The notes beneath the pieces were generated by a model, which was given only the letters and a program-made list of their open reading frames with translations, was not told where the DNA came from and did not search any database. A program made the position numbers and the translations under genes. This document shows positions 1 to 64,000 of a stretch of 64,000 nt of DNA, in pieces. The stretch is from Eutreptiella sp. 'Long Island Sound 2002' (taxonomy: Eukaryota > Protista > Euglenida). Every line of letters begins with the position of its first letter. Position 1 is the stretch's first letter. The DNA is taken from the NCBI GenBank assembly GCA_964036045.1, contig OZ038379.1:1798001-1862000 (forward strand), given 5' to 3'.

Positions 1-1425
1 GGAGGAGTGGCGGAGATGGCATGTGTATTCAAACAAGTTAAAATGGGCTTTGTGGGTATGCACACAGAGAACACCTGCTGCAAATGTGAACGACGGGGAA
101 GAACATTCCAAAAAGGTGGAGTAAAACTCAAAAGAGTAGGTGTGGTGCAGGGGGGGAGTGGGCATGGGAAGGAATGTGTACATGGTGCAATGAATTTGGG
201 TATTTTGCTATGATGGGTACTTGCTCGAATGAAATGCTGCCTGTTCGGGGGGGGGGGGGGGCTGAGCTGCATGGCTGGATGTGGCATGTGTGACCCAATG
301 GCAAATGAGTCAGCAACGTCGGGCGCATGCAGGACAACAAGGCGCTCTACAAATGCACGTCCTGGTATGCATACCGGGGGGGGGGGGGATTGGTGTGGGC
401 ATATTTAGGTAAGGCAAAATTCGGTGAGGGGAAAATTTGGTCCAAATCTCAAATACCGTGGAAAAATGTGTACAAATTTTCCAAATAATGGGCAATGCAG
501 GAATGTAACTGGAGACCTGCAGTTTGGAGGTGTAGTACTTCTACAATTCAGCTATCTGCTTTCCCTGCAACTCACCTGTGAAACAGGTTTCAAAGTGAAA
601 ACATGATGTCTCCAACAATTCAGACCCTCGGAACCTTGTAATGGAGAGAAAATGTGCATAGATCTGGTAAAGGCAAGAACGTGGCTTCGGTCCTTAAATA
701 CCACAGCAAAATGTGGTACAATTTTGCTGTGCCACATTTCGCCGTTCCGACTTTCGCACCTGCCGAATCCCCCCCCCCCCCCGGTATGCAGCAATGGTCA
801 GCAGTTCGTTTCGCATACTCATATCCAACAAATCAGGGATAGTTATATGTACAATCTGTCAGGCTGGTCCTAAGCTTCATCTTCGCTTGGCCGTGTTTTG
901 TCAGAGAACTCTAGCCTACATGTTACTGCACAAAGGGTGGGTCGACCATCTGGTTTGCACGGTAAGCTTGCCTGGCGCTGACTTCATTGGCCAGCTCGCT
1001 GTTATCCCCCTTTCGTCACGGGAAAGGCAAATCGAGAGAATGCGGGGAGAGTGGAGAGGGAAAAGAAAAGAAAACCTGACAGCAAATAAACTTTGCAGAA
1101 ACAGCATCAACACTTGACAGCATGTGCGGGGACAAGATCTTGGGGCTTCATCCATGGCTAAGCCTCCTTTGCAGGGTTCTTGTAGAAGAGACCGAATCCC
1201 CCATGGCATCACCAACACCGGGCGGTTGATACGACCCCAACGAGGAGGACCACTGCATGGAGGCGGACTGCGCGGATTTCCTGCGCTGGGCAGCCTGAAC
1301 TTTCAAGCATCTACAGGACATGTGCTAAAGCGCGCAGTATACCGCAATGCCTTTCCTTTGTATGGGGTATCAGGATCGCCACAGTCTGTACCTACCAGTG
1401 CACGAAGTGCGTGAAGAGATGATGA

Positions 1426-3603
1426 TCAACCACAGCTCGGACGATGTAGCGCCGGACCCACCGCCTTCCAATCGAAGCTGCCGGTCGACACACCTGCCTC
1501 GCTGTCCGAGGGCCTACCACCCTGCACACACGCTTGCCTCGCTGTCCCTGAATCAGCGCTGCCACGGCTACATCCCTGTCCCCACACCTGCCTCCTTGTC
1601 CCCACGTTGTTCAGCACGCCAGCGGGGCCAGCGCTGCCGGGGCGATTGCTGTGGGGGCTGCTACTCCTGCTGCCACCAGACGTAGCAGATGGAGCGGAAA
1701 ATGCCACATGCTCGACATATGCATTTTGAAGGCGCAATGCCATATCCCTGAAGCTGAGGCCCTTGTCTAATGTGAGGTGCGCGCCGCACGATGTGTACAA
1801 CGCCCTGTCGTCAGCTGAAGTGTTGGCGGATCTGATGCAGCAAAGCCCCCCGAAGCCGAGGGCGGTCAGCTGCTTCAAGAGGTCCGTGCCGTACACCGTC
1901 GTTGGCCCGTACTCCATGTTTTGATCCACGATGACGACATCGGCCAGTGCCATGGCGGCCTCCACAAAGCCCTCCAAATCGTCTTTGGTTGCTCCAAAAA
2001 TATCTACACAACTTCCCTGAAAATGACGCTTGAGGTTGACGTCCAATAGCCTTCGAGCAAGTTTGCTGTCATCGGCACAGCAGAAGCGAAGGTTCCAGGG
2101 ACGTTGCTGTATCACGGACGGCACGGGCTGCTCTGGCACGACAGTGCTTGAAACACTTATGCGATGGTCATCGCAGACTCGGACAGGCATAGAGGCCGCA
2201 AAAACCACTGTGTCGTCACCCTCTGCTTGAATTAGTGAGGCTACGGTACCAAGCCTTTTAGCAATCATGAATATGTGGCTCAGCCCAAGGCCATCAGACA
2301 GCCCACTGGGACTCAGCTCATGATGGTTGCCTTCGGAGGCTTGCCGGCAAAACTCGGGTGTAATCCGAGGCTTGGCTGGATCTGCACGATTCGTCACCCG
2401 GAACGTAATTGTATGTTCGGCAGTGCTGGGCTTGGGCTGCAGATCAATGTGCAGGGAAACGGCAGGCCCTTCAGGATGTCCATGTCGAAGCGCGTTGACA
2501 ATCACATTTTCCAACATCAATGCACACAGGCTCTCATCAATCCATACGTACTGGTCAGGGAATGTGACATGCGGCATTTGCCGGCCGGAGATCAGACCTT
2601 CAACAAATGTTGCAAGGTGCACCGATGTCAGCTGCGGGATGTACCCAGTGGAAAACACTCGGATCAGAACAAGCCTATTCTTGCACCATTTGATTCCACT
2701 CTGCAGCCGCTCTAAGGCCCGCTGCAAGAGCTCATCTGTGGTGTCATCCTCCAGGAACGTTTCAATGCAACCTTTTACCTCCGCCATGATGTTCTTGAGG
2801 TGGTGGTTGAGGATGCTGTCGGATTCAATATCTGCTTGTGCGTGCCTCAGTTCGGCTTCCAATGCTTGTGTCTCTCTTTGTCTGCTCTCTGCCAAGAACT
2901 GCTTTCGCTGTGCAATGCTGTGCAAAACGTTCATCCACAACACCATTAAAGGGATAAAAAGGGCAGGAATAGCGGGGAAAAGCTTTGGATACAAGTAGAT
3001 TGCCACAACGCCCCCCACGGGGAGCGCACAATTGGTCAGCAGGATCCATCGCGTATACAGAAAGCCATTCAGCATCAAACATTGCACCAGAACGCACAGG
3101 ATCGGACGGGAAAAGAGAAAGATGGCTGCCGCTGTGTGACGTTCAACCGCTGCTATGGCCGTATCCAACAGATCTGAGCTTATGCCCTCAAGAGATTGGC
3201 GAACGTTGACCTCCATAACATTCGATTCTGTGACCAAGTGCGCCATTTTGCCCACAACCCCCACAATGATAGCCATGCAAATTATATGTGATGCATAGGG
3301 CGAGACTGCATTCCACCATCGGATCAGGACCAGCGACGCCATGAGGAGAATACACATGGGAATCGCGGACAAAAGAGTGACCCATGAGACCCCAGATGAG
3401 CTGGAAACAAATCTAAACTGCCAGCCCTCCAAGGCTGCCAGGCAGACGAAGGCAAACACGGTCTTGGCCGCATTTGACCGGCTCATCTGGAAACCCCTCT
3501 CCTTCAACGGACATGAAAACCGGAATTCATTCCAAACAGAGAGCAGCTTGGTAGCACCCCAGGTCACTTCCGTGGGGTTCTCATTGCTGTTGGCAGTCGA
3601 CAT
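1426..3603 (-). CDS. Membrane-bound hybrid sensor histidine kinase with C-terminal receiver domain (~725 aa, intronless)
   Basis: About 6 hydrophobic segments, H-box ILNHHLKN (2791-2808), N-box LENVIVNALRHG, G2-like DGLGL, then receiver motifs ADD...VIVDQN...SAN...DKG. The start is placed at ATG 3603 (M51 of the 775-aa ORF) because a pyrimidine tract and TAG lie 8 nt upstream. Confidence 0.9.
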   Translation of the reverse strand: MSTANSNENPTEVTWGATKLLSVWNEFRFSCPLKERGFQMSRSNAAKTVFAFVCLAALEGWQFRFVSSSSGVSWVTLLSAIPMCILLMASLVLIRWWNAVSPYASHIICMAIIVGVVGKMAHLVTESNVMEVNVRQSLEGISSDLLDTAIAAVERHTAAAIFLFSRPILCVLVQCLMLNGFLYTRWILLTNCALPVGGVVAIYLYPKLFPAIPALFIPLMVLWMNVLHSIAQRKQFLAESRQRETQALEAELRHAQADIESDSILNHHLKNIMAEVKGCIETFLEDDTTDELLQRALERLQSGIKWCKNRLVLIRVFSTGYIPQLTSVHLATFVEGLISGRQMPHVTFPDQYVWIDESLCALMLENVIVNALRHGHPEGPAVSLHIDLQPKPSTAEHTITFRVTNRADPAKPRITPEFCRQASEGNHHELSPSGLSDGLGLSHIFMIAKRLGTVASLIQAEGDDTVVFAASMPVRVCDDHRISVSSTVVPEQPVPSVIQQRPWNLRFCCADDSKLARRLLDVNLKRHFQGSCVDIFGATKDDLEGFVEAAMALADVVIVDQNMEYGPTTVYGTDLLKQLTALGFGGLCCIRSANTSADDRALYTSCGAHLTLDKGLSFRDMALRLQNAYVEHVAFSAPSATSGGSRSSSPHSNRPGSAGPAGVLNNVGTRRQVWGQGCSRGSADSGTARQACVQGGRPSDSEAGVSTGSFDWKAVGPALHRPSCG

Positions 3604-3610
3604 AATTCCA

Positions 3611-3645
3611 CTAAGCAATGAAAATGACAAGACAACCTGTGCAAA
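3611..3645 (-). promoter_or_regulatory. Putative 3' (trans-)splice acceptor upstream of the kinase ATG
   Basis: The minus strand reads ttgtcttgtcattttcattgcttAG|tggaattATG. The spliced-leader interpretation is inferred from the euglenid context. Confidence 0.45.
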
Positions 3646-3883
3646 GCAGTCTGTATGACAGAAAGAAAATTTGGACTGGTTTAGGATGAGGGTCACCGAT
3701 CTGGTGTAAGCAGTAAGGTTCCGTATCCCTGTTTTAGGGTGTGCGTTGAACATGGGTTGGGGCAGCAGGCAGCATCAGCAGCAGTGCTTCGGTTGCCGCC
3801 CAAGTTTCGATGGATGATACGCTGACATCTGATGTTGATGACCAAAAAGTGAGCCACAACTGAAAGCTGAACATGGCTTATTG

Positions 3884-3930
3884 GCAGCAGGCAGCAGCAG
3901 CAGCAGCAGCCCTAGCAGCAGCAGCAGCAG
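3884..3930. repeat. (GCA)n microsatellite
   Basis: gcagcaggcagcagcagcagcagcagccctagcagcagcagcagcag. Confidence 0.85.
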
Positions 3931-4154
3931 TGCACCGCTGGACCATGGGACTCATTCAGGCCAATCTCTCCCCCGAGATGTGCTGCATGTGCACAATGCA
4001 CTGCGTAGAGGTGCACAGTGTACAGTGTGTAGAGTGTACTGTGCAACATGCACAGCGTGAGCGCAAGTGCAGCGTGCGTAATGTGCAGTGTTTAGGGTGC
4101 AGAGCACAGCTTGCAACGGCAACATGGCTAGTGCACAACGCAACAAAAAAAGCA

Positions 4155-4469
4155 TCAATGGTGCAAAGATAGGAGACCACTTGAGCTTTCCAACAAACCT
4201 ACAACTTCCCTCATTTCACAGATACAACCATCCTCTGGGGAAGGTGAATGATATTGTCCAAGTGCGGAAATGAAGCCCATCCCAGGACTGGGGTGGAAGA
4301 AAATCTTTTGGCGGGATACGTTCCCCAGCCCCGCTGTGCCTTGGAAGGCCTCGATCTGTGCAATGGTCACGTTGCCTTCGGCGATCTCCTCCTGGGCCTG
4401 GAGTAACCATTCTGTTGCTCGGTCATCGAACCCCTTGGACTTCCTGAGCGTCTCACCCAAATATACCAC
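4155..4469 (-). pseudogene. Possible retrotransposon gag-like relic
   Basis: The helical-looking segment DDRATEWLLQAQEEIAEGNVTIAQIEAF resembles capsid-type gag helices. No other domain supports the call. Confidence 0.25.
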
Positions 4470-5983
4470 ATCCCCAATGCAGAAGAAGCATCAAAAACCT
4501 GTTGTCAAACAACCCTCAGTACCACAGAGTATGGTTGTCTAGTACAACCAGACACCCAAATTGTTGCACTGCGTGCGCACTGCACTAAGGACGCTAATAA
4601 GGGCCCTGTGCTAAGGGACCCATTTCTGGAACTGTACAATGCGCATTTGTTGCTCCTCGGATGCTGGCACGCCTCCAGCTCCGCTGCCAACTTCCATGAC
4701 CAGTTCAGTCGCCTCAACTGCTGTTCAGCTACCTCCCCTTTCCCCTGTTGGTGTCTTGCTAGATTAGCAAGCCTCACGTTCTCATTTGATTTGGATTGCT
4801 ATTTCACGAAGCGGGGATCTTTCCCCATTAACCCCCGCATTTTCCACCATTTCTTCCTGTTGCTGGGCACTTTTTGGGTACATTACTGGGTGCTTTACCG
4901 GCCAACCCAGTCAGACGCTTCTCAGGCCTGGATGCTAGCCTTCGACGGTGGTCAACAAAAACAATTGTGACATGGAGATAACTGTTCACGCAGTGCGCAC
5001 AGTGCACACACTGCAAAGTTTTATGTGTGCGGGAGTTTGCCTTGTACCCCAAAACCTAAATGTTCGCGGGTGTGTGCCCACACTTGGTGTCGGCACAAGC
5101 AGGGCCACTGGGAGCCCACCCCCTACAGCCTCTACCCGTCTGTCCCCAAAATGAGCGCCCAACCGGTCTCTCTTTTGCAACAAAACGGTAGTGACAATCT
5201 CTTGATGGCCAGCAACGAGCCTCTTGCTTCACCTGCTGGCGTGTCGGCTCTGTTATGAGCGTAAGCAGGCTTCTCTTTGAGGGCTTGTGTATCTGCAAAG
5301 ATCTTCAGAAGAGATACACGCACATTTTTCAAGGATCAAGGCAGGGTTGATCTGCATCATGCAACGTGTCTGCGGCAAATGGTGTAATTTGTGCATGATG
5401 GTTGATGTACGCAATGTGCCAGCAACCTGGGTTCACTTTTTTCTCACCCGTGGCAATGTCTACTTTTCTGACTTTTTTTTGGGGGGGGCTGACTCGAAGT
5501 GTTCACGAGTACTCAAGATAGTTCTTGGAAATTGGGCGGCTCAAGTATATGATCCACTCGGGGGGGGGGGGGGGCTGGAAAAAAATTCTCCTCCCCCACA
5601 GTGTCACTTTTTCATGGAACATGCTACCCACCCCCCTAGTGGGGAGAAAAATTATTTTTCACATAACTATGCACTATATTCCTGGATGTTTGCTGAGAAT
5701 TCTTGTTCATTCGCCTTTGGTCCCATACCAACCTTACCCAACCCATACCCATGCTCAAGGGGAATCCTTGCACTGCGTGCTACTTTTAGACTAGATTCCG
5801 CCTAAAGATCCCAAAGGCCCTTCCAAACGCCCTTTAAATCAGGCAACCCCAAACACCCAAGCCTTGGGGGTGCAAAGTAGCTGAGGGGTGTAAAAATTGC
5901 AATCTGACTTGGAAATCTTTTTTCATTTTTTTCACTGAAAACTGTTGCATCCAAATTTGATGGGTTTTTCTCCACTGAAACTT

Positions 5984-6125
5984 GTGTGTGCTAGAATTCC
6001 TTGTACTTGAACATTGTGTATTGACACAATATAACACAATCATGTCAGACATCTGTGTGTGCTAGAATTCCTTGTACTTGAACATTGTGTATTGACACAA
6101 TATCACACAATCATGTCAAACATCT
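5984..6125. repeat. 71-bp tandem duplication (2 copies)
   Basis: ctagaattccttgtacttgaacattgtgtattgacacaat occurs at 5991 and 6062. Confidence 0.9.
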
Positions 6126-9100
6126 AACATCAACATCGCACGTAAGCTGTCTAACACTTAGGCCACGCAAATTACCCGACCCCCAGCCCCCCACCCCTTG
6201 GCTACGAGGGGCCATGCTGGCCCAGGGGGGATACACCTAAAAATGGGGTATAAATTTTTACCCAGGGGACCCCTTGCACCTGGTGAGGGGAAATGAAGTC
6301 TTTTATATTTCAAAAATGGTATTCTCATGTAACCAGATCCAAGGGAGTGCCACACAATAACCATGCATGCATATTGAGAGAGACTGCACTTGCAGCCACT
6401 TTTTGTAATACATCAACCATTTCGAGTGTACCACACATATGGAACATGCACCACTGCCCTATATGACAAGAAACACGATGTCACAGCCCTGACAATCACT
6501 GACACGGGGTGTGAGGGTGCAAAAACTGTCAACCGACAGTCACTGAAATCCATCATCACAAATGAGGTCTCTATTTGCCTATGTAGGGACCCCTGGACGA
6601 AATTTCTGCCAGATCTTGCAAAACCCTGAAAATGCAGAATGTATTCTTCAAAAACAACAAACTTGAACGAAATTTCTGCCAGCTCAACTAAAACAGAAAA
6701 ACGCAGTATCAAAATGGCAACAACACCTACAGAGACAGCGCAAGACGAAGGAACCGGGTTTATAAATAAACTACACACAATACACAGGCCAGAACAGACA
6801 GAACAGACAATCTACCGCCTCTTGTGCAAGCCAATAGCCCTCTGCTTGGAAGGCTTATATCCACCCTTCCCTGCATTGGCTTGTGGTGCCTATTGGGCAT
6901 CCACATCAGGGTTGGAAGCAGGAGCAGCAGCACTGGATGCCTGTGTCAGTTGGGAGGGGGTAAAATGGTCTGCAAAGGCATTGCCTTGTTGGACGCGGGT
7001 CCTACTAAAGGCCTGGGGGGTGGACTGTGTGGGAGTGCCATTGGCACTGGGCTTTGGTTTTTTTTCCTTAGCTGGTGTGCCTTCAGCTCCCCACCCCCCA
7101 TACCTGATTCCTTGGCCGAGGGCGCTTCTGCATGTCAACTCCCTCTTCCTCTTGTGAGGGGGGCTCCTCTTCTTGCTCTACATACCTCATTCCGGAACAA
7201 TCCATTGGAAGCCCGTCTTCCGGGTCATCACAGGCCCTATCCCAGTTAATGGGCGCCACAGAGTCGCAGTTTGACACACCGGCCCTCTGATTAGTACCAA
7301 AGGCCTCTGGCACTGCTTTGTCTTCAGACAAATACGCTACAGTAATGTTAACTGGGAACACACTCTGCACACACAGTGCTACGGCAAACATTGGTTGCTG
7401 TGTGGCAACCATTATTCATGTACTGTTCTGCTTCACTAAATTCATATGACATAGCAAAAAACACGCAATTTCAACAGGAAGGGGACTTGACAGTGTACGC
7501 TGTGTAAACGACATATAGCAGGGCAGACAGGAATTGAACTGGTGCAAACTGCAAAGTGCTAGTATTGTCCCATGCTGTAGACTGCAGAGGCCTTAGGCAG
7601 GTTGTAGACACAAACATCAGCATGGAAAAACTCCTCAGAATAGGCAACCTTCAAATTACCAATACATGCTCGCACATCTGCAGTTTCCCCTGTTACAGCA
7701 ATTAGAACACCATTCAGCAAAAAGTCCTCCATCCCAACCACTCGCCGTTGGCACCAACCCTCCGGCCCCTGCACCCACACCTGGCTCAGCCGACCCGAAC
7801 CCCCGCAGCGGCTCAGAGGCGCCTCGGGGTAGGGCCCAGCGCATCCGTCCCCCTCGGCTACGGCGGTATGCCCACCGGTGTGGTTATTTCGGGCGGCGTC
7901 AGGGTGGCTTCCGCGCCTGGCCCCTGCCCTTCGGTCCTCCTCCCCGCCTTGGGTGCGAAGTCTGCCAGCTCCACGCTCTCGTTCCCCTCTGTGTCCCCCT
8001 CGGCCATCCTGGTCCCCCACAGCTCGCCCTGGACCTTGTTGCCCTTGCCGCCGGTGACGGTTTCCTCTCGACCACCACCACGGCTGCTATGCAAAACCTC
8101 GGCAGTCTCAACTGCCTTCGTTTTTTCTCGGCCTTCTTCCGTGCCCCGTCGCCCCAGGTACAGGTAGCCCGCCGCCGTGCCGGTGACGTAGAGGCCCCAA
8201 ACTCGGGTCTGCGCCCCTCACGGCACTGGGGTCCCAGGCGACGTGCCGGGACTTGAGCCTCAACTGTATCCTGAGGGCCATGCAATTCGCAACAAAACTC
8301 ATAACTTAGAAAAACCTGTCACCAAAAAGCAAAGTTCCCACAAGCCCTCCAAGAGAACAACAGTTCAGCGAGAGCCAAACTGTCGTGAACAATGACAGTG
8401 GCTGACAAGTAAACATGTGCAGACCATACGGACTCTAGGTACGAGTAATAAATCGATTATAACATCAGGGGGGTGGTGTTCGCAGTAAATCCTCATAGCG
8501 CGCTTGGACGCGATCGGAGTTCAGCCCACAAACCTGACCTTCAGTGCACGAATTTAATACCAGCGGACCCGAATGTGCTTGGTTGAAATGAGGTAGTCGG
8601 CTGGACAAATATTAGCCTTCCCTTTGGGCTTCGCCTTTGGCTTTGGCTTCGCAGGAGGTTGGGGGGCTAGTTGCTCAGCTGGGGTCTTAGGCACATCAGA
8701 TTGCTAAGTTCCATTTGTACGTGCCTCATCATTGGTCTAGTCCGTGGGCTCACAAATGACATTTTCACGCTCATCAGTTGCAGATATAGCTTGAAAGCAG
8801 CAAAAGACACACACGGGCACTGTTGATGTGAGAAAATCGGGGACACTATATTGTAGAACACAGACAATACTACAGATCGGATAGAAACCAAATTCAAGAT
8901 TGCTAGTAGCTGTACAAAAGCGATGGGACAGTGCTACAGACTGGCGAATTCACAACAAAGGCGGGTCTGGACGAAATTTAGTCCTGCTTCCACGATGATA
9001 TCAAATAGTACAATGAAATCAAGAAATCCGAAAGCTGGACGAAAATTAGCCCAACTTTGAGGCATAACAACAAATAACACATGCAATTTAATCCCAACCC

Positions 9101-9205
9101 TGTGTGCTCTGTCCCACCTCCACATCTTCATCAAGCATCTCTAGGGACGAGTCACTGTAAACCTAGTCACCCCCACCATTGGCACTATCCGCATAATTGA
9201 AATCA

Positions 9206-11100
9206 TCAATAGGTGCAGGTGCAGGCATTGGGGGGGGGAGGGGGGGGGGGGGGAGGGGCTGGTGGAGGGGGGGGAGGGGGCGCAGGTTGCGCACGGCGGG
9301 CTTGCTTGGGTCGAGCTTTTGAGGCATTGGCACCTACTGTGTTAAAGATCTGGTAGCGCACATTGTGTTGCCTTTGATCCACATCAGAACATTTTTGAGC
9401 ATAGGTGTTAAGACAATCCTGCACACCATTTGGAATTTGTGTCCTTGCAATGAGACACCTGAGGCTAGAAGCAGTTCGGCAAAATCTTGCTCTTTGACCT
9501 TACTACGGGACAACCCTCCTGGAAAACGCATGGCAAGGGCTTCCTCAAGCTGTTTGACCGCATATTTATCCTCTTGAAAAATAGGAACAGGGAACCAGGC
9601 ATGTGATACATGTTGAATGAATAGGTGGACATTTTTGGTGTACTTTTCGACGGACTTCTGGGTCAAAACACCAGCACAATTTTTGTGCCCCGGCAGTGTG
9701 CGTGGCAGCGTTAGAAAAATGTCAGGCATTTGTTGCACCGAGTGCGCATTGCCAACCTCCTTTGACCTCATGAGAAGACGGCTCAACATTGCCTCGCCAT
9801 AGTGCTCACAAAACAGATAGCCAAGTGCGCGGCTATGCGAGTCAGACCAGAACAACAGTGCCACACTATTGGTCCACAGGTACTCAGTAGTCAGCCACTT
9901 GTCTGAAGGTATTATATGCATCAGCAGAACAGTACTCGTTGCAATACATTCCTTAGCATCAGTGTTGGAAGAGGCTATCCGACCATTCCAATTACATTCA
10001 CGAACAAGAACACCTAGGGCAAGCAGTGCCGGACAATAGGAATACAACAAGGCTTTCAGTCCGAGGAGACATTTGAGACCAACCGTGTGCACATCAGTTA
10101 GGTCTCTATAATTGTCTAATAGTACCTGTGTTGTACTATCCAACCGAGCCTCGTTGGTAGCAGTGGCAAGCAGCAGCCCAACAATTGTTTTCTCCATGTG
10201 ACGCAACTTCACTTTACGTGGTACCACAGCCCCGACCTTCAGGTCCCAACCTTGCTCAAGAACTTTAACAATTGGTATAAATGCTTTGTAGGTAACTCAA
10301 CGTGAGTGCCACACTACAATTCCAACACAACAAAAAAGGCCTCCTGTTGAGGGACACAACTGCAGTAGGATCCAAATCCAGCGGTGCACGAACAAAGGTC
10401 ATCAGCACAGGCCAATCTTGTATTGTATCCTGTTGTAGAGGCAACCCAACACAACGGACAAGATACGGAACGACTAGAGGGATTGCTTGTGCAACAACCT
10501 CCAAATGAGGCAGACCAGGGTATTGTGGCAGCTCAGTAGTGTGCAAAACAGCGATATGCAGGCATATTCAAGCTCTTATCAGGGTTGTGGGGGTCCGCCC
10601 CACTGATGTAGCGACGGTAGTTGTCATACCAGAAAGCAGATTGCTGCCTCTGGAATGACCTCCAGAGATGCCTAGCCTGGGCGGTAGCGACCTCTGAAAA
10701 TGTAGGTGTGTTGCAGGTGCATTCCCCTGCCATGACCAACTTGCGTCTGATGGACTGAGTCATAGTGCCCCGATATGAAGCCCCCGTGGCCCTCCGTGTG
10801 GATATGTGAGGACCCTTACAACGTTATACGGTGAAAACAATTGCTTTTGCAGTACAATTAACCATCTTGGTGGGCGCACACGATCCCAGACAACACGCAC
10901 ATCCAGCACAGTATGCCTAGGCTTTGTATTGTGTCGCAACTCAAGTTCCAACTCCAACTGGGGCAGGGCCCTGCCTTTCTTGAGTGCCAGTCGCATCACA
11001 ACCTTTGGGGTCCTGGCCCATGTACCACCCACGGCCGTTTGAAGAACGTGAATGTCAACCATTTTGAAGGCATCAAGCACAAATACCTGCAAAAGCAATA
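9206..11100 (-). pseudogene. Degenerate multi-frame coding relic of an unidentified element
   Basis: Protein-like segments switch frames: SAFWYDNYRRYISGADPHNPDKSLN, FVRAPLDLD...VVSLNRRPFLL, and a 297-aa ORF (9334-10227). Stops, frameshifts and TG/CA richness indicate decay. Confidence 0.4.
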
Positions 11101-11269
11101 GTCACAGCAAAACTCTATGCAGCCCAACAAAGGTAACACAATAGGGTGTGTGAAGCTAACAGCAAACTAGTCTGATACCAAAAACGTACGTATTGCCTGA
11201 GCAAAAGGGAGCAATGCAAGTGGGGGTGATGACAATAAAAACAATGACACAGCACGGGGGGGGGGGGGG

Positions 11270-11880
11270 TTGGGTCAAGGCCTCATCCGGACCTCCGGGA
11301 CCACAGACATCGCCCTTCCCTGCGCGTCACAACTGGTCCGGCGGGTTCACGGTTGTCCGGTCTCAAGGCCTACCGGACTGATGACCACCCCCATACCCGG
11401 CGGTGGCACACGCAAGAGGGACTTGCCGCCGTGCCTGTGTGTGTGGGGCGCGGTTGCTGTCTGGGGAAGGGTGTCGCCTGGTGCTCTAGGCCCCGGTGGG
11501 GAGGCCGGGGGAGCCTGACACTGAGCCCTAGGGGGAGTTGTCGGCCTGGACACGCCACCTCCAGGTCTACCGACATGCCGCTGGTCGCCCACTACTGCCA
11601 ATGGCAGGGGCTGGCCATGCTCCACACACGACTGGGGGCGGTCCACACTCCCTGATTGCACGGGCACGGGTGGTGCTGCTCTAGGCTGGACCTGCCTCCC
11701 ACGGTGACGGGACGGGCGGTTGGAGGGGCCCCGGGGCGCGCCGAGCGCTTCCCTGCCCCGGGGTCCACCCGGGCCAGAGGTCCGGGCGGCGGTGCAACTG
11801 TCCTCGTAAACAGGGGCGGGGGCGGAGGGCACACCACCCGAGTGACCGCTCCTTGGACACGAGGGGGGGGGGGCTGGCAG
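11270..11880. mobile_element. GC-rich fragment, probably a non-LTR retrotransposon remnant
   Basis: An abrupt GC/CpG-rich island bounded by G-runs, similar in composition to the LINE at 45.2-48.4 kb. No diagnostic motif was seen. Confidence 0.3.
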
Positions 11881-14800
11881 AAATATCGTCCAGAACCAAT
11901 TAGCGTCATTATGGAGTATGGATTTTAGGAGAAGGGGAAGACTAAATTTCGTCTAGCTTGATAAAATGCTTCAAATGGGCATACCTTTTTTTGCTATTCA
12001 CCCTAACCTGGCAGAAAGTTCATCCAAAACTAGTCATAATTGCAAATAGAGAGATGAAATTTGAGATTTGCCGTTGTGCACGCACAAAACACGGAAGAAA
12101 CACATATTTCAAATGCACCATATGGTAACATAGAGATGGCAACACAAAAACACAAGTACAAAAATGACACAGCCAAAATGTAAGAAAGTGCAGATAAGGG
12201 GGTCCTAACACGCGGGTAGTTTGTGTGGCCTAAGTAACACGCCACATAATCTTCACGTCCTCTTCAGAATCCTTGTTTGATGCCCATTGAAGGGAGCAAC
12301 AGAAGCTGTAATCCCGACCTTCTCGGCTTCCCCATGGTGGTGAGAAAGCAACCTGCAAAAGAGTGGATGTGGTGGAAATGAGCAGCAAATGTGTGAAAAG
12401 AGGTGGAAATGGGTAAAATTGGGTGAAAAGATGTGGAAGAAGCATCAAATGCTGCCACCAAACAACAATGATGGCTAGAGTATCACAAAGTATGGGTCTC
12501 TAGTACGGGCAAACGCCAAAATAGTCATACTGCGTGCGCATTGCTCTTAAGGGGCCCCCTCATAAAGAGCACATGCAATGAGGAAGCTCATGGCATATGA
12601 GCAGTGTGCAATGCTCAAAATGTAATCAAAGGTTTGCTCGCCACGTACTTTGCTTGAAAAACAACACACTACACGCCTCTCCGATGCTTTTGGTGCCTTA
12701 TCCGAGGGCTTTGCGAAGCGGCATCGAGGACTCATCACCGGATGACCCAGAGCTGCTATCATGTGACGACACAGATGTTCGTTCGTTTTTGGCGAGGCCA
12801 TAGGTGTCGGCCATGACGCAGAGCGGGACCTGCAGCACAAAGCTCACGCCTTGCACGGCCAACACGATTGCCAACACGTGGACATTGGACATCCCGCAGT
12901 GGAGTGTCAGCCACTGTTCTAGGTACGCGGTGAGGTAGAGCATGCAGTGGCTGGTCAGGAGGGTTTAGAGACATCTGGATCCTTAGACTCACGGCATGAG
13001 ACTTGTCACTCCCCCTGCTTGGTCCTACCCGCTCCTTTGCTTCATCTCGCACCAATTGTTGCATGTTGTGCATGTCCTCTCACAATGCCTTGGCCCTGCC
13101 CTTTAATCTCGCCTTACACCTTGCCTCACCCTTTTCGCGTTCATCGCCACTCTTTTCCCCCTAACATAGCTTGTTCCTTGTCAAGTCGGGTCCATGCATG
13201 TACATCGCCTTTTCGTGGCACGGCGTTGTGTTGTTGGCAAAACTCTAATCTTGCAGCAGGGGCACTACCAACAATGTGCCACAATGTTGCACCTCAAGCA
13301 TGCCTCCCTGATTTTTGTTTGAACATCCCACACACGTCCCCAACGTATGGGACGTGTGGACGTGTGGATCACCCAAAAAAATTTCCCCGTTTTAAGTTTT
13401 TGTTTGCCGCCTGTTTCACATTCCAGGCAGGTTTTTTGCCCCAATACCATTGACAAAAGCCTTTTGGGGATTTCATGGGTTAGGGGGGGGGGGGTTCCCC
13501 TTTTGGCCCTCAGGGCACCACTCATAGTTGCTAAGAACCACAAATTGGATGCGGGTCTTCTGCATAAACCCAAATTCATGCTTCCTTCCTAGTTTTGCTG
13601 TTCTTTTTTGTTACATGGTGTGGCCTTCTTTTTTTTTGCGAATTTTGGAGGCTAGTCTTCTGCATAAACCTAGATACATCCTTCCGACCTAGTTTAGCTG
13701 TTTTTGTTTGTGTTGCATGTTGTGGCCTCCTGTTTTTCTTGTCCCTTTTGACGTTTGGTGAAGCAGTGCCCTTGTTGCATGCGCAAAGTGTGTATTTATT
13801 GCATACAACGGGTACACAAAGTGATATTCCCGATGAGCTTGTTGCCACAGCACGCACACATGGGGAGAACGGAAGTGGGGCGGAAATAGGAGACCATGGA
13901 TGTCCCATATAAACATTCCGAGGCCATGTAAAAACCATGTAAAAACACAAAAAAACGTGGGAAACCCATAACAAAACACCCCAATTGGGGTAAAACGGGA
14001 AAATGAACAAAATGAACGTTTAAGCACCTTTATTGACCCCGGGATGTGCGTGGACTAGATGTGATTACACAAGCCCTAGAACATCCCCACCAATTGGCAT
14101 GGCAGATATGACTGAAAACTGGTTGGGAAAGAAGAAGCAACGAAATGGCACATCAACAAATGGCCCCCTTCCTGCCTCACACTCAAAGCAGCCCTAAAGC
14201 AGAGCTGAGCCGTGAGTAAGTAACCATTTCTGCGCTAACTTTACACCCCCAAAACATAGCAATTTTGAGTACCAATGATATTGCTTTTGTGCACATGTTG
14301 CACAAGGTCCCACAGCTCGTGTGGTGGTAGCAACTCAAGTAGGTCAGTGAATATAGTGATCCCTTGTGTCTGGCTTCTTTCTCCCCACCACAGACGAGTT
14401 CAACATCCGAGAAGTGGTCTTTTCTACCGCCCATTTGAAATTCAATTAAAATTGTACACCATTTCTCTTAGACCCGCGAGTACATTCTTGGTTAATTTCT
14501 GCACATCCTCGTTCTGTACAGCACCCATCTAGATTTTACTGGTCGCTTCAAATTGCACATGTGGCCTTTTCTCAAGCTTATCCATTGACGAGGCGAAGTG
14601 GAACTAGAGCAATGCCAAGAACTTTATATTGTTGTTGTGCGTCCGGGAGTGTTTGTCCAAGTAGACTTCCGCTACGGCACTGCACTTCAATAAGTCTCCT
14701 TGTTGTGTTGCAAGTGAGATATTGAAAATTTTTCCCTCTCAAACCACTTAATTTCAACTTGCTTAATCGGCTCTGTTGTGACCGCACTAGCGTAACGATC

Positions 14801-17800
14801 CACCATTTAGCATCCAAAGGGGCCCTGGCGCTATTGCCATTTGGTCTTCTAAGATGTGGAGGTCTTTCAACATCTCAACCAATTGGTTGTGTATCTTGGA
14901 AATGGCTACTCTTTGCTCCTTTTTGGGAATTTTGGCAAAGAACTTGGTCCGGTCTGCACCTCCTTACTCTAGTGGAATGATTGTTCTTTGGGGCCTTTAG
15001 CATTTCGTTCAGTGTCGGACGTCATGCGGCAAGTTTGCCGCCCGTGCATATTGTTGACCCCCTCCACACAAGCCCAAGGGTCTACTTGCCATCAAAAATG
15101 TCTCAATTGTAATTCCCAGCTTGTCCCGTCATACTCTGCTCGATCCCATAATTATATTTCATTGGGTGTGAGAATGACCATCTTGACGTCCACCCAAATA
15201 TATTTACATAGCTCTGGAGCCGGGTTGGTACATTGCGTCCGCATTGCGTGCCCAATCCGTGGGCACTGCGTGGGCACTGTGTGCAGTGCTGACACAATGA
15301 AGCCTAGCGAGGGAGGAAGGGAAGAAACCCCCATGCATTTATGGGGATGTCACAAGGGTCTTCATATACTTGGTGATTGGTGGCTGTGTCCAACGGCAAT
15401 TTGTGGTTCCGTCAGTGTGTTGGAAAATAGTGGCATCCTTCTGGGGACATAGGCATTATGCCTTGACCCCATTGGATCCCAACAACATGCACCACTATGT
15501 GGGCCGTTACTGATAAACCATGTTACTGATTGGCAATGATCCGAGAGTGCGGATGGAGGCCACAAAGACAGGGCTGGTGTTTCGCAGATTGTCCTTGATC
15601 AAGTTGAGTAGTTCGCCAATGGCAAGGGCAATGCAACAATTTGCGGACACTCATGTCCATGGTACTGCAAAAGAGACTTGTGTGCTTCCGCTCAAAGCGA
15701 ATCACGTGGCCATGTCCGCACGAGTGGCATGGAGAAAGTTAGGAGCTATGTTTTTTTGATCAAACCCGGTTTTGCATGGCCGGCGTTGCTAATGACGATG
15801 AAGGTTGGAATCCGCTTTGGAGTGTGTAACAAGCCACGTGCTAATTGTTTGCATTGTGAATGTGCACGACATCCACCAATTCCCCATCATCATAATTCAG
15901 CTACCTATAACAAAGAACGTGCAACAAAACCGGGTAAAAATGGGCTAAAATGGCTGAAAATGGGTGAACATGGGTAGCAATTCAAATATGCCACATCCCC
16001 AATGCACAAGAAGCGTAAAAAAGTCTCTATGGAACAACCAACCAAGTTCAACTCTTTGTCGACCTACAAAAGATTGCCCTTTGTGCGCACTGCGTGCACG
16101 GCATTCCCTTGGTCTTTGACCGGAATGACAGCCGCTAAATTGAAATCCTTACAATGCCTTGCTATCTCTACAAAACAGTCAAGATAAGAGTTTTGTGCCA
16201 CAAGGTGATGCCCGCTAGTTCCTTCCGCATGCCATCTTTCAAACCCATCCTCGCTCGCTTCGTTTACTTGATAGACATACCCCCCACCACTCCTTGAAGC
16301 ACCCTGGCTATAACCACCCCCTATCACTATGTATAACTTTCCGATCGTTTGTCCTTTTTGTGTCCGTTTTTTTTTGGTACCAACGAATAATGCCTCCCAA
16401 AACGTACCATGGGGTCCAAGTGCGACAAGGGGCCATAAGTTCCATGGCGACCCCTCCCCTGTGCGCCAACCTGCAGCCTCGCTTGTCTGAGGCCGTTAAT
16501 AGTGCCTTTTGAATTTTCAAGTCCTGCTTTTCAGTGGTACTGCATTTTTGCGCTCTAACAGATCCTGCTAACACTGGAGATCCAATACCTTGAGGCCAGT
16601 GACTACGTCAACATTCGTCCTTATTCATCCCCGTAGCTATGGTCCCTCGTCCACAGGCTCCGTCCAAATATTGGGTCTTAATTAGGGTTGGATTTAGGTC
16701 TAGTTCTCGAGGTTGTACTTGCAAATCATGGAGTTGACATTAGCAAGCACCATGATGATCTCCTTGTGGTATTGATTTAAAAGCTGCAATGTTTGGGGCG
16801 AAAGCGATTGGAATGTGGATGGCTTAATTTGACACAAGTAGCCTCCGGATCACAATAAATAATTCCCCCCAACAATGCGCTGCGGTGGGGGATTTGACAA
16901 TTGGGGTTGTGTAATGCAGGTGGGTTGGATGGTCTGATCATACACGACTTGCATGACGACAATAGAAAAAATTGTTGGCCCTCATTTGTGCCTGAATGGC
17001 AGACTTGAAATCAACCCAAAGAGGTAAAAATGACACTCTACCAAGATACAACGCCCGCAAAATTGTTTTGATTATTGGCCACACCATTTTAGGGCACATG
17101 ACATGAGCTTGCAAGCTCCGGCCCCTCATTATAGTGCTGCTTGGTAGCACACTCGTCAACACGTAAAGTGGTTAGCAGTTGACGCGCATCTTTGGCCCCT
17201 TGGTCAGCTAACACACACAATACGTTAATGCATGCTTTCTGTGCATGTTGCCTTGACTCGCGAGGTTAGGTTGAGGGTCACATGAGCAAAATGTGCACAT
17301 CACATATCACACTACGTGTGTACCTTGTGCAAGTTTGCCTTTTTTTCCGCTTATTTGAAAAGACGTGGTGGGGGTGGTGCTTCTCCTCACCAACGAGTCG
17401 GTCAACGCGAATTCAATGTGCTACACGCTGCATATCCCTTGCACATCCAAGCTGAATTGAACGGCCTCAAAGCAAGCCTTCCTCGAGGCAATATAAGACG
17501 TTTCCAGGTGAAAAGCATCATGTTTATGCTCACACGGCACTCAGCATAAGTTTGCAAGTTCAAACCCACTTTTCTACACAATTTGGAGGTGCCAAATGTA
17601 ATTTTTCTGAGGGGAAGGTCTATTGACCTCAACTGACGCATGATTGAGAAATCCCTCGGAAATCGGACCAACAATGGGCCCCGACAAGTTGTAGTACATT
17701 TGTTCTCCACAGGAATTTCGGGACATCTCATCTGCCGATGTTGGGACAAGGCAGCAGATGTGCAAACCAAATGTCGTGGGTTGGAACTTGGGGCCAGCAG

Positions 17801-20129
17801 TAGTGACAATAAAAGCTCTCGTGGCCTTATTGATGACTGAGGGCTCCCGATGCTTTTTTGCTTTGTGACTCCTTGCTATCCGGGTGAGGCCTCCGGGGTC
17901 ACGTAAGCGTTGACATGCTTTACCCTCAGAGTTCCAAGAAATCAGTTTGCTTGATATGGACAGTGGTGTCTGCTATTTTTTTGCAGAAGCATAACTTGAC
18001 AAATACAAAGAAAAAAATGAAATAAGAAAATAGATACAATGTGTGGGTTGTGGCTTCCTATTTCACTTACTCCTGATTGCTCGGTTTGGGTTTCTCCAGC
18101 TGCCTTATGTTGAGCGAGTTCAGCTGATTCCTTGTGTTCACTGGTGAACTGCTGAAGTGATGTGTGCTCTCCTTTTCTAATGAAGCATAACCGTGGCAGA
18201 CTACTGTACATGGCTGGCCGTGGTTCCTGGCCGTGGGTGGTGTACTCCCCATTAGTCTGAGTTTCTCTCCCCCTATTGCAGTACTACACTGTTGTGCCTG
18301 TGTTTTTCACCAAAAAAGGAACAACAAATATGGACTATGCTGCTTCCGCACGCCCTCGAAGGCAAAAGTCATTTGGAAATGAATGCAATGGTCTTCTTAA
18401 TGTCTGTTGTCAGTGTTGCGAAATCCGGTGCTCCACTGAAGGGAACATATGGTGCCATCTCAGTAAGTGGTGCATTCGTTGGGACACCTATCAAATGCGC
18501 TTGCTTGATGAGAGACCTGATGTTGATTACCTTCTGGAACTCGGGTTGACTCCAGAGCTTGATGGTGTCATGTATGACAACGTGTGGGACATTGCAGGAT
18601 TGCAAATATTTAATGAACATGGGGCTTGTCAGAGACTGGTCGCATAGTATATCGGTGAAACTCTAGGTTGATAGAGTTGCTTTGTCAGCATTTGTGACAA
18701 AGGCAGCAAAAATGACAAAATAGATAAAAGGCAAGATGTAAGTGGTCTGACACTTACGTAGCACGACCTCTGGGATGACGAACGGCACCTTAGAAATTGC
18801 CTCACAAGCTGAATTGTCTTGGACATTTGAGGCGCTGGAGTGCAACTGCAGTCTTGGGATATCTTGTACATTGTCCTCAGAGTCTTGGCCATTGATCTTG
18901 CAGAGATCTAGCATCGTAGCTGATGCTAATTGATTTGGGCGGTCGTCTCCTTGATCACATTTGGCATCTTCGCATTGATGTTTACGTGTTATTGCCAAGA
19001 ATCTAGCAATTCACTGGTGTTATGTATCTTTGTACGGCCATGCATTGCTTAAAAATCGAACATTGCTTGCTGGACAAGCTCGCTTGGCCATTCACGGGTC
19101 AAGATAGTAGCAAGGCTTAGTGCACCAACGCCCTGCGCCTCTTGGTCTTGAAGGTGTTGTCATGCACTTGTTCTGTGATACGTGACTTTCGGATTCTCTT
19201 CAGATTTTTCGATGCGGGGACTGGCACCTTTGGTGGTGTCCTTGTGTCAAAGGGGTTTTGTGGGACTGCACAGGCAATGCACTCCTCCTCGCAGATGACA
19301 TTTCGATATTTTGTGAAATGTGCGCAAAAGGGAGACAGTGGTGATTAGCGGATGGTGGTTGCGGTTGTCCGTGATGCATCTCCATACATATCGATACCAT
19401 TGTACTCCTTCTCAGAAATCACTCGGACTTTGTGGATTAGCGACAAGCGCCTTGGCAGCATCCTTGGCGCGGTGGTCAGCCATGGGTATAAAGTCTGAAG
19501 TCTGAAGTCTGATTTGGCATGTCGTGTTGCGGACCCACCATTAGAGCACATCCAAGTAAAAGTCTGATACAAGTGCGCCCCGCCCCCCCACACACACACA
19601 GGAACTTGAGTTCAAGAAAATGGTTACAGCGGTGCACACCCCCCCCCCCAAGACACATAGCAACTTCAGAGGAAAATGGGGATAAAAGTGCAATGCCCCA
19701 CCCCCCATAGACACACAGGCACTTCACCTCGGGAAAATGGTGCCTTAGGGAAAATAGGTTGGAATGGAAAATGTGGACAAGGGAACACTAGGAAAAGTCT
19801 GATACAACCCCCCCCCAAAAAAAAACACACAACCACGCAGTTCAAGAAAATGATGGGTTGGGTTGGGGAAAAAAGGGGGTTTGAAAATGCGGAAAACGCA
19901 ATTGTGGGAACAATGTGGCACAAGTACCCCCCCCCCCCCCGCCCAAAAAAAAACACATACCTCTCGAGTAATGGGGCGTTGGGGAAAATGTGGGAAAAGG
20001 GAAAACCAAGGGAAATGGGAAAACCGTACTGATGGTTGCTAATGTATGAATGGACCTGCAGAGAAGGAGAACATGGGGATTGGCACAGCAGGCATGCAAA
20101 AGCACAATACCACTGCAACCCCAACAGTG

Positions 20130-23100
20130 TCATTCATCAATGAGTCCGTCCATGTCACCCACCGGCACTTGGGAACATGGTTGTGAGCTGCTGGGAGGTG
20201 CAGCAGAACGGGTAACGCGATCCGTTGGGGGGACCCAGTCAGAGTCAAGCTGGGCTAGCAAAGGCAACACCTCCTGCATAGCAAGTTCTCGGGCTTGTCC
20301 CCGGGTCTTGCTATTTGGCACCTTCACACCCATGCTTGCCAAGCAATCACAGATGCGAGCGCGTGTCCAGTCACGCAATGTGCCTGACTTTGCAGCACAT
20401 ACCAACTTGGCCTGTGCACGGGCCAAGGCACGCTTTGGGTCGGACTTCCGTGGTGCCACTGCCTCCTCTTCACTGTTATTTTCAGCAGCCTCAGCTGCAT
20501 CATCCACAACCTGCACCACTGCCTCACCACACGGTCTTGGATCCTTGACGAAGCACGTATGGCAAACCAGACATGTGTTGCACCAGATGCGCACAGATTG
20601 CCTGCACACTGCACAGTCCGTGCCCCTTCGGAAAGTGAAGAAGTCATGGTTGCCGCCATGCTGAGCAGGACTACCATCTGGTTCGACCAAAGTGCCCTCA
20701 GTGTGCTCAGACGGGGCTTGTCGGTCACCGCGTCTGCGTGTTGCGCCTTGACAAGCCAGTGGCACTTCCAACCCCCCAAAAGATGGCAAAATGTCACCAT
20801 CGTCCGCCACTGCAGCCTCCCCTTCCAGGCACTGCAACATGGCCGCTTCCACTGATGTACGTGGATCAATGCGATGTGAAACCCTATGCCGGGGACGCAC
20901 ATCGAAGCGTGCATTGGCTGCAAGCTTGCTGGCTACCTCGACACCCTGCCCCTTCACCCACTGCCGCAAAGGTGGCAGATTACAATGCAAAGCCATGCAC
21001 ATGCTAAGGACATGTGTGTCCTCCATATCATGCATACTGTTGGTGAACCTCCCACGCAACGAAATGGCACGCTCAACAGCAACCTCAGCAGGGCAATATG
21101 TGCGCAGCAATGCTAAAACACGCCAAACATTCACCCATTGGACATGCTCCCGCTCCGGCGTCAAGGCCTCCCACATCCGGGACATGGGGGTCTTCGCGAA
21201 CGTCCGAACGACATGCTCCTTGAAGGATTCCCACTCTTCCAATGCACGAGCAGCATTAACATGCGCAGCTGCCAGTTCAGCATGGTGTGTGCCCATGAAC
21301 TGCTTCAGCAAATCCACTCCAAATGTGGCTCGATCAGCCGCTGGTAGAGCGAGCCAACGGCCGTGGTCAAGCAACACAGCACACTCAAGAACACCCGGGG
21401 GGTCAATGGTCCCCTGTCCCTCCCTGATGCCAGCAAGCAGTGTGTCTGTGACTGCCCGTGCCTCTGTGCCTGGAAAAGGGGGGCTGGTTGTGCACCTCTG
21501 GCCATCGGTATCAAACCGGACCAATTCAACGCCATGCCATGCACCTGTCACAGTTTGCTCTTTGAATTGAGTCCACCCTGGCCCCTCCTCCCTCGCCACC
21601 TTTTCCACCCGTGCCTGTAACATTTCGGTTGCCTTGGTCAAGTGGGCACCTGTTGGTGCATGCAACTGTGCAACGTTGTTGAAGCTGCGCGTACCGTGTA
21701 GTATGTCCCCATATACCACTGCCCATGACAGCAAACCTGCATCATGGTAATCCTCCCACACATCCTCCTCCTTGGTGGTGAGGTGCGTTTTGGAATCCAA
21801 ATGCCTCGCCACCCATGGCACATTGGCCAAGAACACCTTGTTGCGACGGGCATTTGCCTCGGACCACCGGATACGGTGACTAGCAGGGATCAAACGCAAC
21901 CCGCTGCGTGTATCTGGTCTGGTGTTCTCTTAGACACACCTCTCGATGTCCTTCCACTGGCGCGCACCGTTGTACAATGCACGTTGGCGACCCACAGCTG
22001 CCAGGTAGTCAGCATGCACTTGGCAGGCAGCCTCCAAGGCAAGGCCTAGCTTGCGCTGGACCACATGGCATGGCTCACCCAAGGGGGTTAGCAAGGACAG
22101 CCACTTCACAAGCATGGCAAACACATTGTGCTCCATTGCCGACACATCAACAGCTTGCCTTGCAGTGGCACCACGCACACCAAGGTTAGAGGCACCATCC
22201 ACCGCAAAAGCCACAACCTTCTGAGCCCACCAGGCACGATCAGGCATCCAGGACAGCAGCACTGCCTCCACCTGTGCCGTCACCTCTTGTGCCTCCCCTG
22301 AAGCCACATCCACCACACCAAGGAACACCTCACACATTCCCCCCGGCCCGTTGCCTGGAAAGAGGAGCAGGATGGCATACTCATTGATGCGATGCCGTTG
22401 CCGGTCAGATCCATCCAACAACAAGGCAATGAACAATGCCCTTTGCAAGGTCTCTGACACACCATCTTGCATGGCGCCATGCATTGCGACCATGGCCCTC
22501 TCAACTATCCATCGCCCAGAGGCATGATGGCCCGGTTCGGAGGTCAACGCACAATGCAGAAGAATGCGTTCACTGATTGCACGGATGGATGTGCACATGC
22601 GGAGGCCAATGTACACCTCCACCAAGCGCGACAAAATGGCTGCCACCGCATCGCTCATAGGTACACCGAGGTCCATGCCCTCACCCCTAATGAACACAGT
22701 GCTCCTCTCTGGCACATTGACTGCACATGCAGATGCACTGGGGCACAGTGCCCGAAAACGTTCTGCACAATGCACCCGGAAACTCTCCTCGGCGGCCAAG
22801 TGGTGGCGGCCAGGATTATCAATTTTCTTGTGGCTGCTGGTCGTGCCACGTGACACACCAAGGTGACCCTCCAGGGCATCTTTACGCCATCCCTTTGGTG
22901 TAGCGATCATCATACGCATGCCCATGCCATATGCTCCATTCACCAAGGCTGTAGCAGCCTTCGGTGGCCGCTTCACCCCAGGACAATCCGTTTCAGCAGC
23001 CCATGAACAACATATGCACATTACACCCCCTGGAACAGTGAACTGCAACTGCCAATGCTCATCCACAAACGCTTGCAGTGTCTTTGGCCCTGCTGTCTGT

Positions 23101-25042
23101 TGCCTGGGGGCTGCCCCCATCATCACAGAAAAAGCATTGCTCCCCGTTGCTGCCAATGCAGCAGATCGGGCTCTACCCTGTTCTATGGACTCGGAAACAG
23201 ACCGGTGCGACATGCCCTGACCTGCATGCCTCTCATCCCACTCCTTCTCATGACGTGCCCGGAGATGAGCCTGGTTGGCTTGCACACGGACCTGCAGATG
23301 CTGTTTCAGAGTGTTGGCACTGTATGGGCGCAGTTGACCGGCATCCCCACAAAACATGCACTGTGCCCCAAAAGCTGCCAAGTCCAGACCCACTGGGATG
23401 CTATGCCTCGAGGACTCATCCACGAAGCTGAATGCGAACCGAGTTTGTGGGTCACCCTGTAGCAACAACTTCCGCCGTGTGGCGACGATACCAGCTGTTG
23501 CAAAGAGCACCCGACAGCTGTTGAGGGCACACTGCAATGTGCCATTGCAGTCCGGATGATCGGCCAACGTCTCTTGGACTGTTGCTTGGTTGTACGGCTC
23601 CAAACCTGGGGGGGTCCGGCCCCTTGCAGCTCAGAACCGCATCCAGGGCACGGGGTGGTCCTTCAGGACCGCCTTTGAGAAGACAAGATCCTGTTCTGCC
23701 GATTGGATCACCCGCAGCATCAGGTTGTCGACCTGTGCGTTTGTTGGGGCGGTCACCAAGATGCATGCCCGAGGGGGGTTGTCGGTTGGTGCCCCCCCCC
23801 CTTTCCTGCCAGTGTGTATCGAATCTGGCGCCTTGGGATTCGGGATGCATGGGTCGAAGTGCCCCTGCTGCCACATCACTGCCTTGATGCAGGCCACCAG
23901 GGTCTCCGACTTCCCCGTGCCGGCCCCCCCATTCATGGAGGAGACAACAGCACCCTCATCCAGACATTGCCGGACAGCCAAGGCTTGGGAGGGGTTTAGG
24001 TCATGATGCTCCACAAGGTGACGCAGGATCTGCTGGTCCTCGGCAGGGAGGCTGTTAGACAGCCGTGGTTCTTGCCGGGTGGCATTGAGCAACGCGTTCC
24101 AGGCCTCCCCCGTCCGTATCTCCTCACGCAACGACCGGAACGCTACCTCGTCAGGCAGGACACGGCACCACCACCTGCGGATGTGCAAGATGGGCGGTTT
24201 GTTCGCACAAACAATGGTCACCATGTCACCGGAGGTGCCATCACCTTGCACCTTGCCAATCCAGTCCGGGTTTGGTGCCACGTCAAGGATGGCGACATCT
24301 GACCGCTTCATGTCCCATCCATGGATGAGATCCCCATCGGTCAGCTCGTAGTTGCCCCAAACTTCGAGCTCAGCAGCCCATTCTATTACCTTGACCATGT
24401 TGCCATGCTTGTCCTCCTTCAGCGTCTCAACCTTCTCAAACCACAGCTCCCTCTGGGCACCTTGCTCCCATGCCCACCTCCGGGCAGCGGCGATCTCATG
24501 CACGGTGTGCACCAAGGATGCCTTGTGGTCATACGCATCGCGATCAGCCCAACGGGTGGTGAATCCATCGGTTGGGTTCGTGTCGATGTCATAGTCCACG
24601 TGGGCAAGGGTTTCCGCAAAGGTCCGGGCCTTGTCTTTGGCTTGCGGCGGGCCTTGGCCTGTGCCTTGTGGTGGGGCCTGACCTTTGCCTTGCGGCGGGC
24701 CTTGGCCTGTGCCTTGTGGGGGGGCCTGACCTTTGCCTCGTGGGGGGCCATGGCCTTTGCCTTGTGGATGGGCTTGGCCTTTGCCTGTGCCTTGCTGGGG
24801 GCCTTTGCCTTGCACAGGGCCATGCCCTTTGCCTTGCTGTGTGCCTTTGCCTTGTGCAGGGCCATGCCCTTTGCCTTGCTCAGGGCCATCGCCTTTGCCT
24901 TGCTAGGGCGTTTGCCTTGGGCAAGGCCATACCCTTTGCCATGTTGTGGGCCTTTGCCTTGCTGTGGGCCTTTGCCTTTGCCGTGCTGAGGGCCTTTGCC
25001 TTGCCAATGGCCATGGGGCTGTGTTTGCCCTCCGTTTGCCAT
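20130..25042 (-). pseudogene. Fusion ORF: GKGQ-repeat N-terminus, Upf1-like SF1 helicase (stalk/1B/RecA1 only), hAT DDE transposase, Cys-rich motif and HeH/SAP-like motif
   Basis: ORFs 23631-24815, 21930-23603 and 20130-21899 share one frame, separated only by TGA (23631-33) and TAA (21930-32); there is a frameshift in the N-terminal repeats. Helicase motifs: LNPSQ, GGAGTGKS, VTAPTNAQVDNL, VLFATAG, FVDESS, GDAGQLRP. hAT motifs: IALLLDGS, FLGVVDV, AFAVDGASNLG, EPCH, IRW, PAEVAVERAIS. Confidence 0.85.
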
Positions 25043-25049
25043 GTTGTCT

Positions 25050-25537
25050 GGGTCGGGGCGCTGTGGCCGGGGACCGAGAGCGAACTCCTGCGGCTCAGAG
25101 GCCTGCAGTAGGTGAGTTGGGGGTTGAAAGGCGACCCTGGTCGGGGCGCTGTGGCCGGGGACCGAGGGCGAACTCCTGCGGCTCGGCGGCCCGCAGTGGG
25201 TGGGTACGGAGAGGAACGACGACCCTGGTCGGGGCGCTGTGGCCGGGGACCGAGGGTGAACTACTGCGGCTCAGCGGCCCGCGGTGGGTGGGTACGGAGG
25301 GGAACGACGACCCTGGTCGGGGCGCTGTGGCCGGGGACCGAGGGCGAACTCTTGCGGCTCGGCGGCCCGCAGTGGGTGGGTACGGAGAGGAACGACGACC
25401 CTGGTCGGGGCGCTGTGGCCGGGGACCGAGGGCGCACTCCTGCGGCTCAGCGGCCCGCAGTGGGTGGGTACGGAGGGGAACGACGACCCTGGTCGGGGCG
25501 CTGTGGCCGGGGACCGAGTGCGAACTCCCGCAGTGGG
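25050..25537. repeat. 88-bp GC-rich tandem array (~5.5 copies) inside the hAT element
   Basis: The unit start gaccctggtcggggcgc recurs at 25133, 25221, 25309, 25397 and 25485. Confidence 0.95.
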
Positions 25538-25670
25538 TGAGAGATGGGGTGGGGCACGGCCGCTTCGGGGCGGGCAGGCCCAACTCAGATGTCTGGGTCA
25601 GAGACGCGACGGGCTAGACCCAAGACGCACTTTCTCGCCTCAAGGGGGAGGTTGGAAATAAAAGAGTGCC

Positions 25671-26486
25671 CTATGTGTAAGAGACGCCCGGTGCACACTT
25701 GCCGAAGAGTTGGAAATTGGAACGTTTCGCCGAAGTCTGTGGACGTTGCGGGGGGGGCTGCGCAGGCAGCAATGACCCAAACTGCGGCCTCTCCGGCCGG
25801 GGGGCGGACTGAGACGCACGGCGCTGGAGCAATGAACCGTACTGCGGGGTGGGGCACGGCCGCTTCGGGGCGGGAGCCAATGGGAGGAGTGAGGAGCGGC
25901 GGTGCCTGCTATACTGGGTCAGTGTCACCTGATCACTTGCTGGAGGGGGCAGTGGCCGACGAGGCACAGGTTGTGGGGCCGGCTTGGGGATACGGGGGGG
26001 TTTTGGGGTAGCACACAGGATTTCAAGCACCACTGCTGCATGCTCCTCGACCCTCGAAAGGAAATGCGAACGGCTAATTCGCATGCCCTCCTGCCACACC
26101 CGCAAGGGGTTTTTCTTGGGCTGCTGAACCGCAAACCGGTACATCGCACGGCGGTTCAGCACCCCGTCCACGAAATACTGAACCCCACCCCCGTGATTCT
26201 CCCAGATGAGCTGCAATGTTTTGGCACTGTAGGGCCCGTGAACAGTGGGTTTGGGGGGGTGGGGGGGTCCTTGGGTACATACTTGGGGGGTTGTGGGGGG
26301 GATGGCGGTGGAACGGCAGTGCACATCAGGGCCTCCTCCACGGCTTCCAGGGCTACCAGGTATGGGGTTGAGGTAACGTGGGGTCTCGGTGGAGGACTTA
26401 CTGGCGTTGGAAAGGTTGCTGGTGAAGGGGGAGAGGGGGGCGGTGTTGGCAATGGAGGCTGGGGCGAGGCCAGTTCGCTGAGACAC
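25671..26486 (-). CDS. Possible Pro-rich accessory ORF of the hAT element
   Basis: A 271-aa ORF with a globular-looking core (LQLIWENHGGGVQYFVDGVLNRRAMYRFAV...VLEILC) between Pro-rich arms. No family was recognised. Confidence 0.25.
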   Translation of the reverse strand: MSQRTGLAPASIANTAPLSPFTSNLSNASKSSTETPRYLNPIPGSPGSRGGGPDVHCRSTAIPPTTPQVCTQGPPHPPKPTVHGPYSAKTLQLIWENHGGGVQYFVDGVLNRRAMYRFAVQQPKKNPLRVWQEGMRISRSHFLSRVEEHAAVVLEILCATPKPPRIPKPAPQPVPRRPLPPPASDQVTLTQYSRHRRSSLLPLAPAPKRPCPTPQYGSLLQRRASQSAPRPERPQFGSLLPAQPPPQRPQTSAKRSNFQLFGKCAPGVSYT

Positions 26487-28251
26487 TTCTCAGCGTCAGA
26501 GTCCCACGGTGGCGAGGGGGGTTGGTCTCCAAACCGCAATAGCTCCGGCAGATCCCCCCAACCACATTCCGGAAACGAATGGCTGGAGGGGACGGAAGAG
26601 GCCACGCTAAGGGGGCTAGACGACATGGCAAACTGCGGCGCGCAGCGGGCGGTGGGGCACGCCCAACTCCAATGTCTGGGTCAGAGACGCAGTGGTTTAG
26701 ACCCAAGACAGACTTCCTCGCCTCAAGGGGGAGGTAGGTAACAAAAGAGTGCCCTATGTGTAGAAGAGGCTCAGTGCACACGCGTCTCCAATGCAATACA
26801 CGCATTTCCCTTTGTCTCAGTAACAGGCACAACATGCAACAATTACATATACCAGGAGATCAGCACCAAGTGAAATCAAAACGAATTACCTCCAAGTTGT
26901 CAACCACCAATACACACATAGCAGAGCCCCTTCTGAGGTTTTTTTTTGGATGACAGTGGGACTTCTGCATGTTGTCAGCACATTCTTCATCGAAGGGGTC
27001 TGTGGTCGTAGGCGCCAGGGCCTAGACCACACACAGCTAAAACACGTCAAGGATGTTCTGCATAATGAGCACATTCTGATCGGATGCAGCAACAAACATG
27101 TCAAAACCCCTTCTCAGCTGTTGGCAGCATCATCACTGAAGGGGTATATGGTCGTAGGCGCCAAGGACTAGACCACACACAACCTGAACACCTCCAGGGT
27201 GTTCTACACAATCACATTGAAAGAACGGCAAAATGTCTGTGTGAGTGTGCTAGCCTGAGGTCCTGGAGCAAGCTGCAGAAATGGTGTCCTAATTATACCC
27301 ACTTCTGCACCCTTGCTAAACCCGGCGGTTGTCTTTACACGGTGCGATGGGGTACGCCCCACGTCTCTCCGCCCCTAGGTGCCCAATTTCTTTGCTGGCA
27401 CCAGAAAACCTTGGGGACTACCCAGCGCTAACGCCAAGGTATTGGTTTTGTCTAACTACCTACCTATTGCAGGGGAGGGGTGGCCAAAAGCTATGAGGCA
27501 TGAAAACGCCTGTTTGCTATGTGGCCAAAACCTAGGCTACCACTGCCACTGCCCACCGAAAACCCTGTTAAAATTCCAGGAAACTGGCAGGACAGTGACA
27601 CACACGCTGTAGGTCCTACACACCCTACTGTGGACCCAGCCTTCGAAGGATGACGTCATCCAGGCCTTCCACTCCTACACGCACACGCTACTTGGTGCTG
27701 CTGTCAACGAGGTCGTAGGCCCTACTGGCCTTCCTGTGAGAGAAGCCAGCAACACACAGCGCTGCTAAGCTGCTGTGGCCTGATAGGGACGCCATTACGC
27801 GTACCCCTGCCAGGGCTTGGAGGGAAGCAGTGCACTGCGGCGCAGCGTGAGTACGTGTCGTTCATGGCAGAGTCGTTCAGCATCTTCTTCGGTGGTTCCC
27901 CATTTCTTTGGTGTGATCCGCGCCCTTTTTGCTGAGCAAAAAATTGTGCTGTCGAAGACAGCAAAGTGCACCAATCACCCTGACCTACACCAACTGAGAG
28001 GTTCACATGCAGGCACTGTTTTAGGCTGAGGAACCTAACCACCCTCGCCGTATTATACGCGTCCTCGAGTGGAAAATAATACGCTGTCCCAAAACAGGTC
28101 CTTCCAAGAAAGCAAGCTTAAGGAACTCCGCCCGTTCTCTTATAGAACGTAGGGCGGAGCCCCTGGGTAACCTAAACAAGGGTTTACCGAGCGCACCACG
28201 CGTGGCCTACCCTTTAATGTGTCATGTGCATGCACAGGAGACACAGCCGCA

Positions 28252-28372
28252 ATGACTCTACCAGGGGGTGGCCCCTCCTGGGCTTACTCACCTTACCTAC
28301 CACAATGTCAATCTCAAACATGATGACTCTACCAGGGGGTGGCCCCTCCTGGGCTTACTCACCTTACCTACC
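28252..28372. repeat. 71-bp-period duplication in the hAT subterminal region
   Basis: atgactctaccagggggtggcccctcctgggcttactcaccttacctacc occurs at 28252 and 28323. Confidence 0.9.
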
Positions 28373-29799
28373 GCCGCAAGCGAAAGGAGAGCAAACAACA
28401 TGACATGCACACATGCAGGCATATTTTCCCCAACCCACCATTTTCCTGAAGTGAAGTTCCCGTGTCTCTGTGGGGGTGGGGGGGGGGGGTACTGCCATTT
28501 TATCCCCATTTTCCTGAAGTGAAGTTCCTATGTGTCTGGTGGGGGGGGGGGTGCACTTTTATGATTGGAAACAGGGGGGGGGGGTACTATGCTTTCCCCC
28601 ATGTTGAACGTTTTCCGAGGTTCCATATTTTCCCATTTTCCACTTGTCCACTAGTCTGATATTGGGGGGGGGGGGGAGGTCTATCATGGGGGGCTTGGGT
28701 GTTGGGGGTTGGGGGGGGTGGTCCATAAAAGTCTGAAGTCTGAAGTCTGATAGCCCATTGGGTTACTATACCCATAGCTGCCGGTGGTAGTCAAAGGCAC
28801 CTAGTCTGTATCTAGTGGTGTGGAAAAAGTCGATGTGGTTGTCATGGTCCTTCCTTTCCACTCCCCTGAGACGGTAGGTAACGTTGCGGACAGGTCCATC
28901 GGGTTGAGGTTGACATTCAGTGACCTCTCCTGTAGCACCTATTTGATTGTTACACGTGGAAAGAGATTGCACATTTGGCGCCTGGAGGTGCTCCGTGATA
29001 TCTTGGTACTAGTACGGTGATGCCCAAAGTTGATGTTGTCCAGGTACATTGGTGTAGAAGGACGGCTGGCAGGAATAATCCATTTCAGAGACCATAGCAA
29101 TTGAGCCCCTATCAAGTTTCGCTTATTGAACCGCGATCAGCGAATGCAGACGTTTCCAAGCTCCCAGAAACCAGGAATCGCTACTTGCTCTTTTGCACAG
29201 GGCGACAACGGTCAATGAACCGATAGTTATGTTAATTGCAAATATTATCAGCTCCAATCGGATAAAATCGCAAACTTTGGGATCCGCAGAAAAGACGGCT
29301 CTCTCTCCGCGTGTCCAATTTCCGGCACCGCCATGGTGGGCTGGTCGCTTTTCCTTGGAGTTGACAAGCTTCACGTACGCGGAGGACACGTTTGGGTACC
29401 TTTGCAATCAGGGCTGCCGAGGCTCTCTACGTGTCAAGGGAACGCGCGACTTGGGCTCCCAATGCTATAGGTACTCGTTTTGTCACCAAATTATGATTGG
29501 AACTGGTACCAGTCGCCTTTGGTAGTCTGGCTCACAAAAGAAGAAACTTTGAAATAAAATAGCTGCTTCGGGGGGCATAGACCTAGCAACACGGGCCTAG
29601 TTGGTGGAACAAGCGTCTCTCAGGTGCTACATCAGTTGTACTGTCCCATTATGATGACCCAAACGCATTCCACAGCCCGTAAAAGGTGTTGCACAAGCGA
29701 CTTCTCAGAAAGTTGTGAAATGCCCTTGACGCAAACACCACTTACCGTGTTCGCAAACACGCATCCTCTGGTCCGGAAAATTCTATTGCCTTCGGCAAG

Positions 29800-31600
29800 T
29801 CCACCCAAAACATGCTTTACATGCCTTGGATGGTCATTTTAGGTGCTCATGCTGTGAAAAAAATAAGTTTCGAAAAACTTGCAATTTTCAGTTGTCCAAG
29901 GTGAAAAACATCAGCAGGTTGCCTACCAATCCCTTGGGAGACCCCCCCCCCCCCGGAGAGACCCCCTCCCCGCGCCCAAAAATGAAAAAGACATAAATAC
30001 GGCCTAAAACACGCTTTACATACCTTGGATGGTCATTTTAGGTTATCACGGGTTCAAAAAAATAAGATTCGAAAACTTCGATTTTTGAGCTTCCCAGGGT
30101 GAAATACTGCATAAGCACGTTGTGTTCCAATCCCCCCTCCCGCACCCAGAACCCAAATAAGGTGAAAGACACATGAATACGGCCTAAAACATGCTTTACA
30201 TAACGTGGATAGTCATATTGTGTGGTCACAATATCAAAAAAATAAGTTTCGGAATCTTCGATTTTTGAGCTGCCCAGGGTGGAAAGCTGCAGAAGTGGGT
30301 GGTACACTGGCCGGTTCAATCATGTGAGCCATTATTGGTGGAAACAATCGTTTGGCGTCTTTGGCACGGGTTGTGACCGGCCCTCAGCAAGGCTACAAAC
30401 TACAAAAAATGTCCTTTCGTATCGTAGTAGGCATATACTATCACAACATCCCCACTCACACCCCTCAGAGTGGGTACTCACACCCCTCAGAGTGGGTACC
30501 ACGGGGTCACCGAGGTCGCCAAAACCACAAACATAGCAAAAATGGCTGAAAAGTGCATAAACTGCATCGGTGCTCGTCCCACTCCGCCCCATACAAACCC
30601 CATGGAGTCGGGACCCGAAAACACTTTTTCGGCTCAAAATCAAAAAAAACAAAAGGTGCATAATTTTCGGCCCAAAAAAAGGTGGGGGGTCAATTTTTGA
30701 CCCCCCCCCCCCACCCCCCCCCCCCCCACCCCCACCCCAACCTCCCTCAAAACCTCAAAAAAGTGAGTTTCAAGTGGGGGGCTCTGGGGGGGTCCGGACC
30801 AAAACTCTTTGGGGGATGCGTTTATTGGACAAAATAATGATTTTACAAGGGGATAAATTAACAATTCAAGCCCTTGGGGTAGGGTACGCAAATAGGCCCA
30901 AAAAGGCCCGAAATGGGGGGGTATGTGGCGTTTTCCCCTATATACGCCTGCCTGGCTTTGATCTAACAACCTCTGCGAGGTGATTTTGAAGCTTTTGGGG
31001 GGACCGTGGCTTGGGTACATGGGCCCACTGGCCACTACGTGGGTCCCCATGGGTGCTCAAGTAGGCGTATTGTCACCAAATGATCACCCAAACCCATCCT
31101 AGGGGCAACAGAAGGGCTTCGGAAAAAGTCGAAATGTGAAAAACTTTGAAGTGTCACTAAACAGCCTACGCAACAGCAATTTTGGGGCTTTCGGAGGGCC
31201 ATGGCACGGGCTACATAGGCCTAGCACCCACTACGTGGGTCCCGGAGGTGCTCAAATACCCCTATTGTCACCAAATGATCACCCACCCCATCCTAGGGGC
31301 AACGGAAGGGTCTCATGAAAAATCGAATTTCAAAAAACTTGCACGCACCACTAAACAGCCTATCCAGCGTGAAAACAGCTAAGTCCTCACCGGCAAGGGG
31401 CCATATGGGGGGGAGGCCGACTGAGGGTACCTAGAGTTGGGACCCAGGACCCCTGCCATGGGTTAGGGGGTCCATATACAAGAGAAAAGATCTTGAGGAC
31501 CCAAGTCCAAATACACACACAGCGGCCACAATACACAAAGAAGTTTTGACGCCACTCCACCCCCACCCCCAACCCCCCTGAAAAAACGACGAGGTACGGG
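29800..31600. repeat. Composite interspersed repeat family A, copy 1
   Basis: Shares blocks (aaacatgctttaca..., ctacgtgggtccc...gtgctcaa..., gggacccagga...catgggttagggggtc) with 39.0-41.3 kb and 51.9-52.3 kb. Confidence 0.85.
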
Positions 31601-32221
31601 GGTAGTCAGCAGTCTGGACGGCTGTGAGACCAAACAGCGGCCATGTAACCTGAATAGCACAGTTCCACAAGAGAATTTCTGATTTGGGCCGTTGTCAATT
31701 TACCTTTGTCCACAATTAACTGGTCACACATGTACATCAAATTTATCACACTAGTTGCATTGGATGTCACAAGCAAGCCATGGGGTTCTCAATCACCTTC
31801 GGTGTTTTCAATTTTAGCAATACAACGGGATCGAGGTGGTGAGGAATCCACTGCCCACAATCGCAAAACCACGTCCACAGGGCAGAGTCCGTCAGGAAAA
31901 ATTGAGCTTTTCTGCCCCCACTACTGTACCGTTGCCTGCCCTTTTGTAGAACTTGCCCTTCGACTCGTTGAACGACCTTCTTCCAATCATCCAGTTGCCT
32001 TTGCCGTGTCCAAAAACATTTCTCCACAGTGATGTCCCAGATTGTTCGCTGGATTTTTTCAAATCCAACACCTTGTTCGGTAGGGGCAACAGCTCATCGT
32101 TTTGTACGCATGGGCGGTGTGTAATGGAACTTTTTCCCTATGTAGGTCACTGCACCCCTCCCACGATTGAAATTTTTTTCGAACTTGCTGCAACCATGTC
32201 TCCTTCTCCCCCGCAAACACC

Positions 32222-32400
32222 CCCACTACAACGGCATCACGGTCATCAGCATCATCAGCATCACGAATAGGGGCATCTGCTGCAACACCATCAGCAACAT
32301 CACGAACATCAGGAACATCCGCATCAACATTAGGGGGATTCGCTGCAGCAGGAGCAACAACATCAATCTCAGCAGCAGCATCAGCATCACCACAATCACC
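32222..32400. repeat. CAT/CAG/CAA-rich low-complexity microsatellite
   Basis: catcagcatcatcagcatcac...agcagcagcatcagcatcac. Confidence 0.75.
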
Positions 32401-32629
32401 ATCTGCGGAAGTATAAGGGTTTTCATCCTAACCTTCATCTGATTCCCCTGGATTAGTTTCTGCAGCCCAAGCATCATCAACAACGCAGTCATCATATTCT
32501 CGAGCCTCAGCAACAGTTGCAAGAGAAGCATCCATACTAAGCATCTTCAGAACATAGCAAAAGCATGGATGGTAAAAATAAAAGCCAGCAAAGAATAAAA
32601 GCACGCACCTACTTTTAAGCGGGGGGGGG

Positions 32630-32945
32630 GGGTTTACCCAGTCGAGCCAAAGTGGTACATGCACACTGGCCGTGGGTCACCACCTTTGGCGCAAGCCGAG
32701 ACCAAACCCAACCCAACCCCCCTAAAAAGGGGTACCCAGGTGCGGAGGGGTATGGGGGTCAACATCCAAAAAATCATTGGGGGATCATTTTTGGTCCTAA
32801 AATGATGATTTTTCAAGGGGTTACACGTTAGAAACCATACATCGGGGTATGCTACGCGAACGACCCCAAAAAAGGGTGGTATATGACGCTCGCGCCTTTG
32901 CTTGATCTGACAACCTCTCTTCGAGGTAATTTCCCTCGAGCCAAA
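32630..32945. repeat. Repeat family A fragment
   Basis: aaaaggggtacccaggtgc...gggatcatttttggtcctaaaatgatgatt...cttgatct..caacctctcttcgaggt, as at 40.67-40.88 kb and 57.0-57.19 kb. Confidence 0.85.
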
Positions 32946-34049
32946 GGCAAGGAACAAATTTTTCGGCCTAAAATGCCCTCCACCGATTGCAGGACACAAA
33001 GTTGTTCAATCAAACTGTGACACACCCTCCCTCCCTCTATTAGACCGTTGCCTATGATTTGGTGAAATTAATTCTCAGTGCTGAGGTACCTCTTTGGCGA
33101 ATGAGGGGGTTTTGGCATGATGGTTGGCGTCTACACCTGGCAGCGCCTACTGGCCGATCGCCATTCGCTGCCCTTCCCTTGGATCCTTTCCCTCCATAGG
33201 CGGTGGTGCGCATCGGCTTCTCACCACCCTTTGACCTTCCTCTTCCTCCCTGCCCTAACCTTCCCTCTCCCCTTCCCTTTCCCTTCCCTTGGCCTTTCCC
33301 TCCGTAGGCCGCACCGCCCATCGGCCTCACACCACTCCTTCGCTTCCCATTCCCTTGGTCGGTTGTGCCAACGGAGCCCCCGGACTTGCCCTGTTTCACT
33401 TCTCTGTGTCGAGTGCACGCAGAGGAAGGCAAATGCCTTCGCCGTTGGCCAAGTGCGTCCAAGCGGCCATCCCAAGCCGGCGGTGAGGTACCTCTCCCCA
33501 ACGGCGGCTAGTGGGCCCTAGGATGGCCACTTGCGGGGTCGTTTCCCCAACGGGGTCACATAACAACCTTTCGCCTCCAAGTTCCCGCGCTCAGTCCTTC
33601 CTTTGGCAAGCGCAACACAAACCCCCTACCCTCTCCTTCATGCCTTTGCTGCGCGTGTTGCGTCCCCTTGGCCACCCATGGCGTGCGCGGGTGTGGGTTG
33701 TGGCGGGTGTTGTCCGTTGTTGGGTAGCAGCGGGCGGCTGCACGCCACGTTGGGTGTTGGGCGGCGCACCGGGTGCGGTGCGTTGAAGAGCGGGGAAGGG
33801 TTGGTGCCCCGCGAGCGGATGGGTGTTGTGGGGTGTGTGTGGGTGCGCGGGGGAGTAGGATGTAGCGGGTGATGAGGGGTGGGCCACTTGCCGTCGTTGG
33901 CCGCCCACTTCTTAGCGCGACTCCCCGGACAACCTCCACATAGGAGCGAGTTGTTGCTGGGTTGATGGTGTTGTCCCGTGTTGGATGGATGCATGGCGAA
34001 TGAGGGGAATGGGGGATGGAAAGTAAGCCATCAAGGCAAAATAAATGTA

Positions 34050-34495
34050 AAGTCGGTGTGTGAGGAGCCTTTGGAAGGCTGACCCTGTTTGGCAAAGCCG
34101 GCAGAGTGCGGGAGGGGGGGGGGGGGAGCTGTCAGAGTTGCAAATCACCAGGATAGCCCTAACCCCATACCAGATTCAACCAGCGCAGAACCACATGTGC
34201 TCCACCATCCCCCCAATAACAACAAGAATGGCCCTCTCCTTGAAACCAGATGGGATTGGCTAGATAACCTCTGCCGTCTAGGGGGTCCCCAACGCTTCGG
34301 AGCCGGGGACAAAATCAGAAGTGGCCCACAAGCGGGCAGATTGGCTACATCTGGGGGATCCCCAACCCCTCAGAGGGGGGGGGCAAGGCCAGCAGTCGCC
34401 CACAAGTGGGCGGACTGGCTACATAACACCTGCCGTCTATTGGGTCCCCAACGCTTTAGAGCGGGGGACAAAGTCAGCAGTGGCCCACAAAGGGG
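34050..34495. repeat. Interspersed repeat family B (agaagtggcccacaag/ggctacat subunits)
   Basis: Internally repeated motifs also occur at 36300-36370 and 59600-59700. The 5' part (ggagcct.tggaagg..gaccctgttt) recurs at 58261-58290. Confidence 0.7.
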
Positions 34496-34496
34496 C

Positions 34497-34745
34497 GCTT
34501 TTTGACTAAATTTTTTGCTTAGCAAAAAAAAATCTAGTCAGTTTTTTACTTAGTAAAATGAATAAAAAAAATTTGTATGCAGCAATTTACTAGGTAAAAC
34601 AAATTTCCTGCTGAGTGAATTGCTTAGTAGAAAAAAAATTGTATCTAAGTAAATTACTAAGTAAAAAACCCACCCGCAGAGGAAAACCTTAGTAAGTGAA
34701 GGTTTTTTTTTCTAACTTTTGAAACTTAGTAAAAAAAAATTGAAG
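34497..34745. repeat. AT-rich island of repeated TTRC-NNN-GYAA interrupted palindromes (MITE-like)
   Basis: TTGCTTAGCAA (~34516), TTACTTAGTAA (34546), TTACTAGGTAA (~34587), TTACTAAGTAA (34654) plus partial copies. Confidence 0.6.
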
Positions 34746-35705
34746 CGGACCCGTCCAATTGCCATGTCCATAGGATGTTGTTGCACATGGCACACTGCTA
34801 GTTGCCCCGCCCCACCCCTGCGCGCAAAGATTCCCCCAAACCCCGGGGGAAACCTGGCCAAAGTGACGGGTCCCCCAGGCCCAGCGGTATGATCAAGGGG
34901 CGTGGCACACGAACCGTTTCAAGCCCCAAAACTGAGATGTGTGATCAGTTGTTCGCCTAGCACTGTCATCACACACCTCGACAAAAGCGCGCAATGGAAC
35001 CAGTGTTGGATTTATTCGCACGGCAGCATGCCAGACGAATGCTGTTTCAAGATATCAATACATACTGGACTGCGCTGATCCGGGATATCATGTACCGCTT
35101 GGGGTGCAGCAGAGGATGCCAGCTGTACTGGCCGCAAAGATCGCACAACTCAAGCCTTTGTCCGCACTGCATACATCCCCCGCGCCATGCCCATTTTCCA
35201 ACAATCCGGCGCCCCCGTGTTGGCAGCAGAGAAAGCCCAAAATATACAGCATATAAAGCATAAATTCTTGAAACTCCTAAGCCCCTTGTCCCTTGTTCAT
35301 GCCGATCGCCTGGAAATCGCCATGTAACCACGGGGGCTGGCGCCAGCCAATGTGTGACCCCGAGGGGTGTTCAACAGTTTGGGGGGCTGTAGGGGGGGGG
35401 GGACCCCACCCCCCTCCGAAGGGGGGGGGGACCCCACCCCCCCCCTTCGTTGACCCAAACCCAGCACCTTTTCCGGCAGGCCCCGTCCAAGCGCGCAAAC
35501 ACACAAAGCTAACAAGATGCACTGTGAATGGTGATTGTTTTGCTGCACTGCGGCACTTTCATAGCAGTACTGAATGTTGCCTTGAGTTCGCCCAAAGGCC
35601 TTTCCTTCCCCTTGTCACAAACCACAGACATATATGTAGAGAAGCGAAGGGAGTCTCAGACATATATATATATATATATATAGAAGTGAAGGGAGGAGAG
35701 GGGCC

Positions 35706-36215
35706 TCAAGCATCGGAATCATCCTCCCACTCGTCGCGTGCCCTCTTGCCGGTACTCTTGGGGCGAGCACGCTTCTTTGGTCGGGCTGCTTGTGCTCTTG
35801 TGACCCGGCAGGCTGCCGGCCCATCAGACATGGATTCCGATGGCGCATAGTCACTAGTGCCTGACGGGGCACTACTGCTGGAGGCTGCACTCGTACTGGA
35901 GGAGGCATTGGTGGACGAGCTGCTGCTACTACTACTGCCACTGCTACTACTACCTTGGTTTGGCCCAGAGAGAAGAGCAGGGAGAACAGTGGGCAAAGCC
36001 GGCGGCGCAGCAGGCTTCGCCTTCGGTGGCAATGGGGCCCGGAAATTGTCAAAGGCTTGCAACACCTTTGTTTTCTCTTCTTCGCTGCACCCGGCATAGT
36101 CATGGGACACACCAGGGTGCGCTTGTGCCATGTGGTGTGGCATGGCGTAGGTGCAATGCCATTTTCGGCAATCAAGCACCTTGCAGCGAACTGGCAAGTT
36201 GGTGCTAGGGTTCAT
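35706..36215 (-). pseudogene. C2H2-type zinc finger plus Ser-rich/basic tail; 3' part of a decayed gene
   Basis: CKVLDC-x12-HMAQAH spacing, followed by a Ser run and an NLS-like basic tail. Stop-ridden protein-like sequence continues at 36690-37300 beyond a repeat insertion. Confidence 0.45.
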
Positions 36216-37559
36216 CGCTGTTGGGGTTGCCGCGCTGTTGAGCCGTAGCCGATGGTACGCGAGACTGCAATTGCTGTCAATGCCCCTGCCGTCTCGGGGA
36301 GCCCCTCCGCCTCAGAGCGGGGGCAGAATCAGAAGTGGCCCAGAAGTGGGCAAGGTGGCTACATAACCTTTTTGTGCTTTTCAGCCATTGTTGAATTCTC
36401 CACAAAATTCTGAGTATTTTGAGTATAGACACATGGGGTGGAACAAAAAAATTCCCCCCCGCCGTGTGCCTAAAACAAAATCTGCGGCGCCTCTGGCGCC
36501 GACAAAGCACACTGTTCCGTGCGACAATTTTGGGGTCCGTAGAGGGGGGGGGGTGCCCCCCCCCCCCCCCTTTGGGGTCGGGTCCCGGCCAGGGCCAGCC
36601 CCCGTGCATGTAACGTGGAAAAAAAAACTGCACATCTCCTGCCCTTTGGTTGGTCCATGAACGCTGTATGTCCTCCCTGTATGGAAAGCCCTGGTTGCTT
36701 CGTCTCGTCTGGCACTTACACCATAAGAAAGCGTAGGTGCTCACTGAGCACAACCAGTATAAACAAAATACAGGGCTCTTGACTATACGCCTTAGTTGCA
36801 TTCGTGCTCAGCCACAAAATCGTTCCACCTGTGAGACAGGGCTCAACAGACACTGCTTTTGCTGGGACTTGGCCCACACCATAAGAATGGCCAACGCGGA
36901 ACAACTGGAAGTGGCCCACTTCATTCGTGGCTGAAAACCATAAGGCTGTCGACGGTGTGTGTCTCAAGCACCTCGGTCAACACACCTATGCCCAGTTCCA
37001 CTATTCCTGTGCGACTCTACGCACATGCACAGCATAAGGCCTTTTTCCGGCTTGGCGAAAGACACCCTGCAGAGCATCACTGCCACAGCTCTGCCAGCCC
37101 CAAGAGCACCCACAGCAGCCCACCACCTGTGCAGACGTGCACTAAAGCCCTCTTCTGGGGGTATCTGGGCACGGTTTTAGAGGTTCTGGTGCCAATGGTT
37201 ATGGTGCATTTCGGCGCCTCGTTGGTGACTGTTTGAGGGTTCTCTTGTTGTTCAAAACCGGAGGCCATCTGCATTTTCTGGGCACCATTGACCTTGTATC
37301 CTGCCTAGACAACCCACGGCAGTGAAGTAACGCATCAGCCCTTTGCAAAACGATTGAAGAAACGATTGTGTCTCACGGTGCAGCTTCCATCGGCTCTGGT
37401 CGTAAGCAGGTCACAAAGCGCTCCACACATGCACGTCCTGGTATGCATATGCAGCAATGTTCGGCAGTTCCATTCTCATTGGCCAAGGCCCCACAAGGCC
37501 ATCGGCTCTGGGCTCTCGCATCGATGCGTCCACGGAGGTCCCTTGTCAGCCCCCCAAAC

Positions 37560-38345
37560 TCACTTTTTGAGCCGCTTCTTTGGTCTTTCCAGCAGCACCT
37601 GCGGTTCAGCCCCTTCCTCCTCTTCTGCAAATCCCCCGTACATCTTTGTGATGGCCTCTTCCGAAGAAAGACCTTCGAGACAGTCTTCCATGTCTGCCTC
37701 CATATCGAACTCGTCGCCGTACGTTTCAGTCCAAAGCTGCGAAGCCCGCTCATATGCCGCTTCAAACTCCTCCTCAGGGATCAGCGGCGGTTCATACGGC
37801 AGGGGCTCCCCAAACAATGCTACTGTGTCTTGCACATAATGCACAGGGCACAACATGTGGCAATACCATAGCGCATCAATATCCTCTGCAGGTGCCATTG
37901 TCTCATATGGGTGGGCAGCACGTAATCGCAGCCATCGGTTGTACCGGAACAACCCGGCGTTCATGTCCATCAGATCATCGAATTTAGCATTACAGCGGGG
38001 AATCTCGTACTGAGAGAGGCTGTAAACGTCCGCAGTGACCACGAGAGGCTCTACCACATGCCATGGAATGCCCTTATTGTGGTGCCGACGCGCGCACCCA
38101 GAGCACAGTGCGCCACAGGCAGGGCACACCAGCGTGGGTATTTGGTTGCACTTGATAGCACAGCACCTCAGGTCCGGCTCTTGCAAGAATCTAGAAGCAG
38201 CCACACACGTGGATGCGGCACGGATGCTGCGCGGCTTCCGGCGGCGCTTTGGAGGCTTCGCCACGGACACTGAGGGGTTGGTTTGGGTGGGGGGCAGCAG
38301 CTCACATGGGTTCTGTCCCTTGGAAAGGGCCGAGGCCTTTACCAT
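37560..38345 (-). CDS. B-box-like zinc finger plus glycine-rich-domain-protein (GRDP/DUF1399)-like domain, 261 aa, intronless
   Basis: CCAIKC...VCPACGALCSGCARRHH...H fits a B-box-like finger. RYNRWL...PAEDIDALWYCHMLCPVHYVQD...LWTETYG matches the GRDP-type P-x2-D-[IV]-D-x2-W-H-x-H-x-L-x-P-x2-Y pattern from memory. Confidence 0.65.
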   Translation of the reverse strand: MVKASALSKGQNPCELLPPTQTNPSVSVAKPPKRRRKPRSIRAASTCVAASRFLQEPDLRCCAIKCNQIPTLVCPACGALCSGCARRHHNKGIPWHVVEPLVVTADVYSLSQYEIPRCNAKFDDLMDMNAGLFRYNRWLRLRAAHPYETMAPAEDIDALWYCHMLCPVHYVQDTVALFGEPLPYEPPLIPEEEFEAAYERASQLWTETYGDEFDMEADMEDCLEGLSSEEAITKMYGGFAEEEEGAEPQVLLERPKKRLKK

Positions 38346-39029
38346 AGGTCAAAAAAAAACCAGGAGAAATACTACAAAGATGTAGTCAGACAACTTGACA
38401 CAAGGCACAAATAAATGCAAGAAAGCGTTTTTATAGGCCTCTTTCACTTGCAACCTCCCGCCCTTTTGCACGAGTTCCCACCTTTGATAGGTGGAACGGT
38501 ACTGAAAATGGGGGGGGGGGAGCTGTGAGTCTCAGCCACTAGTCCAGGAGAGCTGCTAAAGCTCGAGCGAGAGCGAGAGTAAGAGCTCAAAAGACTGTCT
38601 CCACCTCAGAGATGGGGCTTTGTTGCACATAGCCCACTCAGTCACAGGCATGCATATTCATACCTCTGTGGAGCTGACACTTTGCTATCCATGCAACAAC
38701 CTTAAATTTGTTGTCTTGCCAATGCCAACACCAAATTTCTTGAATTCTATGCTCAGGTTAGGGTCACTGAGCTGGTGTAACCGGTTGCGGTTGGATTTTT
38801 CAATCCTCTTTAAGGTCTAGGGTGTAACTAACCTTTCTAGTGGCAGCAAGCAGCAACAAGCAAGCAAGCGAGCATGCGCAAAGTGGGAACCTGGTGGTGC
38901 TTCAAATTTTGCTGAAATTCTATTGCCTATCGGCAAGGCACCTCGAAGAGGAAGGGAGCACAGTCAGTCAATCAGGCAGTTAGTCATGATGTCGTTCAGA
39001 AGACCCCCACCCCCAACCAAACGCCCAAA

Positions 39030-41335
39030 TAGTGTGAAAAACAGACAAAAAGGGTCTTAAACATGCTTTACATAGGATATTTGATTATTGTGAATGGTCA
39101 GAATATCAAGGGAAAAAAAAGGTATCAAAAATTTCCATTTTTCGCGCTGCACAGGGTGAAAAACATGCTTTACGTAAGATATTTGATAATTGTGAATGGT
39201 CAAAATATGAGTTGCAGAGGGTGGAAAAGTGCATAAGCGGGTTGTGCCCCAGCCTCTTTGGGGCCCCAAGGTGAAAAGCACATAAAACGGGTCTAAACAT
39301 ACTCCACATACAACATTTGATCATTATGAATGGTCAGAATACTGGAAAAAATCAATTTCGGGAAATTCTATTGCCTTCGGCAAGGCACCTCGAAGAGGGG
39401 AGAGGGACGACCATTCTTGAGCTGCCGAGGTGGGAAAATTGCATAAGCAGGTTGTGCCCTAGACCCCTTGGGAGCCAGCCCCCGCCACACACACACACAC
39501 ACACACACCCAAATGGTGTGAAAAACACATAAAGAGGGGCTAAAACATGCTTTACATGGGATATTTGATCATTTTGGATGGTCAAAGTATCAAAAAAAAT
39601 CAGTTTTGGAAACTTCCATTTTTGAGCCGCCGAGGCTGGAAAACTGCATAAGCAAGTTATGCCCTAGACCCCTTGGGAGCCACCCCCCCACACACCCAAA
39701 TGGTGTGAAAAACACATAAAGAGGGGCTAAAACATGCTTTACATAGGATATTTGATCATTTTGGATGGTCAAAGTATCAAAAAAATCAGTTTCGGAAATT
39801 TCCATTTATGACCTGCCGAGGCTGGAAAACTGCAGAAGCAAGTTATGCCCTAGACCACTTGGGACCCCCCCCCCCGAACACCCAAATGGTGTGAACAACA
39901 CATAAAGAGGGGCTAAAACATGCTTTGCATAGCATATTTCATCATTGTAAGTGGTCACAATATCAAAAAAATGTTTTGCAAAATTTTCCATTTTTGACCT
40001 GTAGAGGGTGGAAAACTGCTGAAGCAGTTCGTGCACACACGAAATGCCATTGAACCACCTACTAAAAGCAATTTTGAAGCTTTTGGGGGGACCGTGGCTC
40101 GGGTACATGGGCCCAGTGGCCACTACGTGGGTCCCCATGGGTGCTCAAGTACCCGTATTGTCACCAAAACCCATCCTAGGGGCAACAGAAGGGCTTCGGA
40201 AAAAGTCGAAATGTGAAAAACTTTCAAGTGTGACACTAAATAGCCTACGCAACAGCAATTTTGGGGCTTTCGGAGGGCCATGGCACGGGCTACATAGGCC
40301 TAGCACCCACTACGTGGGTCCCGGAGGTGCTCAAATACCCCTATTGTCACCAAATGATCACCCATCCCATCCTAGGGGCGACGGAAGGGTCTCATGAAAA
40401 ATCGAATTTCAAAAAACTTGCACGCACCACTAAACAGCCTATCCAACGTGAAAACATCTAAGTCCTCACCGGCAAGGGGCCATATGGGGGGGGGGGGGCG
40501 ACGGAGGGTACCTGGAGTTGGGACCCAGGACACCCGCCATGGGTTAGGGGGTCCATATACAAGAAAAAAGTTCTTCAAGACCTAGGTCCAAATACACACA
40601 CAGCGGCCACAAAATGCAAAGAAGTTCTGACCCCTCCCCCCACCCCCCACCCCCACCCCCCCCCCCCCAAAAGGGGTACCCAGGTGCAGGGGGGGGGCGG
40701 TACAGGGGTCAAAATCCAAAAAATCATTGGGGGATCATTTTTGGTCCTAAAATGATGATTTTACAAGGGGTTAGACGTCGGAAACCATACATTGGGGTAT
40801 GCTACGCGAACGACCCCAAAAAGTGGGGGTATACAACGCTCGCGCCTGCGCTTGATCTAACAACCTCTCTTCGAGGTGATTCCATTTTGAGTGGTAGCGA
40901 GTGGAAAACTGCGTAACCATGTTGTGCCCCCGACCCCTTGCCCCCTCCAAACAACCAGATAGGGTGAAAAACACATAAAGACATGCTTTACATAAGATAT
41001 TTGATAATTGTGAATGGTCAAAATATCCAAAAAAAATTGGTTTCGGAAAATTCCATTTTTGAGCTGTAGAGGGTGGCAAATTGCGGGTTGTGCGCCAAGC
41101 CCCTTGGGAGCTAAATAGCCTACAAACAGCAATATCGGGGGTTGCAGGAGGCCCATGGCCCTGGCTACACAGGCTTAATAGCCACTACATGGGTCCCCAT
41201 TAGTGCTCAAGTACCCGAATTGTCACCAAATGATCACCCAAATCAATCCTAGGGGCGACAGAAGGATTTTGGAAAAAAGTGATAATGAGACATTTTGAAG
41301 TGTCACTAAACAGCCTACACAACAGCAATTTTGGG
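39030..41335. repeat. Repeat family A, large copy (tandem ~187-bp monomers of two types); continues at 51936-52335 and 56991-57190
   Basis: acatgcttt recurs at 39545, 39732 and 39918; ctacgtgggtcc recurs at 40123 and 40310. The sequence resumes without loss after the LINE and YR insertions. Confidence 0.9.
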
Positions 41336-42049
41336 CACGACTCCTTTTCACGTCCGTAGGCCTATGCACAGAGGTTGAGGGGCGAGGAAAGGGGGCCAAT
41401 GAGATTTATGGTGCCGCCTCCCCCCATGAAAACCCCCCACCTATGCCGTACGTCGGAGGGACAAACAAGTTGGGACTATCTCTTCCCAGCTCGCCCTCCC
41501 GTGGCGCCGTGTTGGCTGCCGCCCGTCATGTGCGGACCCCCCCCCCCCAAGGGGGAGGACCGAGGAAAGCCCAGGGCCAGCAAGCCTGCATGTCGCCCGC
41601 CGGGGGCGCCAAGGGGCGCTTGCCCAGCACCCGGTTCAATCAATTGTCATGCTTTTGTCTGTTTTGTGCTTGCATTTGCACTTGGCCTATTCCAACAACA
41701 TCACTCAGGTTTAAGTTTCCATTTTATGTCCTCTACACATCACTTCAACTTGCCATTCAGGATTTGTTACTCTTTTCAAAAGTGATCAGTGCTAATATCA
41801 GTCACCCGGCTTGTTCTTAGTCAACTTACCGTTATTTGGTAGATCTTCCTTTTTTGGAAATGGAAACATTTCCCTGGTAGCTAAGATTGCCTTCCTCTTG
41901 AAAAATGAAATTAAGCTGAATAATGTCACACTCTGCCCAGAATCTCTGGCTCACCCCAAAGGGGAGTGACAAAAACCCATAGGGGTTTTGGTACATCCTT
42001 CAGGTCATAGGACTATTGTAATTAGCTGAGGTGCGATGTGTATGCGCTA

Positions 42050-42420
42050 GGATATAGTGTGGCCACATATGGGTGGAAGAAAACCACTTGGGACCTGAAT
42101 GAGCCACACCCGGCACCACTAAGGGAATGGTGGGCCATATAGCCTACCCAAATGGTGCTGAACCACCCACATTCAGAATACCATGGCCCCGTATATTGTA
42201 AATAGTGCAACGAAATGCGAACACAATGGTTGTGTATGTGTTGGTTATAGTGTGGCCGCATATAGGTGGAACAAAACCACTTGGGACCTGAATGAGCCAC
42301 ACCCAGCCCCACTAAGGGAATGGTAGGCCATACCAAGCCCACATGGTGCTAAACCACCCACATGTAGAATACCATGGCCCCGCACACTGTAAATAGTGCA
42401 GCCAAATGCGAACACAATGT
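42050..42420. repeat. ~194-bp tandem duplication
   Basis: aaaccacttgggacctgaatgagccacacc occurs at ~42081 and ~42275. Confidence 0.85.
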
Positions 42421-43419
42421 AACTGTGAAGTCGGCCCAGGACACGTCGCCCAGGCCCGGCTGCTAAGGCCCCCGCCCACTCAATTTTGCTGTGCATGGTG
42501 AAGGACAGGTCATAGGTGTCTGAATTTTCGCCCTTTTTGAACCGTCTCAACATAGCTAGCCGAGTATACAGGGCTATGAGGTCTTTGTAGGCCGGGTGCT
42601 CCCCGCATTCCCGCACCATAAGCTGCGAGGGATGCGCCTCTCCTTGGGCGAAAGGGCCCAGGTGCTGCGCCACACGGCGCAAATGGTACCACGGTACATG
42701 GCGGCGGGACAGCCGTTGCAGGGGGTGCCCATAGACTAGTGTCGCTCCCTCCTTCTTTTGGGCGGGTGCCTTTGTTTGGGGCTGCGGCCGCACCCGTACT
42801 TCGGGGCCCAGGATGCCATAGCACTTCAGTTGCCGCACCTGGCGTCGCATTGCTAAGAGGTGTGGCTCAAGCGGCCGTGTGCCCCGGTGCGGCTATGGCC
42901 GGCGAACAGAGAGACCTTCCTCATGAGCTACCTCCCCAGTTCCCCCGGTGGAGGGCACGCATTGCCCCCGTATGCGCGGCGGTTGTGGCGCGCCTTGGGC
43001 AGGGCCGCGGCACAGTGGGTGCCCACCCCTTGCAGCATGAAGCCCCACCCTGCGACTAATGTTGTCGCATGCGGTATGCCATTAGGTGGTGCTGCAAGTA
43101 GGTCATGCGGGACAGAAGTACTGTGGCGCGGCGGTGGCGGCATGCCGGCCAGGGCAGCTGCAGCGGGGCTCGGGACTGTGTGCCGTGCCTCCGCAAATGC
43201 GGCGGGAGGGGGCTAGGGCCCTATCGGCGTTGTTGGGGTGAGCGTGCCCACCCTTGGAGGCATTGCCACCCCCGGAGCAACCGATGGCTATTATCTAAAA
43301 ATTGGTCCGAGCATTACGCGGTTGACCCCCTCTTCAACCCACACTAGGCTGACATTGAATGGGTTCTTGACTGTTGGGGACAAGGATTGCGTCATGTATG
43401 ACGGAAAAAGCAGGTCAAA

Positions 43420-43620
43420 AGGGCGTGTTTGTGTTCCATGGCATATGGTCAGCGATGTGATCTGCGCGGTGCATTCCTTTGCACACCGTGGAATCACTAA
43501 AACGTTTGACATGTTTGACAGTAAGTAGAGTACAACTCATAAATGTGTTGATTTGAAGCGAAAAGTGGCAGAGAAGTCAACTCTTGCCAGGTCTGCAGCC
43601 AAGTTAAAGGACAAAAAAGG
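43420..43620 (+). pseudogene. Ty3/Gypsy integrase N-terminal zinc-binding (HHCC) relic
   Basis: VPWHMVSDVICAVHSFAHRGITKTFDMFDSK fits the H-x3-H-x-G-x2-KT pattern. Confidence 0.6.
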
Positions 43621-43743
43621 TTGTAACCGGCGGGTAGGTGAAGAACAAGCACTCAAGGTACAATCTCATGGGGAGCAGTAAGTGATAGAGACAGTGCTTT
43701 AGCCCAAAGGGGACCACAAAGGCCACTGTCGGCAGGTAGTCTG

Positions 43744-44700
43744 CTACCACATAAACAGGCCCGAAGTCTGTAGTGAAGTCAGGATAGAAAAAAATGCGGG
43801 ATCAGGCTCCCCACTTGTCGTGCTTTCCTCATGTGTAGATGTAGTATGAGGAGACGTCCGCTTGGCTTCCGGCTCCTCAAAAGCGAAATCCGGGAACAAC
43901 ATGCGATCATAGAGTTTGACTTGTTCTACCACGGTGGCCTTGCGCTCGTTGCGTCGTTGTCGCTTAGGATCAAATGACTTATCAAGAACTGCATCAAGGC
44001 AATATTGCCGTGAGTTGATGTGTCGTTGTGGTAGTATCCCCTCTTGTAAAAAAAATAGGAGGGTGCCGTGAAATTCCACTAGTGCCTTACTGTGATACTT
44101 GAGTGGCTCCCATAGGAGCAACCAAACATTGGCTCCAACCCTGACATTGTAGTGCCTCTGGGCCCTGCCATACCCGGTGCTGTTTGGACATGGAGTTTGT
44201 TTTTTAATTGTTTCGATACCAAACTTGTTCCCCTGTTGTATAAATATGGAGGGGGTGCTCCGCCTCAAGCTGTGCAAACAAGTTGTTATGAACCTTCCTC
44301 AAACCTTTCCGTACAGCCAAACACACACTTGTCAGTTGCTGGAAAAAATCGACTGCATCCTCAGAGCCATGCTCACAGATGACTGGCCAGCAATCCCTAA
44401 ACCCAATGGGTTGTCTCCGAAACAGCAGCTGGTGTGGAGAATACCCATGCACTGGCGCAAGCAACTCATTTGCAGCCTAGGTGGCCAGTGGTAATAGGTC
44501 GACCCAATTGTTCTTTGCCGGCTGGGTAACGAATGTTTTGAGGGAGTCAACAACTACTTGGACAGCCCTCTCAGCCCTGCCATTTGAGCGAGGATGATAA
44601 ATAGGGGATTGCATCATGCCAATCCCAGAAAGTTGACACAGTGTCTTAAGAAACTCAAATGTGACCAAATGGTCATGATGTCAAAAGATCTGATGTGGCA
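43744..44700 (-). pseudogene. Ty3/Gypsy integrase catalytic core and C-terminal relic
   Basis: FLKTLCQLSGI...SPIYHPRSNGRAERAVQVVVDSLK...NNWVDLLP, then GYSPHQLLF...VGEQVW, with frameshifts. Confidence 0.85.
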
Positions 44701-47700
44701 ACCCCCATCATGCCCACTACACACTCCACAAAAAAATGTGCTTCGGGTTTAGCATTTAATGTTTTCTGGCACAGAATAGTTAAATATATATCCGATCAAT
44801 TGGCATACAACTACCATTACATTGTTGAGCTTTTGTTTGTTGCTCAAGCTGCAAGACTACTTGCTTAACAAATGGTAGTGCAAGATGACACTACCAACGT
44901 GCGGAGGCGAGACAACCCACAACAGCTCTTTCCCATGGCAGCCCATGCTTGGGCACGCCCACAGGTCTGTTGCAGCAAGGCGGGGCGAATCCCAACCTGG
45001 GCCGGAATGCTATAATATTCTTGGGTGTCTTTGCCTGGTCTATGTTGACAGGAGAATAGGCGATGTGATGTAGATTGAGAAGCAGACATGCAGTACGCTG
45101 TGCAGCCACTCCGCAAGGGAGTAGGGCAAATATCACAGGTAGGTGCGTAGGACAGGGAGGACACAGCCCAGCATTCCGCAGCGTTGTGCATACGGAGCAA
45201 GCTAGGGGCCTCGGTTGGCCGAGTTTAACCATGCCTCTTGAGCCACTGAGTTCTGTACAATGCACACAGATAAGCCACACATGTATTTATGCATTGCGGT
45301 GTCAAGTGCAGGCGGAAGGGGACCAGGTTGTGGGACAAGGCCGGCTCCCAGCCACCCGGGTGGCATGCCCGGCCGTATGTGTACCGCCGGCGCCGGGAGC
45401 AGCCGCAGCAGCGGGTAACTAAGGTCGGCCCAAGAGTAGCAACCGCGCTCCCCCAGCTGAGGCGCCCACAAGAAGAGCCGGCTCCCCGCCCTGGCCTGCT
45501 CGTCATGACACGCGGCCATAAGATACACCAACACCGCCAAATACATGCTGTGGAGGCGGTAGAGAAAGGCGTCCACAAGGGCCTTGTCGAGGCCCTCCGA
45601 GAGGCAACAGCCCCGCCCATTGGAGACAAGCTGGCCAATGCTTGGTCGGGCCGAAGTGGGGCAGGTCCGCCGCCGTGGCTAGCACCCACGGGGACCAGTT
45701 GTCGCGCACCCCATGGCACCATGGGCACTCCCACAAGACGTCTACTTCGTCCTCCTGTGCGGCCCCGCAAAAAGGGTACCTGGAGGCCGTTTGTAGCCCT
45801 TGGCCATAGAACGGTGCGGACATCCACAGAGCCCCCGCGAGGAGCCCGCGAAGCAGGGAGGCCCCCTTCTCGTTGGACGCCACCCGTAGCGCCGTACGGC
45901 ATGCCGTGCCATTCGCGTCATCTCCAAGGCCGCCAAACGCGGCGGGCCAGCGTGCCTCTAGCCGCCACACCGCATGGCAGCGCAGCGCAGCGCCTCGCAC
46001 ACGCCGTGTTGGACCGACCATGTGCAGGGGCTTCGTCTGCCCCGGCACATCCCAACACCACCGGGCCATCCGGGGTTGGAAGCCCGGGGCCCGAATTGTG
46101 TGGAGCGCGCGGCCCACGGCCCGATCGCTTGCACAAAGACTTGAGTTACCCCGGGGCACCGTGCCACCCGCACCGGCCAGACGATGCGCTCATAGCGCAC
46201 GTGCATGTCCGGGGAAATCCGGTTGCCGGGCGCCGGGACGCAGAACACGATTTACTTGGCCCGGGAGAGCCTAGTGGCGCCCCACGCAGACCGGAGGACC
46301 AGGGTCTCTAGCTTGGCGTGGTCTCCAGCTTGGGGAGGTCGCCGTCCACGACAAGGGCCAAGGTCACCCCATGTAGCGCCAAGGGAGTCACCGGGCTGCT
46401 GACCGCCCAGACCGGGCGGTGGAAGGCCACTAGGTGGGGCATGAGGTGGAGCGCCCCGTGGCCTGCCTCAAGGCGCTTGCTGAGCACCGTCCCGGTATGC
46501 CACAAGCCGCCACATCCACGCCAAGCGGGCAGAAGGCTTGCCAACGTAGCAGTACTACCGGGGCCCTCCGCTCCCTCTGCATCCGGGAGCAGGACGTGCC
46601 CATGCAGACGCCCTGCCCCGCAACCACTCCTCAGAGGCCGGAGTGGTGGCCTAGAGCGCCGCCGCCCGAAGGGCCAATGCCTGGGTGTCATCGGCATACC
46701 CCAGCGACCCCAGCGTCACGTACCCCGCGCCCTGGTCGACAAAAGGCGGGGGTTCTAAGGGGCCCTGGCCGTCCGCAGAGTCGGAGCCGGCTGCCGCGAG
46801 CGCTAGCGGCAGCGCTGCCGTGCCCACACAGACTTGGCGGCGGAGGGAGTCAATCTCCCGCTTCTAGATTGTGGTGAGAACATTCGCCAAGAGCACTAAA
46901 AGGGGACACCCCTGCAACAACCCATTGGTGGCCCTCCACCACAACCCGAGACCTTGAAGGCCCAGCGGAGCTGCTCGTATATGGTGCCCAGGGCGTGGCA
47001 CGTCCCAAGGTCCATGCCTAACTCCAACGCCAGTGCGAGCACCACAACCAAGGTGATGAGATCGAAACACTTAGCGTAGTCGAAATTCATCCCCCTAATC
47101 GCCCAGCGCCGGAGGTGACATAGCTCCAAAAAGATCTCGGCCTGGTCGCGTTGCGCGCCAAGCACAAACCCAAATCGCATGGGTGAGCCCAGGCCTCCGA
47201 GCAGCGGATGGCGTCCGCCAAGCAGACACCCGCCCAAAGGCAGTACACCATGGAGAGGATTGTGACGGGCCGGGTATTCAACGGCCCCGGTGGTCCCTCC
47301 TTGGGAATGAGGGCGGTGTAGTACTCCACCAACCGGGCCGGCCAACGGCCCCTGCGCTCCACCACCTAGAGCAGCTCAGCGAGCCACTCCAAGAGGACGC
47401 GGGAGAGAGCTTGCAGATCTGCCAAGCACCAACCACCAAGCCCCACCGGTGACGGGTGCATCCACGTGAGGGCATGGCGGGCCGTCAAAGGCAAGGCAGG
47501 CATTGGCACCCGGCGTATGTGGTGGCCGCAATGGCAAAGGAACTCCGCCGCATTTGTCTCCAAAGCCGCCGCATACTTCTGGTTCATAGGGCGCCAAGCA
47601 CCCTACAGCAGGCCGTCCATCAGCGGCAAGATCACCGTGGCCGTGCCGTCAGGGTGGGTGAGGAAGGTGACCGAGGGCACGAAGGACTCGTCCTTCGGCC

Positions 47701-49239
47701 ACCGGTACAATGTGCCCTAGTTCGTGGGCCACGCCTCCCCTCGCCACTCATGGGTATGCACGGTGCGGACCCTGTCCTGCAAGACCACTTGGAGGCAGCG
47801 TAGCCCCTCCTCCATCGCCACGGAATCCGGTGTGCCCCCGTTCCGCACTCGGGAGTACTGTAGGCCGAGGCAGTGGACGCGCTCCAACCAATTCGGGAGC
47901 GCCCACCAAGCCTCGAGGATCTTGCGCAGGGGCGGCCCCGACCTAGGGTCGGGCCATAACGACCAGCGGAGGACCGACCGCAGGGAGCCCAGTGCCGCTT
48001 CATCCATCGGCACATCCGTCCTGCCAACCAGATCCTGGGGCGGGGTTGCCCCGGCTTCATTTCCGCCAGCTCCGATGACTAGCTTCTCTGGCGTCGTGCC
48101 ACTGGAGTTAACGATCTCGGCAGTCCCCGCCTGCGTCGCACCCTGGGCTCCTGGACTGCCTCCTCGTGCCTCGGGGTTCTGCACCTTCTGGCACTTGCCT
48201 AACAGCAGTTTCATGCAGGCCACTCGGTACTGGTCCGGCCGCTTGACTGAGATCTCAGGCTTGTCCCCTCTCCAGCTCACCAAGGATGAACACCAGGTCT
48301 AGCACCTTCAATGGTGTCCCGGTGTAGAGCTTACTGCTCCCGGACGTCATGCACCGCAGGCACCACCTGTTGGACCCTATGCTAGATCCGAGCCACCCAA
48401 CCGTGGCTGTGATTTATCCTATTCCACTCCAAGTTGGCCAGGTCCAATACCTGCTTCTTGCCTACATGGTCTGGCCATTTTCCGTAGTGTCCAGTGGAAA
48501 ATTTGATCGAAGCGTCCAATCCATGTGGCGCACCCTCCATCTCGATTATTAAAATCGACTCGGCGTGAACAGAAATTGGTATGCATGCTGCATAAATGCA
48601 CAAACGGCAGCAGAAACAGGGAATGCATTCAACTTGAGTTTCAACGGAAACTACAGTTTTTATGTGCGCGGGCTCCACTGCCCCACTGCAGTTGCTTTAG
48701 TAGTCCGGTGGCCACTCACTCCCCTCCCGCTCCCTGACTGCCCTATTGTCGTTCTCCTGCCCGAGGCACAAACGCCCCCCCCCCCTCACCCTCCTCCTAC
48801 TCCTCCTCCTCCCTTTTACCACCCTCCTCCCTCTCGTCCTCCTCCTCCTCCCGTTGGTCATTGTCCACATGGACGACGTTCCTCGGGGCTGCTCCTGATT
48901 ATGCTGGACTTTGGACCAAGTCATTCTTCGCTGCTGCCACACATTGCCTTGCCAGGGGGCCTAAGAAGCAAAGGCAAAAGACTTGCAGACCCACAGGCCC
49001 GGGATGTGCACCACCATGTTGCATGTTACAGATATTGGTTCGCTGGTTGCACACTACTTCACACAACTGCACACATACGCGAAGAAACCTGCACCTTGTG
49101 GCACCTCTGACATGAATACTTGGTGCCACAAATGTTTGCGCCACAAAATGACCACCGTACGGGAACAAGAAAAAAAAGACTTAGGGAGGGGGTGGCACGT
49201 GAGGACGATGGAAGCGGGGCGGCTAGCACACCTGAAGTA

Positions 49240-50001
49240 GCCCCCCCCCTTTGTAATAGCTACGCCAAAGTACGGAATTAACATGGTCCCTACGCCTACT
49301 GTAGCTATTACAAGGGCGTAGCTTGCGCACGACACATACGACTACCAACATACACGTGAGAGAATGCATGGTATGAGTGCACCTTAACCTCCGCCCATGT
49401 TCCCAAAGGCATGCAAACACAAGAAAGTGTTTGAGACATGAAAATTCAGGTTCACACCCATGTTCTCACAAGCTATGAAGCATGAGAAGCCTACAAATGT
49501 TCGGATTGGAAACCCTTCTTGCGATCATACACCACGCGGAACAACTACACATGCTCACCACTTGAAGATGCCTTTGAAGATGCCTTTGCCCGAGGTTTAG
49601 GGGCCGGTTCGGGCTCGCGCAACTTCAACTTCTTGGGAATGAAATTGCCTTGCATGTGGTCTCTTGTAAAGTACAACTTCCCATCGTGTGAACGTGGAAC
49701 GTGTGCAAATCACTTGACGCCCACGTTGAAAAAGAGAAGATTGCATGGTGAGCTGGTGCAAGAAAGGGGGATATAGTACACAAATATCCCCCAAATCAGA
49801 GCTATGTGGGTTCAAGTGGGCAAACACTCACAACAAATGTGTCCATGACCCTATGTAGCTGGCAAATTTGTCGCCAAACCCATGTGTTTTGCGGCTGCAC
49901 TATATTCGCATCGAATTAAAATTAGGTACCAAATTAATACGGTCCCTACACCTACTATAGCTATTACAAGGGCGTAGCTATTACACGGGGGGGGGGGGGG
50001 C
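49240..50001. mobile_element. ~760-bp MITE-like element with homopolymer-tipped TIRs
   Basis: Left end g(c)9-tt-tgtaatagctacgcc; right end ggcgtagctattaca-c-(g)14-c. The internal motif tagctattacaagggcgtagct is repeated at ~49302 and ~49958. No TSD was recognised. Confidence 0.7.
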
Positions 50002-52212
50002 AACGGCTTCTTCATGGTGAACGCCCAACCGTCCCGCGTGCCATCCGTCTTGGTGGCTCGCATGACCTGGGTGTGGGCCAACTTCGTCAACGCCCCACCG
50101 TGTGGGGAGTGCAGATTCGTGAGGCACCCGAGGCATTGTTGAAGTGCATCCCATCGGCACCCTCAGGTGCAACCGGACCGAGGCGGCGCATCCATACATC
50201 ACCACCCATCCCGAGAGCCGAAACAGGATAAGAGGGTCTGAAGGGTGAACAAACAAGAAGAGGAGAGATGATAATTCTTCTGGGAGAATGGAGAAACATA
50301 GGTTTAGGTTTTGTATATTTATTTATCCTACTACGCACGGACATGCACCGAGTTGCAAGCGAGAACTTTGCTTATTTCTGATTGAAGCTTTTTGTTGAAA
50401 TGCGGGCCTACAAATGCAAGCTGTCACGAAGTGCCAAGAGGCACATTTCCATAACCTCTTTGTTCTAAGCAGTCATGTGTCCGTGGGCACCAGATGTCGA
50501 GTATGATTGTTGCTTGACGGAACCCTATGTAAGTGACACATACCCGAAATGACGACTATCAAGCGAATGGCACAGCAAGGCAACCCAAAACTTTCCCCGA
50601 TCCATGCAACAATATGTAAAAACACAGATAAACATCAATAAACATCAATACACAGCGATTCTCTCCCAAAAACGGGCGTTTTTTCGAAAATAAACGTATA
50701 AACATGTTCATTTTCCATTTGACTAGCGACTAGAATAGCAGTTAATTAAAGCCTGCCCACTCGGCAGGCGGTGGGGCACCCATGGCCCCCCCGCAGCCGG
50801 GGGCACAGACAAACTTCCTTCTTGAGGCCATCCATTCCCCGCCCTCACTATAAGTGCACGGGGGCAGCCGGCAAAGGAGCCATCGCGTTGATGTCCCCTA
50901 GGTCGGGCTCCAGGCACAAGAGGGCCTGGAGGACCTCCTCCGCCACCCGGGTCCAGAGGGCCCAGAGGCGGTTGACGTGCCCCCCATCCCCAACACTGCA
51001 TGCCAACGCTATTGCAAGGGGTCCACCAGCCAAGATCCAAGCCATGCCTATTCGTCCCGTGGTACAGGAGCCATGGGGCGCAGCCGGACAAACTCCAGCA
51101 CCCGCTGTCACGCCTCCCACAGGTGCCGGTCGAAGCAGCCCACTGATGGCCGGGGATATCCCCCGAAGGGAGGGGACAGACCCGCAGCAACAGCGGCGCG
51201 TGCCAACCAGCAAACCATCATTGCGGGAGGGTTGCTACATCCCCAGCCCAAGATGCGAGCAGAGGGGGGGCCGGCCCGCCAGCGCCGCAAGCTCCGCGTC
51301 GGAGACGCCGCGCAAGGAGTGGGGCCAGCACCCCAGGGGGGACTTAGTGGAGGTGGTCTAGCAAGAATTTGAGGACCCCGCCAACCCCTTGGGGCACCAC
51401 ATATTCAAGGGCGCGCTCCCAGGCCGCGTGGTTCAGCTCCGGCTGGGAAGGGACCCGATAGATGGCCTGCACGTGGAGGATGTTGGCCCATGTGCCAAGG
51501 CCAACCAAGACATGGCACCACCGCACGGAGTGCCACAGCTCTGACGCCGTGTCGCTGTCAAGAGCCCCGGCACGGGGCTTCTCCTCCCGCACAGGGTGCC
51601 CTTGGAGAACCAGGACTCCAATGCCGCCCAGGGGGCAATCCCATATGCCCCCGCCCCGGGATTGCAGCGGAGCGCCCCAAAAGGCCTGCCAACCTGCCTC
51701 CCGCGCCCACGGTGCCATGACGCGCTGCCCTATCGCCGTGAGGTGTGTCTCTGGCAAGAGCAGGACACCCGCCTCCTGAGCAAAGACGGTATCCAAGTGC
51801 GCGCGGAGCGACGTCACATTGGCCACCGCAATGCGTAGCGGTCCCTGGGTGCGGGTGGATGTCTCCACACCGCCAGCCACCAGCACCCCACACACCTCGC
51901 GCGCACTGCGCCGGCCCGCGGGGGATTGGGGGGACACACAACAGCAATTTTGGGGCTTTGGGGGGCCCATGGCTCGGGCTACATGGGCCTAGCGGCCACT
52001 ACGTGGGTCCCCACGGGTGCTCAAATACCCGTATTGTCACCATATGATCACCCAAACCCATCATTGGGGCAACGGAAGGGTTGGATTTTCAAGGAAAAAA
52101 TCAGGTGCCACTAATTAGCCCATCCAGCGCGAAAACCGGCAAGGACCCATAGGGGGCGTCAACCAGGGGTACCCGGAGTTTGGACCAGGTACCCCCGCCA
52201 TGGGTTAGGGGG

Positions 52213-54525
52213 TCAATAGACAAGAAAAAAGTTGTTCAGGACCCAGGTCCAAATCCACACACAGTGGCCGCAACAGGCAAAGAAGCTTTGACGCCCCCCG
52301 ACCCCTCCCAGCCCCCCAAAATGGGGTACCTGGTTTACCACAGGCAAGAAGCAAAAAGCAAATCTGGCAGACAGACATCTCGACACCGAACGCAACATTG
52401 CATGCTGGATCTTTAACCGGGTGGATGCCTTCAGCGGAACAAGCTGGGCAGACGCCACCTCACTGTCTGTCACTAACAGCAAACAATCCCAATGCAAATG
52501 TAAGGCGAGCCACACCGCCCAGCATAACCCCGCCAACTCCGCCGTCTGTTGCGTATGACGCGCTATGGGCACCACCCAAGATAGGGCTCCCATCTGCGGC
52601 GAAAACCCCCCCACCCTGTACGAAAACAGGTCCCACGCCGCGTCCACGCACCAGCACCATGGCCTCAGGCGTTGAAAAAGTTCAGGTACAGGGGAGCGGG
52701 AAAGCGAAACAAACTGCCGCGCCCTCTCCCAAGGCAAAGCTCTATAAGGTTGAGCACACAAGCACAAAGTAGAGGCCAACACATGCAGGATCTTCACAGG
52801 CACGTTCCTGTCATGGTCGCCCCACCGGACCCAACAATACGCGCCCGCCAGCAAGGGCACGGAGGTCAACCGCGGCCGGATGTGCCACTGGAGGAAGCCC
52901 AGCAATTTCTCCATCAGCTTGGGCCCTGGCATGGGGGATACCGCCAACCTTAACCACACAGCCAAAATCTGCAACCACGCGCGTCTGTGGCTATAAACCA
53001 TACGGTGCTGTAAGTCCAAAAACTTTCCCAGCACAAACAAATGTTGCACCGGTTCCAAAGTGGACTTATCAGAGACGATAAACTCATTCTCAACCAGCAA
53101 ACGCACACACTCCTGGGTGGTGCCGTGTAGCAAGGGACTATCGGCCGAAACTAGGACGAAGTCGTCCAAGTAATGCAGTAACTCCACACTCCGTGGGATG
53201 TGTAGTCGCAACAAGTCCCCCAGGATGCGCTGGCAGAGGTATGGCGAAAACTTCCAGCCAAAAGGCAATCGCGTCGCCCCCACAACCGGTCCTCCCAGGC
53301 GTATCCTAGCCCGGAAAGCCGTGTCTACGCCCTCCGGCAGGACAAAACTCCAAAAGGCGTTGGTCAGGTCTATATGTGTGGCATATAGCCGCTGCCCGGG
53401 CGGCGTCTGGTTTAACAGTCGGCAAATACCCTCCCAGGAGGGTAAGGCAAAATGGGGGGGATCCGGGGACTCCTCATTTAACCCCACGCAAGACAGTATA
53501 AAGCTGACCTTGCGCGACGACTTAGGGATAATGAAAGGAAAAACCGACGGTGTAGTACCGTCAGGGAGCTCCCTGAAAATGCCCGGATGCTCAACAGCGG
53601 CAAAAAACTGACCGACCAACCCCGACACCCGACCCGCCCCGCCCTGCGGATCTCGCTCCACGTCGTAACCCGCCGCACACCCCAAAAAGTCGGCCGGCAC
53701 GACCTCCCTCCACAAACTATCCGGGATCCGGTACGACCCCACGGCCCCCAGCCCGCGCTGGACCACCTCCGGGACCACCGCCGCGAGCGACGGCTTGGGC
53801 GACGTATTCAAGTGAAGCAACGCCTCCCATGCCGGTTCGGCAAACTCGCACGGTGCCAGACAAATCACATCCAGTGCAAAACCCAGGGCGAAGTCCTCAG
53901 CCACCCGGAAAACCCTATCCACAAACAACTCAATCCGCTGCAAAAGTAAAGGCCCTGGCGCTGACAGCTTGCGCTGTAGCCAGCACGCCGACCCCGACAA
54001 CAGGGCGAGCACCCGGGCATACAGGGGCAGTGCCATCAGGAACCGCGGGACAACCGGCGGATCGCCGCCGTCCCTAGGGAACTCCGGGCCCGGTAGGCCG
54101 GGGGGGGAGCCGCCCACCAACCCATCCCCCCCCCCCACCCCCAGGCCCTCTACTCCTGCCAAAACCACCGTCCCATGCGTCCGCAACTCCTCCACCGTCG
54201 CGGACGTCTCCCCAGGCGGCCGCCAGGCATATGAGTTACCCAACCCCCACGGGGGGTGCCCCACATCCACCGCCTGCTCCGACGGCCGATCCCCTGCCAC
54301 CGCCAACCGCCACCGCCATGACCACCGTCCGCCACCCTCGACCAACTTGCGCAACGCCCATAATCTCGCCGTGTCATCATCCGCGGCCCGGGCGGGGGCG
54401 GAGTGCGCGGCGTTAGACGCGTCGCAGCCGACAGCCACGGCGCCCAACCGCCCACGCGCAGACGACCCCGCCCCCTCCACGGACCTCGCGGGTGGCACGG
54501 GCACATCATGAAGATCGGGCGCCAA
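52213..54525 (-). CDS. Reverse transcriptase-RNase H (DIRS-type)
   Basis: Motifs FPFIIPK, HIDLTNAFWS, RLPFGWKFSP, YLDD (53161-53172), FVLGKFLD; RNase H VDAA, QQTAEL, LVTDSE. There is no stop inside the element: the last ~40 codons are host repeat. Confidence 0.92.
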   Translation of the reverse strand: MAPDLHDVPVPPARSVEGAGSSARGRLGAVAVGCDASNAAHSAPARAADDDTARLWALRKLVEGGGRWSWRWRLAVAGDRPSEQAVDVGHPPWGLGNSYAWRPPGETSATVEELRTHGTVVLAGVEGLGVGGGDGLVGGSPPGLPGPEFPRDGGDPPVVPRFLMALPLYARVLALLSGSACWLQRKLSAPGPLLLQRIELFVDRVFRVAEDFALGFALDVICLAPCEFAEPAWEALLHLNTSPKPSLAAVVPEVVQRGLGAVGSYRIPDSLWREVVPADFLGCAAGYDVERDPQGGAGRVSGLVGQFFAAVEHPGIFRELPDGTTPSVFPFIIPKSSRKVSFILSCVGLNEESPDPPHFALPSWEGICRLLNQTPPGQRLYATHIDLTNAFWSFVLPEGVDTAFRARIRLGGPVVGATRLPFGWKFSPYLCQRILGDLLRLHIPRSVELLHYLDDFVLVSADSPLLHGTTQECVRLLVENEFIVSDKSTLEPVQHLFVLGKFLDLQHRMVYSHRRAWLQILAVWLRLAVSPMPGPKLMEKLLGFLQWHIRPRLTSVPLLAGAYCWVRWGDHDRNVPVKILHVLASTLCLCAQPYRALPWERARQFVSLSRSPVPELFQRLRPWCWCVDAAWDLFSYRVGGFSPQMGALSWVVPIARHTQQTAELAGLCWAVWLALHLHWDCLLLVTDSEVASAQLVPLKASTRLKIQHAMLRSVSRCLSARFAFCFLPVVNQVPHFGGLGGVGGRQSFFACCGHCVWIWTWVLNNFFLVY

Positions 54526-54585
54526 CGCCCCCCCCCCCCCGCTCCCACCAGAGGTGGCGGAAATCCCACGACTGGGGGCAAAACC

Positions 54586-56175
54586 CTAACCAACCGCGGG
54601 CCACTTACGGGGCGGACACTCCGTAACCTCGCGACCCCGCCTCCTGGGTACAAGGCGCTGCGGCCTAACGGTCGGGGTAACCGCATCGGAGCCACCCACC
54701 CGGGACGGGGAAGGCACACGGTACTGCCGGACAGGGGGAGGGGGGGGCGCGTACTGCTGTCGCCGTGATCCCGGATCCTGCGGTCGTTTGCGTGACCCCA
54801 GCCCCCCAGCACCGGGCGCGCCAACCCTGAAGGCATCAACCGGAGCAGCGACGCTCCCCATGTTCGGCACACACTCCTTAACTCTACGAACTCCCGATCC
54901 ATCTCCAACGTCTTCATCCGAGTCAGAGTCGGACAGGACGATGACTTCAGGGGGCAGCCCAGGAGAAGCGGACTGGGCGCAGGCCGGGGAAGGGGAAGTT
55001 AGTCGTGGCTCCGATGGAGGTCCTGGGACGGCTGGGGATGGGCACGGCTGGGGGCCGTCGACGGCAGCGGCACCGACGCTATGCTCTTCCCGAACGTCCT
55101 CCACCAGAGTACTTCCAGTAGGCCCAAGAAGAGGCGGTGGGCTCGGGTGCGGCGGGTCCATGGGAGGCTCCGCAAACCGTGAGAGGTCGTACATAGCCAT
55201 ACCCCACAGAGCCGCAGGTAGCACCGTACCGCGTGGGCCCAGACCCACAGCCTCGTTAACATGCGGCAGCACCAGATCGCCCACCACCTCCGGATCTCGA
55301 AACCCCGGGGCGTAACCCATGGCGGTACGCAAGCCAGCCCACCGCCCCCAGAAGAGGAAGTACTGTGCGGCGGGCTTGCGTACCCAGCATGCCGCGGAAC
55401 CTCCCCTTCTGAGGGCATGCCAGCGAGCATCAGCCCACTGGGTGTCGCGGAGCAGGCGGCCGATGGTGTCCTCGAGGAAGGGGGCCCCTCCCTCGAAAAC
55501 GGGCTCGTCAGGCTGCTTCCCCTTAGCTTGGCAGTAGACTCGGAGGAATTCCATCCAGGATCTTGCGTAAGCTGCGGCCGGTCGACAGACCCATCCGGGC
55601 TCTCCCACCTTGGTGCTGTAGAACCAGAGGCCCTCCTTGCGGTCAAGGTCACAACACCGGATGGAGGCGGCCTCTCCAACCCGGAGCCACATCGTCCACG
55701 ACAGGGCCGCCAGCGCCGCGACCGCCCGATCGTCCGGCGCGGTGGCCGCAATCCAGACGTGCACAAAGGCTCGAGGCGACACGTACGCCTGCGGGCCGGG
55801 GCCTCTTCCCGACTTTGCAATGCGCCAGTGGAGGGCCGCCACAATCCAGGGGACCAATGCCAAATCCTCCGCAGCGCGGACGGCAGACGCCAGTCCGCGC
55901 AACCCGGATGCAGAGTAGCCATCGGCTGCACGCTCCGCCATGCAGAGGGAGAGGATTTCTGGCAGGGGCCTAGCCGGGATGCATGCTTCGAACTCCGCCA
56001 GCTGGTGGATAGCCGACCCATACCGCTGCCTTGTGCGCTGCTTCCAGGATTGCATGGCCGCCACTCGAGGGTAGGCCCGCTCGTCCGATTTCGCCAGTTG
56101 CTCCCAAGCGGATGCCAAGCCTGCAAAGCTGGCAACAAACCCGGACGCAACCTCCGGGGCAACCGCCGCGGGCAC
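54586..56175 (-). CDS. Tyrosine recombinase
   Basis: The full catalytic set is present: LRVGE (R), STK (K), WHALRR (H-x-x-R), GRW (W), AMGY (Y). The true start is uncertain: GTG 56175, the first ATG (MQSWK), or readthrough from gag. Confidence 0.92.
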   Translation of the reverse strand: MPAAVAPEVASGFVASFAGLASAWEQLAKSDERAYPRVAAMQSWKQRTRQRYGSAIHQLAEFEACIPARPLPEILSLCMAERAADGYSASGLRGLASAVRAAEDLALVPWIVAALHWRIAKSGRGPGPQAYVSPRAFVHVWIAATAPDDRAVAALAALSWTMWLRVGEAASIRCCDLDRKEGLWFYSTKVGEPGWVCRPAAAYARSWMEFLRVYCQAKGKQPDEPVFEGGAPFLEDTIGRLLRDTQWADARWHALRRGGSAACWVRKPAAQYFLFWGRWAGLRTAMGYAPGFRDPEVVGDLVLPHVNEAVGLGPRGTVLPAALWGMAMYDLSRFAEPPMDPPHPSPPPLLGPTGSTLVEDVREEHSVGAAAVDGPQPCPSPAVPGPPSEPRLTSPSPACAQSASPGLPPEVIVLSDSDSDEDVGDGSGVRRVKECVPNMGSVAAPVDAFRVGAPGAGGLGSRKRPQDPGSRRQQYAPPPPPVRQYRVPSPSRVGGSDAVTPTVRPQRLVPRRRGREVTECPPRKWPAVG

Positions 56176-56235
56176 TGCCCGCGAGCAGAAGGCCGCCCGC
56201 CGACCGCCCCACCCGCCCCCAGCAGGGTCGTCCAG

Positions 56236-56910
56236 TCAGGCCCAGTGTGGGCACTGAAAGTGCCAGTGCCTGGGGGCAGTGGTCTCGGGGCTGTGGGCCT
56301 TGCAGCGGCGGCATTCCCCCGGCGCAGGGGCGGACACAGGGACTTTCCGTCCCGAGGCATTAACCCATTTGAGGACGCCTCCCTCACGCACGAACCGAAC
56401 CCCTCGCCACCGAAACGAATCCGTCGGGTGGGCGGAGGCCTGAGACCACTGGAGGGCATCCGACTGCTTGCCCTCGGCTGATTCGGCATCTTCGCGGGCT
56501 CGTTGTCGTCCTTCATATGCCTTGTGGCTGTCCCATAGGGTGTCCCAGACACGGTTCGCCAGAACCTCCCCGGGAGTCAGGTCCTCGGTGCCCTCCATGT
56601 CCGCTCTAGGCACCTGCTGCACGTACTGCTCCAGGGACTCCGCGGTTTGCTTCATCCACCCGGCCAGGCGCTCACGGCCACGGAACTCCGCCAAGGCCTC
56701 CGTCGTGAGCCGTGGCGTCTTGGGTGAGGCCAGCTCCGCCTTCTCGAGCCTCCTGCGAAGGCCCTCCAATTCTGCTGCCTGTTGCCGGACCAAGGCCTCC
56801 AGGTCGGGATTCGTCTGCGAAGAAGGGGACGGTCCAACCGACGGCTCCACGCCGCGATTGTCCGAATCCTTCGGGGGGCTGGCCGACTTGTTGGGGGTGA
56901 AAAGGTTCAT
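56236..56910 (-). CDS. gag-like protein (224 aa): coiled coil plus C-terminal CCHC knuckle
   Basis: ATG at 56910 follows a pyrimidine-rich leader. LEALVRQQAAELEGLRRRLEKAEL is a coiled coil; CRRC-x11-H-x4-C lies at the C-terminus. Confidence 0.7.
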   Translation of the reverse strand: MNLFTPNKSASPPKDSDNRGVEPSVGPSPSSQTNPDLEALVRQQAAELEGLRRRLEKAELASPKTPRLTTEALAEFRGRERLAGWMKQTAESLEQYVQQVPRADMEGTEDLTPGEVLANRVWDTLWDSHKAYEGRQRAREDAESAEGKQSDALQWSQASAHPTDSFRWRGVRFVREGGVLKWVNASGRKVPVSAPAPGECRRCKAHSPETTAPRHWHFQCPHWA

Positions 56911-58467
56911 GGTACAAAAAACAGAAAGTAAAAACACACTGCCTGAGAGGGGAAGAGGGGGAGGTAAACCAACGGTGACAAGCACCGTGAGGTTAGGGGG
57001 GGGAGGGGGGGGGTCAAAATTGAAAAATTCATTAGAGATCATTTTCTGTCCTAACATGATGATTTTACAAGGGGTTAGACGTCTGATACCATATCTTGGG
57101 CTATGCTACGGAAACGGCCCCAAAGGGGGGGGGGGTATATGACGCCCGTGCCTGCACTTGATGTAACAACCCTCTTCGAGGTGATTTTGCTGGATGATGG
57201 CAACGAGTATGAAGGACAACCACATAACGTTTGAGTAAGAAACTCAACAGTGGAGGCCAGGGGTTGGGTGCTGTAAATGTAGGTGGCAAGTTCCAAAAAC
57301 TGTCAAAAATGGCCAAAAAGTGCCGCAGTGACGCAGTGGCAGTTTGTGGTGAATTGAACATATAGGCAGTCAGCACCATGAGGCAGCCCCCAGCAAATCA
57401 TAGAGGCTTGTTACAAAAAGGCAGAAAGAAATCCGGATGTGTCCGGTACAGCCAATGCAACCTAATCTACCCAATGTGCTGTCCGTTGTGCATTGGGTCT
57501 CAATTCTTTTCTGTGGTGAAATGAGGTATGAGCAGATTTTCTGGTGTGCCACTGTTGCCGTATGTCAGCTTGTGTTCGTGAGCCGGAGGTACGGAAGGTG
57601 CTTCTACTGCCGTCCGCTCCCATGCCGGCGCCGGCAGGCTTCAAATCAAGTCTGTCCCAAGACGTTGAAAGTCGGAGGGTGCTCTCCACATCTGATGTGT
57701 GAAATGTAGCACAGGGCCAGGGGATTCCGGATCATCAGGTGTGACACATCAGTGGTGCACAGCATCCAGGAAGCGGCGGCGTGGGGCGGCGCAAAGGTGA
57801 GGTGGATGTGCTGGTTGACAGCTCTGTTGTAACGCCGGCAACTGCAAGAATCGCAGCGCAGACTTCCGGGTGGTCACTCCCAGCTTTGCCTGTAGCTGTT
57901 CCGTCCATTCCTCACTCCCCTGGGCTCTCTTGACTTTGGCTAGCCGCTGTACCGCTTGTGGATAATGGTGATGCCGGATGAGTGACTCATACACACTTGC
58001 TCCAGTTTTGTGGAGGGAACCCTCCGTTTGACTGTGGACGGCCGATCTTATGCGACAACAGCAACTCTGCTGTTCGCCTTTAACCAGGTCTGAGTCCGTT
58101 CCTGTGTTGACCAGACTCGTGAGCAGACAAGGGGTGGGGGTCAGGAGGTGCCCAGCAAGGCAAAACAAGCAAAGCCACTACGCACACTCGGCACCAAGCG
58201 AATTCGGCGAGTTGTTGTATGTACAGGAACTACAAATGGCTGAAAGATATATACCGAGTGTGGAGCCTCTGGAAGGCGGACCCTGTTTGACAGGGCTGTC
58301 CACCGGGAGCTACCGGGAGCAATTCAAGGGGTGCGGGGGGTTTGACACATAGGAGTTGGGGGAGGTGGATAGCACGTGGTTGGAGTGCGATTGTGCCAAC
58401 AGATTTGACGCGCACACCGACAGGCATTGGCGTGCAAGTTCGTGGAAATACTTGGTGCAGGACATGA

Positions 58468-58761
58468 TTAGAACAAGCGCCCAGGGCCTTGGAGCCGCGT
58501 GACGGAGTCACGGAGTCCCAACTCAGCCAGCTGCAGGCGGCGGGCTGTCGTCCGCGCGGTCAGTATCGCTGGCCGGATCTCAAGGGCTACCCCCAGCGCT
58601 GGGAGGGGATTGATGAGTGTTGCAACCCATATGGCATATGCATTCGGGCTGTCGGGGGGTGGACCGAGCTCCGCCAGCAGCCGGTCCAACTGCCCTGGCT
58701 CGCGCTCACAGTTCGTACAACGCACAAGCTCGATCCACGTCGAAACAAGCTCACGGAGCAC
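58468..58761 (-). CDS. Exon 2 of a plastid-targeted LON-N (PUA-like substrate-binding) domain protein
   Basis: The acceptor gctgctgcccttcAG|GTG at 58762 is phase 0. It encodes VLRELVSTWIELVR...EREPGQLD...WVATLINPLPALGVALEIRPA...RLF-stop. Confidence 0.8.
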   Translation of the reverse strand: MLRELVSTWIELVRCTNCEREPGQLDRLLAELGPPPDSPNAYAIWVATLINPLPALGVALEIRPAILTARTTARRLQLAELGLRDSVTRLQGPGRLF

Positions 58762-60479
58762 CTGAAGGGCAGCAGCAGGCATCAGCAAGCAACAAAAGTC
58801 TCTCCACCTTACCCAACAGATCGCATGGCACCAGCAGCCAACTGCTAGCGCCTTGCCGGTCAACAACAGGGGTCAGATTGCCATTGACACTAGTTGGTGG
58901 TCCCCAGCTTCATGATTCATGCAACCCCCCGCCCCCGCCACGTCTCCAATCCCAATCGACCCCCCCGCACCTGGGGTCCAGGAGGGGTCCAAACCAGAAA
59001 CCCCGACCCCAACCACCACCAATTTTCGCCAGTTACTTCAGGGGGGCCGGCAGGGTTCTTCAAAATCGCAAAAAGAAATCCGGGAGATACGTCCAGAGTA
59101 AAGCACTTGTTCGAGTTTTGTGGAAGAAATCCTCTGTTTGACTGTGGACGGTCGATGGTACGTGGGAAAGGATGTCGGGTCTCGCAGGCGGAGATTCTGG
59201 TGTGCCGCTGTTGCCGTCACGGGGGGGGGGGGGGGGGGCAGCATCGCCCCATACGCCGACTCCTTCCCACTCTTGGACCACTTTCAGGGTCGGGGGGGGG
59301 TGGGTCTGGGGGGGGGTCTGGGGCAGCCAGGAAGGGGGGGGGGGGGCAGGCTTCAGACCCTGACATGTATGGCATAAAATGACCGCCTCATCGCGCTAAT
59401 CACTTCGAGGCATGTTTGGTGGAGAAAACTTTTTTGAAACAAGGGGGGGGGGCATGGTAGGTGGTACTTTTGTTTAGGGCATAGCACCCCCGAGTCAATT
59501 CAATGGCTGCGATGGGCAAGAGCTGACCGCCAGCACCATCCGCTTACGTGTAGAGCACGCTTACAACGGCAAGCGGATTGTGCACTCATCCCGTGATCCA
59601 CAAAAACCCTGCCTTCTTGGGGGCCCAAAAGTGGGCGGAAATGCTACATCACCCCTGCATCCCAAACAAAGGGGGACAAAAGCAGAAGTGGCTGCCTCAA
59701 CCGTACCCCCATGGCAGCCACTTGCTGGCGCCGGCGGCAGGCTTCACATCAAGTCTTTCCCAAAACGATGCAGATTGGAGGGTGCTCTCCACCACTGATG
59801 TGAGAAATGTAACAGAGCGCCAGGAGGTTCCGGATCACGAGGAGTTACATACACATCAGTGGTGTGCAGCATGTTCACGCAGTTTCACATTAGCTTGCAG
59901 TGCAGATGTGACAGAAAACTGCATTCGTGACTTGCCAGAGCATGCATGTGCTCCGGGAGGTTGGATGGGTTGTGTCTTCTTGCAGTGGTTGTGCCCCCCC
60001 CCCCCCAATTGCTCCCTTGAAGAGGGCACCCTGGGGGGTGGTGCCCCCCTACTCTTGGGCTGGGGTCCATGTGGCCCGATAGCCTCGGGGGGGGGGGTGG
60101 ACTGCTCATCACGGTGCATGGCAAGAGACCGAATGCCAGGGCTAGGATGCAGCCTACGTCGGCAATAATCAAGACACACTGACGGAGCGGCGCTCAAGTA
60201 CGACGACTCTCCTTCCCACCCTCTTTGTCGGCACCACCGATGGCACGCAAACGCCTCCATCCCATACTGTTAGTTGCTTTGCTGTTTACGCTAGCAAACG
60301 GATCGGAAGTTCCCCCCAAACCCACCACAACATTTATCCCACCGGGTTCCTGCATCCTGCATACTTGTTCCACCCAGCACCCCATCCATTTGGTGGGCAG
60401 GGCAAGAACAAAGAGGGGTCATATCACACGTTACTCAGCATGGGGCATAGGGCAGGGGCACTGCCTGGGCACTGCCTAC
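58762..60479 (-). other. Conventional GT-AG intron (1,718 bp) containing repeat insertions
   Basis: Donor ATG GAG|GTAGGC at 60479 and acceptor CAG at 58762 are both phase 0 and join PQME to VLRE. Confidence 0.75.
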
Positions 60480-61457
60480 CTCCATCTGCGGTCGGCCACC
60501 CGAATCGAGCACAGCTGCCTCAGGCCCGTCATCTGGGCTTAGAACGGCATCGTCGTCTGTGAGGGTACCGAGCCACCGCACTTGACCAGTGCGGCCACTC
60601 CAGACCGACTCCTCAGCGAGGCCTGGGTCGCAAACCTCCGCCACTCGCCCCGTGGTCACAAACAACACCCTGTTGGTCCCGGCGTCTGGCCCCATCACCG
60701 GCACAACCTGCACCCCGCGGGGGTGGAGCGTGAGCTGGCCTTGAGGGAACGACCGACCGACCATGACCAGGGGTGTGTCGCCGAGGCCCGCCAGCATGTC
60801 CCACAGCACCTCCCTCCCCTCGATCTCCAGGCGCTGGCCCGGGAGCATTGTGTCCAGGACGAGAAGCCGGGCGGGCACAGCGCCAGCCTCAGCGGCGCCT
60901 GCCCCTTCAGCTCCATCCGATGACGTGGGCCCCATGGCCATAAGTGCTGGGGGCTGGGCCAACCGCCGTTGACCAGCCCCAAGCGGTAGCCGCTCCCAGC
61001 CGACTGCCCCTCCCCGCCGAGCACCGCGCCCAAACACTGGTGAAAGTATACAAACGCCGGAGGAGCGCATGACGGCGCTGGCGGCCGCGGCCCCGAGGGC
61101 AACCGCCAATCCTCCAAGGAGGGCTTGTGTAAGTTGTGGAGCGGACGGCCGAGCCCAGAGGCCGGCTGGCCGTCGCTCCGCCGCCATCCTGGCCACGGTA
61201 CTGCGGTACACAGTCGGAGCCCAGCTCTGTGGCGACCCTGGGGTCCCACTACGTGCGCGGCTGCCCCAAAACGGTGCGGAAGGGTCCGGGAGGGGCCGGG
61301 CTGCCAGAGGTTGTGGCAGGGGGCGGGCAGCCGGCACGAGCAGCAGGGAGGCTGAAGATGCAGCGGCCGGCACGGAGAGAAGAACGGCTAACCCCATGAG
61401 CAGTAGGACGGCCAGACTGACCCCCAGCAGACAGCGGGGGTGTACAGAGACATCCAT
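60480..61457 (-). CDS. Exon 1 of the LON-N domain protein (423 aa spliced) with a euglenid class I plastid-targeting presequence
   Basis: Hydrophobic helix 1 (~aa 8-31), an acid-poor S/P/R/A-rich linker, hydrophobic helix 2 (~aa 110-131), basic residues, then LLVLDTMLPGQRL, which is typical of the LON N-domain start. Confidence 0.8.
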
Positions 61458-61699
61458 GGATTCTACTGTGGGCCTCGGCTGTCAAGGCTTGCGCAACGCA
61501 ATTGATGATACGTGGGGCCTTTGGCAAAGGACACAGCCTGTGTGACAAAAGAAGGATACCCTTGGGGAGACGCTCCTAAGGGGGATAATACACACCGCGC
61601 AGTTCGGCCAAGTGCCCCACATGCACCGTGCAACGCCAAAAATACCCTTTGTTGAATGGTGGAAATACCTGACGCACCATGTGCCACACTGCGTCAGAG

Positions 61700-62390
61700 T
61701 ATTCCCCTCAGCACCACTTTTCCACGGGAATTCCCTCTCTCATTACCGGTACAAAGTCGGATCCAACAATGGATCCCCAATCCAGAGAGTTGAGTACCCG
61801 GGGAAACCCCGGGAAAAGGGCGTCCAGAATGGAGGATGCCATCTTGGAAGGCAAGCCATCGAATGTCAGTTGTCGAAACGTGCATTCAATCACCATGATT
61901 ATGTTGAAGAGAAGACGCTTTGATTTCACAAAGATGCAAGTGGAACGCATCCTAGAGAACGCGGTATTGCCACACATGGAAGAAGAAGGCACGCCGTAAG
62001 GAAGCACGGAGACCACTCAGGAAATTACTGGGGACTAGAAGATGGATATCAGTCGGTTGAGACACAAATGACCCCACCACCTAAAGCTAAGCCCAATCCA
62101 CAAGAGATGAACGTGGACGAAGGAGACCCAGAGGATAGTGTCGTCGGTCAATTGAAGCTGATGAGGACACTCTTTGAGTCTACGGATGCGCCACTTACCA
62201 GCCTTTTGAGAAGATGGAGTCTACCCCTACGAAGGAGCATTGCTGGTTCGAGATTCTTCGGACAAATGGTAAGGAATTGCAGCAATTCTTCCAGAATGAA
62301 TTGAAATTGATCACTGTGATGATGCAGACTCGGGTTGATTCCAGTGTGAAATGTGAGGACTTCAGTGACAAGGGTCCAAGTGATCATGCA
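61700..62390 (+). pseudogene. Possible LTR-retrotransposon gag relic
   Basis: Frameshifted protein-like segments, e.g. EHCWFEILRTNGKELQQFFQNELKL. The similarity is weak. Confidence 0.3.
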
Positions 62391-63570
62391 CAAGGCATGC
62401 AGGAGCTGCGCCTAGCTGCAGCTGGGTGGCTGGGAGGCTTTGGAACCCCCCCCCCCCCGGCTTGTTACTCAAAAATAGGGGGCAACCATGCAAAAATACG
62501 TGGCACCGGGTAAAACATTGTTACTCAAGAGATGGTTGGACCCCACACCCCCCCCTATTTTACCCGAGTAACATAAGATGCCGTGAAACATTCCCAGAAC
62601 ATAGAATCAACACATTAGACGGATGTTCAACAGCAAATGTCGTTGTTACCGATGTAAACCTCAGAGTACACAATCATCCTCAATCTGAAATATATACCAT
62701 CCATATTGCAATATTTACCCCAAGGCACCTTTCCAAAGAACACTTACGTCCCCAACTCCTCATTCCACGACATGTAACCCAACACAAAGTCATACACCTT
62801 TTGGGTCAGAACATAGTAACCTTGATACTTATCATGGGAAACAGGCATGTCATCATGCACCACATTTGCAAAAGGAATTGTATTGTTTCACCACGCACCA
62901 CACATCACCCACCCCATAAACCCCCCCCCCCCTCCCCCCTGCCTAGCAAGATGATCCGCAATTTTCCGGACCACATAGTGCAAGTACAAAGGAGTTGCGC
63001 CTAGCCGCGGCTGGGTGGCTGGGAGGCTTTGGAAACCCCCCGCCCTCCCCCCCCCCCCCCCCCTGGCTGGCTGGCTGGCTGGCTGGCTGGCGCGCCCCCG
63101 GAAAACCGCCAAAATACGCAGTGCACCATTGTACCGCCTCTTCTCACGCATGGTATGGGTATGGGGATGGGTTTGCAAGGGTGGGGGGGTCGGCCACCTT
63201 TCAAGAACACCCCTACCTCATACTCCAAGGTGCCTTGCCTTCGGAACCTCCCATAAAGACCACATAGAATCACCGCATTAGACGTATGTTCAACTGCAAA
63301 TGTTGTTGTTACCGATGTAAACCTCAGAGTACACAATTGTCCTCAATATGAAATATATACCATCCATATTGCAATATTTACCCCAAGGCACCTTTCCAAA
63401 GAACACTTACGTCCCCAACTCCTCATTCCACGACATGTAACCCAACACAAAGTCATACACCTTTTGGGTCAGAACATAGTAACCTTGATACTTGTCATGG
63501 GAAACAGGCATGTCATCATGCACCACATTTGCAAAAAGAATTGTTTTGTTTTACCACACAATTTTACCAC
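62390..63570. repeat. Direct duplication (~600-bp period; near-identical ~290-bp cores at 62612-62900 and 63277-63565)
   Basis: aggag.tgcgcctagc..cggctgggtggctgggaggctttgg occurs at ~62401 and ~62990; the cattagacg...catttgcaaaa block is repeated. Confidence 0.9.
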
Positions 63571-63816
63571 ACACTCCATGGATCGGTGACATCATCTTGA
63601 GATCTTGAGAGCAAGGGTGGTGAGGCAAACATGCATGTACAAAGCAATGGTGGTTGGCTAGGTGGCTGGCTAGGTGGCTGGCTGGCTGGCTGGCGCGGGC
63701 CGGCCGGCTGGCCGAAAACCCCCCCCCTCCCCCCCCCCCCTGGCTGGCGCAGCTCCAAAGCACCATATTGATCCACCAATTTGTGATCCAAAGATGTGAG
63801 TTCCAAAAAAGAAATG

Positions 63817-63995
63817 ACACAAATTGGTGGATCATTTCTTTTTTGAAACTTGCACTTTTGGATCATAATTTTTCCACACAAATTGGTGGATCATTTCTTT
63901 TTTCGAACTTGCATTTTTGGATCATATTTTTTCCACACAAATTCGTGGATCATTTCTTTTTTGGAACTTGCATTTTTGGATCATTTTTGTCTACG
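63817..63995. repeat. ~62-bp AT-rich tandem repeat (~3 copies)
   Basis: cacaaattggtggatcatttctttttt..aacttgca.ttttggatcat is repeated. Confidence 0.9.
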
Positions 63996-64000
63996 TTCCA

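Follow-up and report, generated by a model that had tools for sequence, protein, structure and literature searches.

The 64,000-nucleotide stretch of the Eutreptiella genome analysed here (the window) contains a dead copy of a retrotransposon with split direct repeats, and the hairpin at the junction of its repeats B and A is probably a conserved recombination site with its crossover at AAC. Sequence comparison shows this hairpin to be conserved in five related families, in which changes on one side of a stem are compensated on the other. Given the observed anatomy, repeats, ends, target bias and covariation, we take the B|A junction to be the candidate recombination (att-like) site of the element, and the recombinase would act on its structure.

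The window copy is an internally deleted member of a family here called F1. It occupies 52333..56991 on the minus strand, with ends set by family comparison, and all features described below except the deletion junction are assigned to this strand. The 5' terminal repeat A1 (~70 nt, 56922..56991) recurs in full copies as A2 directly 3' of B1, and of the 3' terminal repeat B (52333..52382) 50 of ~57 nt are retained. The copy contains a first ORF of ~225 aa (56236..56910), which is gag-like from its position alone and gave no match to known families, the tyrosine recombinase (YR) ORF (54586..56175), whose motifs are conserved between families, and the pol ORF (52383..54525) with the RT domain at ~53065-53403. 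Comparison with full copies revealed a deletion junction with 2 nt microhomology at 52381..52382, where ~1,460 bp comprising the end of pol, ORF4, the internal B1|A2 junction and the unique segment X are missing. Pol has thereby lost its C-terminus, and the open frame continues through B into the flank, to 52213. The deletion joint has a single occurrence genome-wide. Read-data contigs confirmed both the window-specific deletion and the internal B1|A2 junction; the shared B|A stretch of ~130 nt exceeds the assembly word length, so that a circle junction and B1|A2 look the same in contig data. The element at 52333-56991 is a dead, one-off deletion derivative of a ~6.1-kb family.

The initial annotation had recognized a tyrosine-recombinase retroelement, which is borne out by a match to Pfam RVT_1 and by the conserved recombinase motifs. 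The RVT_1 match passes the curated cut-off with E = 2.2e-12 for the window copy and 5.4e-14 for copy L009, and full copies show a weak RNase H-like match. In the recombinase, the motifs LRVGE (R), K.GE.GW (K), HALRRGG (HxxR), GRW (W) and GYA (Y) provide the catalytic set R-K-HxxR-(H/W)-Y, which is invariant between families at 40% identity. Searches of the recombinase against Pfam and PDB gave no match, the Pfam result staying below threshold, and a single-sequence AlphaFold model reached a pLDDT of 35. Its language-model neighbours are Phage_integrase clusters (score 0.99), and a profile search returned 412 relatives, some distant ones with weak PF00589 matches. Protein searches matched solely proteins of the same species' assembly.

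F1 comprises at least 40 copies. A genome search with the window element yielded 41 matches at 90-98% identity, most of which span only query positions 50-4660, and in full copies ~1.1 kb separates the window's last 50 bp from its body. The full layout is A1-body-B1|A2-X-B2, that is, split direct repeats, with A1 of ~70 bp, B1 of ~57 bp abutting A2, and a unique X of ~274 bp followed by B2; the positions of A and B were mapped at 30 + 12 loci. B1|A2 is present in 25 copies, 16 internal junctions read alike, and the exact 24-mer with a single C occurs 49 times in the 2.28-Gb genome. The element had been described as repeat-less, with a hairpin that exists only on the circle. Neither statement holds, since full copies carry split direct repeats, the very finding named in advance as contradicting the idea, and since B1|A2 holds the joined site in linear DNA. 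The letters themselves, GGTTTACC at 52332-52339 and GGTAAACC-A-ACGGTG-ACAAG-CACCGT-GA-GGTT at 56963-56994, are as reported. They had been joined through GGTT with two Cs, whereas the real junction has one, and the corresponding CC 25-mer occurs 0 times in the 2.28-Gb genome. Extra letters flanking the window copy are one C each at 52332 and 56992, and AA at 56993-56994.

By its sequence the element is best described as a DIRS-order retrotransposon, with RT, a tyrosine recombinase, an internal junction copy and no target duplication. Split direct repeats have been defined and the gene order gag-YR-RT reported for VIPER/TATE (PMC6681497, PMC9210276). These elements (VIPER-like superfamily, order DIRS) share with F1 the order gag-like, tyrosine recombinase, RT/RNase H, found here in the window copy and in L002, L004 and L009, as well as A1 at the 5' end and B1-A2-B2 at the 3' end; in F1 the unique X parts A2 from B2. 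With its gag-YR-RT/RH order and split repeats, F1 would be VIPER-like by structural criteria; as in VIPER/TATE, no methyltransferase domain was detected. The A2-X-B2 module of F1 resembles SIRE of trypanosomatids, which consists of A2, a short unique piece and B2 (PMC6681497). Differences from VIPER/TATE are the X of 274-520 bp in the present elements and the size of the repeats, A and B being much shorter in F1 (~70 and 57 bp) than in T. cruzi VIPER (173 and 219 bp). Moreover, the literature examined describes no junction hairpin for VIPER/TATE, whereas the present lineages have one.

Ngaro and PAT elements likewise have split direct repeats, keep a copy of the end junction internally at B1|A2, and are inserted by a recombinase without target duplication. 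Their recombinase gene follows RT/RNase H, however, while that of F1 precedes pol, and F1 was not assigned to Ngaro since YR lies upstream of pol. PAT carries a methyltransferase domain and Ngaro often a hydrolase ORF; in F1, ORF4 (L009:6194-6862, 223 aa) gave no family match, so that a methyltransferase is likely absent. DIRS1-like elements insert at a 3-nt junction such as AAC/GTT without target duplication (PMC3266345, PMC7192593) and share with F1 the internal circle-junction copy and a 3-nt junction/target motif, for which some species use AAC/GTT (PMC3266345). The circle junction of these elements is self-complementary, too, and they have single-stranded cDNA intermediates (PMC7192593). 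The terminal repeats of DIRS1 are long and inverted, with a complementary region inside the element, in contrast to the direct repeats of F1, whose self-complementarity is compact and confined to a 35-38-nt two-tier hairpin. DIRS1-like and PAT-like elements are both marked by a methyltransferase-like domain after RNase H. F1 was assigned to neither: ORF4 lacks a family match, and the repeats are direct, unlike the inverted ones of DIRS1-like elements.

The ends of the element, as originally proposed, proved authentic to within 1-3 nt. About 25 F1 copies begin at the base matching 56991 and 19 stop at the base matching 52333, in both cases next to unrelated flanks. Paired flanks of 11 copies showed no target duplication beyond an AAC-like triplet. 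The three bases preceding TCACGG were AAC (10), ATC (7) or other (7), and the 3' side of insertions reads GGTAAAC without exception. These sequences place the crossover at AAC, with an A-W-C target preference. Since the left junction varies and the right one does not, exchange seems to occur at one position instead of across an overlap of 6-8 bp. We rejected a canonical duplex core with AAC at its centre, for which the 5-6-nt inverted repeat on either side offers too little support. Apparent insertion-spanning skips are paralogues of a host repeat, with no clean empty site among them. In the mechanism that we favour, the internal B|A joint would preserve the sequence formed when the two ends are joined, as replication models of VIPER, Ngaro and PAT elements have it. 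The recombinase would cross over at AAC, at the inner edge of the outer stem, the target would be a C preceded by A-A or A-T, and no target duplication would be left.

In F1, the B1|A2 junction (GGTAAAC-TC-ACGGTG...) is palindromic over 35 nt, its stems of 7 and 6 bp being separated by a 2x2 internal loop; the initial description gave 36 bp, stems of 8 and 6 bp and a 1x2 loop. The accompanying claim that both ends jointly form an imperfect AAC...GTT hairpin with the crossover at AAC/GTT agrees with the copy ends. In the window, the 5'-end portion of the hairpin (56963..56991) comprises the inner stem arms (56983-56988 and 56972-56977), the loop (56978-56982) and the 3' arm of the outer stem (56963-56969), and the 5' arm is supplied by B, which on the coding strand ends in the 7 nt GGTAAAC (52333-52339). 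The right end alone (56963-56994) folds at z = -4 to -5. In the general plan of B|A, an outer stem of 7 bp that ends in AAC is followed by an internal loop, symmetric and 2-4 nt in size, and by an inner tier with a 6-7-bp stem and a 3-5-nt loop; in the outer stem the last 7 nt of B (NNNNAAC) pair with a GTTNNNN block ~22 nt into A.

Lineages F2, F2b, F6 and F7 have split repeats and a two-tier hairpin at B1|A2 as well, with differing stem sequences. Across the lineages, all of which come from one genome and of which F2 and F2b are close kin, identity is 26-40% for the recombinase and ~30-42% for pol; in F2, F6 and F7, too, YR precedes pol. None of the five departs from AAC and GTT, and in each the crossover falls at AAC, at the outer stem's inner edge. 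The five independent junction versions fold with z = -4.8 to -7.3, and 0/200 shuffles were as good. Compensatory stem changes among families had been suggested as a check and were found across the five lineages: in the F1/F2 alignment both sides changed in 4 of 12 pairs, and 96.7% of the cells are paired, compared with 31-48% for slid partners. The families of P0013 (L043) and P0014 (L044) were counted neither for nor against the hairpin; L043 has 153-bp direct repeats with an inverted duplication, and L044 is disrupted.

That the palindrome is a functionless chance feature of one family's ends is therefore extremely improbable, and its conservation in five lineages effectively refutes this reading. 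An argument in its favour would be the lack of significant excess conservation within F1. Sites with shared variants number 0/35 in the palindrome versus 5/96 in the rest of A and B, a difference that is not significant, and a search for covariation or constraint inside F1, including subfamilies at 83-90% identity, returned only uncompensated singletons, with flanks not significantly different. Loose AAC-hairpin-GTT motifs also arise by chance about once per 100 kb; examples are window positions 8095 and 48631, both judged chance since no recombinase or RT gene is nearby. The full two-tier structure, however, recurs at the same junction in five lineages with different sequences, with an estimated probability of ~2e-6 per anchored site and none of the 200 shuffles reaching each fold.

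Covariation could also arise if the junction were an ordinary duplex site on a double-stranded circle, with arms that bind a recombinase dimer and half-sites that co-evolve with the protein. Its 35-38 bp with ~15-bp arms correspond to the size of loxP or FRT, 'compensatory' changes are expected of any palindromic protein site, and in the standard DIRS model a double-stranded circle recombines at a 3-nt junction (PMC3266345, PMC7192593). Nevertheless, we regard a duplex site as unlikely. The crossover lies 8-10 nt off the dyad centre, so that symmetric cleavages would be ~21 bp apart and not 6-8 bp, and AAC itself lacks a centred inverted repeat. Classical duplex sites of recombinases do not usually have their crossover off-centre in this way.

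The geometry of the junction resembles integron attC and CTX-phage attP sites, which recombine as folded single strands; these are imperfect hairpins in which AAC...GTT sits in the basal stem and an unpaired spacer leads to another stem, capped by a small loop. The attC consensus is RYYYAAC ... GTTRRRY with crossover within the AAC/GTT triplet, and secondary sites of integron integrases read G-W-T. It is possible, if somewhat doubtful, that the B|A junction likewise acts as folded single-stranded DNA. The cDNA would then be or become a single-stranded circle on which the hairpin folds, one strand would be exchanged at AA^C, and replication would resolve the product. We give a similarly tentative status to an extended form, in which the ends of a single-stranded cDNA meet via the 7-bp outer stem, and the folded two-tier structure is then recognized by the recombinase, with single-strand exchange at AA^C into a loosely defined A-W-C target. 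The minimal-attC arrangement, the crossover that in every lineage falls at AAC on the outer stem's inner edge, the stem sequences that vary freely while pairing is retained, and the single crossover position indicated by the variable left and constant right junction would all fit a folded strand. The A-W-C bias mirrors G-W-T, and loosely specified targets are a further likeness to attC. Single-stranded cDNA intermediates are known from DIRS-1 (PMC7192593). Against a folded strand, its original premise of a repeat-less element with a hairpin only on the circle is refuted, and the stems are shorter than in attC, totalling 13-14 bp. Only symmetric internal loops and no extrahelical bases occur, and four flanking positions beyond the invariant AAC and GTT deviate from the attC consensus. 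The junction hairpins show neither consistent G-T wobbles nor any other strand-specific signal. The element is a eukaryotic retroelement, whose recombinase is only distantly related.

Alternatively, the hairpin may serve replication, as an RNA or cDNA structure at B1|A2 for reverse-transcriptase priming or template switching, or by pairing of the 3'-terminal 7 nt with GTTNNNN near the 5' end, which would hold the ends of a linear single-stranded cDNA for joining. The transcript has the complete hairpin only at B1|A2, the region used by split-repeat models to rebuild the ends (PMC6681497), and a hairpin has been proposed as primer for DIRS-1 (PMC7192593). In addition, 8 independent deletion derivatives in two families have a truncated body fused to the first bases of B, as would be expected if the template were switched at one set position. 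A replication role alone seems a rather weak prospect to us, as it leaves the same crossover position in all lineages and the invariant AAC/GTT unexplained; a dual role is possible.

The window copy itself is an ordinary dead deletion derivative. Intact copies exist, e.g. a 5,076-bp element at L052:9647-14722. Integration of tyrosine-recombinase retrotransposons is still largely a matter of models with regard to site, strand and circle. The present comparison defines a short element at the junction, in which the crossover position is fixed and which is supported by covariation among five families that were recently active in one genome. Its plan provides a search pattern for the junctions of VIPER, TATE, SIRE, Ngaro and PAT elements elsewhere. 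If the junction were indeed a folded attC-like site, no eukaryotic element would have provided a folded-DNA recombination site before, and the single-stranded intermediates of DIRS-1 would find an explanation.

The terminal letters of the window copy are as the initial annotation gave them, with GGTTTACC at 52332-52339 and GGTAAACC A ACGGTG ACAAG CACCGT GA GGTT at 56963-56994. All three ORFs of the element lie on the minus strand: a first ORF without family match (56910 to 56236), a tyrosine recombinase (YR) ORF of 529 aa (56175 to 54586) with the signature LRVGE ... HALRRGG ... GRW ... GYA, and a pol ORF, from 54525 downwards, with a Pfam RVT_1 domain (E = 2e-12). The element had been described as repeat-less. 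This description does not hold for its family, termed F1, since the other copies collected and compared bear split direct repeats. At least 41 scored matches with 90-98% identity, from 267 first-look candidates, were found in the window's own genome (2.28 Gb). Nearly all were limited to query positions 50-4660, and the first 50 bases aligned separately, several hundred bases further out. Comparison of the loci revealed that in full copies about 1.1 kb lies between the terminal 50 bp of the window copy and the body. There, the 5'-terminal ~70 bp (A) is repeated directly after the 50 bp (B), and B follows again ~396 bp on. The coding-strand order of full copies (L002 plus L031, ~6,120 bp) is A1, gag-like, YR, pol, ORF4, B1 (~57 bp), A2 (~70 bp), X (~274 bp, unique) and B2. 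Ngaro, PAT and VIPER/TATE elements follow the same A1 ... B1-A2-B2 split-direct-repeat plan (PMC9210276, PMC4157794, PMC6681497).

The window copy lacks ~1,460 bp of this arrangement; its body stops at 52381 and B begins at 52382, with a 2-nt overlap. Contigs from public runs continue at the deletion point into the sequence missing from the window copy, and the genome contains a single instance of the 26-mer that spans the deletion joint. Hence, the window copy is a unique dead derivative and not a repeat-less type of element. An extra C at the 5' end is present only in the window copy, in L023 and partly in L030. ORF4 (L009:6194-6862, 223 aa), absent from the window copy, overlaps the end of pol and is open in several full copies. 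It matched no Pfam family and its language-model neighbours were weak only.

The window copy lies inside a very abundant host repeat (window 51900-52267 and 56868-57235; L050:10160-10280), which surpasses the element in contig depth by a factor of 10-100. A telomeric target, considered for the telomere-like GTTAGGG of the right flank, seems unlikely. An uninterrupted host-repeat paralogue reads GGGGTACCCAGGTGCGGGG and the window GGGGTACCT[element]AGGGG, so GTTAGGG seems to be a by-product of the host repeat. P0013 is a very abundant family, with 11,233 first-look candidates. At L043 (G000:C19:~41830000-41837100, G000 being the window's genome) two of its copies lie head to head with 99.85% identity; they have 153-bp direct repeats, and (TTAGGG)2 directly follows the 3' repeat.

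F1 matches the VIPER-like group (PMC6681497) by its gene order (gag-like, YR, RT/RH), its split repeats and the lack of a detectable methyltransferase in the element. The recombinase assignment is based on catalytic motifs conserved across families, on language-model neighbours that are Phage_integrase clusters, and on a profile search yielding 412 relatives, the distant members of which show weak PF00589 matches. The A2-X-B2 module parallels SIRE. Two hits (G000:C24:2733131-2733512 and G000:C15:32903164-32903544, query 75-456) consist of A2-X-B2 without B1 and may be solo SIRE-like A-X-B mini-elements. The public runs containing the element include estuary metagenomes.

The hairpin at the joined ends had been proposed to exist only on the circle. 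However, the joined ends are found in linear DNA, at the internal B1-A2 joint. Sixteen of these joints read ...CCTGTGGTAAA C TCACGGTGCTTGTCACCGTTGGTTTACC... with a single C. The genome contains 49 occurrences of the 24-mer that bridges the joint and 0 of the CC version of the initial annotation. In contigs, a circle joint is indistinguishable from B1-A2. Next to unrelated flanks, about 25 copies start with CTCACGG and 19 terminate in GGTAAAC. No target duplication was found in the 11 copies having both flanks. A target bias is evident in the triplet before TCACGG, which in 24 independent copies is AAC (10), ATC (7), GAC (2), ACC (2) or GTC, CRC and CCC (1 each), and the base following GGTAAAC shows no bias. 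Judged from these flanks, the ends fit a putative crossover at AAC, with a target in which A-A or A-T precedes a C. They are in agreement with the rule that governs the 3-nt junction and the target in DIRS1-like elements, for which AAC/GTT is among the known triplets (PMC3266345, PMC7192593). Copies of four related lineages, F2, F2b, F6 and F7, end likewise, with flank-(AAC or AGC)/A and B-AAAC/flank.

At L049:2745-10861, an F2 derivative of 3.6 kb that has gag and YR but no RT forms a head-to-tail tandem array, with at least 2.25 units of 99.8% identity. Its units meet at ...CCTACAAAC/CCTTGTTTG..., which places the junction at AAC. The 5'-truncated F1 copy L008 (G000:C5:152089515-152097118) starts inside the hairpin at CACCGTTGG. 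As in no other copy, a direct duplication of 9 bp (tgccatttg) borders it, which suggests occasional recombinase-independent insertion. L010 and L024, with unrelated flanks, share the 5' start GGCAGTG... (A position 52). It directly follows a polypyrimidine tract and CAG that F1, F2 and F2b have in common (YYYCAG/GCAGT), and may mark the 5' end of an RNA or a signal similar to a splice acceptor.

The four further lineages were obtained by protein searches in the ENA assembly of the same species, which matches the window's genome at 100%. All four have the split-repeat plan, a B that ends in AAAC and, exactly at B1-A2, the same two-tier structure as F1. The F1 junction is GGTAAAC / TC ACGGTG CTTGT CACCGT TG GTTTACC (L004:7249-7283); in the other lineages, given with YR and pol identity to F1, the junctions are GGCAAAC / CC TTGTTTG TGCT CAAACAA TT GTTTGCC in F2 (L051:9118-9153; YR 40%, pol 40% identity), GGCAAAC / CCTT GTTTTA TACT TAAAAC TTAT GTTTGCC in F2b (L053:10717-10754; 37%, 42%), CCAAAAC / CGA AGTTTT CCATA AAAACT GAG GTTTTGG in F6 (L052:14397-14433, within an apparently complete 5,076-bp element at L052:9647-14722; 28%, about 30%) and GTAAAAC / GACT GTTAGC TTT GCTAAC TGGG GTTTTAT in F7 (L054:10071-10107; 26%, 32%). 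The compensatory stem changes among families that the initial annotation proposed to look for are present: when F1 and F2 are aligned, both sides differ in 4 of the 12 pairs counted, and 96.7% of cells are paired compared to 31-48% with slid partners. All five junctions adopt the same fold (z = -4.8 to -7.3), with 0 of 200 shuffles doing as well. The hairpin is conserved by covariation. In 25 F1 junctions the palindrome differences are all single-copy, so that F1 alone holds no informative variation; shared variants (0 of 35 sites inside the palindrome versus 5 of 96 outside) do not differ significantly. F1 subfamilies with 83-88% identity have an unchanged junction sequence. Small AAC-hairpin-GTT motifs with 6-bp stems, expected by chance about once per 100 kb, lie at window 8095-8130 and 48631-48666; neither has a recombinase or RT gene in its vicinity.

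We infer that this conserved, pairable junction is the site where the recombinase joins element and target. As its substrate, a folded single strand as in attC is conceivable, though we hold it to be unlikely. In its favour, the crossover would lie where the outer stem ends on its inner side, off the dyad centre; the left junction is variable and the right constant; pairing is kept while the stem sequence is free; and DIRS-1 cDNA is single-stranded (PMC7192593). A duplex palindromic site has the right size, but would require symmetric cuts ~21 bp apart and appears rather improbable.

A role of the junction in reverse transcription, or in holding the cDNA ends together, is a further tentative reading, for which eight independent deletion derivatives speak, in which a truncated body is fused to the beginning of B. 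Seven belong to F1, with breakpoints at 52381/2 in the window copy (L001), L004:~7360, L008:~6555, L014:~6727, L023:~5927, L025:~6590 and L026:~6785, and one to F2 (L048:~11352). In all eight, from two families, the right-hand breakpoint lies no more than ~12 nt from where B starts, whereas the left-hand breakpoints are spread over 1.4 kb. Such one-sided clustering suggests that, as the element replicates, the template is switched at a fixed point.

Neither the class of element nor its split repeats nor the triplet rule is new. The literature searched, outside which key older reviews lie, contained no compact covarying hairpin across a split-repeat junction with a fixed AAC crossover. The exciting reading of this hairpin, which we regard as possible rather than probable, would be an attC-like mechanism.
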